DNA of 63,865 bases from Sphingomonadaceae bacterium (GTDB taxonomy: Bacteria; Pseudomonadota; Gammaproteobacteria; Burkholderiales; SG8-39). The notes under the pieces are model-generated. The model was not told the DNA's origin and made no database searches. It saw only the letters and a program-made list of their open reading frames with translations. The position numbers and the translations under genes were made by a program. The first letter of the stretch is position 1, and the number at the start of each line of letters is the position of its first letter. Location: NCBI GenBank assembly GCA_050257375.1, contig JBLMWT010000143.1, forward strand, positions 1 to 63,865, written 5' to 3'. Positions 1 through 63,865 of the stretch are shown here, in pieces.

Positions 1-440
1 TCACGCTGCTGCTGACCATCGGCACGACCCGCTCCAAGGTGTCGCGCCTTTACGACGCGCTGATGCGCATCGCGCGCGAGCGCCGCGCGCCGCGACGCCT
101 GGTGCGCACGCTCGAGGTCCCCGGGTTCACGCGGCTGCGGTATCTGCCGCGCGACGCCTACTACTGCGGCGGTCAGCTGGTGCCGCTGCTCGACGAGCGC
201 GAGCGCGTCAGCAAGGCGCTCGTCGGGCGGGTCTGCGCCGACCAGATCGTGCCGTACCCCCCGGGCATCCCGGTGCTCGTGCCGGGCCAGCTGATCACCT
301 CGGAGGTCGCGAACTTTCTGGGCGAGCTTCTGCGCTCGCACAAGCGCACCGAGCTGCACGGCATCGTCTACGAGGGCTACCTGCCCTGCCTGCGGGTGCT
401 CACCGCGGCCGAGGAAAAATCGCTGCGCAGCATAGGGTGA
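1..440 (+). CDS. Orn/Lys/Arg decarboxylase family protein, C-terminal fragment (5' end outside window)
   Basis: Frame 3 is open from the window edge (TLLLTIGTTRSKVSRLYDAL...) to TGA 438-440. VCADQIVPYPPGIPVLVPGQ resembles the C-terminal domain of PLP-dependent OKR decarboxylases. Confidence 0.7.
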   Translation, partial: TLLLTIGTTRSKVSRLYDALMRIARERRAPRRLVRTLEVPGFTRLRYLPRDAYYCGGQLVPLLDERERVSKALVGRVCADQIVPYPPGIPVLVPGQLITSEVANFLGELLRSHKRTELHGIVYEGYLPCLRVLTAAEEKSLRSIG

Positions 441-482
441 CCGGGGCCGAAGCCCTGTGCTAGCATTTGCCGATCGAGAGTG

Positions 483-510
483 ACGGCGGCGCATGCCGCC
501 GTTTTGCATT
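483..510 (+). terminator. Rho-independent terminator-like hairpin after the decarboxylase gene
   Basis: ACGGCGGC-GCAT-GCCGCCGT (8-bp GC stem, 4-nt loop) followed by TTTGCATTT. Lies 43 nt after the stop codon. Confidence 0.5.
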
Positions 511-522
511 TGGGGGTGCCAG

Positions 523-1725
523 ATGTCGCATGTCATGAACACATATGCCCGCCAGCCAGTGGCCTTCGTCCGCGGCGAAGGCGTGTGGCTGTGGGACGAA
601 TCGGGCAAGAAGTACCTCGATGCGCTGGCCGGCATCGCGGTGAGCACCCTTGGGCACGCCCATCCGAAGCTCGTGCGCGCCCTCGCCGAGCAGGTCGGGC
701 GCGTGCTGCACACCTCCAATCTTTTCCGCATCCCGGTGCAGGAGGCCGCCGCGGACCGCATCGCGGAGATCACCGGCCTGGACGAAGTGTTCTTCTGCAA
801 CTCGGGCTGCGAAGCGAACGAGGCGGCGATCAAGATCGCGCGCAAGTACGGACACGAGCGCGGCGTACAGGAGCCGGCGATCGTGGTCATGGAGAATTCG
901 TTCCACGGCCGCACGCTCGCGACGCTGTCGGCCACCGGCAGCCGCAAGGTGCAGGCGGGCTTCGAGCCACTGGTGTCCGGCTTCGTGCGCGCGCCGTACA
1001 ACGATCTCGCGGCGGTGCAGCGGATCGCCGAGATCAACCGCAACGTGGTCGCGGTGCTGGTCGAGCCGATCCAGGGCGAGGGCGGCATCAATGTGGCCTC
1101 GATGGACTATCTCCGCGGGCTGCGCGAACTGTGCGACCGCCACGAGTGGCTGCTGATGCTGGACGAAGTGCAATGCGGGCTGGGGCGCACCGGAAAGTGG
1201 TTCGTCTATCAGCACGCGGGCATCGTCCCCGAGGTCGTGCCGCTCGCGAAAGGCCTGGGCTCGGGCGTGCCGGTGGGCGCGTGCGTGGCGGGCGGCCGCG
1301 CCGCGGGCGTGCTCAAGGCCGGCAACCACGGCTCCACCTTCGGCGGCAACCCGCTCGCCTGTACGGCGGTGGTCACGACTTTGGATGCGATGCGCGAGGA
1401 GGGGCTGCTCGCGAATGCAGAGCGCGTCGGCCAGCTGATGCGCGCAGAGCTCGCGGCGTCCCTCGGCGGGGTACCGGGCGTGATCGAGATCCGCGGCATG
1501 GGCCTCATGATCGGCGTGCAGCTCGACCGCCCGTGCGGCGAGCTGTCGCGCGCGGCGCTCGACGCCGGGCTGGTGATCAACGTCACCGCCGACAGCGTCG
1601 TGCGACTGCTGCCTCCCATGGTCATAAGCGAAGCCGAAGGACGCGAGGCGGTCGCCCGCCTGGCGCCGCTCGTCAAGGCCTTTCTCGCGCGCGAGGCGAC
1701 TCCCCAGCAGGCCGCCGCCCGCTGA
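523..1725 (+). CDS. argD: acetylornithine aminotransferase
   Basis: MSHVMNTYARQPVAFVRGEGVWLWDESGKKYLD... is a class-III aminotransferase typical of ArgD. Start moved from the ORF-track ATG 493 (inside the terminator loop) to ATG 523. Followed by argF and argG. Confidence 0.9.
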   Translation: MSHVMNTYARQPVAFVRGEGVWLWDESGKKYLDALAGIAVSTLGHAHPKLVRALAEQVGRVLHTSNLFRIPVQEAAADRIAEITGLDEVFFCNSGCEANEAAIKIARKYGHERGVQEPAIVVMENSFHGRTLATLSATGSRKVQAGFEPLVSGFVRAPYNDLAAVQRIAEINRNVVAVLVEPIQGEGGINVASMDYLRGLRELCDRHEWLLMLDEVQCGLGRTGKWFVYQHAGIVPEVVPLAKGLGSGVPVGACVAGGRAAGVLKAGNHGSTFGGNPLACTAVVTTLDAMREEGLLANAERVGQLMRAELAASLGGVPGVIEIRGMGLMIGVQLDRPCGELSRAALDAGLVINVTADSVVRLLPPMVISEAEGREAVARLAPLVKAFLAREATPQQAAAR

Positions 1726-1735
1726 CCCCAGCGCT

Positions 1736-2656
1736 ATGGGCGTGCGCCACTACCTGCAGTTCAACGATTTCACGCTCGACGAGTACGAGCACCTGTTCGC
1801 GCGTACCCGCTGGATCAAGGAGCGCTTTAAGCGCTACGAACGCTACTGGCCGCTCGCCGACCGCACGCTGGCGATGATCTTCGAGAAGCAGTCCACGCGC
1901 ACGCGGCTGTCGTTCGAGGCGGGCATGCACCAGCTCGGCGGTGCGGCGATCTTCCTCAGCACGCGGGACTCGCAGCTCGGCCGCGGCGAGCCGGTGGAAG
2001 ACGCCGCCCAGGTCATCTCGCGCATGTGCGACATCGTCATGATCAGGACCTTCGAGCAGGAGATCCTCGAACGGTTCGCGCGCCACTCGCGCGTCCCGGT
2101 GATCAACGGGCTGACGAACGAGTACCACCCCTGCCAGATCCTGGCCGACATCTATACCTTCATCGAGCACCGCGGCTCGATCGCGGGGCGCACGGTGGCC
2201 TGGATCGGCGACTCGAACAACGTGTGCAATACCTGGCTGCAGGCCGCCGAGGTGTTCGGCTTCAACGTGCACGTCTCGACGCCCCCGGGCTACGAGGTCG
2301 AGCCCGAGCGCGCCGGGCTGTACGGCACCGATCACTACGAGGAGTTCCGCGACCCGATGGCCGCGGCCCGCGGGGCGGACCTGGTGACGACCGACGTCTG
2401 GACGAGCATGGGGATGGAATCCGAGGACGCCGAGCGCAAGCGCGATTTCCAGGACTGGCAGGTCGACGCGGAGATGATGCGCGCGGCGAAGCCCGGGGCC
2501 CTGTTCATGCACTGCCTGCCCGCCCACCGCGGCGAGGAGGTGGCGGCCGAGGTGATCGACGGCGCGCAGAGCGTGGTGTGGGACGAAGCCGAAAACCGTT
2601 TGCATACGCAGAAGGCGCTCATGGAATTCCTGTTATTAGGTAGAGTGAAAGGGTGA
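1736..2656 (+). CDS. argF: ornithine carbamoyltransferase
   Basis: 306 aa with STRTR and HPCQ motifs of OTCase; arg gene context. Confidence 0.9.
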
Positions 2657-3891
2657 TGGCCAAGCAGAGCAAGCAGCGCGTCGGAAAAGTGGTGCTCGCC
2701 TATTCCGGCGGGCTCGATACTTCGGTAATCCTCAAGTGGCTGCAGGACGAGTACGGCTGCGAGGTCGTGACGTTCACGGCCGACATCGGCCAGGGCGAGG
2801 AGCTCGCACCCGCGCGCCGCAAGGCGAAGCAACTCGGCGTGCAGAGCATCTTCGTGGAGGATCTGCGCGAAGAGTTCGTGCGCGATTTCGTCTATCCGAT
2901 GTTCCGCGCCAACGCGGTGTACGAGGGCGAGTACCTGCTCGGCACCTCGATCGCGCGTCCGCTGATCGCCAAGCACCTAGTCGAGATCGCGCGCCGCACC
3001 GGCGCCGACGCGATCTCGCACGGCGCCACGGGCAAGGGCAACGATCAGGTGCGCTTCGAGCTCGGCGCGTACGCGCTGATGCCGGACGTGCGCATCATCG
3101 CTCCGTGGCGCGAGTGGGACCTGCTGTCGCGCGAGAAGCTGCTCGCCTACGCGGACAAGCACGGCATTCCGGTCGACTTCAAGAAGCGCAGAGGGGGCGC
3201 GCCCTATTCGATGGACGCGAACCTGCTGCATATCTCGTACGAGGGCGGCGTCCTCGAGGACCCGGATTTCGAGCCCGAGGAGTCGATGTGGCGCATCACC
3301 GTGTCGCCCGAAAAGGCGCCCGGCCGGCCGGAGCACGTCGAGCTCGAATACCGTCGCGGCGACATCGTCGCGGTGAACGGCCGCAAGATGACCCCCGCGC
3401 AGGTGCTCACCAGGCTGAACGCGATCGGCGGCCGGCACGGCGTGGGGCGGCTCGACATCGTCGAGAACCGCTACGTCGGCATGAAGAGCCGCGGCTGTTA
3501 CGAGACGCCCGGCGGCACCATCATGCTCAAGGCGCACCGCGCCATCGAGTCGATCACGCTCGACCGCGAAGTGCTGGCGCTCAAGGACGACCTGATGCCG
3601 CGCTACGCGCGCATGATTTACAACGGCTATTGGTTCAGCCCGGAGCGCAGGCTGCTGCAGGGGCTGATCGACGCCTCGCAGGCGAACGTGAACGGCACGG
3701 TGCGCCTCAAGCTCTACAAGGGGACAGTGCTGGTCACCGGGCGCAGCTCGAAGGACTCGCTGTTCGACCCGTCGATCGCCACCTTCGAGGACGACCGGGG
3801 CGCCTACAACCAGGCGGACGCCGCCGGATTCATCCGCCTGAACGCGCTGCGCCTGCGCATCGCGGCCAGGCTGGGCAGGAAGCGCCGCTGA
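2653..3891 (+). CDS. argG: argininosuccinate synthase
   Basis: 412 aa with N-terminal [12 protein letters not shown]-pyrophosphatase motif. ATGA overlap with the argF stop. Confidence 0.95.
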
Positions 3892-3893
3892 GC

Positions 3894-4580
3894 ATGCGCG
3901 CCTGGCTCGCGGCCCTGCTGCTCGCCGCTGCGCCGGCGTGGGCGGCGCCGTTCGCGGTTCAGCTTGGCGGCACGCGCCTCGGGCTCGACGCGCCCCCCGG
4001 GTTCGCCGACACCAGCTTCACCGGATCGCCGCGCCTGCAGGAGATGGGCGAGTCGCTCACGTCCGCCTCGAACAAGATCCTGCTGTTCGCCATCAGCGAC
4101 AGTGACCTGCGCGCCTTTTCGCAGGGCGACACGCCGCTCTATCGCCGCTACATGATCGTCGTCACGCCGCGCGACCTGGTCGACCAGCAGGTATCGACCA
4201 CCCAGTTCAGCCAGCTCGTCGCCGACGCCCTGCGCGGCGTGGGGCCGGCGGCGCCGGACGAAAATTATCCTGCTTATCTCGAGCGGCAGCCGGCCGGACA
4301 GACCGCGCTGCTCGCCGAGCTGCACCACGGCACCACCATGGTATCGCTGCTGCAGGGCATGCGCCTTCCGCCGCTTCGCCAACCCGGCGTGATCGAGCGG
4401 CTGTTCGACAGGAAGGAGCCTTCGCGCTACGCGATCTCGACGTCCACCCTCCTGCTCCTCAAGGGCAAGGCCTTGAACCTTTCGGTGTTCAGCGGCTACG
4501 ACTCGCCCGAGGACGTCGACTGGATCAAGGCCACCACCCGGCGCTGGGTCGCTGACCTGGAGCGCCTGAACCGCAACTAG
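3894..4580 (+). CDS. hypothetical secreted protein
   Basis: ATG 3894 lies inside ORF 2736..4580, whose upstream part is an out-of-frame shadow of argG. Signal peptide [19 protein letters not shown]. No family recognised. Confidence 0.6.
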
Positions 4581-4593
4581 ACCGGAGCCCGGC

Positions 4594-5079
4594 ATGCCGT
4601 CGTTCGACATCGTCTCGCAGGTAGACAAGCAGGAAGTGAAGAACGCGCTCGAACAGGCGAACCGGGAAATCTCGAACCGCTTCGACTTCAAGGGCTCGGA
4701 CGCGCGCATCGAGCAGAACGAGCTTCAGCTCACCGCGTTCGCCGATGACGAGTTCAAGCTCGGCCAGGTGCTGGACGTGCTGCGCGCGCGCATGACCAAG
4801 CGCAACATCGACGTACGCTGCCTGGAGCTCGGCGCTCTCGAGAAGATCTCCGGCGACAAGGTCAAGCGCGCGCTGACGGTGAAGACCGGGATCGCCCAAG
4901 AGAAGGCCAAGTCGATCGTCAAGCTGATCAAGGATTCGAAGCTCAAGGTGCAAGCATCGATCCAGGGCGACGCGCTGCGCGTGGCGGGCGCCAAGAAGGA
5001 CGAGCTACAGGCGGCAATCCAGTTGGTGCGCGCCAAGGTCACCGACCAGCCGTTGCAGTTCATCAACTTCCGCGACTGA
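4594..5079 (+). CDS. yajQ: YajQ family nucleotide / cyclic-di-GMP-binding protein (UPF0234)
   Basis: [35 protein letters not shown]... is the characteristic YajQ N-terminus; 161 aa. Confidence 0.9.
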
Positions 5080-5776
5080 GCCGCTCGCTCCAGCGCTCGT
5101 AGATCACGTCCGCCACTTCGTGCAGCGCCGCGATGCGCTGCTCGAGCCCCTGCAGGATCGTCTCGGGCCGCTGCACGCCAGGACTCGCCGCGCTCGCCTC
5201 GATCTCTGCGCGCCCAAGATCGCACCAGCCGCGCACCATGTCAGAGGTCATCTCGACATGGCATTGAAGGCCCACATGCTTGCCGAGCGCGAATCCCTGG
5301 TTCGCGCACAGAGCGCTGCCGAGCACGCGCGTCGCCCCCGGCGGGATGCTGAAAGCCTCACCATGCCAGTGGAAGGCCTCGAACGACTGGTGCTCGCCGA
5401 ACCAGTCGCGCGCGACGGCGTTGTCGGCGACCTCCACTCTTCCCCAGCCGATTTCCTTCGCCGCAGCCGGCCCGACCGTGCCGCCGAACGCCTTGGAGAT
5501 CAACTGACCGCCGAGGCAATGTCCGAGCACGGGCGCATCGCGGCGCACGGCGTCGCGAATGAGTTCGACGACGCGCGCGATCCACGGCAGCTCGTCGTTC
5601 ACGCTCATCGGCCCGCCCATGAGTGCAAGCCCGCTGAAGCGTGCGGCGTTCTTCGGCACGGCGTCGCCCGCATCGATCGCCACCAGTCGCCAGGGGATCG
5701 CGCGCGCATCGAGAAAGCTTGCGAAATGTCCTGGCCCTTCGCTCGCGGCGTGCCTCAAAATGGCGACGGGCTTCAT
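5063..5776 (-). CDS. class I glutamine amidotransferase-like protein
   Basis: [18 protein letters not shown] start and GHCLGGQ nucleophile elbow; 237 aa. Confidence 0.8.
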
Positions 5777-5788
5777 ATCGGGGAGAGC

Positions 5789-6436
5789 ATGAAAGGCGCT
5801 TATTTTCGCGCTTATTGTATTGGCCTCGTCGGCCTGCTTCTAGCGCCGCCCGCGCATGCGACCGATGTCACCCTCGTCGGCGTATTCCCCGGCAAGGCGG
5901 CCGTCCTGCAGATCGACGGCGGCCGGCCGACCACGGTGCGCCTCGGTCGCAGCGCGCAAGGGGTGAACGTACTCGCAGTGGAGGAGAAGCAGGCGCTCGT
6001 GGAGATCGACGGCAGGCGCCTCACGCTGCTCCTCGGCCAGTATGCGAGCGGCTCGCCCTCGGGAGACCGCGAGAGAATCACGCTCGCCGCCGACGCGCGC
6101 GGCCACTTCTTCGCCGACGGCAGCGTAGACGGCGGTCCGGTAAGGTTCCTCGTCGACACCGGCGCATCGATGGTGGCGCTGCCGGCGCGCGACGCAAACC
6201 GCCTGGGAATCGACTACCGCAAGGGCCCGCGCGGCATCATCCAGACGGCAGGCGGAAACGCGATCGCCTACCGAGTCAAGTTCGACCAGGTGAAGGTCGG
6301 CGGCATCAACCTGACCAACGTGGACGGCGTGGTGCTCGAGCAGGGTCTGGACATCGCGTTGCTCGGCATGAGCTTCCTGAACCGAGTCGAGATGCAGCGC
6401 GACGGCCAGTCGATGGTTCTCATCCGCCGCTACTAG
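5789..6436 (+). CDS. retropepsin-like (clan AA) aspartic protease, secreted
   Basis: ATG 5789 lies inside ORF 5120..6436. Signal peptide ...LLLAPPAHA-TD and catalytic-type motif FLVDTGAS. Confidence 0.75.
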   Translation: MKGAYFRAYCIGLVGLLLAPPAHATDVTLVGVFPGKAAVLQIDGGRPTTVRLGRSAQGVNVLAVEEKQALVEIDGRRLTLLLGQYASGSPSGDRERITLAADARGHFFADGSVDGGPVRFLVDTGASMVALPARDANRLGIDYRKGPRGIIQTAGGNAIAYRVKFDQVKVGGINLTNVDGVVLEQGLDIALLGMSFLNRVEMQRDGQSMVLIRRY

Positions 6437-6443
6437 CGCGGCG

Positions 6444-7178
6444 CTACTTGCCTGGCACCAGCGGCACGAAGCGCACCGGCAGCACGCTCTTGCGGTCGTA
6501 CCCGCCGTCGGCGCGCCGCGTGATCACCTCGAGTTCCTGAACGCCCCACTGGCCACCGACCGGGATCACCATCTTGCCGCCCGGCTTGAGCTGCTCGACC
6601 AGCGCGGGCGGCACGCGCGGCGCCGCCGCGGTGACGATAATGCCGTCGAACGGCGCCTTCTCCGGCCAGCCGGCGTAACCGTCGCCGATGCGCACCTCGA
6701 TGTTGCGATAACCGAGCTCGGCGAGGCGCGCCTGCGCGCTGCGCGCGAGCGAGGGAACGATCTCGATCGAGTACACCTGCCGCACGATCTCGGCCAGCAC
6801 CGCCGCCTGGTAGCCCGAGCCGGTGCCGACCTCGAGGACTACCTGTCCGGGCTTCGGGTCGATCAGGTCGGTCGACAGCGCGACGATGTAGGGCTGCGAG
6901 ATCGTCTGCCCTTCGCCGATCGGCAGAGGATGGTTGCGATAGGCCTCGCGCGCGAGCTCGGGCGGCACGAGGCGATGGCGCTCCACCTTGCCGAGCGCCG
7001 TGCGCACCGCCGGCGACATCGCGGCGAGCCCGGTCTCGGCACGCGTTTCGGCGTACAGGGCCTCGACCTCGGCGACCATGTGCGCCCGCCGGGAGGCGTT
7101 ATCGGTTTGCGCGTCGCTGGCTGTCATGCCGGAGAGGGCGAGCACTGCAGCGAACATGGCGCGCCACCGCGAGGGCAC
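6444..7178 (-). CDS. pcm: protein-L-isoaspartate O-methyltransferase, with N-terminal signal-peptide-like extension
   Basis: SAM-binding VLEVGTGSGYQAAVLAEI and the conserved TISQPY motif. The longest ORF adds MPSRWRAMFAAVLALSGMTA-SDAQ. Alternative internal start is ATG 7079. Confidence 0.85.
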   Translation of the reverse strand: MPSRWRAMFAAVLALSGMTASDAQTDNASRRAHMVAEVEALYAETRAETGLAAMSPAVRTALGKVERHRLVPPELAREAYRNHPLPIGEGQTISQPYIVALSTDLIDPKPGQVVLEVGTGSGYQAAVLAEIVRQVYSIEIVPSLARSAQARLAELGYRNIEVRIGDGYAGWPEKAPFDGIIVTAAAPRVPPALVEQLKPGGKMVIPVGGQWGVQELEVITRRADGGYDRKSVLPVRFVPLVPGK

Positions 7179-7188
7179 CGCGCGCTTC

Positions 7189-7992
7189 TCAGTGCTCGTG
7201 CGACTTGTCCTTCTCGATGAGAGCGTAGGCGCTGTGATTGTGGATCGACTCGAAGTTCTCCGACTCGACCACGTAGGCCTCGATGCGCTCGTCGAGGTTC
7301 AGCACCGCGGCCACGTCGCGCACCATGTCCTCGACGAACTTCGGATTGTCGTACGCGCGCTCGGTGACGAACTTCTCGTCCGGACGCTTGAGCAGTCCAT
7401 ACAGCTCGCTCGACGCCTGCTTCTCCACCAGGTCAACGATCTCCTCGATCCAGACGAAGGCGTTTAGGCGCGCGCTCACCGTAACGTGCGAGCGCTGGTT
7501 GTGCGCACCGCGCTCGGAGATCTTCTTCGAGCACGGACACAGGCTGGTGACCGGCACCAGCACCTTCATGGTGAAGGATTGCCGCTTCTTGCGGATCTCG
7601 CCGATGAAGCTGACTTCGTAGTCCATCAGGCTCTTGACGCGCGAGACCGGCGCTGCCTTCTCGATGAAGTATGGGAAGCTCATCTCGATCAGGCCTTCTT
7701 CGGCTTCGAGCCGCTCGACCATCTCCTTCAGCATGGCCTGGAAGGATTCGACGGTGATCTCGCGTTCGCCTTCCAGGATCTCGACGAAGCGCGACATGTG
7801 CGTGCCCTTGAAATGGTGGGGCAGGCCGACGTACATGTTGAACGTCGCCACGGTATGCTGCACTCCGCCCGAGCGCTCCTGGATGCGCATCGGGTGCCGG
7901 ATCGCTTTGACACCGACCCGGTCGATCGCCAACTTGCGGGTGTCGGCGCTCGCCTGGACGTCGGGGATGTTGTACAGGTCTCTCGATTTCAT
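7189..7992 (-). CDS. folE2: GTP cyclohydrolase FolE2 (type IB)
   Basis: 267 aa; IPDVQ...AIDRVGVK...HPM...GTHMSRF pattern typical of FolE2. Confidence 0.9.
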
Positions 7993-8016
7993 GGCGCCAG
8001 TTTACACCCGACTGAT

Positions 8017-9939
8017 TTACTCGGGTATTACGGCCCGCACCGATTTCACTATCCCCGCCGCATCCAGCCCGACCGAAGCGAGCAGCGCCGCGTGATCGCC
8101 ATGGTCGATGAACCGGTCGGGCAGCCCCAGCAGCAGCAAGCGCGGCTCGAGCGTCATGTCCGCCAGCGCCTCGCACACTGCACCGCCGGCGCCACCCATG
8201 ACCGCGTGCTCCTCGATCGTCACCAGCAGCTCGTGCGTCTCGGCCAGACGCCGCAGGAGTTCCCGGTCGAGCGGCTTGACGAAGCGCATGTTGGCGACCG
8301 TGGCGTCGAGTACCGGCGCTGCCTCCAGCGCCGGCCCCAGCATCGCGCCAAACGCGAGCAGCGCGATGCGCCGCCCCTCGCGGCGCAGCTCGCCGCGGCC
8401 CACGGGCAGCGCCTGCATCGCCTTCACCGGCGCGACACCCGGGCCGCTGCCGCGCGGATAGCGCACCGCGGCCGGCCCGTTGAGCGTGAACGCGGTATAC
8501 AGCATCTGCCGGCACTCGTTCTCGTCGGCGGGCGCCATCACCGTCAGGTTCGGCACGGTGCGCAGGTACGCGTAGTCGAAGGCTCCGTTGTGCGTGGCGC
8601 CGTCGCCGCCCACCAGCCCAGAGCGGTCCAGCGCGAACACCACCGGCAAGTTCTGGATCGCGACGTCGTGGATCAGCTGGTCGTAGCCGCGCTGCAGGAA
8701 GGTCGAGTAGATCGCCACCACCGGCTTCGCGCCTTCGCAGGCGAGCCCCGCGGCGAAGGTGACCGCATGCTGCTCGGCGATGCCGACGTCGAAGTAGCGC
8801 CCGGGAAACTTCTCCGAGAACTCCACCATGCCCGAACCCTCGCGCATCGCGGGAGTGATCGCGACCAGCCGCGGATCGATCTCCGCCATGTCGCAAAGCC
8901 ACTCGCCGAAGATCTGGCTGTAGGTCGCGCGCCCTCCGGAAGTCTTCTTCAGGCCCAAGGCGGGATCGAACTTGCCCGGGCCGTGATACGCGATCGGATC
9001 CTCCTCGGCGAGCTTGTAGCCCTGCCCCTTGCGCGTCACGACGTGCAGGAACTGCGGCCCCTTGAGCTTCTTGATGTTGGCGAGCGTCGGTATCAGCGCG
9101 TCGAGGTCATGGCCGTCGATCGGCCCGATGTAGTTGAAACCGAATTCCTCGAACAGCGTGCTCGGCGTCACCATGCCCTTGAAGTGCTCCTCCGCGCGAC
9201 GCGCCAGCTCCCAGAACCCCGGAACGCGCTTCAGGATGTGCTCGCTCGCGCGCCGTGCGGTGGAATAGATGCGCCCCGACAGCAGTCGCGCGAGATAGTT
9301 GGTCAGCGCCCCCACGGGCGGCGAGATCGACATCTCGTTGTCGTTCAGGATCACCAGCAGGTCGACATCCATCGCCCCGGCGTTGTTCATCGCCTCGTAG
9401 GCCATCCCGGCCGACATCGCGCCGTCGCCGATCACCGCGATGGCGCGCCGCGGCTCGCCCTGCATCTTCGAGGCGACCGCCATGCCGAGCGCCGCAGAGA
9501 TCGAAGTCGAGGAGTGCGCGGTGCCGAAGGTGTCGTAGGGCGACTCGCTGCGCCGCGGGAAGCCCGAGATGCCGCCCAGCTGGCGCAGCGTGTGCATCCG
9601 ATCGCGCCGACCGGTGAGGATCTTGTGCGGATAGGTCTGGTGGCCGACGTCCCATACGATGCGGTCCTCGGGCGTGTCGAACACGTAGTGCAGCGCGATC
9701 GTCAATTCGACCGTGCCGAGATTCGACGACAGGTGGCCGCCGGTCTTGGAGACTGAATCGAGCACGTACGCGCGCAGCTCGTCGGCGAGCTGCTTGAGGT
9801 GCTTGCGCTCCAGCAGGCGCAGCGCGGCGGGGTCGTCGATCGTCCGCAGCAGCTCGTACATGGAAGGATTGTAGTCCTGCGCCCTGGCCTCGCCGCGTTC
9901 GCGCGGCAGCTCGCCCGGCGCACCGGTCACGGCAACCAT
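8017..9939 (-). CDS. dxs: 1-deoxy-D-xylulose-5-phosphate synthase
   Basis: [12 protein letters not shown]..., [13 protein letters not shown] and the TPP motif [19 protein letters not shown] 9939 overlaps the ispA stop by 1 nt (TGATG). The ORF-track start 10191 is rejected. Confidence 0.95.
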
Positions 9940-10841
9940 CAGAATTTCCTCGTCACGATGAAATCGGCCAGCTCGCGCAGCCGCCGCGCGCGCGCGTCGA
10001 AGCCGGTGAGGGCTGCGTGCGCTTCCTGCCGCAGCGCCTCCGCGCGGGCGCGCGCGCCCGCGACGCCGAGCGCCGGAACGTAGGTCGGCTTGCCCTGCTT
10101 CGCGTCCTTGCCAGTGGTCTTGCCGAGCGTCGCGGTGCTCGCCTCGGCGTCGAGCACATCGTCGACCACCTGAAATGCGAGACCGATGCATTTGGCGTAG
10201 CGGTCGAGCTTCGCGCCGCTTTCGGCCGCAAGGCGCGAGCCGCAGGCCACGCCCGCGAACACAGCGGCGCGGATCAGCGCCCCGGTCTTGTGGATGTGCA
10301 TGAACTCGAGCTCCGCCAGCGCGAGCGACTTACCGGTCGACTCGAGGTCGATCGCCTGGCCGCCTGCCATGCCGCGCGAGCCGGCAGCCGCCGCGAGCGC
10401 CTTGACCATCTCGAGCTGCGTCGCCGCATCGTCGGCGAGCGCGTGCTCCGCGATCAGCTGGAAAGCGAGCGCCTGCAGCGCGTCCCCCGCGAGCAACGCG
10501 GTGGCCTCATCGAATTCCACGTGCACCGTCGGCTTGCCGCGCCGCAGGACGTCGTCGTCCATGCACGGCAGGTCGTCGTGCACCAGCGAATAGGCGTGCA
10601 TCAATTCGACCGCCGCGGCGGCGATCTCCACCCGCTCGGGCGCCGCCTCGCTGATTTCCCCGGCGGCGAAGGCAAGCAGCGGCCGCACGCGCTTGCCGCC
10701 GCCGAGCGTGGCGTAGCGCATCGCTTCGTGCAGGCGAGCGGGCGCGACGTGCGGCGTCGGCAGCACGCGCGCAAGCACCTCCTCCATGCGCGCCTGGATG
10801 TCGCCCATCCAGGCCTGGAACGCGGGCTCAGTCGCCGTCAC
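9939..10841 (-). CDS. ispA: farnesyl diphosphate synthase
   Basis: Two Asp-rich motifs, [12 protein letters not shown] and QVVDDVLD; xseB-ispA-dxs synteny. Confidence 0.9.
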
Positions 10842-11106
10842 CGGACTCCGATGCCTCCGGGGCGAGCGGCTTGAGCACGTCGCCTTCGAGCACCTTGACC
10901 TGCTGCTGCGCGGCCTCCAGCCGCTGCTGGCAAAAACGCGCCAGCTCCAGCCCCCGCTTGTGGGCTGCGAGCGCCTGCTCCAGGCTCAAGTTGCCGCCTT
11001 CCATCTGGCCGACGACGCGCTCGAGCTCAGCGAGCGCCTTTTCGAACGTCAGCTCGGAAACCGGAGTGGCCTCGGCCGAGGAACTTTGCCGGGGGGACTT
11101 GCTCAT
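10828..11106 (-). CDS. xseB: exodeoxyribonuclease VII small subunit
   Basis: 92 aa; FEKALAELERVVGQMEGGNLSLEQALAAHKRG is typical XseB. Confidence 0.9.
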   Translation of the reverse strand: MSKSPRQSSSAEATPVSELTFEKALAELERVVGQMEGGNLSLEQALAAHKRGLELARFCQQRLEAAQQQVKVLEGDVLKPLAPEASESGDGD

Positions 11107-11190
11107 AAGAAGCGGAACCTTAGCCGACGCCGCGCCAGCCGGTCAAACCCGCCGTGCGCTAAAATTGGCCATCTCCCAGCGGGAACTTGG

Positions 11191-12300
11191 ATGTCCGATA
11201 TCGCCGCGCTCCACACGCTCAAGCCCGCCGCCGCGCAGCTGCCGGTGGCCTGGTACTTCGATCCGCAAATCTTCGCCCAGGAGAAGAAAGCGGTGTTCGA
11301 GGCGGGCCCGAACTACGTGGGCCACGAGCTCATGGTGCCGAATCCGGGCGATTACTACACGCTGGCCCACCTCGATCACGCCAAGATGCTGGTGAGAAAC
11401 GACTCGGGCGTCGAGCTGCTGTCCAACGTCTGCCGCCACCGCCAGTCGATCATGCTCGAGGGCCGCGGCAACATCGCGAACATCGTCTGTCCGCTGCACC
11501 GTTGGACTTACGATCTGAAAGGCGAGCTGCTCGGGGCGCCGCAGTTCCCCGAGAGTCCCTGCGTGCGCCTGCCCTCGACGGAGCTCGCAAGCTGGAACGG
11601 CCTGCTGTTCGCCGGCCCGCACGACCCGCGTGCCGAGCTCGCGGCGCTGCCGGTCGCAGCCGACTTCGATTTCTCGGGCTACGTGCTCGACAAGGTGGAG
11701 ATCGAGGACTACCCGGTCAACTGGAAGACGTTCCTCGAAATCTATCTGGAGCTGTATCACGTCGAACCGTTCCACCCCGGCCTGTCGAACTTCGCCGATG
11801 TCGGCAACTTCCGGATCGAGTACGGCGAGAACTGGTCGCTGCAGGTGATGGGCGCCAAGGCGGGCCTGCTCAAGCCCGGCACGCCGGTCTACGACACGTG
11901 GCAGCGCGCCTGCCTGGTGCGGCTCGAAGGCCGCACCCCCAAGTACGGCGCCCTGTGGATGACCCTGTACCCGAACGTCATGCTCGAGTGGTACCCGAAT
12001 GTGCTGGTGGTCTCCACGGCCATCCCGCGCTCGCCCACCCTGACCACGAACGTGGTCGAGTTCTATTACCCCGAGGAGATCGCGCTGTTCGAGCGCGAGT
12101 TCGTGGAGGCCGAGCAGGCAGCCTATAGGGAGACCGCTATCGAGGACGGCGTGCTGTGCGCGCGCGTCGATCGCGGCCGCCGCGCGCTGTACGAGCAGGG
12201 CCTGAACGACGCCGGGCCGTATCAGTCGCCGATGGAAGACACGATGGTGCACTTCCACGAGTGGCTGCGCGCGCGCCTGGGTCGACCGGCCGCAGCCTAG
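11191..12300 (+). CDS. Rieske [2Fe-2S] aromatic-ring-hydroxylating oxygenase alpha-subunit-like protein
   Basis: ATG 11191 lies inside ORF 10786..12300. Rieske motif CRHRQ...CPLHRW. Confidence 0.8.
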   Translation: MSDIAALHTLKPAAAQLPVAWYFDPQIFAQEKKAVFEAGPNYVGHELMVPNPGDYYTLAHLDHAKMLVRNDSGVELLSNVCRHRQSIMLEGRGNIANIVCPLHRWTYDLKGELLGAPQFPESPCVRLPSTELASWNGLLFAGPHDPRAELAALPVAADFDFSGYVLDKVEIEDYPVNWKTFLEIYLELYHVEPFHPGLSNFADVGNFRIEYGENWSLQVMGAKAGLLKPGTPVYDTWQRACLVRLEGRTPKYGALWMTLYPNVMLEWYPNVLVVSTAIPRSPTLTTNVVEFYYPEEIALFEREFVEAEQAAYRETAIEDGVLCARVDRGRRALYEQGLNDAGPYQSPMEDTMVHFHEWLRARLGRPAAA

Positions 12301-12301
12301 C

Positions 12302-13144
12302 GTGGCGCGCTCCGCGCTCGTCTCGGCCGCGGAGCTGGCGCGCCACCCCGAGTGGCGCGTGTTCGACTGCCGCCACGACCTCGCCAAGCCCTATCTCGGC
12401 GAGCAGCAGTATGCCCACGCACACATTCCCGGCGCGCTGTTCGCGCACCTCGATCGCGACCTGTCGGGCCGCCCGACCGGGCGGAACGGCCGGCACCCAC
12501 TGCCCGATCCCGCAGCCTTCGCCGCGTGGCTTGGACGGCAGGGCGTGAGTCCGCGCGATCCGGTGATCGCCTACGACGCGAACAACGGCGCCATGGCGTC
12601 GCGCCTGTGGTGGATGCTGCGCTGGATCGGCCACGAAACCGTGGCAGTGCTCGACGGCGGACTCGCCAAGTGGCTCGAGGAAGAGCGTGCAGTCACCGCC
12701 GAAGTGCCCGCTTTCGCCCCCGTGGAATACACCTCCCGCCCGCAGCGCGGCATGCACGCGGACGTCGAATACGTCGAGCAGCGCCTGGGTTCGGCCGGCA
12801 TGCTGCTCGTGGACGCGCGCGCACCAGCCCGATTTCGCGGCGAGTCCGAGCCGATCGATCCGGTCGCGGGGCGCATACCCGGCGCGCTGAACCGCTTCAA
12901 TGGCGACAACCTCACGCCCGATGGCACGTTCAAGGCGCCCGAGGTTCTGAGGAAGGAATTCGGCGCGCTCCTGGGCGATCGCGACCCGGCCGAAGTCGTG
13001 CACTACTGCGGCTCGGGCGTCGCCGCCTGTCACAACCTGCTCGCCATGGAGATCGCCGGGTTCTCAGGCTCGCGCATTTACGCCGGATCCTGGAGCGAGT
13101 GGATCGCCGACGCCCGGCGCCCTCGAGCGAAGGGCCAGGCATAG
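12302..13144 (+). CDS. rhodanese-type sulfurtransferase (3-mercaptopyruvate/thiosulfate)
   Basis: Tandem rhodanese architecture with active-site CGSGVAAC; GTG start. Confidence 0.8.
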   Translation: MARSALVSAAELARHPEWRVFDCRHDLAKPYLGEQQYAHAHIPGALFAHLDRDLSGRPTGRNGRHPLPDPAAFAAWLGRQGVSPRDPVIAYDANNGAMASRLWWMLRWIGHETVAVLDGGLAKWLEEERAVTAEVPAFAPVEYTSRPQRGMHADVEYVEQRLGSAGMLLVDARAPARFRGESEPIDPVAGRIPGALNRFNGDNLTPDGTFKAPEVLRKEFGALLGDRDPAEVVHYCGSGVAACHNLLAMEIAGFSGSRIYAGSWSEWIADARRPRAKGQA

Positions 13145-13509
13145 CCGCCGACGCACTGCTCGTCGCGCATTTCCTCATCGCTGCCTTCGTCACCGGCGGC
13201 CTGCCGCTGATATGGCTCGGTGCCGCGGCGAACTGGCGCTGGGTGCGCAACCCCTGGTTCCGCTATCTTCACCTGGCGGCGATCGGGATCATCGCGCTCG
13301 AAGGGGTCGCCGGTATCGCATGCCCCCTGACGATCTGGGAGGACCTGCTGCGCGGCGGATTGCGGCCGCAGTCCTTCGTCGCGCGCTGGGTGGCGCGATG
13401 GCTCTACTACGACGCGCCCGAGCGGCTGTTCACCGCGCTGTATCTCGCCTGGGCGGCGGCGACGCTCGTCACGCTTCGGCTCGTTCCGCCCAGGCGAAGA
13501 GCTGCCTGA
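13099..13509 (+). CDS. DUF2784-like small membrane protein (start uncertain)
   Basis: LLVAHFLIAAFVTGGLPLIWLG...CPLTIWE pattern. The nearest in-frame canonical start is GTG 13099, which overlaps the preceding gene. Confidence 0.5.
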   Translation: MDRRRPAPSSEGPGIAADALLVAHFLIAAFVTGGLPLIWLGAAANWRWVRNPWFRYLHLAAIGIIALEGVAGIACPLTIWEDLLRGGLRPQSFVARWVARWLYYDAPERLFTALYLAWAAATLVTLRLVPPRRRAA

Positions 13510-14365
13510 AGACCTCTTCGCGCACCTCGGCGCGCGACAGCACGAGGTCGTGCAGCCCGCCGGGGAAGCCGAGCACGGTCACGCGCTGACCGAGCGTGCG
13601 GCTCCAGCGCGCGACCTGCCGCCAGTCGAGCACGATGTCCGCCTCGTCGGAGTGCATGGCGAGCACCGGCAGCTCGAGCGCGAGGCCCGCGTGCACGCGC
13701 GCGTGCGCGTCCGCGATCGCGCCGAGCCAGCCGAAGTAGGCGGGAAACCCCTCGACGGGCTTCAGGCGGAGGTCGAAGTTCCACTCGCCGCCATAGTCCC
13801 GATGCAGGCTCTTCACGTACTGCGGTCGCAGCGCGTGCGGATTGTTGAGGAACGGCCTGCGTCGACCCAGGCCGATCGCCAGGCGCAGCTTGAGCCGGGC
13901 AAGCCCATGGGCGTTGAATTCGAAGAAGGGGCTGTTCAGCCACAGTGCGCGCAGCTGCCCGCGACGCTCGCCGCGCGCCGCATACAGCGAGCAGATCAGA
14001 CCTCCCGTCGAATGCCCGGCGAGCAGCACCGGCTCGCCGATTTCCGCGAGCGCGCGGCTGATCTCGGGATCGTACTCGTCCAGCCGCCTGCAATAGCACG
14101 GGTGCTGGTGCGCCAGCAGGGAGCGGCCGTGCTTGCGCAGGTCGAGCGCGTAGAAGGCATAGCCTTCCTGGGCGAAGCGCAGCGCCATGTGGCGCTGGAA
14201 GAAGTAGTCGACGAAGCCGTGCACGTAGAGCACGGCGCCGCGCGGCGTACGCGCCGCCGGCAGGCGCACCAGCGTCGCCACCACCGCGCCGTCGTAGTCG
14301 GGCGCGAATTCGAGGGTTTTGGCCTCGAAGCCTTCGAGCAGCGCGTCCGGCCGCCAGTCACTCAT
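13469..14365 (-). CDS. alpha/beta hydrolase (lysophospholipase-like)
   Basis: ATG 14365 (MSDWRPDALLEGF...) with GHSTGG nucleophile elbow. Start overlaps the queG stop by 8 nt. Confidence 0.75.
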   Translation of the reverse strand: MSDWRPDALLEGFEAKTLEFAPDYDGAVVATLVRLPAARTPRGAVLYVHGFVDYFFQRHMALRFAQEGYAFYALDLRKHGRSLLAHQHPCYCRRLDEYDPEISRALAEIGEPVLLAGHSTGGLICSLYAARGERRGQLRALWLNSPFFEFNAHGLARLKLRLAIGLGRRRPFLNNPHALRPQYVKSLHRDYGGEWNFDLRLKPVEGFPAYFGWLGAIADAHARVHAGLALELPVLAMHSDEADIVLDWRQVARWSRTLGQRVTVLGFPGGLHDLVLSRAEVREEVFRQLFAWAERAEA

Positions 14366-15398
14366 GGCGCGACAACGCCCAGGCGACGTGCTCGCGCACG
14401 AGCGCCGAGGAATGGTCGGCGCGCGCGCGCAGCGCGGCGAGCACCTCCGGCGAGCCCGGGGCATTGCCCAGGCCGACGGCCAGGTTGCGCAACCAGCGCT
14501 CGTAGCCGATGCGCCGGATCGCCGAGCCGCGCATGCGCACGTCGAACTCCTGCTCGCTCCAGGCGAAGAGTTCGACCAGCGTTGCCCGGTCGAGCCCGTT
14601 GCGCACGCGGAAGTCGTCCTCCCGCGAAATCCTGGCGAATCCGTTCCAGGGGCACACCAGCTGACAATCGTCGCAACCGTACACGCGATTACCGATGAGC
14701 GGGCGCAGCTCGGGCGGGATCGCACCCTTCAGCTCGATCGTCAGATACGAGATGCAGCGCCGCGCGTCCAGGCGATACGGCGCGCGGATCGCCTGGGTCG
14801 GGCAGATATCCAGGCACTTCGTGCAACGGCCGCAGTGCTCCGTGGCCGGCGCGTCGATAGGAAGGGGCAGATCGCAGTAGATCTCGCCGAGGAAGAACCA
14901 GGAGCCCGCATCGCGCGAAAGCAGCAGCGTGTGCTTCCCCCGCCAGCCGATGCCCGCGCGCGTCGCGAGCTCGACCTCCATCACCGGCGCGGAGTCGGCA
15001 AACACACGGTAACGGAAGTCACCGGCCTCCACGCGCATGCGATCGGCCAGCCGCTGCAGGCGCGTACGCAACAGCTTGTGATAGTCGCGCCCGCGCGCAT
15101 AGCGCGCCACGTACGCGCGTCGTCCTTCCGCGAGCGCAGGCCACTCGTCTTCGAGCGCATCCGCGTAGTCCATGCGACAGCTGATGACGCGCTGCGTCCC
15201 GGGCACGAGCTCGGCCGGCCGCGCGCGGAGCCCGGCGTGACGGGCCATATAATCCATCTCGCCGTGCCACCCGGCCGCGAGCCATTCGGCGAGCCGGCCC
15301 TCGGCCAGCGCCAGGTCGGCATCCGCGATGCCGACGGCCTGAAAGCCGAGTTCGCTACCCCACTGCTTGATGCGCGCGCCAAGCGCCTGGTAGTCCAT
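14358..15398 (-). CDS. queG: tRNA epoxyqueuosine(34) reductase
   Basis: 346 aa with 4Fe-4S motif CGRCTKCLDICP and C-terminal HEAT-like region. Confidence 0.9.
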   Translation of the reverse strand: MDYQALGARIKQWGSELGFQAVGIADADLALAEGRLAEWLAAGWHGEMDYMARHAGLRARPAELVPGTQRVISCRMDYADALEDEWPALAEGRRAYVARYARGRDYHKLLRTRLQRLADRMRVEAGDFRYRVFADSAPVMEVELATRAGIGWRGKHTLLLSRDAGSWFFLGEIYCDLPLPIDAPATEHCGRCTKCLDICPTQAIRAPYRLDARRCISYLTIELKGAIPPELRPLIGNRVYGCDDCQLVCPWNGFARISREDDFRVRNGLDRATLVELFAWSEQEFDVRMRGSAIRRIGYERWLRNLAVGLGNAPGSPEVLAALRARADHSSALVREHVAWALSRHE

Positions 15399-15882
15399 GA
15401 CCCCGATGATGACCGAAGAGCTTGCCCTGCCGGACGCGGCGGCGACCCGCCGCCTGGGTGCGGCGCTGGCCGAGGGGATCGCGCCGGGGCGGGTGCTCTT
15501 CCTTCACGGCGACCTCGGAGCAGGAAAAACGACGCTCGTTCAAGGACTTCTGAGAGCGTTGGGCTTTCCGGGACGGGTCAAGAGCCCGACCTATTCCCTG
15601 GTTGAACTTTATGAGCTTTCGAGCTTAAACTTGTATCACTTTGATTTCTATCGATTCACTGATCGATCGGAATGGGAAGCTTCGGGATTTCGGGAATATT
15701 TCACGGCTGCGACCGCGTGCATCATCGAATGGCCGGAGCGGGCGAGCGGTCTGCTCGCCCCCCCGGACCTCGAGGTGCGCCTCGCGTTTGCCGGCAGCGG
15801 GCGCAGCGCACGCCTCGCGCCGCACTCGGCACCCGGACGCGATTGGCTCGTCGCTGCGTTGAGGCGCTGGTCGCAGGGCTGA
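15397..15882 (+). CDS. tsaE: tRNA t6A37 biosynthesis ATPase TsaE
   Basis: P-loop GDLGAGKTT, SPTYSLV and HFDFYR motifs. Confidence 0.9.
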   Translation: MTPMMTEELALPDAAATRRLGAALAEGIAPGRVLFLHGDLGAGKTTLVQGLLRALGFPGRVKSPTYSLVELYELSSLNLYHFDFYRFTDRSEWEASGFREYFTAATACIIEWPERASGLLAPPDLEVRLAFAGSGRSARLAPHSAPGRDWLVAALRRWSQG

Positions 15883-17060
15883 GCGCGCTCGCGCTGCAGT
15901 GCTCGGCCTCGCAGGCGATCGCGGCGGGCGAGACCTCCGTCTCCTCGGCCCGCATCTGGCCGGCGCGCGACTACACGCGCCTCACGCTGGAATCCAAGGC
16001 TCCGCTCAAGTTCCACTTGTTCAGCCTCCCGCACCCGGATCGCCTGGTGCTCGACCTGCAGGGCGTCGAGCCCGGCGACGCGCTGAGCGGCCTGGAGGGC
16101 AAGGTCAGCAGCGACGACCCGTACATCGGAAAACTGCGCGTCGCTCGCAACCGTCCGGGCGTCGTGCGCCTGGTGCTCGATCTCAAGACCGCGGTCAAAC
16201 CGCAAGTGTTCGCGCTCAAGCCGGCCGGGGACTACGGCTACCGGCTGGTGCTCGACATCTATCCGCGCGTGGCGGAAGACCCGCTGCTCACGCTGATCGA
16301 ATCGGACGGCAAGACGACGCCGGCCTACAAGGAGGGCGCGGTGTCGCGCCTGGCGACCATCGTGATCGACCCCGGCCACGGCGGCGAAGATCCCGGCGCG
16401 AGGGGACGCCACGGCACCTATGAGAAGAACGTGACCCTGATGATCGCGCGCCGCCTGAAGAAGCTGGTCGATGCCGAGCCAGGCATGCGCGCCGTGCTGA
16501 CGCGCGACGGCGACTATTACCTATCGCTCGCCGCGCGTGTGGAGAAGGCGCGGCGCGTGAAAGCCGATCTGTTCGTGTCGATCCACGCCGATGCCTTCGT
16601 GCAGCCGTACGCGCGCGGCTCGTCGGTGTTCGCGCTTTCCGAGCGGCGCGCGACCTCCGAGGCGGCGCGCTGGCTCGCCAAGAGCGAGAACGACGCCGAC
16701 CTCATCGGCGGCGTCAACCTCGACGTCAAGGACCGCTATCTTGCCAGGACGCTGCTCGACCTGTCGCAGACCGCCACGATCGACTACAGCCTGAAGCTCG
16801 GCCAGTCGGTGCTATCCGAGCTCGGGCGCGTCAACACGTTGCACAGGGGGCATGTCGAGCAGGCGAGCTTCGCCGTGCTCAAGGCGCCGGACGTTCCCTC
16901 GATCCTGGTCGAGACGGCGTTCATCTCAAATCCCAAGGAAGAGAAGCGGCTGAACGACGACGCCTACCAGGACCGCCTGGCGCACGCCATCCTGGCCGGC
17001 ATCAAGCGCTACCTCGCCAAGCACCCGCCGCAGCCGCAATCACCGCTGGCGCTCAAATGA
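15843..17060 (+). CDS. amiC: N-acetylmuramoyl-L-alanine amidase (AmiC/AmiB type)
   Basis: Amidase_3 motif IVIDPGHGGEDPGA preceded by an AMIN-like domain. Likely TTG 15843 start gives a Tat-like leader ARRCVEALVAGLSALALQCSASQAIA. Exact start uncertain. Confidence 0.85.
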   Translation: MARRCVEALVAGLSALALQCSASQAIAAGETSVSSARIWPARDYTRLTLESKAPLKFHLFSLPHPDRLVLDLQGVEPGDALSGLEGKVSSDDPYIGKLRVARNRPGVVRLVLDLKTAVKPQVFALKPAGDYGYRLVLDIYPRVAEDPLLTLIESDGKTTPAYKEGAVSRLATIVIDPGHGGEDPGARGRHGTYEKNVTLMIARRLKKLVDAEPGMRAVLTRDGDYYLSLAARVEKARRVKADLFVSIHADAFVQPYARGSSVFALSERRATSEAARWLAKSENDADLIGGVNLDVKDRYLARTLLDLSQTATIDYSLKLGQSVLSELGRVNTLHRGHVEQASFAVLKAPDVPSILVETAFISNPKEEKRLNDDAYQDRLAHAILAGIKRYLAKHPPQPQSPLALK

Positions 17061-17687
17061 CACCCTGCGCAGAGCCGCGAAGACGAGCGGCACGAGTGAG
17101 AAGGCGATCACGCCCAGGATCGCCAGCGTGAGGTTATCGCGCACCACCGGTAAGTTGCCGAAGAAATAGCCTGCGGCGACCAGCGAGATCACCCAGAGCA
17201 ACGCGCCACCGATGCTGAAGGCGAGGAAGCGCGCATAGCGCATGCGCCCCACGCCGGCCACGAACGGCACGTAGGTGCGTACGATCGGCAAGAAACGCGC
17301 GATCACCACGGCCTTGCCGCCGTGGCGCTCGTAAAAGGCCTCGGTATAGGCGAGGTGACGGCGGTTGAACCAGCGTGCATCGGGCGCCCCGAACACGCGC
17401 GGTCCCAGCCAGCGCCCGATCCAGTAGTTGACGTTGTCGCCGCACAGCGCGGCGCACACGAGCGTACCGGCGGCGATCTGGGGCGACATGCCGCCGGTTG
17501 CAGCCAGCGCGCCGACCACGAACAGCAGCGAGTCGCCGGGCAGGAACGGCGTCACGACCAGGCCGGTTTCGCAGAACACGATCACGAACAGCAGCGCATA
17601 GACCCAGGGGCCGTACGCGGCGAGGAACCCGGCGAGATGCTGGTCGAGATGCAGCGCGATATCCCACAGCGAGCCGAGCCATTCCAT
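17040..17687 (-). CDS. DedA family (VTT domain) inner-membrane protein
   Basis: 215 aa, multi-TM; ...FCETGLVVTPFLPGDSLLF... is typical DedA. Confidence 0.85.
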   Translation of the reverse strand: MEWLGSLWDIALHLDQHLAGFLAAYGPWVYALLFVIVFCETGLVVTPFLPGDSLLFVVGALAATGGMSPQIAAGTLVCAALCGDNVNYWIGRWLGPRVFGAPDARWFNRRHLAYTEAFYERHGGKAVVIARFLPIVRTYVPFVAGVGRMRYARFLAFSIGGALLWVISLVAAGYFFGNLPVVRDNLTLAILGVIAFSLVPLVFAALRRVSFERQR

Positions 17688-17713
17688 GGCGCAATTGTAC
17701 CGGGAGCAACGCG

Positions 17714-17719
17714 TATAAT
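17714..17719 (+). promoter_or_regulatory. candidate -10 box (TATAAT) upstream of the ybaK-like/mutL/miaA genes
   Basis: Perfect TATAAT 22 nt before ATG 17742 in the divergent dedA/ybaK-like spacer. No convincing -35 at 17-bp spacing. Confidence 0.3.
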
Positions 17720-17741
17720 TTGCCGCTTTCCGCGTTCCGTC

Positions 17742-18242
17742 ATGGCCGGCTCAGCACTTCTTTCCCCGAGCGTCGAGCGTGTGCGCGCGGCCCTCGCCCA
17801 GGCTGGACACGATGCGCACATCGTCGAGCTGTCGGGCGCGGCGCGCACCGCCCAGGAGGCCGCGCGCCATCTGGGCTGCGCGCTCGGACAGATCGCGAAC
17901 TCGCTGGTATTCCGCTGCGCGCGCTCGGGCGAGCCCCTGCTCGTCATGGCGAGCGGCGCGAACCGCGTCGACATCGCGCGGCTCGAGGCGCTCGTCGGCG
18001 AGCCGATCGGCAAAGCGGACGCCGCGTTCGTGCGCGAGCGTACCGGCTTCGCGATCGGCGGCGTCGCGCCGCTCGGCCATCCGCAGCGCCTGCGCACTCT
18101 GATCGACCGCGACCTCGCCGCGCAGGGCACGATCTGGGCCGCGGCGGGACACCCGCACACCGTATTCCGGCTGGATTTCGACGCGCTCGTACGCCTGACC
18201 GGCGGCGCGCCCGCCGAGGTCGCGCTGCGTCCAGCGTCGTGA
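17742..18242 (+). CDS. YbaK/EbsC-family aminoacyl-tRNA deacylase domain protein
   Basis: ATG 17742 lies inside ORF 17322..18242. IANSLVF...[12 protein letters not shown] pattern of the YbaK/ProX domain. Confidence 0.75.
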
Positions 18243-19960
18243 GTTCGATCCGCGTCCTGCCGGAGCTGCTGATCAGCCAGATCGCCGCGGGCGAGGTGGT
18301 CGAGCGGCCCGCCTCGGTGCTCAAGGAGCTCATCGAGAACGCGCTCGACGCGGGTGCGCGCGAGATCGGGGTGACCCTCGACGAGGGCGGCGTGCGCCGC
18401 GTGCAGGTCGAGGACGACGGCGTGGGCATCGGGCGCGAGGACCTCGCGCTGGCGCTCGCGCGCCACGCGACCAGCAAGATCGCTTCGCTCGAGGACCTCG
18501 AGGCGGTCGCCTCGCTCGGCTTTCGCGGCGAAGCGCTCGCCTCGATCGCGGCGGTCGCGCGCATCGAGCTCACCTCGCGCGAGAGGGCCGCGCCGCACGC
18601 CTACAGCGTGCGCGCCGAAGGGGGCGATGCGGATCGGCCGGCGCCCTCGGCGCGCGCGCCGGGCACCACGGTGACGGTGGGCGACCTGTATTTCAATACG
18701 CCCGCGCGGCGCAAGTTCCTGCGCACCGCGGCCACCGAATTCGGCCACTGCGAAGACGTGTTCCGCCGCGCGGCGCTCGCCCGCCCGGAGCTCGGGTGGT
18801 CGCTCAGGCACAACTCCCGGGCCAGCGCGCGGCTCAAGCCGCAGCCTCTCGCCGAGCGCGCGGCGACGCTGCTGGGGCGCGATTTCGCCGACAGCGCCCT
18901 CGCCGTCGAGGCGCAGGCGGGCGGACTGCGCCTGACCGGCCTGGCGGGCAGCCCGCAGGCCGCGCGCAGCCGGGCGGATGCGCAGTATTTCTACGTCAAT
19001 GGCCGCTACGTGCGCGACCGCCTGCTCGCGCACGCGGCGCGCGAGGCCTGGGCCGAGCTGCTGCATGGCGAGCGCCAACCCGCCTACGTGCTGTTCCTCG
19101 AGCTCGATCCGCGCGGAGTGGACGTGAACGTGCATCCCGCCAAGACCGAAGTGCGTTTTCGCGACGCGCGTGCGGTGCACCAGTTCGTCCTGCATGCGCT
19201 CAAGCGCGCGCTCTCGCCTTCCGCCGCGGCGGCGCCGGTTGCGTACGCTGCGCTGGCGCCGACGCCCGCGTCCCCCGTGCAGGCCGCGCTCGGCATCGAG
19301 CAGCCGGGGGCCGCGTACCAGTCGTTCGTCGCGGCCGCCGCACGGTCCGAGCCGCTCGCCGCCGTACCCCACGAGGCGCCGCCGCTCGGCTATGCGCTCG
19401 CGCAGCTGCACGGCGTCTACATCCTGGCGCAGAACGAAGCGGGCCTCGTGCTCGTCGACATGCACGCCGCGCACGAGCGCATCGTATTCGAGCGCCTGCG
19501 GCGCTCGCTCGAGGCGGGCGCGGTGCAACGCCAGGCGTTGCTCGTTCCGAGCGTATTTCGCGCCGAAGCGCTGGAAGTCGCGACCGCGGAGGAGAATGGC
19601 CCGGCGCTCGAGCAGCTCGGCCTGGAAATCAGCGCCGCGGGACCGAGCGAGCTGGCGGTGCGCGCAGCGCCCGCCGCACTGGCGGCGGGCGACGTCGCGG
19701 CACTGGCGCGCAGCGTGCTCGCCGAATTGCGCGAGTACGGCGCCGCGCAGGCGCTCGCCGCGCGGCGCGACGAGCTGCTCGCCGGCATGGCCTGTCACGC
19801 CGCCGTGCGCGCGAACCGCGCGCTCAGCCTTCCGGAGATGAACGCGCTGCTGCGCGAAATGGAAGCCACCGAGCGCTCCGGAAGCTGCAACCACGGTCGG
19901 CCGACCTGGTACCAGCTCACGCTCTCCGACCTGGACAGGCTCTTCCTGCGAGGGCGCTAG
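18239..19960 (+). CDS. mutL: DNA mismatch repair endonuclease MutL
   Basis: GTG 18239 overlaps the upstream stop. [37 protein letters not shown] is the GHKL N-terminus; C-terminal dimerisation region present. Confidence 0.9.
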
Positions 19961-20895
19961 TGGCGCCGGTCGCGCTCGCCCTCCTCGGGCCGACCGCGAG
20001 CGGCAAGTCGGCGCTGGCGATGCGCCTGGCGGCGCGCCTGCCCGTCGAAATCGTGAGCGTGGACTCCGCGCAGGTCTACCGCGGCATGGACATCGGCACG
20101 GCCAAGCCCTCGCCCGCCGAGCGCGCGCAGGTGCCGCACCATTTGATCGACCTGGTCGATCCCACCGAGAGCTACTCCGCAGGGCGCTTCCGCGCCGACG
20201 CGATCGCCGCCGTGCAGGGCATTCTCGCGCGCGGCCGCGCGCCGCTGCTGGTCGGCGGCACGATGCTCTACTACCGGGCGCTCGCGCAGGGCATCGACGC
20301 GTTGCCCGCCGCCGATCCCGCGCTGCGGGCGGCGATCGACGCGGAGGCGCGGGCGCGGGGCTGGCCCGCCCTGCACGCCGAGCTCGCGCGCCTCGATCCG
20401 GTGACGGCGCGGCGCCTCAAGCCGACCGACGCGCAGCGCATCCAGCGCGCGCTCGAAGTCTGCCGCGCGACCGGTCGCGCGCTCTCGGCGCTGCATAGCG
20501 CACCGCGCGCCGCGCCGCCTTTCCGCCTGGCCGCGCTGGCCTTGATGCCGCACGAACGCGTGCGCCTGCACGAGCGCATCGCCGAGCGCTTCGAGCGCAT
20601 GCTCGCGGCGGGGCTGGTCGACGAGCTGTGCGCGCTGCGCGCGCGCTTCACGCTCACCGCCGCGCTGCCCAGCATGCGCTGCGTCGGCTACCGGCAGGCC
20701 TGGGCCTTCCTCGACGGGGCTTGCGACCGCGAGGCGCTGCGCGAGACGGGAATCGCGGCGACGCGCCAGCTCGCCAAGCGCCAACTCACCTGGCTGCGTG
20801 CCATGCGTCTCAACGCGGCGATCGATCCTTTCGCGCCCGACGCCGCGCGGCGCTTCGACGAGACCGCCGACCGCCTGCTGCGCGCGCCCGGCTAG
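19960..20895 (+). CDS. miaA: tRNA dimethylallyltransferase
   Basis: GTG 19960 overlaps the mutL stop by 1 nt. P-loop GPTASGKS and [17 protein letters not shown]. Confidence 0.9.
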
Positions 20896-20925
20896 AATTG
20901 AACGCTGCAGTTTCGGGAGACAGCC

Positions 20926-21834
20926 ATGCAGATCGGCATCGTGGGCCTCGGGCGGATGGGCGGCAACATGGCGCGGCGCATCGCGCGCGGCGGTGCGCGC
21001 GTGATCGGATTCGATCGCGAGCGCGCGGCGCGTGAGGCGCTGGCCGGCGAGAAGGGTGTCGAGTGCGTCGAGGGGCTCGCCGCGCTGTGCGCGCAACTCG
21101 CCGGCGAGCGCGTCGTACTGACGATGCTGCCCGCCGGACAGGCGACCGAGGAGACCCTGGGAGAGCTGCTGCCTCTGCTGTCTTCCGGCGACCTCGTGGT
21201 CGACGGCGCAAACGCCTTCTACAAGGACTCGATGCGGCGCGCACTCGATCTCTCGCGTGCGGGACTGCGCTTCGTGGACGCCGGCGTCTCCGGCGGCATC
21301 CATGGCCTCGCGCACGGCTACTGCCTCATGCTGGGCGGCACGCCGAAGTCGATCGAGATGTTCGAGCCCTTCGCGCGCATTCTCGCGCCGCAGCCCGACC
21401 GAGGCTGGATGCACTGCGGCCCGAGCGGCGCGGGCCACTTCGCGAAGATGGTGCACAACGGCATCGAGTACGGAATGATGCAGGCGCTCGCCGAAGGCCT
21501 GGCGCTGGTCGAGGCGCGCGCCGATTTCGGGATCGATCGCGCGCGCCTCGCCGAGACCTGGCGCCACGGCAGTGTGGTGCGCTCGTGGCTGCTCGACCTG
21601 TGCGCCGAAGCGCTCGCGGCCGACCCTTCGCTCGGCGGAATCGCGCCCGTCGTCGCGGATTCGGGCGAAGGACGCTGGACGGCGCTCGAGGCGGTCGAGC
21701 TCGGCGTGCCGGCGCCGGTGATCACGCTCGCGCTGATGAGCCGATTCTCGAGCCAGGGCCGCGCCGACTATGCGCGCAAGCTGCTCGCCACGATGCGAGC
21801 AAAATTCGGCGGCCACGCGGTAACGCGCAGCTGA
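20926..21834 (+). CDS. gnd: 6-phosphogluconate dehydrogenase, decarboxylating (short Gnd type)
   Basis: MQIGIVGLGRMGGNMA Rossmann start and GAGHFAKMVHNGIEYG motif. Confidence 0.85.
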   Translation: MQIGIVGLGRMGGNMARRIARGGARVIGFDRERAAREALAGEKGVECVEGLAALCAQLAGERVVLTMLPAGQATEETLGELLPLLSSGDLVVDGANAFYKDSMRRALDLSRAGLRFVDAGVSGGIHGLAHGYCLMLGGTPKSIEMFEPFARILAPQPDRGWMHCGPSGAGHFAKMVHNGIEYGMMQALAEGLALVEARADFGIDRARLAETWRHGSVVRSWLLDLCAEALAADPSLGGIAPVVADSGEGRWTALEAVELGVPAPVITLALMSRFSSQGRADYARKLLATMRAKFGGHAVTRS

Positions 21835-21847
21835 GCCGTCCCCGCGC

Positions 21848-22336
21848 GTGATCGTCGTCGTGATGGGTGTCGCCGGGGTCGGAAAGACGACCATCGGGCA
21901 GCTGCTCGCGAACAGGCTGGCTTGCGAATTCCTCGATGCGGACGATTTCCACCCGCCCGCCAACGTCGCCAAGATGGCAGCGGGCACGCCGCTCGATGAC
22001 GCGGACCGCTGGCCCTGGCTCGAGCACCTCAACGCGCTGCTGCGCGAGCGCGCGGCGCGCGGCGCGAGCGCCGTGCTTGCCTGCTCGGCGCTCAAGAACG
22101 CCTACCGCGAGCGGCTGTGCCGCGACGTGGCGCGCTGCCGGCTGGTCTATCTGCGCGCAGACGTGCGCGTGCTGCGCGCGCGTCTCGCCGCACGCACCCA
22201 CCGTTACATGCCCGCCTCGCTGCTCGACAGCCAGCTCGCGACGCTCGAGCCGCCGGCGGACGCGCTCGAGGTGGATGCCGCGGCGCCGCCCGAGCATTGC
22301 GCGCAGGTCATCGCCGCCGCGCTGACACGGCCTTAA
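21848..22336 (+). CDS. gntK: gluconokinase
   Basis: P-loop GVAGVGKTT and FLDADDFHP...KM..G.PL.D.DR.PWL motif. Confidence 0.85.
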   Translation: MIVVVMGVAGVGKTTIGQLLANRLACEFLDADDFHPPANVAKMAAGTPLDDADRWPWLEHLNALLRERAARGASAVLACSALKNAYRERLCRDVARCRLVYLRADVRVLRARLAARTHRYMPASLLDSQLATLEPPADALEVDAAAPPEHCAQVIAAALTRP

Positions 22337-22416
22337 GGATGGGTTAAGGCCGCGGGGCGAGCATGCGCCCCGTACAGCGCGCGAAATGCGCGCCAAGCGA
22401 ACACAAGGAGATTGAC

Positions 22417-23865
22417 ATGAAACGCAGAAGCATCGTCGCAGGCTTGGCCGCCGCCGGCCTGCTCGCTCTCGGAGCCTGGGGCGGCATCCACGCCGACGAC
22501 CTGTGGGCGAAGGCGCAAGCGGCCACTCCGGCGGCGCAGTCTGCGGTGCACGCCACCCCGACGGCCACGCTCGCGCTGCCCAACTTCACTTCGATCGTCA
22601 ACGAAAACCGCGGCGCGGTGGTCAATATCACCGTCACCGAGAACGCGAAGACCTCGGAGGAGTCGTCGCCCCTCCCAGAGTTCGGCAACGACCCGTTCTC
22701 GCAATTTTTCCGGCACTTCCAGATCCCGATGCCGCAGCAGGGACCGACCCACGGCCTCGGCTCGGGCTTCATCGTGCGCTCCGACGGCATCGTCCTGACC
22801 AACGCACACGTGGTCGACGGCGCGAGCGACGTCATCGTCAAGCTCTCCGACCAGCGCGAGTTCAAGGCCAAGGTGCTCGGGGTGGACAAGCCGACCGACA
22901 TCGCCGTGCTCAAGATCGACGCCAAGAACCTGCCGACCGTCAAGCTGGGCGATTCCAATTCGGTGCAGGTCGGGCAGTGGGTCGTCGCGATCGGATCGCC
23001 CTACGGGTTCGAAAACACGGTCACCGCCGGGATCGTCAGCGCCACCTCGCGCGCCCTGCCCGACGGCACCTACGTGCCCTTCATCCAGACCGACGCCGCC
23101 GTGAACCCCGGCAATTCGGGCGGGCCGCTCTTTAACATGAACGGCGAAGTGATCGGCATCAACTCGCAGATCTATTCGCAGACCGGTGGCTTCCAGGGGC
23201 TCTCGTTCGCGATCCCGATCGACGTCGCATCGCAGGTCGAGCAGCAGCTGATCGCGCACGGCAAGGTGGAGCGCGGCCGCATCGGCGTCGCGATTCAGCA
23301 GGTCACGCAGGGCCTCGCGCAATCCTTCGGCCTGGACAAGCCTGGCGGCGCGCTGGTCGCCTCTGTCGAGAAAGACGGCCCCGCGGCCAAGGCCGGGCTG
23401 AAGTCGGGCGACGTGATCCTCGCGGTCAATGGCCAGCCGGTCAAGTCCTCGAACCAGCTGCCTCCGATGGTGGCGAACATCAAGCCGGGCAGCAAGGCGA
23501 CATTCGAGATCTGGCGAGACGGTGGCAAGAAAGACGTTCAGATCGTCGTCGGCGAGCTGAAGAGCGATCAGGTCGCGAGCGCCTCGGGTAGCAGCGCGAA
23601 CGGCCGCCTCGGGCTCGCGGTACGTCCGCTCACCAAGGACGAGCGCGAGCAGGCGCAGATTAACGGCGGCCTGCTGGTCGAGAATGCCAGCGGGCCGGCC
23701 GCGCAGGCTGGCATCGAGCAGGGCGACGTCATTCTCTCGGTGAACGGCACGCCGGTGAAATCCGTCGCCCAGTTGCGCGCCCTGATCGCCAAGTCCGGCA
23801 AGCACGTGGCGCTGCTCGTGCAGCGCCAGGATGCCAAGATCTTCGTACCGGTGGAGCTCGGCTGA
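22417..23865 (+). CDS. periplasmic serine endoprotease DegP/DegQ/MucD family
   Basis: ATG 22417 with AAGGAG 7 nt upstream. Signal peptide, then TNAHVV and GNSGGPL catalytic motifs and two PDZ-like regions. Confidence 0.9.
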   Translation: MKRRSIVAGLAAAGLLALGAWGGIHADDLWAKAQAATPAAQSAVHATPTATLALPNFTSIVNENRGAVVNITVTENAKTSEESSPLPEFGNDPFSQFFRHFQIPMPQQGPTHGLGSGFIVRSDGIVLTNAHVVDGASDVIVKLSDQREFKAKVLGVDKPTDIAVLKIDAKNLPTVKLGDSNSVQVGQWVVAIGSPYGFENTVTAGIVSATSRALPDGTYVPFIQTDAAVNPGNSGGPLFNMNGEVIGINSQIYSQTGGFQGLSFAIPIDVASQVEQQLIAHGKVERGRIGVAIQQVTQGLAQSFGLDKPGGALVASVEKDGPAAKAGLKSGDVILAVNGQPVKSSNQLPPMVANIKPGSKATFEIWRDGGKKDVQIVVGELKSDQVASASGSSANGRLGLAVRPLTKDEREQAQINGGLLVENASGPAAQAGIEQGDVILSVNGTPVKSVAQLRALIAKSGKHVALLVQRQDAKIFVPVELG

Positions 23866-23881
23866 GCTCTAGCGTCGAAGA

Positions 23882-23932
23882 GCGGGCGGCGCCGGTACCC
23901 CCCACCCCCCCCAACCGGCGCCGCCCCGCTTT
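23882..23932 (+). terminator. long GC hairpin with C-rich loop after the protease gene (weak T tract)
   Basis: GCGGGCGGCGCCGGT / ACCGGCGCCGCCCCGC arms (one bulge). The 17-nt loop contains C6-A-C8, followed only by TTT. Confidence 0.4.
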
Positions 23933-23966
23933 CCCATTCTCTCCCCCCAAGCGAAAGGAGCGCATC

Positions 23967-24404
23967 ATGACCAAGACCGCTACGGTTCTTTTCGCCGCGC
24001 TGCTCGGTGCCGGCGTGGCGCACGCAAGCACCTCGCCTAGCGAGTTGCCCGCACCGCAGACGCACGACGGCATCACGTGGCTCTCCGGCGGTGTCGGCGA
24101 GTCGCAGGCGCACGCCTTCCGGGAACAGGCTGGCCGCTATCCGCTCTCGCTCGAGTTCGTCGTCAAGCCCGAAGCCAAGAACCTCCCGGCGGAGTTCACC
24201 GCCGAGGTGCCAGTCACCGTGCGCAATGCGCAGGGCAAGGTGATCCTGAGCGCTACCGCGCAAGGCCCCTTCATGCTCATCAAGCTGCCGGAAGGACGCT
24301 ATCAGGTGCTCGCCGTGCACGACGGCAGGAAGATCGAGCGCGAGGTGGTAGTCGGCCGCACCCATAGCAGCGTGATGTTCGAGTGGCCGGCGCAGCGCGC
24401 GTAA
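23967..24404 (+). CDS. small secreted hypothetical protein
   Basis: AAGGAG RBS and signal peptide MTKTATVLFAALLGAGVAHA-S. 145 aa, beta-rich. Sits immediately upstream of the two-component genes. Confidence 0.55.
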   Translation: MTKTATVLFAALLGAGVAHASTSPSELPAPQTHDGITWLSGGVGESQAHAFREQAGRYPLSLEFVVKPEAKNLPAEFTAEVPVTVRNAQGKVILSATAQGPFMLIKLPEGRYQVLAVHDGRKIEREVVVGRTHSSVMFEWPAQRA

Positions 24405-24431
24405 AATAGCGCGCCTCACGGAGGTGCAACG

Positions 24432-25094
24432 ATGCGGCTGCTTCTGGTCGAGGACGACCGCATGATCGGCGAGAGCGTGCAGAAGGGCCTGCGCCAGGAC
24501 AACTTTTCGGTCGACTGGGCGCAGGACGGCCGCTCCGCCGAGCTGGCGCTCGAAACGGAGCGCTACGATTGCGTGCTGCTCGACCTGGGACTGCCGAAGA
24601 AAGACGGCCTGGAGCTGCTGCGCGAGCTGCGCGCCCGGCGGGACACGGTCCCCGTCGTGGTGATCACCGCGCGCGACGCCGTTCCCGAGCGCATCAAGGG
24701 GCTGGACACGGGTGCCGATGATTATCTGGTCAAGCCCTTCGATTTGGACGAGCTCGCCGCGCGCGTGCGTGCCGTGGTGCGCCGGCGCGACGGGCGGGCC
24801 GAGCCGGTGATGGAGCACATGGGCCTCGTGCTGCGGCCCGCCACGCACGAGGCGACGTTCGAAGGCCGGCCGCTGATGCTGTCGCAGCGCGAGTTCGCCG
24901 TGCTCGAAGCGCTGCTCACCCGGCCGGGCGCGATTCTTTCGCGCGCACAACTCGAAGAGCGGATTTACGGCTGGGGCGAGGAAGTCGAATCGAACGCCGT
25001 CGAGGTGTTCGTGCACGGCCTGCGCAGGAAGCTGGGCGCGGACTTCATCCGCACGGTGCGCGGCGCAGGCTATATGGTGCCGAAGTCCAGATGA
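24432..25094 (+). CDS. OmpR/PhoB-family response regulator
   Basis: Receiver domain (MRLLLVEDD...LLDLGLP) plus winged-helix output (...RTVRGAGYM). Confidence 0.9.
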   Translation: MRLLLVEDDRMIGESVQKGLRQDNFSVDWAQDGRSAELALETERYDCVLLDLGLPKKDGLELLRELRARRDTVPVVVITARDAVPERIKGLDTGADDYLVKPFDLDELAARVRAVVRRRDGRAEPVMEHMGLVLRPATHEATFEGRPLMLSQREFAVLEALLTRPGAILSRAQLEERIYGWGEEVESNAVEVFVHGLRRKLGADFIRTVRGAGYMVPKSR

Positions 25095-26404
25095 TTTCGA
25101 TTCGGCGCCGGCTGCTCGCCTGGTTGCTCGGCGGCACGGCGCTCGCCGTGGCCGCCGGCACCGTGTCCACGTTCCTGATGGCGCGCGAGGAGGCGAATTC
25201 GCTCGCCGACTACCAGCTGCAGCAGATGGCGCTTTCGCTGCGCGACCACGCGCTCGCGAGCGGCCTCATTGCGCACGAGGACGATCCCGCCGCCCGCGGG
25301 CTCGAGGTGCTGGTTCAGATCTGGAACCGGCAGGGCGTGCGCCTGTACATGTCGCATCCCAAGTCCGACATCCCGGATCGCGCGCAGCTCGGCTTCGCCG
25401 ACGTCTCCGCACCGGGCGGGCGCTGGCGGGTGTACTCGGTGCAGCTGAGAAATCACGTCATCCAGGTGGCGCAACCCTACTCGGTGCGCGACCGCATCGC
25501 GGCGCGGCTCGCGTTGCGCACGGCCTGGCCCATGGTCGCGGTGCTGCCGCTGCTCGGGCTCCTGATCTGGCTGACGGTCGGCAAGGGTCTGTCGCCGATC
25601 GAGCGACTGGCGCGCGACGTAGGACGGCGCTCGCCCGAGGCGCTCTCGCCGCTCGAGGAACGCGGGCTGCCGCGCGAGGTGCAGCCGCTGGTGCACGCGC
25701 TTAACGATCTGCTGCACAGGCTGCATCGCGCCCTCGAGGCGCAGCGCGCGTTCGTCGCGGACGCGGCGCACGAGCTGCGCACCCCGCTCGCCGCGTTGCG
25801 CCTGCAGGCGCAGATCGCCGAGCGCGCCGCGCAGGAGGGCGAACGGCGCGAAGCGCTCGGCAGCCTCAAGCGCGGCGTCGAGCGGGCGAGCCACCTGGTG
25901 CAGCAGCTGCTCACGCTGGCGCGCGAGGAGGACCAGGCGGCGCAGGCGCCGAGCGCGCAGGTGCGGCTGGACGAATTGGCGCGCGAGGTGATCGCCGAGC
26001 ACGCATCGCTCGCGCACGACAAGTCGATCGACCTCGGAATGGCGCGCGAGGAGCCGCTGTCGGTCGACGGCAGCGCTGCGGGGCTGCGCACGCTGCTATC
26101 CAACCTGGTCGACAACGCCGTGCGCTACACGCCCGCCGGCGGCAGCATCGACATCTCGCTCGCGCGCCAGGGCGACGACGCGGTGCTCGAGGTGAGCGAC
26201 AGCGGTCCGGGAATTCCGCCCGCCGAGCGCACACGCGTCTTCGACCGCTTCTACCGCCGCGCCGGCCACGGGCCGGAAGGCAGCGGCCTGGGGCTCGCGA
26301 TCGCCAGCCAGATCGCGCAGCGGCATCGGGGCTCGATCGTCCTCGCCGACTCGCCCCAGGGCGGCCTCAGGGTCGTGCTGCGCCTGCCGCTCGGCGCGCG
26401 CTAG
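25091..26404 (+). CDS. sensor histidine kinase (QseC/BasS-like topology)
   Basis: Two TM segments flanking a periplasmic loop. H-box ADAAHELRTPL and ATPase G-box GSGLGLAI. ATGA overlap with the regulator gene. Confidence 0.9.
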   Translation: MISIRRRLLAWLLGGTALAVAAGTVSTFLMAREEANSLADYQLQQMALSLRDHALASGLIAHEDDPAARGLEVLVQIWNRQGVRLYMSHPKSDIPDRAQLGFADVSAPGGRWRVYSVQLRNHVIQVAQPYSVRDRIAARLALRTAWPMVAVLPLLGLLIWLTVGKGLSPIERLARDVGRRSPEALSPLEERGLPREVQPLVHALNDLLHRLHRALEAQRAFVADAAHELRTPLAALRLQAQIAERAAQEGERREALGSLKRGVERASHLVQQLLTLAREEDQAAQAPSAQVRLDELAREVIAEHASLAHDKSIDLGMAREEPLSVDGSAAGLRTLLSNLVDNAVRYTPAGGSIDISLARQGDDAVLEVSDSGPGIPPAERTRVFDRFYRRAGHGPEGSGLGLAIASQIAQRHRGSIVLADSPQGGLRVVLRLPLGAR

Positions 26405-26434
26405 CCGGTCCGCGCGCGGCGCGGCCTTGCACGA

Positions 26435-28516
<2,082 letters not shown>

Positions 28517-28616
28517 GGCCTGACTCCCCTTGTTCGTGGTTTGATTGCGCGGACGGGGACGCCCGCTGGAAAGGCGCGAATTTTAACAGAAATAGCCTCG
28601 CGGTCGACGCGCGCCG

Positions 28617-29888
28617 CTAGGCTTCGAAGGGTTCGCGCAGGCGCTTGCGCACCGCGACGTTGCGCAGCCGCACGTACAACGGCAGGCCGTCGCGAAACGG
28701 CGGCGGCGCCTCGCCCGCCAACAGCGGCGCGAGGTAGCGGCGCGCGGCCGCGCTGATGCCGAAGCCGTCGGAGCTCATGAACGCGGCCGGCAGCTTGCGC
28801 TCCTTGTTCGCCACGTGATCGAGCCGAGCCTCGCCGATGCGCCAGCGGTAGGGGCGATCGGACAGGCGCTCGATGACCGGCATCACCGCGGTCTTCCCCG
28901 CGAGCGCCAGCGCGACCGCTGCCTTGCCGACCGCGTAGGCCTGCTCCAGGTCGGTCTTCGAGGCGATGTGGCGCGCCGCCCGCTGCAGGTAATCCGCGAC
29001 CGCCCAGTGCGTCTTGTAGCCGAGCTTGGACTGCACCAGCGCCGCCACGCGCGGCGCGACGCCGCCCAGCTGGCGATGCCCGAACGCGTCGACCGTGCCC
29101 GCCTCGGCGAGAAACCTGCCTTGCGCGTCGCGCAAGCCCTCGGAGGCCGCGATCACGCAGCTGCCGCGTTGCGCGACGACCTGCTTCACGCGCGCGAGAA
29201 AGCGCGCCTCGTCTAAAGCGAGCTCGGGAAACAGCAGGATGTGCGGCGCGTCGCCCGCGCGCTCGGCTGCGAGGCCGCAGGCAGCGGTGATCCAGCCCGC
29301 GTGCCGCCCCATCACCTCGAGCACGAACACGCGCGTCGAAGTGCTCGCCATCGAAGCAACATCCAGGCCGGCCTCGCGAACCGACGTCGCCACGTACTTC
29401 GCCGCGGAGCCGAAGCCCGGGCAGCAATCGGTCACGGCGAGATCGTTGTCGATCGTCTTCGGCACGCCGATCGCAGCCAGAGGATAGCCCAGCTTGCCGG
29501 TGATCGCGGACAGCTTGAGCGCGGTGTCGGCGGAATCGTTGCCGCCGTTGTAGAAGAAGTAGCCGATGTCGTGCGCGCGCAGCACGCTCACCAGGCGCTC
29601 GAACTTCGCCGTGTCCTCTTCGATCCCCTTGAGCTTGTAGCGGCACGAGCCGAACGCCGCGCCGGGCGTGTGCCGCAGCGCGCGCACCGCCGCTGCGCTC
29701 TCTTTCGAAGTATCGACGAGTTCCTCGCGCAACGCGCCGAGTATGCCGTCGCGCGCCGCGTACAGCTTGCCGATGCGGCCCTTCGCCCGCCGCGCGGCCT
29801 CGATCACGCCGCAGGCCGTCGCGTTGATCACGGCGGTCGCCCCGCCGGACTGGGCGTAGAGCGCGTTCCTGGGTTTGGCCCCTGGCAT
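28617..29888 (-). CDS. pfp: phosphofructokinase family protein, probably PPi-dependent
   Basis: ATG 29888 with AAGGAG upstream; the longer ORF-track start is rejected. NGGNDS sits where ATP-PFKs have GGDGS, i.e. Asp at the Gly104-equivalent, as in PPi-PFKs. Directly upstream of hppA. Confidence 0.8.
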   Translation of the reverse strand: MPGAKPRNALYAQSGGATAVINATACGVIEAARRAKGRIGKLYAARDGILGALREELVDTSKESAAAVRALRHTPGAAFGSCRYKLKGIEEDTAKFERLVSVLRAHDIGYFFYNGGNDSADTALKLSAITGKLGYPLAAIGVPKTIDNDLAVTDCCPGFGSAAKYVATSVREAGLDVASMASTSTRVFVLEVMGRHAGWITAACGLAAERAGDAPHILLFPELALDEARFLARVKQVVAQRGSCVIAASEGLRDAQGRFLAEAGTVDAFGHRQLGGVAPRVAALVQSKLGYKTHWAVADYLQRAARHIASKTDLEQAYAVGKAAVALALAGKTAVMPVIERLSDRPYRWRIGEARLDHVANKERKLPAAFMSSDGFGISAAARRYLAPLLAGEAPPPFRDGLPLYVRLRNVAVRKRLREPFEA

Positions 29889-29932
29889 GGCGGCTCCTTT
29901 CATCCCCTTAGGCACGGGGACGACCCGAGAGT

Positions 29933-30604
<672 letters not shown>

Positions 30605-30659
30605 TTATTGTCGCGCCCCGGAATAAAGGCGCTTTCTGACCCCAGAAAGGCCGCTGACC

Positions 30660-31409
30660 TTAGCGGGATTTGGCGCTTCGGTCAAACAGCGCGCGCACCG
30701 TCGCGAGATCCTCGGGGGTATCGACGCCAGGCGGAATCTCGGCCACGGTGACCCGGACGGCGATGCGATGGCCGTGCCAGAGCACGCGCAGCTGCTCGAG
30801 CGCCTCGACGCGCTCGAGCGGCGATGGCTCGAGCCTCGCGTAACGGCGCAGGAAGCCTGCGCGGTAAGCGTAAATGCCGAGGTGCCGGTAGCACTCGGGC
30901 AGCCCGCCCGCCCGCGCATACGGAATGCCCGCGCGGCTGAAGTACAGCGCGTAGCCGTGCGCATCGAGCACGACCTTGACCACATTCGGGTTGGCGAACG
31001 AGGCCGCGTCCCCGATCCGATGGCAGGCGGTCGACATCGGCGCATCGGGGTGCGCATCGAGCGTCGCGGAGACCTCGGCGATCAGCTCGAGCGGGATGAG
31101 CGGCTCGTCGCCCTGCACGTTCACCACGATGTCGTCGTCGCCCAGGCCGAGCGCCGCCGCGGCCTCCGCGATGCGGTCGGTGCCCGAGGGATGGTCCGCG
31201 CGCGTCATGAGCGCGCGATATCCGTGCCGCGTCGCGGCGTCGGCGATGCGCGGGTCGTCGGTCGCCACTGCGACGAGCGCGGCGCCGCTCTCCGCCGCGC
31301 GCTCGCATACGCGCACCACCATCGGCTTGCCCGCGAGGTCCGCAAGTGGCTTGCCCGGTAAGCGGCTCGAGGCGTAGCGCGCCGGAACGATGACCGAGAA
31401 GCCTGCCAT
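30660..31409 (-). CDS. kdsB: 3-deoxy-manno-octulosonate cytidylyltransferase
   Basis: ATG 31409 ([22 protein letters not shown]...), the typical KdsB N-terminus. Confidence 0.9.
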
Positions 31410-31432
31410 AGCGGTGCCCGGTCGCCGCGCGC

Positions 31433-31630
31433 TCAGCCCGCGACTTCCTCGTTCGGGCCGAGCTTGCGCGCGTCGTCTTCGAGCATCACCGGAATGCCGT
31501 CCTTCACCGGGTAGGCGAGGCGGTCCCCCTTGCATATCAGCTCGCTGGCGTCCTTGCGGTACACGAGCGGCCCCTTGCACAGCGGACAGACCAGGATCTC
31601 CAGCAGCTTCGGATCAACGGCGGCGCTCAC
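31433..31630 (-). CDS. Trm112/YcaR family small zinc-ribbon protein
   Basis: [14 protein letters not shown]...[12 protein letters not shown]; 65 aa. The lpxK-ycaR-kdsB order is conserved in proteobacteria. Confidence 0.85.
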
Positions 31631-32525
31631 CGAGCCTCTCCTCCAGCCAGTTATCGAACGCGGGGTCGAGCTTCGCGTTCACCGGAAACACCCAATGGTG
31701 CGGCCGCGCGAAGCGCCGGCATTTTACCGCGTCCTTTTCGGTCATGATGACCGGCGCGGCGTCGCCGAAATCGAGGTCGCGCGCGGCGAATGCGTAATGG
31801 TCGGGGAAAGGGTGCGGCACCGCCTTGATGCCGAAGCGCCCCAGGTGGACGAAGAAGCGCTTCGGGTCGCCGATGCCCGCCACCGCGTGCACGCGCTGTC
31901 CGGCGAACTCCCGCGGCGCGCGGCGCTGGCGGGCGTCCGCGAGGCAGTGCAGCAGCTCGCCCTCCAGCCGCATCGCATATCCCTTGACCGCGTCGGTATC
32001 GTGCGCCACCACGGCGTCGACCGAGCGCAGACGCGAACGCGGCTCGCGCAGCGGCCCGGCGGGAAGCATGAATCCGTTGCCAAAGCCGCGCGCGTCGACC
32101 ACGCAGATTTCCAGATCGCGCGCAAGCCGATAGTGCTGCAGACCGTCGTCCAGGACGATCACGTCGACATCCGGGTGCTGCGCGCGCAACGCCTCGCACA
32201 CGCGCACGCGGTCCGGCCCCACCCACACCGTGCAGCCGCTGCGGCGCGCGAGCACCACCGGTTCGTCGCCCACCTCCGAGGGGTCCGACGCGATCGTCGC
32301 CTCGCGCGGCGCCTCGAGTCGCGCCCCGTAGCCGCGCGAGACGATGCCCGGCGTCCAGCCCTTCGACTTGAGCAGCTCGGCGATGTGCAGAACGAGCGGC
32401 GTCTTGCCGCTGCCGCCGGCGACCAGGTTGCCCACCACGATGACCGGTACGCCAACGCCGCGGCGCCTCAGGAGACGCAGCCCGTAAAGCGCCCGGCGGA
32501 CGAAAACGACGAAGCGAAACAGCAC
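31614..32525 (-). CDS. lpxK: tetraacyldisaccharide 4'-kinase (N-terminus probably longer, see findings)
   Basis: P-loop [14 protein letters not shown]. The first canonical start is GTG 32525, but LpxK-like residues continue in frame upstream. Confidence 0.85.
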
Positions 32526-32584
32526 GCTGGCCGGCCACAGCAGCCAGGCGAGCGCGCTGCGGCGAGTCCAGTGCGCGGGCAGGG

Positions 32585-33007
32585 CTATCCTCCGGGGGGC
32601 GTCTGGGTCGTAAAGGTGATCTGCGACAGCCCGGCCATGCGCGCGGCTTCGAGCACGCGGATCACCGCCTGATGCGTGGCGAGCGCGTCGGCGCTGATCA
32701 CCACCACGGGCTCCTTGCCGCCCCCCGCTGCGCGACGCAGGTCGTCGGCGAGCGACTCGACGCCCGTGTAGGCGACCGGCGCGTGGTTGATGACATACTG
32801 GCCCTGGGCGCTCACCAGCACGTTTATCTCGCTCGGGCGTTCGAGCTGCTTTTGCGCTTCCGCGGTCGGCAGATTGATCTGCAACTCGGTGTACTTGGAA
32901 TACGTGGTGGTGATCATGAGGAAGATGAGGATCACCATCATCACGTCGATGAGCGGCACCAGGTTGATTTCCGGCTGCTCCTTGGTCTTGCCGCGCTGGA
33001 AATTCAT
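32585..33007 (-). CDS. exbD: ExbD/TolR family biopolymer transport protein
   Basis: 140 aa; INLVPLIDVMMVILIFLM single TM plus periplasmic domain. Confidence 0.9.
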   Translation of the reverse strand: MNFQRGKTKEQPEINLVPLIDVMMVILIFLMITTTYSKYTELQINLPTAEAQKQLERPSEINVLVSAQGQYVINHAPVAYTGVESLADDLRRAAGGGKEPVVVISADALATHQAVIRVLEAARMAGLSQITFTTQTPPGG

Positions 33008-33654
33008 CGCCGTGCGGCCGGCTCCATGGCCGGCGGTTGCTGGCCGTAGTCGATGCGCTCTCCGTGCACGATATCGACCAGCTTGGCCGCGTCCTGCTCC
33101 ATCTGCACCACGAAGCCGTCCACCTTGTTCTTGAAGTGGCGGTAGAAGATGAGCGACGGAATGGAAATCGCGATGCCGAACGCAGTGTTATACAAGGCCA
33201 CCGAGATGCCGTGCGCCAGTTGCTGCGGATTGGTGCCGGAGGGCGACTGCGAGCCGAAGATCTCGATCATGCCGATCACCGTGCCGAAAAGCCCGAGCAG
33301 CGGCGCCGCGCTCGCGATCGTGCCGAGCGTGGTGAGAAAGCGCTCGAGCTGGTGCGCGACGCTGCGCCCGGCCTCCTCGACCGCCTCTTTCATGACGTAG
33401 CGCGAGCTGCGAAAGTTGCGCAGCCCCGCCGCCAGCACCTGGCCGAGCGGCGAGTCCTTGGCGAGGCGGTCGATCACCTCCTCGCGGATGCCGTCGCGCC
33501 GGTAAACGGCGATCACCTGGTCGAGAAGGTCGCGCGGAACGATGCGGTTTTCGCGCAGCGTCAACGAGCGCTCGATGATCAACGCGACCGCGATGACCGA
33601 GGCGAGCAACAAAAACCATATCGGCCAGCCGGCGGCGTGGATGATCGCGAACAA
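33004..33654 (-). CDS. exbB: MotA/TolQ/ExbB proton channel protein
   Basis: TTG 33654 with GGAGA 8 nt upstream gives (M)FAIIHAAGWPIWFLLLASVIAVALIIERS, a typical ExbB start. The upstream part of ORF 33004..33885 has no family resemblance. Confidence 0.85.
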   Translation of the reverse strand: MFAIIHAAGWPIWFLLLASVIAVALIIERSLTLRENRIVPRDLLDQVIAVYRRDGIREEVIDRLAKDSPLGQVLAAGLRNFRSSRYVMKEAVEEAGRSVAHQLERFLTTLGTIASAAPLLGLFGTVIGMIEIFGSQSPSGTNPQQLAHGISVALYNTAFGIAISIPSLIFYRHFKNKVDGFVVQMEQDAAKLVDIVHGERIDYGQQPPAMEPAARR

Positions 33655-33809
33655 ACTGATTGTCTCCGGACGCTTATCGTTCGATTCGGGGTGCGCGCAC
33701 TTTAGCCAAAGCGGTGAGGACCGGCAAGTTGATGCCGCAGCGCATGAACGCGCCGCGCGTGCGTCGCAACGGGGCGACATGCCGAGCGCTGCACGAAGGC
33801 CTCCGCGCC

Positions 33810-33844
33810 TTATCCACAAAAGTTGTGGATAAGTTTGTGGATTT
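33810..33844. promoter_or_regulatory. cluster of three DnaA boxes
   Basis: TTATCCACA (33810-33818, perfect consensus), TGTGGATAA (33824-33832, perfect, inverted) and TGTGGATTT (33836-33844, 7/9, same orientation as the second). Confidence 0.65.
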
Positions 33845-34000
33845 TCTCTTAGCAGTCCGCGACGCCAGTCTGCCGTTGTGTGCAAAGTCGCCTGCGATCA
33901 ATTTTTGAGCAGCATTTTTCGCCGCCGATACAGCGCGTTAGAAAAAAGAATCGGCCTCCGCACGCTCTGGCACCTGCGCGGCGTGCCGGCCGCAGCAGGA

Positions 34001-34009
34001 TGTGGATAG
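34001..34009 (-). promoter_or_regulatory. additional near-consensus DnaA box
   Basis: TGTGGATAG is the reverse complement of CTATCCACA (8/9). Sits at the upstream edge of the xseA ORF. Confidence 0.4.
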
Positions 34010-35270
34010 GTGTAAGCTCCCGCTCACCTTCGGAAGCGCCCTCATGCAGCGAAATATTGGCGACGCGATGCTCTCCTCCGACGGCGCGCAGACCGTCAGC
34101 GTTTCCGAGCTGCTGCGCAGCGTGCGCGATGTGCTCGAGCACCGCTTTCCCCTGACTTGGGTGGCAGGAGAGATTTCCAACCTCACGCGCGCCGCCTCGG
34201 GACACTATTACTTCACGCTCAAGGACAACGCGGCGCAGGTCGACTGCGTGATGTTCCGCGGGCGCGCCACCGCGCTCGACTGGGTGCCGCAGGACGGCAT
34301 GCGCGTCGAGGCGCGCTCGCTGGTGACGCTCTACGAGCCGCGCGGGCGCTTCCAGCTCAATGTCGAGACCCTGCGGCGCGCGGGCCTCGGCCCCCTGTAC
34401 GAGCGCTTTCTCAGGCTCAAGGAGAAGCTCGCGCGCGAGGGCCTGTTCGACGCGGCGGCGAAGCGCGCGCCGCCCGCGCATCCGCGCGCGATCGGCGTGG
34501 TGACCTCGCTCGGCGCGGCCGCGCTGCGCGACGTGCTCACCACGCTCGCGCGGCGCAATCCGACGATTCCGGTCATCGTGTACCCGGTCCCGGTGCAGGG
34601 CGAAGGCGCGGCGGCGCGCATCGCCGCGATGCTCGCGCGCGCCGGCGAGCGCGCCGAGTGCGACGTCCTGTTGCTGGTGCGTGGCGGGGGATCGCTCGAG
34701 GACCTGTGGCAGTTCAACGAAGAGTCGGTGGCGCGCGCGATCCGCGCCTCGCCGATCCCGGTGCTGGTCGGCGTCGGGCACGAGACCGACTTCACGATCG
34801 CCGATTTCGCGGCCGACCGGCGCGCAGCGACGCCGACCGCAGCGGCCGAGATGGCGAGCCCGCCGCGTGCCGAGCTGCTCGAGCGCGTCGCCGGGCTCGC
34901 GCTGCGCGCCTCGCGCGAGGCGCGCCGGCGCATCGAGTACGCCATGCAGACGGTCGACGGCCTCGCGCGCCGCCTGGTGCACCCCGCCGAGCGCATCCGC
35001 GCGTCGCGCCGGCTGCTCGCGCAGCTCGGCGCGCGCCTCGCCTCTGCCGCAGCGCGCAGCCTGGACGCGGCGCGCTACCGGGTGGAGCACCTGCGCTCTG
35101 CGCTCGCCGGCCTCGATCCGAATGCGGTGCTCGCGCGCGGCTACAGCATCACGCGCAACGCCGCGGGCGAGGTGCTGCGCGATGCCGCGCGCGTGACCGA
35201 GGGCGAGCGCCTGGTCACCACGCTGAGCCGGGGCTGGATCGAGAGCGAGGCGAAGCGCAAGGGTCCGTAA
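34002..35270 (+). CDS. xseA: exodeoxyribonuclease VII large subunit
   Basis: VSVSELLRSVRDVLEHRFPLTWVAGEISNL... (OB fold) and central catalytic region. The true start is likely ATG 34044 or 34068. Confidence 0.9.
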   Translation: MDRCKLPLTFGSALMQRNIGDAMLSSDGAQTVSVSELLRSVRDVLEHRFPLTWVAGEISNLTRAASGHYYFTLKDNAAQVDCVMFRGRATALDWVPQDGMRVEARSLVTLYEPRGRFQLNVETLRRAGLGPLYERFLRLKEKLAREGLFDAAAKRAPPAHPRAIGVVTSLGAAALRDVLTTLARRNPTIPVIVYPVPVQGEGAAARIAAMLARAGERAECDVLLLVRGGGSLEDLWQFNEESVARAIRASPIPVLVGVGHETDFTIADFAADRRAATPTAAAEMASPPRAELLERVAGLALRASREARRRIEYAMQTVDGLARRLVHPAERIRASRRLLAQLGARLASAAARSLDAARYRVEHLRSALAGLDPNAVLARGYSITRNAAGEVLRDAARVTEGERLVTTLSRGWIESEAKRKGP

Positions 35271-35285
35271 GGCCGCGATGCGATA

Positions 35286-35852
35286 ATGCGCGCCATGGCG
35301 CACCGCCTGTCCAAGATCGCGACGCGCACCGGAGACGCCGGCGAGACCGGGCTCGGCGATGGCACGCGCGTGCCGAAGGACAGCCCGCGCGTGCAGGCGC
35401 TCGGCGACGTCGACGAGCTCAACTCCGCGCTCGGCCTGCTGCTCGCCGAGGAAGTCCCCGGAGCCATGCGCGCAGCGCTTGAGCAGGTGCAGCAGGACCT
35501 GCTCGATCTGGGCGGCGAAGCGAGCATTCCGGGCCATCGGTTGATGCGCGAGGCACAGGTTGCGCGCCTGGACGCGTTGCTCGAGGACTGGAACCGGGAC
35601 TTGCCGCCCCTCAAGGAATTCGTCCTGCCCGGCGGCTCGCGCGCCGCCGCGGCCGCACACCTGGCGCGCACGGTGTGCCGCCGCGCCGAGCGCAGCCTCG
35701 TTGCGCTCGGCCGGCGCGAAACGGTGAGCGAGCACGCACGCCGCTACCTGAACCGCCTCTCCGACCTGCTGTTCGTGGGCGCTCGGCTGCTCAACCGTCA
35801 TGCCGGACGCCCGGACGTCATGTGGCGTCACGACCGAACGCAGGACCGCTGA
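35286..35852 (+). CDS. PduO-type ATP:cob(I)alamin adenosyltransferase
   Basis: SKIATRTGDAGETGLGDGTRV.K...V.ALGDVDELNS motif. Confidence 0.85.
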   Translation: MRAMAHRLSKIATRTGDAGETGLGDGTRVPKDSPRVQALGDVDELNSALGLLLAEEVPGAMRAALEQVQQDLLDLGGEASIPGHRLMREAQVARLDALLEDWNRDLPPLKEFVLPGGSRAAAAAHLARTVCRRAERSLVALGRRETVSEHARRYLNRLSDLLFVGARLLNRHAGRPDVMWRHDRTQDR

Positions 35853-36556
35853 TGCGCGCGCTCGTATTCGACGTGTTCGGCACGGTCGTCGACTGGCGCG
35901 GCTCAATCATCGCCGAGGGCCGCACGCTCGGGCGCGAGAAAGGGCTGCGCGTGAGCTGGCCCGCGTTCGCGGACGCCTGGCGCGCCGGCTACCGCCCGGC
36001 GATGGCGCGGGTGCGCTCGGGCGAGCTGCCCTGGACGCCGATCGACGCGCTGCACCGTATGATTCTGGACGAGCTGTTGCAGCGCTTCCGCATGACCGGC
36101 CTCACGGAGCAGGAGATCGATCACTTCAACCGTGCCTGGCACCGGCTCAAGCCCTGGCGCGACGTGCGCTCCGGGCTGCGCCGCCTGAAGCAATCCCACA
36201 TCATCGCGCCGCTTTCCAACGGCAACCTGGCGCTGCTGACCAACATGGCCAAGCACTCCGGCCTGCCGTGGGACTGCGTGCTGTCGGCCGAGCTGTTCCG
36301 GCATTACAAGCCCGACCCGGAAACTTACCGGGGCGCGGCGCAGCTTCTCGGCCTGCCGGAGCACGAGGTGATGATGGTGGCCGCGCACAAGGACGATCTG
36401 TTCGCGGCGAAGTCCTGCGGCCTGCGCACGGCGTTCGTGCCGCGCCCGCTCGAGCACGGCCCCAAGGCGCGCGTGGACGTCTCGCCCGAGCCGGCGTTCG
36501 ACGTCAACGCGCGCGATTTCAACGATCTCGCCGACCAGCTGGCCGCGCGAGCCTGA
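35852..36556 (+). CDS. haloacid dehalogenase type II-like HAD hydrolase
   Basis: ATG 35852 overlaps the upstream stop (TGATG). MRALVFDVFGTVVDW nucleophile motif, ...SNGN... and YKPDPETY. Confidence 0.8.
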   Translation: MRALVFDVFGTVVDWRGSIIAEGRTLGREKGLRVSWPAFADAWRAGYRPAMARVRSGELPWTPIDALHRMILDELLQRFRMTGLTEQEIDHFNRAWHRLKPWRDVRSGLRRLKQSHIIAPLSNGNLALLTNMAKHSGLPWDCVLSAELFRHYKPDPETYRGAAQLLGLPEHEVMMVAAHKDDLFAAKSCGLRTAFVPRPLEHGPKARVDVSPEPAFDVNARDFNDLADQLAARA

Positions 36557-36570
36557 CCCGGAGAATCCCC

Positions 36571-36978
36571 ATGGCGGACATCAAGATCAGCAGCGTCGAG
36601 GCGCTCGGGCGGCCGCTCGGCCAGTATTCGCACATGACGCGCGTGAAGGCCGCCGAGTACCTGTTCATCGCCGGCATGCTCGCCTCGGACAGGGCCGGCA
36701 ACGTGGTCGGCAAGGACGATTTCGACGCCCAATGCGCGCAGGTGTTCGGCAACATCGCCGCCGCGCTCGAGTCGGCGGGCGCGGGCTGGGCCAACGTGGT
36801 GCAATTCACCACTTATCTGGTGCACTCGCAGGACATCGCGCGCTTCATGGCCTTCAGGCAGAAAGCGTTCCCCCGCATGTTTTCGAACGGCGTGTATCCG
36901 CCCAATACTTTGTTGATCGTGGACCGACTCGTGCAGGAGCCCTTCCTCGTCGAGGTCCAGACCGTCGCCGCGCTATAG
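36571..36978 (+). CDS. RidA/YjgF/Endoribonuclease L-PSP family protein
   Basis: ATG 36571 with GGAGA RBS. 135 aa with typical RidA-fold sequence (...AGMLASD..G.VVG.DDF.AQ..QVF.NI...). Confidence 0.8.
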   Translation: MADIKISSVEALGRPLGQYSHMTRVKAAEYLFIAGMLASDRAGNVVGKDDFDAQCAQVFGNIAAALESAGAGWANVVQFTTYLVHSQDIARFMAFRQKAFPRMFSNGVYPPNTLLIVDRLVQEPFLVEVQTVAAL

Positions 36979-36997
36979 CCTCTCGGGAAGCACCGCC

Positions 36998-37198
36998 ATG
37001 CAACGCCTGCTGATCGCGATCGGCGTGCTCCTGGTGGCGGTCGGCCTCGCGTGGCCGTGGATCTCCAGGCTCGGGCTCGGCCGGCTGCCAGGCGACATCC
37101 ACATCCACCGCGACGGCTTCGACTTCTATTTCCCGCTGACCACGGGCATCGTCATTTCGGTCGTCGTCTCGCTCGTGCTCTGGCTGCTGCGCAAGTGA
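36998..37198 (+). CDS. DUF2905 family small membrane protein
   Basis: 66 aa; LPGDIHIHRDGFDFYFPLTT motif flanked by two TM segments. Confidence 0.7.
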   Translation: MQRLLIAIGVLLVAVGLAWPWISRLGLGRLPGDIHIHRDGFDFYFPLTTGIVISVVVSLVLWLLRK

Positions 37199-37246
37199 CT
37201 TGATCAAAATCAAACGCGTGCCGCGGGCGCATGCAAGACTCGCCGC

Positions 37247-37663
37247 ATGGGCGCCCGTTGGGAGCATTTCGAGCACGGCGCCGATGTCGGCGTGCGCGGA
37301 TTCGGCGCGAGCAAGAGCGAGGCCTTCGAGCAGGCCGCGCTCGCGCTCACCGCGGTGATCACCGAGCCCGCCGGGGTCGAGCCGCGCGAGACGGTCGCGA
37401 TCGAGTGCGAGGCGCCGGACGACGAGCTGCTATTCGCCGAATGGCTGAACGCATTGATCTACGAGATGGCGACGCGCAGGATGCTCTTCAGCCATTTCGC
37501 GGTGCGCATCGACGGGACCCGGCTGCGCGCCGAAGCGCGCGGCGAGCCCATCGACGTGGCGCGCCATCATCCGGCGGTCGAGGCCAAGGGTGCCACCTAC
37601 ACCGCGCTGCGCGTGGTGCCCGAGGGCGATGAGTGGATCGCACAGACGGTCGTGGACGTTTGA
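37247..37663 (+). CDS. archease (RtcB activator family)
   Basis: 138 aa; WEHFEHGADVGVRGFG...KGATY pattern of archease. Ends 3 nt before rtcB. Confidence 0.85.
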   Translation: MGARWEHFEHGADVGVRGFGASKSEAFEQAALALTAVITEPAGVEPRETVAIECEAPDDELLFAEWLNALIYEMATRRMLFSHFAVRIDGTRLRAEARGEPIDVARHHPAVEAKGATYTALRVVPEGDEWIAQTVVDV

Positions 37664-37666
37664 GCC

Positions 37667-39097
37667 ATGGACATCAATCTCCTCAAGCAGCGCTCCGATT
37701 ACGAGTGGGAGATCCCGCAGCAAGGCACGATGCGCGTGCCGGCGGTGATCTACGCCGACGAATCGCTGGTGCGCGAAATGGACCGCAAGGTGTACGAGCA
37801 GGCGGTCAACGTGGCCACGCTGCCCGGCATCGTCAAGGCTTCCTACGCCATGCCCGACGCGCACTGGGGCTACGGCTTCCCGATCGGCGGCGTGGCTGCC
37901 TTCGACCCCGAGCAGGGCGGCGTGGTCTCGGCCGGGGGCGTCGGCTTCGACATTTCCTGCGGCGTGCGCTGCCTGCACACGGGGCTCGCGCGCGGCGACG
38001 TCATGCCGGTGCAGAAGGCGCTCGCCGAGGCGCTCTACTACCGCATTCCCGCGGGCGTCGGCAGCACCGGCGCGATCCGCCTGAACGACTCCGAGATGGA
38101 CGCCATGCTCGCCGGAGGCGCGCGCTGGGCGGTCGAGCGCGGCTGGGGAGACGCCGCCGACCTCGAACGCATCGAGGAGCACGGCAGGATGAGCGGCGCC
38201 AAGCCCGGCAACGTCTCGCAGCACGCGAAGAGGCGACAGCGCGACGAAATGGGCACGCTCGGCAGCGGCAACCATTATCTCGAAGTGCAGGAGGTGACGG
38301 CGGTCTACGACGCGGCGATCGCCGGGGTTTTCGGGCTGACGCAGGGCGACATCGTGGTGATGATCCACTGCGGCTCGCGCGGGCTCGGCCACCAGATCGG
38401 AACCGAGTACCTGAAGCGCATGGCGATCGCCGCGCGGCAGCACGGCATCGCGCTGCCCGACCGCGAGCTCGCCTGCGCGCCGATCCGCTCCGCGGTCGGC
38501 GAGGAGTACCTCGGCGCGATGCGCGCCGCGATCAACTGCGCGCTCGCCAACCGCGAGATCCTCACGCACCTGGTGCGCAAGGTGTTCGCCGACCTGCTGC
38601 CGCAGGCGCGCCTGCCGCTGCTCTACGACGTCTCGCACAACACCTGCAAGGTCGAGGAGCACCGCAGCGACGGCGGCAAGCGGCAGCTGTACGTGCACCG
38701 CAAGGGCGCGACGCGCGCGTTCGGCCCGGGACACCCCGACGTGCCGGAGCCGCTGCGCGCGGCCGGTCAGCCAGTGCTGATCGGCGGCTCGATGGGCACC
38801 GGCTCGTACGTGCTGGCGGGCACCGCTGCCTCCGAGTCGCTCGCGTTCAGCTCCGCCTGCCACGGCGCGGGCCGGGCGATGAGCCGGCACGAAGCGCTGC
38901 GCAGGTGGAAGGGGCGCCAGGTGATCGATGATCTCGCGACGCACGGCATCCTCATCAAGAGCCCGTCGATGCGCGGCGTCGCCGAAGAGGCGCCGGAAGC
39001 CTACAAGGACGTGTCGGCCGTCGTCGATGCAGCGGACGCGGCCGGCCTGGCGAAAAAAGTCGCGCGCGTCGAGCCCCTGGTGTGCATCAAGGGCTAG
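37667..39097 (+). CDS. rtcB: RNA 3'-phosphate ligase RtcB
   Basis: 476 aa; MPDAHWGYGFPIGGVAA, GSGNHYLEVQ, HCGSRGLGHQ and HNTC motifs. Confidence 0.95.
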   Translation: MDINLLKQRSDYEWEIPQQGTMRVPAVIYADESLVREMDRKVYEQAVNVATLPGIVKASYAMPDAHWGYGFPIGGVAAFDPEQGGVVSAGGVGFDISCGVRCLHTGLARGDVMPVQKALAEALYYRIPAGVGSTGAIRLNDSEMDAMLAGGARWAVERGWGDAADLERIEEHGRMSGAKPGNVSQHAKRRQRDEMGTLGSGNHYLEVQEVTAVYDAAIAGVFGLTQGDIVVMIHCGSRGLGHQIGTEYLKRMAIAARQHGIALPDRELACAPIRSAVGEEYLGAMRAAINCALANREILTHLVRKVFADLLPQARLPLLYDVSHNTCKVEEHRSDGGKRQLYVHRKGATRAFGPGHPDVPEPLRAAGQPVLIGGSMGTGSYVLAGTAASESLAFSSACHGAGRAMSRHEALRRWKGRQVIDDLATHGILIKSPSMRGVAEEAPEAYKDVSAVVDAADAAGLAKKVARVEPLVCIKG

Positions 39098-40209
39098 ATT
39101 CCACGTCCGCCGTGAAGCTCTTCCTGTGTGGAGACGTCATGACCGGGCGCGGCATCGACCAGATCCTGCCGCACCCGGGCGCACCGCAGTTGTACGAGCC
39201 GTACGTCGACTCGGCGCTCGAGTACGTGGCGCTCGCGGAGCGCACCGGCGGACCGATCGCCCGGCCCGTGGAGCCCGCCTATATCTGGGGCGAGGCCCTC
39301 GCCGCGCTCGAGCGGGCCGGGCCGCAAGCGCGCATCGTCAATCTAGAGACGGCGGTGACGGTCTCCGAGGACGCCTGGCCGGCGAAGGGCATCCATTATC
39401 GGATGCACCCGGCCAACGTCGCGTGCCTGAGCGCCGCGAGCATCGACTGCTGCGTGCTCGCGAACAATCACGTGCTCGATTGGGGCCGCCGCGGGCTCGT
39501 CGAAACGCTCGACGCGCTGCACGCGGCGGGAATGCGTACTGCCGGCGCGGGCCGCGACGAGGACGATGCCTGCGCGCCGGCGGAAATCCCGCTCGCGGGC
39601 GGCTCGCGCATCCTGGTGTTCGCCTACGGCATGGAGAGTTCCGGCGTCCCGCCCGACTGGGCGGCGGGCGAGACGCGCGCCGGCGTCGCGTTCCTGCCGG
39701 ACCTGTCCGCGGGCAGCGCGCACGCCGTGGTGCACCGCGTGCGCGCAGCAAAGCGCGTGGGCGATCTCGCGCTGGTGTCGCTGCATTGGGGCGGCAACTG
39801 GGGCTATGAGATCGCGCGCGCCGAGCGCGCGTTTGCGCATGCCCTGATCGACGCGGGCGTGGACCTCGTGCACGGCCATTCCTCGCACCATCCCAAGGGC
39901 CTCGAAGTCTATGGCGACAGGCTCATCCTGTACGGCTGCGGGGATTTCCTGAACGATTACGAGGGCATCGGTGGCTACGGTGCGTTCCGCGCCGAGCTCA
40001 CGCTGATGTATCTGCCGACGCTGGAGGCCGGGTCCGGCCGGCTGCTCGGCATGGAACTCGTGCCGATGAGGATCCGGCGCCTGCGCCTGGAGCGCGCGTC
40101 CGTGGCGGACGCGCGCTGGCTCGAGGCGATGCTCGACCGGGAAGGAAAGAAGCTCGGCACGCGCGTCGAGCGCAGCGTCAGCGGCGGCCTGACATTGCAC
40201 TGGAACTGA
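39082..40209 (+). CDS. CapA/PGA_cap family metallophosphoesterase-like protein
   Basis: KLFLCGDVMTGRGIDQ..., ANNHVLDWG and HWGGNWGYE motifs. Start is ATG 39082 (16-nt overlap with rtcB) or GTG 39112. Confidence 0.8.
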   Translation: MHQGLDSTSAVKLFLCGDVMTGRGIDQILPHPGAPQLYEPYVDSALEYVALAERTGGPIARPVEPAYIWGEALAALERAGPQARIVNLETAVTVSEDAWPAKGIHYRMHPANVACLSAASIDCCVLANNHVLDWGRRGLVETLDALHAAGMRTAGAGRDEDDACAPAEIPLAGGSRILVFAYGMESSGVPPDWAAGETRAGVAFLPDLSAGSAHAVVHRVRAAKRVGDLALVSLHWGGNWGYEIARAERAFAHALIDAGVDLVHGHSSHHPKGLEVYGDRLILYGCGDFLNDYEGIGGYGAFRAELTLMYLPTLEAGSGRLLGMELVPMRIRRLRLERASVADARWLEAMLDREGKKLGTRVERSVSGGLTLHWN

Positions 40210-40258
40210 ATTCGGACCGGCCAACGCGGTCAAATCTGGACCAAACGGGAGAAATAAC

Positions 40259-40624
40259 ATGCGTGCACGATTGATCCTGTGGCTCATCCCGCTCTCGATC
40301 CTGCTCATCGGCACCGCCCAGGCAGCCGAAATCGCCATCGTTCAGCCTGCGAACGAGGAAACGATCCATAGCAACCAGGGCGATCTCACGGTGCAGGTGG
40401 CGGTTTCGGGCGGCGCGCCCGACGGCAGCGTGCAGCTCGTGCTGGACGGGGCCGTTCTGCCGCACAGCTATCGCGCGAACGTCATCGAGCTGATCGGCAT
40501 CGACCGCGGCACGCACACCCTGCAAGCGATGCTGCTCGACGCGAAAGGCGAGCGGCTCGCCGCCTCGCAACCGGTCACCTTCTACATGTGGCACGCCTCG
40601 CGCCTGTTTCCCAGCCACAAGTGA
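40259..40624 (+). CDS. small secreted hypothetical protein
   Basis: Signal peptide MRARLILWLIPLSILLIGTAQA-AE; 121 aa, beta-rich. No family recognised. Confidence 0.5.
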   Translation: MRARLILWLIPLSILLIGTAQAAEIAIVQPANEETIHSNQGDLTVQVAVSGGAPDGSVQLVLDGAVLPHSYRANVIELIGIDRGTHTLQAMLLDAKGERLAASQPVTFYMWHASRLFPSHK

Positions 40625-40642
40625 GCGCGCCGCAGGCTCCGC

Positions 40643-41179
40643 TCACGCCTCGGCGGCCGGTCCCCGCTCCGCGATCAGGTTCAGCAGCCGCGTGCTCGTC
40701 GTGCGCAAACGCTGCGACAGCATCAGGACCAGCTCCATCAGGATCTTGGAGCCGAGCAGCGGCTGCTCGACGATGATGCGAGCCAATCGGTCGCGGTCGA
40801 GCACGGCGAGCGTGGTCGCCTCGGTCGCGACGCAGGTGGCGAAGCGCGGCTCGCCGTCCAGCATCGACATTTCCCCCAGCGTCCGCCCTGCGTCGGCCAC
40901 GGCGATCACCTGCTGTCGGTTTTGCGCGTCGCGCTTGAGCACGTCGACGCGGCCTTCGAGCACGAGCAGCATGAAGTCGCCGCCGTCGCCTTCCTGGATC
41001 ACCTCGGCGCCGGCGCCGGCGCGATACACGTCCATGAAATGCGCCAGCGTGCGCACCTCGGAGGCGGAGAAATTCTCCAGCATGCGGCAGCGCGGAATCA
41101 GCACGTGGATCTGATTCGCGTACTGGGTTGCGTCGCCGAGGTACTCCAGGTGCGCGAGCTGCTTGGGGCGTTCGGCCAT
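40643..41179 (-). CDS. stand-alone cyclic-nucleotide-binding domain protein
   Basis: ATG 41179 lies inside ORF 40643..42034. cNMP-binding fold (...EVIQEGDGGDFMLLVLEGRVDV...GRTLGEMSMLDGEPRFATCVA). Confidence 0.8.
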   Translation of the reverse strand: MAERPKQLAHLEYLGDATQYANQIHVLIPRCRMLENFSASEVRTLAHFMDVYRAGAGAEVIQEGDGGDFMLLVLEGRVDVLKRDAQNRQQVIAVADAGRTLGEMSMLDGEPRFATCVATEATTLAVLDRDRLARIIVEQPLLGSKILMELVLMLSQRLRTTSTRLLNLIAERGPAAEA

Positions 41180-41220
41180 ATCGCGGACGGGGTCTGATCT
41201 CGCCGCATTATGCCGCGACT

Positions 41221-41976
41221 TTAGCCCGCCGCGGCGCGCGCAAGCAGCGAGATGCCGGACACGACGAGCAGCACGTACAGGATCCGCACCACGGCCACGG
41301 CCGGCACCGCTGTGTGCAGCCGGTTGCCGATCGCAAAGCCGCCGAGCAGCGCCGGGACGAGCATCAGGGCAAAGCCTATCAGGCCGTCCTGGGAGAGAAG
41401 TCCGGTGGCGCCGAACAGCACCGCGCGCACTACCGAGGACAGCATGATCGTCGCCGCATTGGTGGCGCGTAGCTCGGCTTTGTCGCGGATGCGGCCGCTG
41501 TTGTAGATCGCGTACAGCACGCCTCCGGTGCCGAACAGCGCCGAGAGCGCGCCCCCGGCGAGGCCGATCGGCGCGCTCCACGCGCGCGCAAGCTGCAAGG
41601 GCGCGCCACGGCGCGCCAGTCCATAGGCCGAGTACGCGAGAACGAATGCGCCGAGCGCGGCGAGCAGCCCTTGCTCGGGGAGCGCGATGAGCAGCGTCAG
41701 GCCGAGCGCCATGCCCGCGAGCATGAACGGCACCAGCCACGCGGCCTCGGAGTAGCGAATGCGGCGCCGAAAGCGCGCACCGAAGAGGGTGAATGCCGTG
41801 AGGTCGAGCAACATCATCATCGGCACGGCGAACCGGAGGGGTAGCAGCTGCGCGAGCAGCGGCAGGGCCACCACGGTGGAGCCGAAGCCCGTCAGTCCGT
41901 AGACCGCATAGGCGCCCGTCACGATCAGCGCCGAAAGGCCGATCGTTGCGGGCGAGAACGTCTCCAGGGCGATCAG
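41221..41976 (-). CDS. TauE/SafE family membrane transporter (start uncertain)
   Basis: Polytopic; GLTGFGSTVVALPLL and ALFGTGGVLYAIY motifs. There is no ATG/GTG/TTG at the conserved N-terminus. CTG 41976 overlaps the aroG stop (CTGA). Confidence 0.7.
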   Translation of the reverse strand: MIALETFSPATIGLSALIVTGAYAVYGLTGFGSTVVALPLLAQLLPLRFAVPMMMLLDLTAFTLFGARFRRRIRYSEAAWLVPFMLAGMALGLTLLIALPEQGLLAALGAFVLAYSAYGLARRGAPLQLARAWSAPIGLAGGALSALFGTGGVLYAIYNSGRIRDKAELRATNAATIMLSSVVRAVLFGATGLLSQDGLIGFALMLVPALLGGFAIGNRLHTAVPAVAVVRILYVLLVVSGISLLARAAAG

Positions 41977-43109
41977 TCGGTAGCGTCCGTGTTGGTGCCC
42001 GCGTCGGCGAGCGTGCGCCGCTTGCGCACGGCATCGGCGAGCACCTCCAGGGCGGCCGCGGAATCTTCCCAGCCGAGGCAGGCGTCGGTGATGCTCTGCC
42101 CGAAGGCGAGCGGCTGGCCCGCCACGAAGTCCTGGCGCCCCTCGACCAGGTTCGATTCGATCATCACGCCGACGATGCGCTGCTCGCCCGCGGCAATGCG
42201 CCCGGCCACATCGCCGCACACCTTGAGCTGCTGCCTGAAGTCCTTGCGGCTGTTGGCGTGCGAGCAGTCGATCATCAGGCGCTCGGCGAGACCCGCGCGG
42301 CGCAGCTCTTCGGCCGCGGCGTCCACGCTCGCGGCATCGTAGTTCGGCTGCCTGCCGCCGCGCAGGATGATGTGGCAATCGTCGTTTCCGCGCGTCTCCA
42401 CGATCGCCACCTGCCCGCTCTTGTGCACCGAGAGGAAGTGGTGTTCCTGGCGCGCAGCGAGGATCGCATCCACCGCGATCTTCACGTTGCCGTCGGTGCC
42501 GTTCTTGAAGCCGACCGCGGCCGAAAGCCCCGACGCCAGCTCGCGGTGCACCTGCGACTCCGTCGTGCGCGCGCCGATCGCGCCCCACGAAACCAGATCG
42601 CCGATGTACTGCGGCGAGATCACGTCGAGGAATTCGCAGCCTGCAGGCACGCCGAGCTGGTTGATGCGCACGAGCAGGTCCCGCGCGATGCGCAATCCTT
42701 CGTTGATGCGAAAGCTGCCGTTCATGTACGGGTCGTTGATCAGGCCCTTCCAGCCCACCGTGGTGCGCGGCTTCTCGAAGTACACGCGCATCAGGACCTC
42801 GAGCTCGCCCGCGTGGCGCTGCCGCTCGGCCGCGAGCCGGCTGGCATAGGCGAGCGCCGCGGCCGGGTCGTGAATCGAGCACGGCCCAATCACGACCAGC
42901 AGCCGGTCGGACTGCCCGTGGAGCGCCGCGCGCACGCGCCGCCTCGTGTCCGAGATGAGCGTCTCGACGGGCGTGCCCTGGATCGGGAAAAAGCGGATCA
43001 GGTGCTCGGGCGGAGGCAGCGGGACGATATTCTCGATGCGCTCGTCGTCGGTCAGCGAGGTCTTGTCTGTCGGCGGAACCGCCAGGTAGTTGTCAGTGGG
43101 TGCAGTCAT
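41973..43109 (-). CDS. aroG: 3-deoxy-7-phosphoheptulonate (DAHP) synthase, class I
   Basis: RLLVVIGPCSIHD and KPRTTVGWKGLINDP motifs. ATG 43109 chosen because the ORF-track TTG 43130 lies inside the U tract of the upstream terminator. Confidence 0.9.
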   Translation of the reverse strand: MTAPTDNYLAVPPTDKTSLTDDERIENIVPLPPPEHLIRFFPIQGTPVETLISDTRRRVRAALHGQSDRLLVVIGPCSIHDPAAALAYASRLAAERQRHAGELEVLMRVYFEKPRTTVGWKGLINDPYMNGSFRINEGLRIARDLLVRINQLGVPAGCEFLDVISPQYIGDLVSWGAIGARTTESQVHRELASGLSAAVGFKNGTDGNVKIAVDAILAARQEHHFLSVHKSGQVAIVETRGNDDCHIILRGGRQPNYDAASVDAAAEELRRAGLAERLMIDCSHANSRKDFRQQLKVCGDVAGRIAAGEQRIVGVMIESNLVEGRQDFVAGQPLAFGQSITDACLGWEDSAAALEVLADAVRKRRTLADAGTNTDATD

Positions 43110-43128
43110 GGGCGTCTTCGGCAGTGGC

Positions 43129-43163
43129 AAAAAAAAACCGCCAGGCTTTGCGGCTCTGGCGGT
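43129..43163 (-). terminator. intrinsic terminator of the aroG leader (attenuator)
   Basis: Minus-strand RNA ACCGCCAG-AGCCGCAAAGC-CUGGCGGU followed by a run of 9 U (plus-strand A9 at 43129-43137). Ends 19 nt before the aroG ATG. Confidence 0.7.
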
Positions 43164-43187
43164 TTTCGGGATCAGTTCGGGCTGCGG

Positions 43188-43253
43188 CTAGCCGTTCCCC
43201 TCCGCCAGTGGGCGCGGGAAAAAGAAGAAGAAGCCGTAAAACCAGCGTTTCAT
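43188..43253 (-). CDS. candidate Phe-rich leader peptide MKRWFYGFFFFFPRPLAEGNG
   Basis: ATG 43253 with GAGGG 7 nt upstream. 21 codons including W-F-Y and five consecutive Phe codons. TAG at 43190-43188. Confidence 0.65.
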   Translation of the reverse strand: MKRWFYGFFFFFPRPLAEGNG

Positions 43254-43461
43254 CGCAGTGCCCTCAGCCGAATTGAAGCACGGCACCCCTCGGCTTGGCA
43301 ACCAGAGCGTGATCAGCACTCGAGACTCACGGCTGCCAGGCCGACGGACGGCGGCCACACCGGAACCGGTGCACAGTCTCTCTGGCCCAAGTGTTGCTAC
43401 GCTAGAAGCAGTCGTGCTACGTTTTTCGCGCGGTCGTTCCGCCGAAAAACAAGGAGGCAAT

Positions 43462-44442
43462 ATGTCGGCAAGCGTCGCTCAACCTGTCGCCATTCCGGTC
43501 GCCGGCTTCAAGGACGTCTACTGCGTCGGCGACGTCGAGCGAGCCCTGCAGGAGCTGCCGCCCTCGTCGAACGAAGCCCTGCGCACGGTGTACGAGAAGA
43601 TGCTGCGCATCGGCGGCCAGCGCTTCACGGTCAAGCCCTCGACGATGCCGTCCATGGACGAGCTGTTCGAAGAACTACCCAACTTCACCGAGGTACTCGA
43701 GGACATCCGCCGCCAGCTCGCGCTGTGCATCGACTCGAGCGACTCGGTCGAGCTGGCGCCCGCGCTGCTGCTCGGCGAGCCCGGCATCGGCAAGACGCAC
43801 TTTGCGCGCCGCGTGGCGCAGCTGCTCGGCACGGGCTTCGGCTTCGTGCCGATGAGCTCGCTCACCGCCGGCTGGATTCTGTCGGGCGCGTCGTCGCAGT
43901 GGAAGAACGCCAAGCCGGGCAAGGTCTTCGAGACCTTCCTGCACGGGGATTACGCCAACCCCGTGATGGTGGTCGACGAGATCGACAAGGCCGCCGACGG
44001 CGGGCAGTACGACCCGCTCGGCGCGCTCTATGGACTGCTCGAGAGCGCAACCGCGACGCAGTTCGTGGACGAGTTCGTCGAAATTCCGATCGACGCATCG
44101 GGGGCGGTCTGGTTCGCGACTGCGAACGACGCTGCGCGCATACCGGAGCCGATCCTGAACCGCATGAACATCTACGAGATCGACCCGCCGGACGCCGCAG
44201 GCTCGGCGCGCATCGCGCGCACGATCTACCGCGAGATCCGCGGCGCGCACGACTGGGGGCGGCGCTTCCCCGAGGAGCCGGGTGCGGCCCTCGTCGACAA
44301 GCTCGCCGCGCTCACGCCGCGCGAGATGCGCCGCGCGGTGCAAAATGCGTTCGGTAACGCCAAGATCGCCGGCCGCAGCGAGGTGAGCCCGGACGACGTG
44401 CCCGACAACCGCGGCGCGCGCCGGCAGCGCGTCGGGTTCTAG
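43462..44442 (+). CDS. AAA+ ATPase with Lon-like ATPase module and no protease domain
   Basis: AAGGAGG RBS before ATG 43462. Walker A GEPGIGKT, Walker B VMVVDEIDK, ...FATANDAARIPEPILNRM sensor region. N-terminal ~110 aa not recognised. Confidence 0.8.
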   Translation: MSASVAQPVAIPVAGFKDVYCVGDVERALQELPPSSNEALRTVYEKMLRIGGQRFTVKPSTMPSMDELFEELPNFTEVLEDIRRQLALCIDSSDSVELAPALLLGEPGIGKTHFARRVAQLLGTGFGFVPMSSLTAGWILSGASSQWKNAKPGKVFETFLHGDYANPVMVVDEIDKAADGGQYDPLGALYGLLESATATQFVDEFVEIPIDASGAVWFATANDAARIPEPILNRMNIYEIDPPDAAGSARIARTIYREIRGAHDWGRRFPEEPGAALVDKLAALTPREMRRAVQNAFGNAKIAGRSEVSPDDVPDNRGARRQRVGF

Positions 44443-44915
44443 GCCTTCGCTAGAAGGCGGCCGCAGGCCAGCACCGCGACCCACACGACGAGCGATACGG
44501 CCGCGGCCGTGCGCGCTGCGCCGGGAGGCGCGACCTGGGTGTCCCAGCGCTCGGCGCCGCGGAACGTGCCGGCATGAAAGATCGCCGCGTTCGTGCCGCC
44601 CGCGAGGATCAGCATCATCTTGAGCGCGAACAACGGGCTGCCGATGAGCTCGCCCGCCCGCGCAAGGAACATGAGCAGGCCGCTCGGCACGATGAGCAGG
44701 AAGCTCGCCGCCGTCCAGGGCAGCACGTGCGCGGCGAGCCGGCGCACCGGAATCGTGCGCGAGAGACCGAGCAGGCGCAGGTCGAGCACCGCGACGGAGC
44801 CGACCAGCAACGCGACGCCCGTCAGGTGCACGATCGCGACCACGTCGTGCAGCGCGCCCGGCCCGCGCAGCGCCACCGCCAGCGGCAGCGACTCGATCGC
44901 GTCGAGCGGAGTCAT
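44439..44915 (-). CDS. hypothetical integral membrane protein
   Basis: 158 aa with four predicted hydrophobic helices. No family confidently recognised. Confidence 0.55.
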   Translation of the reverse strand: MTPLDAIESLPLAVALRGPGALHDVVAIVHLTGVALLVGSVAVLDLRLLGLSRTIPVRRLAAHVLPWTAASFLLIVPSGLLMFLARAGELIGSPLFALKMMLILAGGTNAAIFHAGTFRGAERWDTQVAPPGAARTAAAVSLVVWVAVLACGRLLAKA

Positions 44916-44925
44916 CGCGCCGCGG

Positions 44926-47541
<2,616 letters not shown>

Positions 47542-47582
47542 GGGTCCCGCACGAGGGGAAAGTGCTTGATTTTACAGCAACG

Positions 47583-48155
47583 TCACTTTCCTTTGAGAGT
47601 GCCACCGGCGGCCAGCAACGCCATCGACTCGCGCGTGAATTCGGCGCGCGGCGCGTCGCCGCCGATCACGAACATGAGGATCGAGTATTTGCGCTTGCTT
47701 CCGCGCGTAACGTTCATGAAGCGGCGCGACACGCCCGGCGGAAAGGAGATCACGTCCAGAGGCTTGAGATCGACGTGCTCGATGCGCCCTTTCTCGTTTT
47801 CCCAGCTCGCGCGCCAGGTGCCCGTCATCGGAATGAAAGTTTCGTTGGTATCGTGGTTGTGAAACATCGGCCCGCGCCCGGGCAGCGCGCGGCAGTAGCC
47901 GAGGTTGAATCCCTCGGAGATCTTGATCGCCGCCAGGCGCGAGGCCCGATCGCCCACCGGAGAAGTCACCGCGCCGCGATTCTCTCCCTTCGGCGGCTGG
48001 AAGCCGATCACGTTGTAGAGGATCCGCTCGCAGCCGGGATACCGGCTGTCGGGCAGCCCGCCGTCGGATCCCTTGAGCGTGCCGAAGCGCGCCACGCGCT
48101 TGAGCATGGCCTTGCGCGAAACCCTGATCCTGCGCAACTGTTCGCGGTCGTTCAT
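47583..48155 (-). CDS. cupin domain protein
   Basis: ATG 48155 with GGAGG RBS. Cupin-like G(P)MFHNHDTNETFIPMTG motif. Confidence 0.7.
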   Translation of the reverse strand: MNDREQLRRIRVSRKAMLKRVARFGTLKGSDGGLPDSRYPGCERILYNVIGFQPPKGENRGAVTSPVGDRASRLAAIKISEGFNLGYCRALPGRGPMFHNHDTNETFIPMTGTWRASWENEKGRIEHVDLKPLDVISFPPGVSRRFMNVTRGSKRKYSILMFVIGGDAPRAEFTRESMALLAAGGTLKGK

Positions 48156-48213
48156 CGTTTCCTCCTTTTCGCGGTCCGTGTAGATTATCGCGTTCTCACC
48201 AGGGACGAGGAGC

Positions 48214-49302
48214 ATGAAGCTCGGCTACTTCACCATGCCGCTGCATCCGCCGCAGCGCAACTACGTCGACACACTCAAGGAGGACCGCGAGGCGATCCTG
48301 CTTGCAGACCGGCTCGGCTACTGCGAGGCCTTCGTCGGCGAGCACGTGACCGACATCGCCGAATCGGTCACTAGTTGCGCGGCTTTCCTGGCGAGCCTGG
48401 TGCACGAGACCAACACAATCAAGCTCGGCACCGGGACGCTCAACCTGCCGAACGGCCATCCCGCGCAGCTCGCGGCCACCGTGTCGATGCTGGACAACAT
48501 GCTCGAGGGCCGCTTCATCGTCGGCATCAGCCCGGGCGGATTGCCTTCGGACTGGGAAGTGTTCGAGAACATGGGCAAGGACCGCACGGCCATGTTCGTC
48601 GAGTGCATCGACCACATGATCGGCATCTGGACCGGCACGGCGCCGTACAACCTGAAGGGCCGGTTCTGGAATGTCTCGACCGAGAAGACCATGATCCCCG
48701 ATATCGGCCAGGGGATCATTCCCAAGCCCTACCAGAAGCCGCACCCGCCGATCGTGGTCACCGCCGTGGAACCGTTCTCCAAGGGCGTGAGCGAGGCAGC
48801 CAAGCGCGGCTGGGACCCGATCTCGGCGAACTTCCTGCTGCCGCAATGGGTGAAGTCGCACTGGCCCAAATACGCCGAGGGCTGCGCCGCCGCGGGGCGC
48901 AAGGCGGATCCCGCCAATTGGCGCGTGGCGAAGACCGTGTTCGTCGCCGACGACGCGGCGACCGCACGCGAGTACGGCCTCGGCGAGCGCAGTCCGTATC
49001 GCTTCTACTACAAGCAGCTGTTCTTCAAGCTGAAGCGCGCCGGACGGATCAATCTCTTCAAGCCTTCGAAGGACACGCCCGACGACGACGTGACGCTCGA
49101 CCGCGTGGTGGAGAGCCTCGTCATCGCGGGGACCGCCGACCGGGTCGCCGACGAGTTGCTCGCCTTGCGCGAGACCACGGGCGAGTTCGGCACCCTGCTG
49201 TATTGCGGCGTCGACTGGGTCGACGCGCGCCTGGCGCGCCGCTCGATGGAACTGATGGCCGAGAAAGTGATGCCCGCCGTCAACCGCGCGATCGGGGGAT
49301 GA
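48214..49302 (+). CDS. LLM-class (luciferase-like) flavin-dependent monooxygenase
   Basis: MKLGYFTMPLHPP...LGYCEAFVGEH; 362 aa TIM-barrel family. GAGGAG RBS. Confidence 0.85.
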   Translation: MKLGYFTMPLHPPQRNYVDTLKEDREAILLADRLGYCEAFVGEHVTDIAESVTSCAAFLASLVHETNTIKLGTGTLNLPNGHPAQLAATVSMLDNMLEGRFIVGISPGGLPSDWEVFENMGKDRTAMFVECIDHMIGIWTGTAPYNLKGRFWNVSTEKTMIPDIGQGIIPKPYQKPHPPIVVTAVEPFSKGVSEAAKRGWDPISANFLLPQWVKSHWPKYAEGCAAAGRKADPANWRVAKTVFVADDAATAREYGLGERSPYRFYYKQLFFKLKRAGRINLFKPSKDTPDDDVTLDRVVESLVIAGTADRVADELLALRETTGEFGTLLYCGVDWVDARLARRSMELMAEKVMPAVNRAIGG

Positions 49303-50186
49303 CGATGGCGCAAGGCAAGCTGCCGCGCGAGCGCGTGCCCTATTCGGCGATCGTCGACCGGCCGCCGCTCAAGCTCCCGGGCGGCGCGCGCATGGTCGTG
49401 TGGACGATCGTGAACGTCGAGGAGTGGTCGATCGAGCGCCACATGCCGCGCACCGTGCTGCCGCCCCCGATGGGCCAGCCGCTGCAGCCCGACCTGCCCA
49501 ACTGGGCCTGGCACGAGTACGGCATGCGGGTCGGCTTCTGGCGCATCGCCGAGGTGCTCGCGCGCCGCAAGCTGATCCCGACCCTGGCGGTCAACGGCTC
49601 GGTGCTGAGGAGCTATCCGCGCATCGCCGAAGCCGCGCGCGCCGCGCACTGGGAGTTCATGGGCCACGGCTATCTGCAGGGGCCGATGCACCAAGTCGCC
49701 GACCAGCGCCAGGCGATCCGCGACACGATCGAGGCGATCCGTGCGTTCACCGGCAAGGCGCCGCGCGGCTGGGAGAGCCCGGGGCTCACCGAGACCTACG
49801 ACACGATCGACATCCTGCACGAAGAGGGTATCGAGTACGTTGCCGACTGGGTGCTGGACGATCAGCCGGTGAAGATCCGGACCTCGAAGGGCCACATCGT
49901 GTCGGTGCCTTACACGCTGGAGGTGAACGACATCCCCATGATGGCGCTGCAGCACCACGGCTCTGACGAGCTGTTCAGGCGCGGCGCCGCCCAGTTCGAC
50001 CAGCTCTACGAGGAAAGCGCGGCCGTCACGCGCGTCATGGCGATCAGCGTGCACCCGTACATCACCGGCGTGGCGCACCGCATCGGCTGGCTGGAGAAGC
50101 TCTACCAGCACATCCAGTCGCGCCCGGGCGTGTTGCTGTGGACCGGCGAGCAGATCCTGGACTGGTACATGACACAGGATCGTTGA
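49299..50186 (+). CDS. polysaccharide-deacetylase-fold (PuuE-like) hydrolase
   Basis: ATG 49299 overlaps the LLM stop (ATGA). ...VVWTIVNVEEW...HEYG.RVGFWR... pattern of the deacetylase/allantoinase-PuuE-like fold. Confidence 0.75.
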   Translation: MTMAQGKLPRERVPYSAIVDRPPLKLPGGARMVVWTIVNVEEWSIERHMPRTVLPPPMGQPLQPDLPNWAWHEYGMRVGFWRIAEVLARRKLIPTLAVNGSVLRSYPRIAEAARAAHWEFMGHGYLQGPMHQVADQRQAIRDTIEAIRAFTGKAPRGWESPGLTETYDTIDILHEEGIEYVADWVLDDQPVKIRTSKGHIVSVPYTLEVNDIPMMALQHHGSDELFRRGAAQFDQLYEESAAVTRVMAISVHPYITGVAHRIGWLEKLYQHIQSRPGVLLWTGEQILDWYMTQDR

Positions 50187-50269
50187 CTGCTGATACACTT
50201 TTCAAAACAAGTCCCCGGGCGCAAGAAGAGGACACCAACGAAATTCATCTCTAGGAGGAGGAACCGGCA

Positions 50270-51532
50270 ATGATCAAGCGACGTTCATTCGTGCGCGCCT
50301 CGCTGGCCGCGGGCGCTATCGCCCTGGCTGCGTCCGGCTCGCTGTTATCGGTCCCGGCGCAGGCCGCGCAGCCGCTGAAGATCGGCTTCAGCATGGCGCT
50401 GTCCGGCGGCCTTGCGGGCGCCGGCAAGGCGGCGCTCATCGCCATGGAGATCTGGCGCGACGACATCAACAAGAAAGGCGGCCTGCTCGGTCGGCCGGTC
50501 GAATTCGTCTACTACGACGACGCCACCAATCCCTCGACGGTGCCGGGCATCTACACCAAGCTGCTCGACGTCGACAAGGTCGATCTGGTGGTGTCCAGTT
50601 ACGGCACCAACGAGATCTCGCCGGCGATGCCGATCGTGATGCGCAAGAAGCTGGTGTTCCCGTCGCTCTTCGGCCTCGCGGTCAACGACGAGTTCCACTA
50701 TGACCGCTACTTCCAGATCATGCCCGCGGGCCCGCAGCCGAAGCTGGACTGGTCCAGGGGTTTCTTCGAGCTCGCGAAAGCGCAGAATCCGAAGCCGCAG
50801 ACCGTGGCGATCGTCGCGGCCGATTCGGACTTCGCGCTCGCGGCCGCGGCCGGTGCGCGCGAGAACGCGAAGAAAGACGGCTTCAAGATCGTCTACGACA
50901 AGACCTACCCGCCGAGCACGACCGACTTCACGCCGATCGTGCGCGCGATCCAGGCCGAGAAGCCGGACGTGGTGTTCGTCGCTTCGTATCCGCCGGACTC
51001 GGTCGGCATGGTGAAGGCGGCGCGCGAGGTGGGGCTCAAGGCGAAGATGTTCGGCGGCGGCATGGTCGGCCTGCAGTTCGCCGCCATCCAGAAGAACCTG
51101 GGACCGATGCTCGACAACATCGTCAACTACCACTTCTGGGTGCCGGCGCCGACGCTCAAGTTCCCGGGCATCGACGAGTTCCTGAAGAAGTATGAGGAGG
51201 CCGCGAAGGGCAAGGGCGTCGACCCACTCGGCCAGTACCTGCCGCCCTATGCCTACGCCTACATGCAGGTGCTCGGCGATGCGATCGAGGCGACCAAGGG
51301 CCTCGACCAAGGCAAGCTCGCCGCCTACATGCACAGCCACACTTTCGAAACGGTGGTCGGCAAGGTGAAGTTCGCGAAGAACGGCGAATGGGCGCAGTCG
51401 CGGGTGCTGATGACCCAGTTCCGCAATGTGAAGCCGGACAACCTGGATCAGTTCCGCGACCCCGGCACGCAGGTCGTGCTCTACCCGCCGCAGTGGAAAT
51501 CGGGGAACATCGTCTATCCCTTCAACGAGTAA
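50270..51532 (+). CDS. ABC transporter substrate-binding protein (Leu/Ile/Val/amide-binding family)
   Basis: Tat/Sec-like leader MIKRRSFVRASLAAGAIALA...AQA, then the LKIGFSMALSGGLAGAGK pattern typical of the LivJ/Peripla_BP_6 family. Confidence 0.9.
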   Translation: MIKRRSFVRASLAAGAIALAASGSLLSVPAQAAQPLKIGFSMALSGGLAGAGKAALIAMEIWRDDINKKGGLLGRPVEFVYYDDATNPSTVPGIYTKLLDVDKVDLVVSSYGTNEISPAMPIVMRKKLVFPSLFGLAVNDEFHYDRYFQIMPAGPQPKLDWSRGFFELAKAQNPKPQTVAIVAADSDFALAAAAGARENAKKDGFKIVYDKTYPPSTTDFTPIVRAIQAEKPDVVFVASYPPDSVGMVKAAREVGLKAKMFGGGMVGLQFAAIQKNLGPMLDNIVNYHFWVPAPTLKFPGIDEFLKKYEEAAKGKGVDPLGQYLPPYAYAYMQVLGDAIEATKGLDQGKLAAYMHSHTFETVVGKVKFAKNGEWAQSRVLMTQFRNVKPDNLDQFRDPGTQVVLYPPQWKSGNIVYPFNE

Positions 51533-51560
51533 GCCTCGCTAGGCAGGGCCCCGCGCGACG

Positions 51561-52436
51561 GTGCTTTCGGTCGATCTTCTCTCGAACGCGCTCGTCGCGG
51601 GGCTGCTGCTCGGCGGCTTCTACGCCGCCGTGTCGATCGGGCTGGCAATCAGCTTCGGCCAGCTCGACATCGTCAACATCGCCCACCCCGCGTTCATCGT
51701 CGTAGGCTCATACATCGCCTGGATCCTGAACAGCCACTTCGGGCTGGATCCGGTGCTGGTCGGCGTGCTCGCCTGCCCGCTGTTCTTCCTCGTCGGCGTG
51801 GCGGTGTACCGCGTCTACTACGCGGCCTTCGAGCGGACCGGACAGGAGTCGCTGAGCGGCCTGGCGTTCTTCTTCGGCCTGATGTTCATTCTCGAAGTGG
51901 GCCTCATGCTGGTGTACGGCGTGGACTACCGCCTCGTCACCGCAGGCTACATCGGCGCAAGCTTTAATCTCGGTCCGGTCGGGTTGCCGCTGCGCCTGGT
52001 GGTGCCGTTCGCGGCCGCGCTGCTGATGAGCGGGGCCGTCTGGCTGTACCTGTCGCGCACCTTCACCGGACGGGCGATCCTCGCCGTGGCGCAGGACCCG
52101 CTCGCGCTGCAGCTGATGGGCGCCGACCCGGTGCGCGTGAAGCAGTTCGCCTTCGGCCTGGCGATCGCCACCACCTCCATCGCGGGTTCGCTGCTTATCA
52201 TCATCGGCCCGGTGGAGCCCTCGGTCGGCCGGGACTACATCGGGCGCGTGTTCGCCATCGTGGTGCTCGGCGGGATGGGCAGCATCAGCGGGGCGTTCGC
52301 CGCCGCGCTCATCCTCGGAATCGTGGAGAGCCTGGTGTCGACCTTCGCCGGGCCGTCGTGGGCGCCGGCGGTGTCCTTCGGCGTGCTGCTGCTGACGCTC
52401 GCGGTGCGCCCCGCGGGCCTGTTCGGCAGACGCTAG
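51561..52436 (+). CDS. livH: branched-chain amino acid-type ABC transporter permease
   Basis: 291 aa polytopic protein, LivH-like (...GQLDIVNIAHPAF...GGMGSISGA...). Confidence 0.85.
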   Translation: MLSVDLLSNALVAGLLLGGFYAAVSIGLAISFGQLDIVNIAHPAFIVVGSYIAWILNSHFGLDPVLVGVLACPLFFLVGVAVYRVYYAAFERTGQESLSGLAFFFGLMFILEVGLMLVYGVDYRLVTAGYIGASFNLGPVGLPLRLVVPFAAALLMSGAVWLYLSRTFTGRAILAVAQDPLALQLMGADPVRVKQFAFGLAIATTSIAGSLLIIIGPVEPSVGRDYIGRVFAIVVLGGMGSISGAFAAALILGIVESLVSTFAGPSWAPAVSFGVLLLTLAVRPAGLFGRR

Positions 52437-53393
52437 ATGAAGCTCCGCCCGGGCGCGTTCTGGCCGTGCGTCGCCGCGACCGTCGTCGCGGGCCTCGTGC
52501 TCACCGAGGTGCTGCACAACGACTATTACTTCAATGCGCTGTACGTGATCCTGCAAGGCACGCTCATGGCGGTGGCCTGGAACATCCTCGGCGGATTCAC
52601 GGGCTACGTGAACTTCGGCAGCGCCGGCTTCTTCGCGGTCGGCGCCTACACCTCGATCTTCCTCGACAAGTACTTCGGCCACGTCCTCCCGCTCCCGGTG
52701 CTGATCGCCGCCGGCGCCGCCGTGTGCGCCCTCATCGGCCTGGGCGTCGGCTATCTCAGCCTGCGCCTGAAGGGGGTGTACTTCTCGATCGCCACGCTCG
52801 CGATGGCCATCGTCTTCGCCACCCTGATCAGCAACTGGCGCTACATCGGCGGCGCGCGCGGCGCCTACATCCTCACCCCGGACACCTACCTCTGGTTTCA
52901 CAGCTACATCCAGATGCTGTTCATGGTGATGCTGCTGCTCACGCTCGGCGCGGTGGCGATCTCGCGCGCGCTAGTGTCCTCGCGCCTGGGGCGCGGCCTG
53001 GCCGCGATCCGCGACGACGAAGTCGCCGCCGAGTGCTCGGGAGTGCCCACGCTGCGCCTGAAGCTGATATCCACGACGGTGATGGGCGCGCTGATGGGCG
53101 TGGCCGGCGCGCCCTATCCCTTCTTCGTCACCTTCGTCGATCCGGCCTCGGCGTTCAGCCTGTTCGTCGCCGTGAACGCGATCGCCATGCCGATGATCGG
53201 CGGCACCTCGCACTGGATCGGACCGGTCATCGGCGCGTTGCTGGTGGGCAGCATCCAGCAGGTGATCACCGTCACCGTGTCTTCCGAGCTGAACATCCTG
53301 CTCGTGGGCGTGATGCTGATCCTGTTCATCACGCTGGCGCCGCAAGGCATCGTGGGGCTCGCGCGCAAATACTTCGTGAGGCGCAGGCAATGA
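52437..53393 (+). CDS. livM: branched-chain amino acid-type ABC transporter permease
   Basis: 318 aa polytopic protein, LivM-like (...GGFTGYVNFGSAGFFAVGAY...). Confidence 0.85.
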   Translation: MKLRPGAFWPCVAATVVAGLVLTEVLHNDYYFNALYVILQGTLMAVAWNILGGFTGYVNFGSAGFFAVGAYTSIFLDKYFGHVLPLPVLIAAGAAVCALIGLGVGYLSLRLKGVYFSIATLAMAIVFATLISNWRYIGGARGAYILTPDTYLWFHSYIQMLFMVMLLLTLGAVAISRALVSSRLGRGLAAIRDDEVAAECSGVPTLRLKLISTTVMGALMGVAGAPYPFFVTFVDPASAFSLFVAVNAIAMPMIGGTSHWIGPVIGALLVGSIQQVITVTVSSELNILLVGVMLILFITLAPQGIVGLARKYFVRRRQ

Positions 53394-54115
53394 GCGGGCC
53401 GGTGCTCCAGGCGAGCAACATCACCAAGCGCTTCGGCGGCTTTCTCGCGCTGCAGAACGTGAGCCTGGACGTCGGCGCCGGCGAGCGGCTCGGGCTGATC
53501 GGCCCGAACGGCTCGGGCAAGACGACGCTCATCAACTGCATCTCCGGAGCGCTGTTCAACGACGAGGGATCGATCGTGTTCGAGGGCCGCGACATCACGC
53601 GCGTGCCGGCCCACCAGCGCGCGCGTCTCGGCGTCGCGCGCAGCTTCCAGATCCCGAAGCCCTTCCGCAGCATGTCGGTGCTGGAGAACCTGCGCGTGCC
53701 GCTCGAATACGCGGCCCGGTCGCGCGCCGAGCACCGGCGCCTCGACGACGAGGCGATGGACGTGCTCGACAAGATGGGGCTCAAGCAGCGCGCGCACGAG
53801 AATTCCGCCGGGCTCACGCAGGTCGACATGCGCAAGCTCGAGCTCGCGCGCGCGCTTGCGGCGAAGCCGCGGCTGCTGGTGTCCGACGAGGCGATGGCGG
53901 GTCTGTCGAGCTCGGAAGTCGACGAGATCCTCGAGATCCTGCTCGCGCTCAACCGCAGCGGCGTCGCGGTCATCATGATTGAGCACATCATGCGCGCGGT
54001 GATGCGCTTCTCCGAGCGCATCGTCGTGCTCGACGCGGGCCAGAAGATCGCCGAGGGCGCGCCCGCGGACGTGGTGCGCGACCCGCGCGTGGAAAGGGCC
54101 TACCTTGGGGAATAG
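53390..54115 (+). CDS. livG: ABC transporter ATP-binding protein (LivG-like)
   Basis: ATG 53390 (ATGA overlap). Walker A GPNGSGKTT, signature LTQVDMRKLELARAL, Walker B LLVSDE. Confidence 0.9.
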   Translation: MSGPVLQASNITKRFGGFLALQNVSLDVGAGERLGLIGPNGSGKTTLINCISGALFNDEGSIVFEGRDITRVPAHQRARLGVARSFQIPKPFRSMSVLENLRVPLEYAARSRAEHRRLDDEAMDVLDKMGLKQRAHENSAGLTQVDMRKLELARALAAKPRLLVSDEAMAGLSSSEVDEILEILLALNRSGVAVIMIEHIMRAVMRFSERIVVLDAGQKIAEGAPADVVRDPRVERAYLGE

Positions 54116-54836
54116 GCTCGTCGCCGAGCGCGTGGAGGCCGGCTACGGCGCGGTGCGCGTGCTGCACGGCCTGTCGATCCGCGTCGAGCAGGGCGAAGGC
54201 GTCGTGCTGCTCGGCTCCAACGGCAACGGCAAGAGCACGCTCATCAAGTGCATCATGGGCATCGTGCGGCCCAGCTCCGGGTCGATCTACCTCGAGCGCG
54301 ACGGCGAGCGCATCGACCTGGTGGGGCGCAGCCCGCAGCAGGTGGTCGACCTGGGGATCGCGCTGGTGCCGGAGGGACGGCGCCTGTTCCCGATGCTGAG
54401 CGTCGAGGAGAACCTGATCCTCGGCGCGTACCGGCGCGGCGCCCGCCCGAAGCTCCGGGAAAATCTCGACTTCGTCTACGAGGTCTTTCCCCGGCTCAAG
54501 CAGCGCCGGATGCAGAGGGCGGGCAGCATGAGCGGCGGCGAGCAGCAGATGGTGGCCGTCGCCCGCGCGCTGATGTCTGAACCTCACATGCTTCTCGTGG
54601 ACGAGCCCTCGGTGGGGCTGTCGCCCCTGCTCGTGCACCAGATGATCACGAAGATCAAGGAACTCAAGGAGCTGCGCCAGCTCACCGTGCTGATGGCCGA
54701 GCAGAACTTTAACCAGGCGATCCGCATGGCCGACCGCGGCTACATTATCGTGCACGGCCAGATAGAGTTCGAGGGCGAGAGCGCGATCGCGCTGCAGAAC
54801 AACGACATGGTCAAGCAGTACTACCTCGGCATCTAG
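54105..54836 (+). CDS. livF: ABC transporter ATP-binding protein (LivF-like)
   Basis: Walker A GSNGNGKST, signature MSGGEQQMVAVARAL, Walker B MLLVDEPS. Confidence 0.9.
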   Translation: MGNRLVAERVEAGYGAVRVLHGLSIRVEQGEGVVLLGSNGNGKSTLIKCIMGIVRPSSGSIYLERDGERIDLVGRSPQQVVDLGIALVPEGRRLFPMLSVEENLILGAYRRGARPKLRENLDFVYEVFPRLKQRRMQRAGSMSGGEQQMVAVARALMSEPHMLLVDEPSVGLSPLLVHQMITKIKELKELRQLTVLMAEQNFNQAIRMADRGYIIVHGQIEFEGESAIALQNNDMVKQYYLGI

Positions 54837-54925
54837 CCGGTTGTTTCGCAGCGCAACGCGCGTAGGCTTGCGCGCGCCTTACTGAGCGCGCAACGGCCCG
54901 CTGTTCTTGGAGTACGCTTCGCGCG

Positions 54926-56371
54926 ATGACTTCGGTACGTGCGCTCGCGTCCTGCGCGCTCGCTGCATCCATCTGCGCCTGCTCCGTTGGCCCCCCCTAC
55001 GTTGCGCCCCAGCCGACGGCGACGAACGCCTACACCGCGGGCCCAGCGCCGTCGATCCCGGCGCAGCAGCTCCAGCCCGGCGCGAGCGTCGCGCCGCGCT
55101 GGTGGGAGAGCTTCGGCTCGCCCGCGCTCGACCGGCTCGAGACGCAGGCGCTCGCGCGCAATCCGGCGCTCGAGTCGGCGCAGCACACGCTCGAGCAGGC
55201 GCGCTACAACCTGGTGGCCGCGGAGGGCATCTTCTATCCGCAGGTGGCGCTCAATGCGAGCGGCGAGCGCATTCGCGCCTCGGGCGCGGGTTCGGGCGGC
55301 CATATCGGGCCGAGCCTCTACAACCTGTACACCGGTCAGGTCTCGGTGAGCTACTACCCGGACGCCTTCGGCCTGAACCGGCTCGTGGCCGAGGATGCCA
55401 ATGCGCAGGTCGACGTCGCGCACGACCAGCTGCTCGCCGCCCAGCTCGCCATCGAGGGCAATGTCGCGAGCACGGTGTTCGAGCTCGCCTCGCTCGAGGC
55501 GCGCATCGCGGCGACCCGGCAGACCATCGCCGACCAGCAGGAAATCCTCGACCTGGTGCGCACCCAATACCGCGCCGGCGCGGTGTCCGGCCTGCAGGTC
55601 GCCACCCAGGAGAGCCAGCTCGCGAGCGCGCAAGCCGAGCTGCCGGCGCTCGAGCAGGCGCGCGACCAGGCGCGCCACCTGCTCGCGACGTACCTGGGCG
55701 AGCCGCCCGCGCAGGCCGCGGAGCTCGAAGCGCCGCAGCTCGCGGAGCTGACGCTGCCGCCCACGCTGCCGCTCAGCGTACCGACGGCGCTCGTGCATCA
55801 GCGCCCCGACATCCTGGCGGCCGAAGCCCAGCTGCGCTCCGCGAACGCGCGCGTCGGCGAGGCCGTCGCGCGCTTGTACCCGCAGCTGGTGCTCACCGGC
55901 GATTTCGGCGCCCAGAGCAACGAGACGAGCAAGTTCTTCGATCCGGCGAGCCGGATCTGGGACCTCGCGGCCGCCGCACTCGCGCCGCTGTTCACCGGCG
56001 GGACGCTCCGGGCGCAGAAGCACGCCGCGCAGGAGGCCTACGGCGCGCTGTTCGCCAACTACCGCAGCACCGTGCTCGCGGCCTTCCGCGACGTCGCGGA
56101 TGCGCTGCGCGCGCTCGAGCACGATGCGGCCGCGTTGGAGGCGCAGAAGCGCGCGCTGGACGCCGCGGACACGGCATTCGGCCTGGCGCGCAGCCAGTAT
56201 CAGGCGGGCGCGGTCGGCTACCTGGGGCTGCTGGTCAGCGAAGTCCAGCTGCAGAACGCGCGCGTGGCCTACGTCGGCGTCGAAGCGCAGCGCTTCGCCG
56301 ACAGCGCCGCACTCTACGTCGCGCTCGGCGGCGGCGTCGCCGCACCGCACGCTACCCGCGAGGAGAAATAG
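54926..56371 (+). CDS. RND efflux outer-membrane factor lipoprotein (NodT family)
   Basis: Lipoprotein-type leader ...ALAASICAC-SVGPPY and two OEP repeats. Confidence 0.9.
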   Translation: MTSVRALASCALAASICACSVGPPYVAPQPTATNAYTAGPAPSIPAQQLQPGASVAPRWWESFGSPALDRLETQALARNPALESAQHTLEQARYNLVAAEGIFYPQVALNASGERIRASGAGSGGHIGPSLYNLYTGQVSVSYYPDAFGLNRLVAEDANAQVDVAHDQLLAAQLAIEGNVASTVFELASLEARIAATRQTIADQQEILDLVRTQYRAGAVSGLQVATQESQLASAQAELPALEQARDQARHLLATYLGEPPAQAAELEAPQLAELTLPPTLPLSVPTALVHQRPDILAAEAQLRSANARVGEAVARLYPQLVLTGDFGAQSNETSKFFDPASRIWDLAAAALAPLFTGGTLRAQKHAAQEAYGALFANYRSTVLAAFRDVADALRALEHDAAALEAQKRALDAADTAFGLARSQYQAGAVGYLGLLVSEVQLQNARVAYVGVEAQRFADSAALYVALGGGVAAPHATREEK

Positions 56372-56374
56372 CCG

Positions 56375-57469
56375 ATGGAACGTTCGAGCATCCGCGTTAC
56401 CGTCCTCACCGCGATCGTCGCCGCCCTCGCCCTCGGCCTGCTGTTCGGCGTCAAGAGCTGGCAGGACCGCCGCGCACGGGCCGCGCAGTCGCAGCACGGC
56501 CCGTTCGCCGTGAGCGTGGAAGCGGCGCCGGTGCGAACGGTCTCCTGGCAGCGCGAGATCCGCGCCGTGGCGAACCTGGTGGCCGAGCAGGGCATTCATC
56601 TCACGCCCCAGCTTGCCGGACAGGTGACCGGAATCTACTTCGATTCCGGGCAGCACGTGAAGAAGGGCGAGCGCCTGGTGCAGCTGGACGACTCCAACCA
56701 GCGCGCCCAGCTGGCGAGCGACCGCGCGGCCGAGACGCTCGCCAAGGCGAATTACGAGCGCGCCGAGCGGCTGTTCGGCACCCGCGCAGGGAGCGAGGCG
56801 GACGTGCAGTCGACGCGCGCGGCCTACGAAAGCGCCCAGGCCGCGGTCGCGGACGTCCAGGCGACGCTCGCCAAGCTGGCGGTGAGCGCGCCGTTTTCGG
56901 GCTGGATCGGCGTGCGCGCGGTGAGCCTCGGCCAGTACCTGGCGCCCGGCACCGACATCGCGACGCTCGACGTCTGGGATCCGCTGCGGGTGCAGTTCAC
57001 CGTGCCCCAGAGCGAAATCGCAGTCGTACACGTCGGGCAGGCGGTCGAAGTCGCGGTGAACGCGTTCCCCGACCACAGATTCGCGGGCAAGGTCAGCGCG
57101 CTCGGCTCCGAGGTCGACCCCGGCTCGCGCAACATCACCGTCGAGGCGAAGCTGCCCAACCCGGACAGCCTGCTGCGGCCGGGCATGTACGGCAACGCGA
57201 AGCTGCTGGTCGGCCAGCCGCACGCGGCGCTCGCCGTGCCGTCGACCGCGATCAGCTACAACACCTTCGGCGATTTCGTCTACGTCGTCGAGCCGCGCGA
57301 GCACGGCGCGCTCGTCGCGGTGGTGCGCACCGTACAGGTGGGCGAAACGCGCGACGGCCTCACCGAGATCGCGAGCGGCCTGAAAGCAGGCGAGCGCGTG
57401 GTCACCGCCGGCCAGGTCAAGCTGCACGACGGCACGCCGGTGAGCGTCGCCTCCGGCGGCGCGGGCTGA
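56375..57469 (+). CDS. RND efflux periplasmic adaptor (membrane fusion protein)
   Basis: N-terminal TM, then lipoyl/hairpin/beta-barrel pattern (...GERLVQLDD...AKLAVSAPFSGWIG...). Confidence 0.9.
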   Translation: MERSSIRVTVLTAIVAALALGLLFGVKSWQDRRARAAQSQHGPFAVSVEAAPVRTVSWQREIRAVANLVAEQGIHLTPQLAGQVTGIYFDSGQHVKKGERLVQLDDSNQRAQLASDRAAETLAKANYERAERLFGTRAGSEADVQSTRAAYESAQAAVADVQATLAKLAVSAPFSGWIGVRAVSLGQYLAPGTDIATLDVWDPLRVQFTVPQSEIAVVHVGQAVEVAVNAFPDHRFAGKVSALGSEVDPGSRNITVEAKLPNPDSLLRPGMYGNAKLLVGQPHAALAVPSTAISYNTFGDFVYVVEPREHGALVAVVRTVQVGETRDGLTEIASGLKAGERVVTAGQVKLHDGTPVSVASGGAG

Positions 57470-57482
57470 GCGGAGCGGGCTC

Positions 57483-60400
57483 ATGCGTTTCACCGATATC
57501 TTCATCCGACGCCCGGTCCTCGCGACCGCGCTCAACCTCGTGATCCTGCTGCTCGGGCTGCGCGCCTGGACCGCAATGACGGTGCAGGAATATCCGCAGG
57601 TGAGCAGTACGCTGGTCACGGTCAGCACGGCGTACCCGGGCGCCGACCCGAGCACGGTGCAGGGCTTCGTCACCGCGCGCCTCGAGCAGGCGATCGCCGC
57701 CGCGCCCGGGATCGACTACATGACCTCGGTGAGCGCCCAGGGCGTGTCGACGATCACGGTGTACATGCAGCTCAACTACGACCCGAACGCAGCGATCGCG
57801 CAGATCATGTCCAAGGTGCAGCAGGTGCAGAACCAGCTGCCGCCCGGCATCCAGGCCCCGGTGATCAACGAAACGGTCGGCGACCAGACCGCGCTCATGT
57901 ACCTTGCGTTCTACAGCAGGTCGCTCACGCAGCAGCAGGTGAACGATTACGTGTTGCGGGTGGCGCAGCCCACGATCCAGGGCGTGGCCGGCGTCGGGCA
58001 GGCGCAGATCGTTCCAGCGGGCACGGGCCCGAGCGGCAACAGCTTCGTGCTGCGCGCCTGGCTCGACCCCGACAAGCTGGCGGCGTTCAATCTCGCGCCG
58101 GCCGACGTAGCGAGCGCGCTCGCCGCGAACAACTTCATCAGCACCGTCGGACGCACGCGTTCGCCCGACATCGCGCGCACGATCAGCGCGCGCACGCTAC
58201 TCAGCGATACGCGCGAATTCCGCGACCTGATCGTGAAGAATGCGAACGGTACGCTCGTGCACCTGGGCGACATCGCGCAGGTCGAACTGGGGGCCCAGAA
58301 CTACAACCAGGCGGTGTACTACAACGGCACGCCGGCGGTGTTCGTCGGGGTGTTTCCGACGCCGGGTGCGAATGCGCTCACCGTCGCGCAAGGCGTTCAT
58401 GCGACCTACCAGAAACTCATTTCGGGTCTCCCGCCGGGCATCGAGAGCGCCATTCCCTACGACGGCAGCGACTACATCCAGCGCTCGATCCACGAGGTCA
58501 CACTCACCATCGGCATCGCGCTCGCGGTGGTCGTGCTGGTGATCTTCCTGTTTCTCGGCTCATTGCGCTCGCTGCTCATCCCGGCGGTCGCCATTCCCCT
58601 GTCGATCGTCGGCGCAGGCATGTTCATGATCGCCGCCGGGTACAGCATCAACCTGCTGACCTTGCTCGCCGTCGTGCTCGCGATCGGGCTGGTGGTGGAC
58701 GATGCGATCATCGTGGTCGAAAACGTGCACCGGCACATCGAGGAGGGGCGCACGCCGCTCGAAGCCGGGCTCTCCGGCGCGCGCGAGCTCGCCTCGCCGA
58801 TCATCGTCATGACGACCACGCTCGCCGCGGTATTCGCACCGATCGGTCTTACCGGCGGCCTCACCGGAAGCCTGTTTTCCGAATTCGCCTTCACGCTCGT
58901 GTTCACCGTCGTGATCTCTGCCGTGGTGGCGCTCACGCTCTCGCCGATGGTCTCGTCCAAGGTCTTGCGCCGCACACCGCCGCACGGCCTCGCACATGCG
59001 CTCGAGACAGGCTACGCGCGGCTGCGCCGCGGCTACGACCGGTCGCTCTCTGCCGTGCTGCGCCACCGCGCCGCGGTGCTCGTGGCGGCGGCTGCGGTGT
59101 TCATCGCCATTCCCGTCATGTTTTTCGCCGTACCGGGCGAGCTCGCGCCGACCGAGGACCAGGGCCTGATCCTCGTCTCGGCGACCGGCCCTGCGACCGC
59201 GACGCTGCACTACTTGAACCGGTATTCCGGTGACATCCGAAGGATCTTCGACGGGTTTGCGGAGACCAAGCAGGTGTTTCAGATCAACGGCCTGTCGCTC
59301 ACCGGAGGCGGCGGCAATAACGCCATGATCGCCGGCATGAAGCTGAAAGACTGGAGCGAGCGCAGCCGCAGCCAGATGCAGCTCATGGCGCCGGTGCAGG
59401 CGAAACTGAACGCGCTCACCGGCGTCCAGGCAGCCGCGTTCCAGAAGCCCACCCTGCCCGGCTCGCCGACCGGTTTCCCGGTGCAGTTCGTGATCACCTC
59501 GGCGGGCGGCTACGCTCAGATCAACGCCGCGGCGAGCCGTTTCGCCGCCGAGGCGATGAAGAGCGGCCTGTTCGCCTTCCTGACGACCGATCTGCGCTAC
59601 GACAACCCGCAGGTGCTGGTGACGATCGACCGCAACCTCGCGGGCGAGCTGGGGATCACCATGTCCGACCTCGGCCAGAACCTCGCGCCGCTGCTCTCGG
59701 GCAACTACATCAACCGCTTCGACCTGAACGGCCGCAGCTACAAGGTCATCCCGCAGCTGCCGGACCGCTTTCGCGCCGAGCCGTCGCTGCTCGGCAGCTA
59801 CTACGTTCGCAATGCCGCCGGGCAGCTGATTCCCCTGTCCACGCTCATCAAGGTGCAGACGCGGGTCACACCGGAATTCCTGCCGCAGATGCAGCAGCTC
59901 AATTCGGCGACCATCGACGGCGTCATGGCGCCCGGGGTCACGCTCGGCCAGGCACTCGACTATCTACGCAGCGAGGCGCCCAAGGTTCTTCCCGCCGGCA
60001 TGAGCTTCGATTACGCCGGCCAATCGCGCCAGTACGTCGAGCAGGGCAACACCTTCCTCATCACGTTCGCGCTCTCGATCCTGCTCGTCTACCTGCTGCT
60101 CGCCGCGCAATTCGAGAGCTTCCGCGATCCGCTGATCGTCATGATCACGGTACCGATGGCGGTGTCGGGCGCGCTCGCCTTCATGTACCTGGGCGCCGCG
60201 ACGCTGAACATCTACACCGAGGTCGGGCTGGTCACGCTCATCGGCCTGATCACCAAGCAGGGCATCCTGATCGTGCAGTTCGCCAACGTGATCCAGGAGA
60301 CCGAGGGCCTCGATCGGCGCGCCGCGGTGGAGAAGGCCTCGAGCATCCGCCTGCGCCCGATCCTCATGACGACGGGCGCCATGGTGTTCGGCGCCGTGCC

Positions 60401-60581
60401 GCTCAGCCTGGCGACCGGCCCGGGCTCGGTCGGCCGCTTCGACATGGGCCTGGTGATCGGCAGCGGGCTGACGATCGGCGCGCTGTTCTCGCTCTACGTC
60501 GTGCCGGCGATCTACACCTACCTCGCGACCGACAAGTCCGCGGCGCGCGCCGCGCCGGCCGCTACGGCGCCCGCCGTGTAG
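57483..60581 (+). CDS. RND family multidrug/hydrophobe efflux permease
   Basis: 1032 aa; MRFTDIFIRRPVLATALNLVILLLG start and 12-TM AcrB/MdtB-like layout. Confidence 0.95.
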   Translation: MRFTDIFIRRPVLATALNLVILLLGLRAWTAMTVQEYPQVSSTLVTVSTAYPGADPSTVQGFVTARLEQAIAAAPGIDYMTSVSAQGVSTITVYMQLNYDPNAAIAQIMSKVQQVQNQLPPGIQAPVINETVGDQTALMYLAFYSRSLTQQQVNDYVLRVAQPTIQGVAGVGQAQIVPAGTGPSGNSFVLRAWLDPDKLAAFNLAPADVASALAANNFISTVGRTRSPDIARTISARTLLSDTREFRDLIVKNANGTLVHLGDIAQVELGAQNYNQAVYYNGTPAVFVGVFPTPGANALTVAQGVHATYQKLISGLPPGIESAIPYDGSDYIQRSIHEVTLTIGIALAVVVLVIFLFLGSLRSLLIPAVAIPLSIVGAGMFMIAAGYSINLLTLLAVVLAIGLVVDDAIIVVENVHRHIEEGRTPLEAGLSGARELASPIIVMTTTLAAVFAPIGLTGGLTGSLFSEFAFTLVFTVVISAVVALTLSPMVSSKVLRRTPPHGLAHALETGYARLRRGYDRSLSAVLRHRAAVLVAAAAVFIAIPVMFFAVPGELAPTEDQGLILVSATGPATATLHYLNRYSGDIRRIFDGFAETKQVFQINGLSLTGGGGNNAMIAGMKLKDWSERSRSQMQLMAPVQAKLNALTGVQAAAFQKPTLPGSPTGFPVQFVITSAGGYAQINAAASRFAAEAMKSGLFAFLTTDLRYDNPQVLVTIDRNLAGELGITMSDLGQNLAPLLSGNYINRFDLNGRSYKVIPQLPDRFRAEPSLLGSYYVRNAAGQLIPLSTLIKVQTRVTPEFLPQMQQLNSATIDGVMAPGVTLGQALDYLRSEAPKVLPAGMSFDYAGQSRQYVEQGNTFLITFALSILLVYLLLAAQFESFRDPLIVMITVPMAVSGALAFMYLGAATLNIYTEVGLVTLIGLITKQGILIVQFANVIQETEGLDRRAAVEKASSIRLRPILMTTGAMVFGAVPLSLATGPGSVGRFDMGLVIGSGLTIGALFSLYVVPAIYTYLATDKSAARAAPAATAPAV

Positions 60582-60594
60582 CGGCGGCGCGGCG

Positions 60595-62271
60595 TCAGAA
60601 CGCGCCGCCCTTCTTCCGGCTCTCGACGATGCCCTGCGCGCGCATGCTGATCTGGCTCTGCACGCGGATGTTAAGAAGTGCGGGACGCCCCGCGGCGAGC
60701 GCGCGCTCGAGCGCGGGGGCGAGCTGCTCGGGCCGCTCGACCAGCTCGCCATGGGCCCCGAGCCCCTCGGCCACCCGGTCGTAGCGTGCCGGCGCGAGGT
60801 CTGTGATCACCGCCTTGCCGTACAGTCCGAGCTGGATGTTCTTGTCGATACCCCAGGCCGCGTCGTTGCCGAGCAGCACGACTACGTCCAGGCCGTGGCG
60901 CGCGGCGGTGTCGAGCTCCATGGCGTTGAAGCCGAATGCACCGTCGCCGGTGATGCAGAACACCCGGCTCGCGGGACGCGCGACCTTGGCCGCGATCGCC
61001 GCCGGCAGCGCCTGGCCGAGCATGCCGAGGTTCGGCAGGTAGTACCAGGAGCGCGGCCTGCGCGCAGGCAGGTAGGCGCGCCCGTAGTACGCGTAGTCGC
61101 CGCCGTCGAACACCAGCACGTCGTCGGGGCGCAGGAGCGGCGCGAGCGTCTTGTGCACGAACATCGAGCGTAGCGGCGCTTCGTCGGTCGCGAAGGCCTC
61201 GATGCGCGCGCGCTCGGCGGCGCGCGCTGCGCGCAGGCGCTCGAGCCACGCGAGCTCGCGCCACTCGTACGCGGCGGCGCGCTCGGTGAGCTGCTCGACG
61301 ATCGGCCCGACGTCGCCAACGAGCGCGAGGTCGACGCCGCGGTTGCGCCCCGCCTGCAGGCCCGAGGGCTCGACCTGGATCACCCGGGCGTTCTCCGCCA
61401 CGATCGGCGGCAGTCCGAAGCCGACGGTGAAGTCGAGCAGCTTGCCGAGGAACAGCACGCAGTCGGCCTCGCGAATCAGCATGGCGGGCTGGTGCAGCGA
61501 CAAGTCGAAGAAGCCGAGACAGTAGGGGTGCTCGTCGGAGACCAGCCCGCGCGCCGCCTCCTCGGTCATGAGCGGCAGGCGCGTGGTCTCGACGAAGCGC
61601 TGGAGCGCCCCGCCCCAGTCGCCGTAGGCCGCCGGCGTGCTCGCCACGACCAGCGGCCGCTTGGCCGCGCGCAGGAGGGCGATCGCCTGGTCGATCTGCG
61701 CGGCTGCCGCCACGCGCGGCGCCTGCGGCCGGTAGGCCGCGGGCTCGAAGAAGGGCGCTTCGGCGGCGTCCACGCGCTGGGTCTGCACGTCGATCGGCAC
61801 GGTCAGGTGCACCGGGCCGCGGCGGCCCTCGAACGCGGTGCGCGCCGCGGTGGCGACCAGGTCGGGGATGCGCCGCGCATCGTGCACCAGCCAGGCGCCC
61901 TTGGTGGCCGGACGCGCGAGGCCGACCTGGTCGATCTCCTGCATGATGCCGCGGTGGTAGTTGCGCAGGTCCGCCGAGCCGGCGATGTTGAGCACCGGGC
62001 TCTCGGCGGCGAGCGCGTTGACGAGTCCTGGAATCGCGTTCGCGTGGCCGGGGGTGGTGAAGGCGCACACGCCCAGCTTTCCGGTCATGCGCGCCCAGGC
62101 GTCGGCCATGTGCACCGCGGCCTGCTCGTGGCGGCAGTCGATCAGCCTGAAGCCTTCGTCCGCGAGCTGGTCGAGGAGCGGCAGAATATGGTCGCCCGCG
62201 AGCGTGAACACGGTGTCCACGCCTTCGCGCCGCAGCGCCTGCGTGAGCAGCTGCGAACCGGTGAACGTCAC
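60595..62271 (-). CDS. thiamine-diphosphate-dependent enzyme (acetolactate-synthase-like fold)
   Basis: GTG 62271 directly abuts the upstream stop. N-terminal Pyr domain (GVDTVFTLAGDHILPL...) and C-terminal TPP motif GDGAFGFN...LGNDAAWG. Confidence 0.85.
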   Translation of the reverse strand: MTFTGSQLLTQALRREGVDTVFTLAGDHILPLLDQLADEGFRLIDCRHEQAAVHMADAWARMTGKLGVCAFTTPGHANAIPGLVNALAAESPVLNIAGSADLRNYHRGIMQEIDQVGLARPATKGAWLVHDARRIPDLVATAARTAFEGRRGPVHLTVPIDVQTQRVDAAEAPFFEPAAYRPQAPRVAAAAQIDQAIALLRAAKRPLVVASTPAAYGDWGGALQRFVETTRLPLMTEEAARGLVSDEHPYCLGFFDLSLHQPAMLIREADCVLFLGKLLDFTVGFGLPPIVAENARVIQVEPSGLQAGRNRGVDLALVGDVGPIVEQLTERAAAYEWRELAWLERLRAARAAERARIEAFATDEAPLRSMFVHKTLAPLLRPDDVLVFDGGDYAYYGRAYLPARRPRSWYYLPNLGMLGQALPAAIAAKVARPASRVFCITGDGAFGFNAMELDTAARHGLDVVVLLGNDAAWGIDKNIQLGLYGKAVITDLAPARYDRVAEGLGAHGELVERPEQLAPALERALAAGRPALLNIRVQSQISMRAQGIVESRKKGGAF

Positions 62272-62598
62272 TCAGCGCAGCCTGGAATACGGGGTCGGTG
62301 CGAGCAGCCGGTTTTCGATGCGCGCCACGATCGGGCCGTTCTTCTCGGTCTCGGCGCGCGCCGCGAGCCACTCCGGGTCGGCCATGAAGCCGTTCCAGAT
62401 GCGCTCGCGCTCTGCGAGACTCGCCCACTCGAGCAGGTAATGCAGCGCGTTGTTGTCGTCGCCGACCAGCGTCGTCCAGAAGCCGACCGGGCGGATGCCG
62501 TGCCGTTCCCAGATCTTCAGCGTGATGGTCTCGAAGCGGCGGTTGAGATCGGGCAGCCTGCCCGGCACGCAGTGGTAGATGCGCAGCTCGTGGATCAA
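62272..62598 (-). CDS. NIPSNAP family protein
   Basis: TTG 62598 with GAGGAG 7 nt upstream gives (M)IHELRIYHCVPGRLPDLNRRFE..., a typical NIPSNAP start; 108 aa. Confidence 0.7.
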   Translation of the reverse strand: MIHELRIYHCVPGRLPDLNRRFETITLKIWERHGIRPVGFWTTLVGDDNNALHYLLEWASLAERERIWNGFMADPEWLAARAETEKNGPIVARIENRLLAPTPYSRLR

Positions 62599-62608
62599 GG
62601 TCGACTCC

Positions 62609-63865
62609 TCATTTGACGTGCAGTTCGATGTCGGCGAGCAGCGGATCGTCGGCGCGCGCCACCTCGTTCTCGACCAGTCCGCCGCAGCCCGGGCAGAAGA
62701 ACTGGCGGAACACCGGCCGGTCGTCCACGTACCGGCGCCAGTCGCCGATGTTCGGGTTGGCCGCCGAGATGTCGCGCTCTTCCATGTTGCAGTGCTGCTT
62801 GTAGTTCTCGCCGAGCGGGCCGAGGTCCGCGGCGCAGCGCGCGCAGGCAAAGCGCAGGCCGCTCCTCTCGCGCCGCAGCTCGAGGTTCTCCGATGCGCGC
62901 GCCGCCACCTTGCCGGCGAGCGCGGCGGGGGAAGCCCCTCGCCCGCGCCGGCGCTTGCGCTCCGCGGCCCGCAGCTGGCGTGTCGTTTCGAGATCGAGCG
63001 CGCCCGATTCGCCGACCACCACGCCGTACACTTCGCGCGCGCATTCGCGCGACACGGCGCGGCTCTCGACCACGTCCTCGCGCACCCGCTCGGGGTCGCG
63101 CTCGAACGGGTCGCCGTAGCCGCCGGCCGCCGACCACACGACCGCGTAGACGTCTTCCGGCCCCTGGCTGAAGTTCTCCTGCCTCAGCTGCAGAAGCTCC
63201 TCGCGTCCTTTCAACTCCGCGATGTCGCCCGGCATCTCACGCCGGTCGAAGCGCTTCCTCACGTCACTCGCGCGCAGGAACTTGTAGACGTTCACGCTCC
63301 CCGGGTAGCCGCCCATCATGCCGGGCGAAGTCGGCGTGGCATTGCCCGAGGACAGCGTATCGTGCGTGATCGAGTCGGTGCGGTGCGGAACGAAGCACGA
63401 TTCCGCCGACAGCCCGCCGCGCCATTTGCCCGCGCCGCCCGAATCGACGACTTCCTTGCGATAGAGAAAGAGCAGCGGGAAAGTCTGCTCGGTGTGCTCG
63501 ACGTTCGGCAGCTTGCAGATCGGCGTGCGCGACTGGCCGCCGGTGCTGATGCCGTCGCCCTCGGCGAAGGCCCCGATCGCGCCGCCGATCGGATCGACCA
63601 GCAGGTAGCCGTAGCGCTCGCCCCACTGATCGGTGCCGCGAAAGATCGTGGCGGGCCACTGGCTCGTGCCGCCGATGCACATGATGTCCTTGCGCATCGC
63701 CTCGTCGCCGTAGATCATCTTCGAGAGCACGTTGTAGGCGGGATAGAGCGAGATCTCCATCGCCTGCACCGGCGCGGTCGACACCGAGGCCGGGAAGTTG
63801 GCGCAGTTGAAGCTGCCGGGCGTCGGGTCGAACTCGACGTGGCGCAGCGCGCCGCCGATGCAGAA
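62609..63865 (-). CDS. hydantoinase B/oxoprolinase (acetone-carboxylase-alpha-like) protein fused to an acetone-carboxylase-gamma-like zinc-ribbon domain; 5' end outside window
   Basis: Frame is open to the window edge (FCIGGALRHVEFDPTPGSFNCANFPASVSTAPVQ...). HyuB-like GGAGKWRGGL motif. C-terminal ~110 aa carry CARC...CPGCGG. Confidence 0.8.
   Translation of the reverse strand, partial: FCIGGALRHVEFDPTPGSFNCANFPASVSTAPVQAMEISLYPAYNVLSKMIYGDEAMRKDIMCIGGTSQWPATIFRGTDQWGERYGYLLVDPIGGAIGAFAEGDGISTGGQSRTPICKLPNVEHTEQTFPLLFLYRKEVVDSGGAGKWRGGLSAESCFVPHRTDSITHDTLSSGNATPTSPGMMGGYPGSVNVYKFLRASDVRKRFDRREMPGDIAELKGREELLQLRQENFSQGPEDVYAVVWSAAGGYGDPFERDPERVREDVVESRAVSRECAREVYGVVVGESGALDLETTRQLRAAERKRRRGRGASPAALAGKVAARASENLELRRERSGLRFACARCAADLGPLGENYKQHCNMEERDISAANPNIGDWRRYVDDRPVFRQFFCPGCGGLVENEVARADDPLLADIELHVK

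Follow-up and report, generated by a model that had tools for sequence, protein, structure and literature searches.

In E. coli, the genes for DAHP synthase, the enzyme at the entry to Phe, Tyr and Trp synthesis, are controlled by the TyrR and TrpR repressors and by feedback inhibition, and attenuation acts only at the terminal branches (trp and pheA). Multivalent attenuators are found at thr (Thr and Ile) and ilvGMEDA (Ile, Leu and Val), where more than one end product of the controlled step is represented by codons in a single leader peptide. The element described here is alike in this respect, but its residues are the three aromatics and its target is the first common enzyme. In the enterobacterial pheL-pheA (Rfam Phe_leader, RF01859) and in pheM-pheST, a gene of Phe metabolism is closely preceded by an intrinsic terminator and by a short leader ORF holding a run of Phe codons, and the RNA can form alternative 1:2, 2:3 and 3:4 hairpins. 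These features, together with the mechanism proposed below, are shared by the present element. However, pheL-pheA and pheM-pheST control the Phe branch or a synthetase, whereas the element in Burkholderiales stands before the common entry enzyme. Moreover, the pheL and pheM systems belong to Gammaproteobacteria, whereas the members of the present family come from Burkholderiales and mostly mix Phe, Tyr and Trp codons. The diversity of pheL has been described (PMC3082878), and Phe_leader RF01859 gives no sequence or structure match to the Burkholderiales element, even at E <= 10.

The trpL leader of E. coli and the trpL/rnTrpL of Sinorhizobium meliloti follow the same three-hairpin logic, but trpL senses Trp only and regulates trpE(G). 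In S. meliloti trpL is transcribed from the leader ATG itself (PMC7298713), and a leaderless arrangement of this kind is also implied by the predicted promoter position in 36 of 64 Burkholderiales loci. The copy studied here is, unlike that of S. meliloti, not leaderless, with 18 nt between the predicted -10 element and the ATG, a Shine-Dalgarno (SD) sequence included.

The closest functional precedent is found in Corynebacterium glutamicum, where aroR encodes a Phe-Tyr-Phe leader peptide 5' of the DAHP synthase gene aroF (Mentz et al. 2013, PMC4046766) and read-through is raised under Phe limitation (Neshat et al. 2014, as related in a passage of PMC11802643). This system is actinobacterial and has another leader peptide and another RNA; the documented likeness is one of function, and an independent origin is likely. 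The aromatic block in Burkholderiales is also much longer than that of aroR and is conserved across the order. In our full-text literature search aroR-aroF was the sole documented case of shikimate-entry attenuation and no betaproteobacterial aroG attenuator was found, although earlier attenuator surveys beyond the reach of the search may list one. A sequence-only reading of this DNA had called attenuation at the entry step unusual wiring, which holds for Proteobacteria but not for bacteria generally, given the C. glutamicum example (PMC4046766 and the passage of PMC11802643).

Leader, terminator and alternative folds upstream of aroG

The window, by which we mean the whole 63.9 kb stretch of DNA that was analysed, has a G+C content of about 69% and carries on its minus strand a DAHP synthase gene preceded by the features collected in Table 1. 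The encoded protein scores 540.8 bits against the AroG equivalog model, under its cut-off of 568. Its best solved relative is the Phe-sensitive AroG of E. coli (462 bits, vs 366 bits for the Tyr-sensitive AroF), and it has Ser at the position of AroG Ser211, as do all but one of the 67 element-bearing loci that could be scored at this position.

Table 1. Features of the DAHP synthase leader region in the window
Feature	Position	Strand	Details
Predicted -35 hexamer TTGCCA of the leader promoter	43296..43301	minus	by sequence and spacing
Predicted extended -10 element TGC-TTCAAT	43272..43280	minus	by conserved motif
Shine-Dalgarno-like GAGGG	43261..43265	minus	7 nt 5' of leader ATG
Leader ORF, 21 codons + TAG	43253->43188	minus	encodes MKRWFYGFFFFFPRPLAEGNG; read from sequence
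Aromatic codon block W4 F5 Y6 G7 F8-F12	43218..43244	minus	direct reading
Region 1, UUUCCC-G-CGCC, 5' half of 1:2 hairpin	43211..43221	minus	overlaps last two Phe codons (F11-F12)
Region 2, CUGGCGG-AG-GGGAA, leader codons 16-20	43195..43208	minus	partner is region 1 or region 3
Region 3, UCCC-GAAAA-CCGCCAG	43156..43171	minus	antiterminator when paired with region 2, terminator 5' arm when paired with region 4
Intrinsic terminator GAAAACCGCCAG / loop / CUGGCGG + U9	43129..43167	minus	-20.9 kcal/mol
Class I-alpha DAHP synthase (aroG type), 378 aa	41973..43109	minus	TIGR00034, 524 bits

The leader ORF opens with an ATG at 43253 and closes with a TAG at 43190-43188. Eight of nine successive positions in MKRWFYGFFFFFPRPLAEGNG are aromatic, ending in the Phe run UUC UUC UUC UUU UUC (43232-43218), and no other ATG-started mini-ORF with at least five aromatics in any nine residues occurs on either strand of the window. 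Twenty-four nucleotides past the leader stop lies the hairpin ACCGCCAG-N11-CUGGCGG (43163->43138), with the terminator 3' arm at 43144-43138 and a U run from 43137 to 43129. The CUGGCGG heptamer of this arm also occurs within the leader ORF (43208-43202). The aroG-type ATG follows at 43109, 19 nt past the last U, and since these 19 nt appear to offer no space for a separate promoter, aroG would be expressed by read-through only.

Folding of the region gave three helices. In the 2:3 antiterminator, CUGGCGG (43208-43202) pairs with CCGCCAG (43162-43156) at -21.9 kcal/mol when region 4 is forbidden. The minimum-energy fold adds, after a 2x5 internal loop, a second helix of GGGA (43199-43196) with UCCC (43171-43168). 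The alternative helix amounts to -21.9 to -23.2 kcal/mol, comparable in stability to the terminator and mutually exclusive with it. A 1:2 hairpin (43221-43195, -13.6 kcal/mol), a third element that overlaps the last Phe codons, had not been described in the sequence-only reading. The fold of the whole transcript consists of 1:2 and 3:4. Because 2:3 exceeds 1:2 in stability at equilibrium, the upstream edge of the range within which a stall is effective cannot be set by folding alone, and a stall model has to assume, as is usual, that 1:2 has the kinetic advantage of forming first. In a scan of stall positions, the last codon still permissive at this locus was F12.

The features that the sequence-only reading had placed at this locus were confirmed, with small corrections. 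Direct reading returned the same 21-codon mini-ORF (43253->43188) and peptide, the GAGGG 7 nt before its ATG (43265-43261), the repeat of CUGGCGG inside the leader ORF and the 19-nt gap between terminator and aroG ATG, while folding bore out, at the energies given above, an antiterminator exclusive of the terminator. The hairpin was likewise placed correctly 24 nt after the stop, but its U run comprises nine U in all, not a paired U plus nine more. An extension of the antiterminator suggested as A-GGGG:CCC is present in the window in the form GGGA:UCCC, but has no common register across relatives.

The putative promoter rests on motif and spacing. The spacing of TTGCCA-N18-TTCAAT recurs in the three closest loci, which carry TTGCCA (L001), TTGCCT (L002) and TAGACA (L047), each followed by N18 and TTGAAT. 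The motif TGnT(A/T)nAnT is conserved 5' of the leader ATG, at a distance of 6-9 nt in 36 of 64 loci and of 18 nt in the window. Judging by these distances, the -10 position in the 36 loci implies a transcript start at the leader ATG, and hence predicted leaderless translation. A stringent consensus promoter scan found no promoter at the locus, missing the predicted -10 element because its position 2 is T. The GAGGG of the window lies within an extra stretch of about 11 nt that is absent from its closest relatives. With the promoter placed as predicted, the RNA would begin almost directly with this SD.

Conservation and covariation across Burkholderiales

The full element was found in 66 of 80 species-level orthologous loci of Burkholderiales, spread over Comamonadaceae, Burkholderiaceae, Oxalobacteraceae and Alcaligenaceae-like lineages. 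In two further loci (L063 and L075) an aromatic leader ORF is followed by a structure of another kind, so that homologous leader ORFs are present in 66-68 of the 80. The closest loci are 79-83% identical and come from MAGs labelled Burkholderiales, 'Gammaproteobacteria' or 'Bordetella'. What is shared is an ORF that begins with ATG and includes a block of Phe, Tyr and Trp codons (consensus FYFxYFWF), a GGCGG tail which can pair either back with the end of the aromatic block (1:2) or forward with the terminator 5' arm (2:3), and a nearly invariant terminator, AACCGCCRG...CYGGCGG-U6-9. All three aromatic residues are present in 46 of 61 leaders, and region 2 lies anywhere from 2 to 33 nt before the stop codon, depending on the locus. 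The mini-ORF criterion applied to the window (at least five aromatics in any nine residues) picked out 62 of 76 sense upstream regions. On the antisense strand of these regions it picked out 2 of 76, and among 1274 control windows it picked out 11. A covariance model of the element matched the window at 75.9 bits (E = 9e-17), its sole sense-strand copy there.

The two halves of the leader ORF are constrained differently. The aromatic block is kept as peptide with synonymous use of codons (TTT 171 and TTC 110; TAC 61 and TAT 49). The GGCGG core of the tail, by comparison, falls in codon phase 1 in 33 of the leaders but in phase 3 in 26 others. It is translated as GGRE or, in the alternative phase, as LAE, LAD or AVE, which indicates that the constraint on the tail acts on the RNA and not on the peptide.

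In an alignment of 61 sequences, 87.8% of terminator cells are paired, the core CCGCC:GGCGG is invariant, and position 151 pairs with 167 as G-C (33 sequences) or as A-U (25 sequences). The RNAalifold consensus of this alignment consists of the terminator only, and the alternative 1:2 and 2:3 helices were specified by hand. On that basis the 7-bp core of the antiterminator is 86.6% paired, with pair 66:151 being UA in 20 sequences and CG in 18, and the outer helix of 1:2 is 89.5% paired with compensatory changes; none of 500 shuffles was as good and every slid register was worse. The 1:2 pairing also appears in the minimum-energy fold of 49 of the 61 sequences. The second antiterminator helix was not supported in a fixed-register test across relatives (50.5% paired, slid controls being similar).

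The one variable position of the heptamer co-varies between the leader tail and the two terminator arms, reading (tail/5' arm/3' arm) C/G/C in 18 loci and U/A/U in 17. The split between the two combinations follows major clades and may represent only a few events. Additionally, the helices are almost invariant, so that formal covariation is based on few columns.

When the stalled state was folded, the terminator 5' arm was paired with the leader tail in the minimum-energy structure of 59 of 61 sequences. Against shuffled tails the native fold was on average 6.3 kcal/mol better and was lower in all 61; the energy difference is the useful measure here, as a control that asks for pairing of five or more of the seven bases discriminates poorly, being passed by 49% of shuffled tails. 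Across relatives region 2 stays free for A-site positions up to and including the final aromatic codon, and 395 of 441 aromatic codons fall inside the permissive window, of which this equilibrium scan sets the 3' edge and not the 5' edge.

No family in Rfam 15, Pfam or NCBIfam matches the element. The Rfam leader families (Phe_leader RF01859, Trp, His, Leu and Thr) gave no match at E <= 10 between 42800 and 43800, and at gathering score Rfam 15 placed no leader family anywhere in the window or in 20 related loci. Matches to the Rfam families NsiR1 and CC0196 were rejected as chance, terminator-like similarities. Similarly, no leader-peptide family was found at E <= 10 for seven leader peptides in NCBIfam or six in Pfam, and an exact look-up of ten leader peptides among about 15 billion protein sequences found none called as protein. 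The checks that the sequence-only reading had put forward, namely a comparison of the two folding energies, a search in relatives for the F-rich mini-ORF with its hairpins and with compensatory stem changes, and an Rfam scan for leader families, have thus each come out in its favour: the terminator and the alternative helix are closely matched and mutually exclusive, the element recurs in 66 of 80 loci, the heptamer position shifts together in three arms, and Rfam 15 holds no family for the element.

Proposed mechanism and alternative explanations

Taken together, these data give strong grounds for considering the element a classical ribosome-mediated (leader-peptide) transcription attenuator of the Phe-type DAHP synthase gene. 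The sequence elements, the alternative pairings with their energies, the conservation in 66 of 80 loci and the correlated variation are direct observations, and they support the attenuator reading that had been made earlier. We infer from the arrangement of these parts that the element is transcribed from its own promoter, that the leader is translated and that the outcome responds to tRNA charging.

According to this proposal, transcription would begin at the predicted promoter, about 10-13 nt 5' of the leader ATG, and a ribosome would start on the 21-codon leader as RNA polymerase moves on. With Phe-tRNA well charged, the ribosome would cross the Phe block onto region 2 (43208-43195) and then reach the stop codon, and in most relatives the charging of Tyr- and Trp-tRNA would act in the same way. 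Masking of region 2 would allow region 3 to pair with region 4, and the terminator would release a transcript of about 135 nt before aroG. If no ribosome is loaded, pairing of region 1 with region 2 would again let the terminator form. A ribosome stalled at the UUC/UUU run (43232-43218) would cover region 1 and leave region 2 free to take the terminator 5' arm (CUGGCGG:CCGCCAG plus GGGA:UCCC), so that no terminator would form and the polymerase would enter aroG. In this way aroG would most likely be read only on shortage of aromatic amino acids. Residues W4, F5 and Y6 of the window leader appear to lie too far upstream for a ribosome stalled on them to mask region 1, and the window copy probably senses Phe only.

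It is very unlikely that the locus is instead a constitutive small-RNA or small-ORF gene acting in trans, with aroG served by leaky read-through unregulated by tRNA charging. The predicted terminated product of about 135 nt does look stable and has a strong 3' hairpin, and rnTrpL and peTrpL, which derive from the trpL attenuator of S. meliloti, have trans functions (PMC7298713). However, the element always precedes one particular biosynthetic gene and keeps its orientation towards it, the codon content of the leader fits the pathway of that gene, the peptide tail has no conservation at the peptide level, and the conserved 1:2, 2:3 and 3:4 alternatives would be unneeded by a plain small-RNA gene. 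A role in trans could exist beside attenuation, not instead of it.

Highly improbable too is antitermination by some other trigger, whether arrest by the nascent peptide as in TnaC, an RNA-binding protein as in TRAP, or a ligand-binding RNA. The window leader contains FFFFFPRP, and a nascent chain rich in aromatics with Pro behind them could itself slow the ribosome, but the residues after the block vary from clade to clade and are read in two phases, which an arrest peptide would not tolerate. Neither a conserved structured domain besides the three simple helices, nor an Rfam match, nor repeated protein-binding triplets were found, and the architecture suffices for the classical mechanism. 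We give next to no credence to the view that a divergent promoter region happens by chance to combine a terminator with an open frame and a stretch rich in T: G+C-rich words such as CTGGCGG are common at 69% G+C, but this reading is refuted by the comparative data, in that the mini-ORF is the sole one of its kind on both strands of 63.9 kb, its counterparts occur upstream of 62 of 76 orthologues but in no more than about 1% of control windows, and the covariance model reaches E = 9e-17.

Implications for aromatic biosynthesis in Burkholderiales

Beyond the attenuator reading of the single locus, a wider proposal seems to us evenly poised between right and wrong. It holds that the element defines an uncatalogued, order-wide RNA family of Burkholderiales, a tri-aromatic (Phe/Tyr/Trp) attenuator gating the Phe-type DAHP synthase, and would be the first case of shikimate-entry attenuation in Proteobacteria. 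Most members would be leaderless, transcribed from the leader ATG, and the window copy would be a derived form, having acquired a short 5' UTR with an SD as well as a run of Phe codons only.

The regulatory codons are all of the type UNN (Phe UUY, Tyr UAY, Trp UGG), and in E. coli these codons are read by MiaA-modified tRNAs. This has led us to the idea that aroG expression may also report the modification status of tRNA.

The leader offers a clean natural example of one ORF in which one half is constrained as peptide and the other as RNA, and the leader-peptide and RNA family to which it belongs is currently missed by genome annotation pipelines. It also provides a simple regulatory element in organisms of interest to biotechnology and to plant or soil microbiology, among them Paraburkholderia, Variovorax, Acidovorax and Comamonas. 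For the engineering of aromatic production, an obvious move would be to derepress it. In a large betaproteobacterial order, the entry of carbon into the aromatic pathway is apparently set by the charging of aromatic tRNAs.

Leader, terminator and alternative folds in the window

The leader ORF, its GAGGG, the hairpin and U run, the 19-nt gap and the recurring heptamer described in the sequence-only reading are all present on the minus strand before the Phe-type DAHP synthase gene (table below), and classical ribosome-mediated attenuation of aroG is, with high confidence, the best explanation of the element. The run of five Phe codons and then U9 is conspicuous against the ~69% G+C of the window. 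Across both strands of the 63.9 kb, no other ATG-started mini-ORF has five or more aromatic residues within a stretch of nine, and a covariance model search finds a single copy of the element in the sense strand. The best solved relative of the encoded enzyme is the Phe-sensitive AroG of E. coli (462 bits; Tyr-sensitive AroF, 366 bits). Since only 19 nt separate the U run from the aroG start codon, this gene would be expressible solely via read-through, and since the upstream ATPase gene is divergent, the terminator does not belong to it. In the window no terminator-like site was found between aroG and the 463-aa ORF that follows, which makes co-transcription possible, and this ORF may be subject to the same attenuator.

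Features of the probable attenuator region and neighbouring genes
Feature	Position	Strand	Basis or remark
Predicted -35, TTGCCA	43301-43296	-	upstream alignment; 18 nt 5' of -10 motif
Predicted extended -10, TGC-TTCAAT	43280-43272	-	upstream alignment
Shine-Dalgarno-like GAGGG	7 nt 5' of leader ATG	-	read from sequence
Leader ORF, MKRWFYGFFFFFPRPLAEGNG	ATG 43253 to TAG 43190-43188	-	read from sequence
1:2 hairpin, -13.6 kcal/mol	43221-43195	-	folding; UUUCCC/GGGGAA and CGCC/GGCG pairs
Heptamer CUGGCGG in leader ORF	43208-43202	-	read from sequence; same as terminator 3' arm
2:3 antiterminator, -21.9 to -23.2 kcal/mol	CUGGCGG 43208-43202 : CCGCCAG 43162-43156	-	folding
2:3 antiterminator, second helix	GGGA 43199-43196 : UCCC 43171-43168	-	folding
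Terminator hairpin, ACCGCCAG-N11-CUGGCGG	starts 24 nt 3' of leader stop	-	read from sequence
3:4 terminator, -20.9 kcal/mol	43167-43129	-	folding
U run, nine U	43137-43129	-	directly 3' of terminator hairpin
Class I DAHP synthase, 378 aa	ATG 43109, 19 nt 3' of U run	-	TIGR00034, 524 bits
463-aa ORF, C-terminal cyclic-nucleotide-binding domain	40643-42034	-	downstream of aroG; as listed, overlaps aroG 3' end by ~60 nt
AAA-family ATPase (Lon-like ATPase module only)	43462-44442, ATG 43462	+	upstream neighbour, divergent
Alanyl-tRNA synthetase, alaS	44926-47541	-	neighbour gene

Four leader RNA segments (regions 1 to 4) can form a 1:2 hairpin, whose 5' half extends into the final Phe codons, a 2:3 antiterminator or a 3:4 terminator. 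The minimum-energy fold of the entire leader transcript combines 1:2 and 3:4, the 'off' state, and the comparison of free energies proposed earlier puts the 2:3 helix and the terminator at similar stability. With ample aromatic aminoacyl-tRNA, the ribosome would advance onto region 2 and the terminator would form; without translation 1:2 would form, and the terminator likewise. A ribosome stalled on the Phe run would mask region 1 and free region 2, allowing the antiterminator to form and aroG to be read through.

Stalled-ribosome folding and the codons probably sensed

Stalling was modelled with the ribosome in the aromatic block and region 4 unmade, the exposed RNA beginning 13 nt downstream of the first base in the A site. 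In 59 of the 61 aligned sequences so folded, the structure of lowest energy has the leader tail paired with the terminator 5' arm, a result that together with the conserved alternative helices supports the Phe-stall logic first proposed. At least 5 of the 7 pairs form in 49% of trials with shuffled tails, making that count a weak control; folds with the real tails gain a mean of 6.3 kcal/mol in stability over those with shuffled ones, and are lower in energy in 61/61. The ribosome-free fold includes 1:2 pairing in 49/61 sequences.

A codon-by-codon stall scan gave a sharp 3' boundary: the antiterminator is permitted up to an A site at the final aromatic codon (in the window, F12), and 395 of the 441 aromatic codons lie inside the permissive interval. 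Equilibrium folding, in which 2:3 exceeds 1:2 in stability, cannot fix the 5' boundary; for that the model relies on the customary kinetic argument. W4, F5 and Y6 of the window copy are 15 nt or more 5' of region 1, and only the Phe run is likely to act as an effective sensor there; in Comamonadaceae-type leaders, Tyr and Trp codons would be within reach of region 1.

Conservation and constraint across the Burkholderiales

A DAHP synthase scan using one genome per species gave 80 loci (61-83% identity, nearly all Burkholderiales), most with an aromatic-rich mini-ORF 75-250 nt 5' of the gene (consensus ..FYFxYFWFS..; nearest leaders MTRWYFGYFFHFPRPLAEGNG in L002, MSRYFFFGFFYFPCLLAEGTG in L047 and MSPRFYAYFFFFSRPAAEGTG in L001). 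Such ORFs occur in 62/76 sense upstream regions, 2/76 antisense regions and 11/1274 control windows. A terminator follows in almost all (stem AACCGCC(G/A)G-loop-C(C/U)GGCGG and U6-9, nearly invariant). A covariance model built from the 61 aligned elements added loci L012, L053 and L062 and the contig-truncated L056 and L026. The full element is present at 66/80 loci, so that the F-rich mini-ORF and hairpins are indeed conserved among orthologues. The variant leader at L012 (2305-2429, MRTTVRYHFWHFHIQHLTGAGVANA), found by the covariance model only, has His codons among the aromatic ones (Y-H-F-W-H-F-H), with tail and terminator of the usual type.

No element was found in 12/80 loci, among them Rhodocyclales, Polynucleobacter, Ferrovum and one Cupriavidus necator locus. 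Ser occupies the AroG Ser211 position in 67 of the 68 scored element-bearing loci. The C. necator EM36 locus without attenuator (L014) has Gly there, the Tyr-type signature in yeast Aro3/Aro4 work, suggesting that its enzyme is a paralogue of Tyr type. Ser is present in the enzymes of the Rhodocyclales, Polynucleobacter and Ferrovum loci, where the element was not detected. Two further loci, L063 (2302-2466) and L075, carry aromatic leader ORFs (MANPVRCFSYFWFSYFACEGRG... and MSRYFSFFSWYGYFAAGQVERAVV...) 5' of the DAHP synthase gene, with different downstream hairpins non-homologous to the rest of the family; these MAGs, labelled Chloroflexota/Anaerolineae, are probably mislabelled Betaproteobacteria.

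Across the family, terminator 3:4 is paired in 87.8% of cells (slid registers 31-63%), with 151:167 being G-C in 33 and A-U in 25 and the CCGCC:GGCGG core invariant. The antiterminator core 2a:3a reaches 86.6% (slid registers 17-56%; 66:151 U-A 20, C-G 18). The 1:2 outer helix UUCUC:GAGAG (UUCCC:GGGAA in the window) reaches 89.5%, with every slid register lower, 0/500 shuffles as good, and variable pairs 53:76 (UA 46, CG 5) and 52:77 (CG 47, UA 6). The proposed antiterminator of leader tail and terminator 5' arm holds for its core CUGGCGG:CCGCCAG; its extension does form in the window fold but is not established for the family, helix 2b:3b being paired in 50.5% of cells with no single register kept (slid registers 25-64%). 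The compensatory change sought earlier is seen at the variable heptamer position, which co-varies in all three strands (C/G/C in 18 loci, U/A/U in 17), although formal covariation evidence is modest because the core helices hardly vary and this split tracks clades. P-L-A-E/D tails accompany CCGCCAG terminators, and P-G-G-R-E tails CCGCCGG terminators.

The leader ORF is subject to two distinct kinds of constraint. The aromatic block is kept as peptide with synonymous codons free (TTT 171, TTC 110; TAC 61, TAT 49), leaders averaging 4.6 Phe, 1.8 Tyr and 0.8 Trp, with all three present in 46/61. The tail is kept as nucleotides: its GGCGG core begins on the first base of a codon in 33 leaders (..GGRE.., ..AAGE..) and on the third in 26 (..LAE.., ..LAD.., ..AVE..), and a motif that outlasts a change of reading phase indicates an RNA element and no peptide motif. 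The comparative case draws its strength from the three-way consistency and this phase-independent conservation. Four findings speak against a gene for an sRNA or peptide that acts purely in trans: the constant genomic association, the conservation of the alternative helices, the shift of reading phase in the tail and the control counts. A trans role of the terminated RNA on top of attenuation is possible. The same four disfavour a sensor of something other than tRNA, be it an arrest peptide, a protein or a ligand, and a TnaC-like arrest peptide also has the two reading phases of GGCGG against it. Chance coincidence is disfavoured on all four grounds.

A consensus scanner found no promoter. Alignment of upstream regions revealed an extended -10-like motif, TGnT(A/T)nAnT, at a conserved position 5' of the leader (for example TGCTACATT and TGCTTGAAT), and the window shares the TTGCCA/-10-like arrangement with its three closest loci (L001, L002, L047). 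In 36/64 loci, among them L001, L002, L047 and most of the Comamonadaceae type, 6-9 nt separate the end of the motif from the leader ATG, a spacing that would make the leader mRNA leaderless there; leaderless translation is probable in most members, with S. meliloti trpL as precedent for a leaderless leader ORF (PMC7298713). In the window the distance is 18 nt and the extra stretch includes the GAGGG, while Burkholderia/Caballeronia/Paraburkholderia loci have TTGcCA-N17-TATAAA ~35-45 nt upstream.

Relation to known attenuators

The mechanism is of the pheL, trpL and hisL type, and the element is a well-conserved member of a very well-known attenuator class. It is apparently uncatalogued: Rfam 15 gave no family match, the 63.9 kb as a whole yielding none at gathering score, leader-peptide families of NCBIfam and Pfam gave none (7 and 6 peptides, E <= 10), and none of 10 leader peptides is a called gene among 15 billion proteins. 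In the family alignment U is the first base of every regulatory codon (UUY for Phe, UAY for Tyr, UGG for Trp) and of the conserved Ser codon (UCN) that follows, and in E. coli such U-initial codons are read by i6A37-modified, MiaA-dependent tRNAs. For P. aeruginosa trpL a coupling to tRNA modification has been reported (PMC13434334), and the U-initial codons raise the idea, by analogy, that aroG expression could be similarly coupled.

The view that this wiring is unusual holds in part. Comparative genomics of proteobacterial aromatic regulons places aro genes under TyrR/TrpR, with attenuation for trp and pheA only (PMC5343134), and a genome-wide attenuator survey leaves aro genes unmentioned (PMC2965389). 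However, C. glutamicum aroR-aroF has been described as a DAHP synthase attenuator with a Phe-Tyr-Phe leader (PMC4046766; Neshat et al. 2014, as cited in PMC11802643); no other at a DAHP synthase gene was found in the literature searched, older subscription-journal work lying outside it. The mechanism is a textbook one, yet its pathway-entry target, tri-aromatic leader, order-wide conservation and, in most members, probable leaderless translation merit testing at the bench and inclusion in Rfam.
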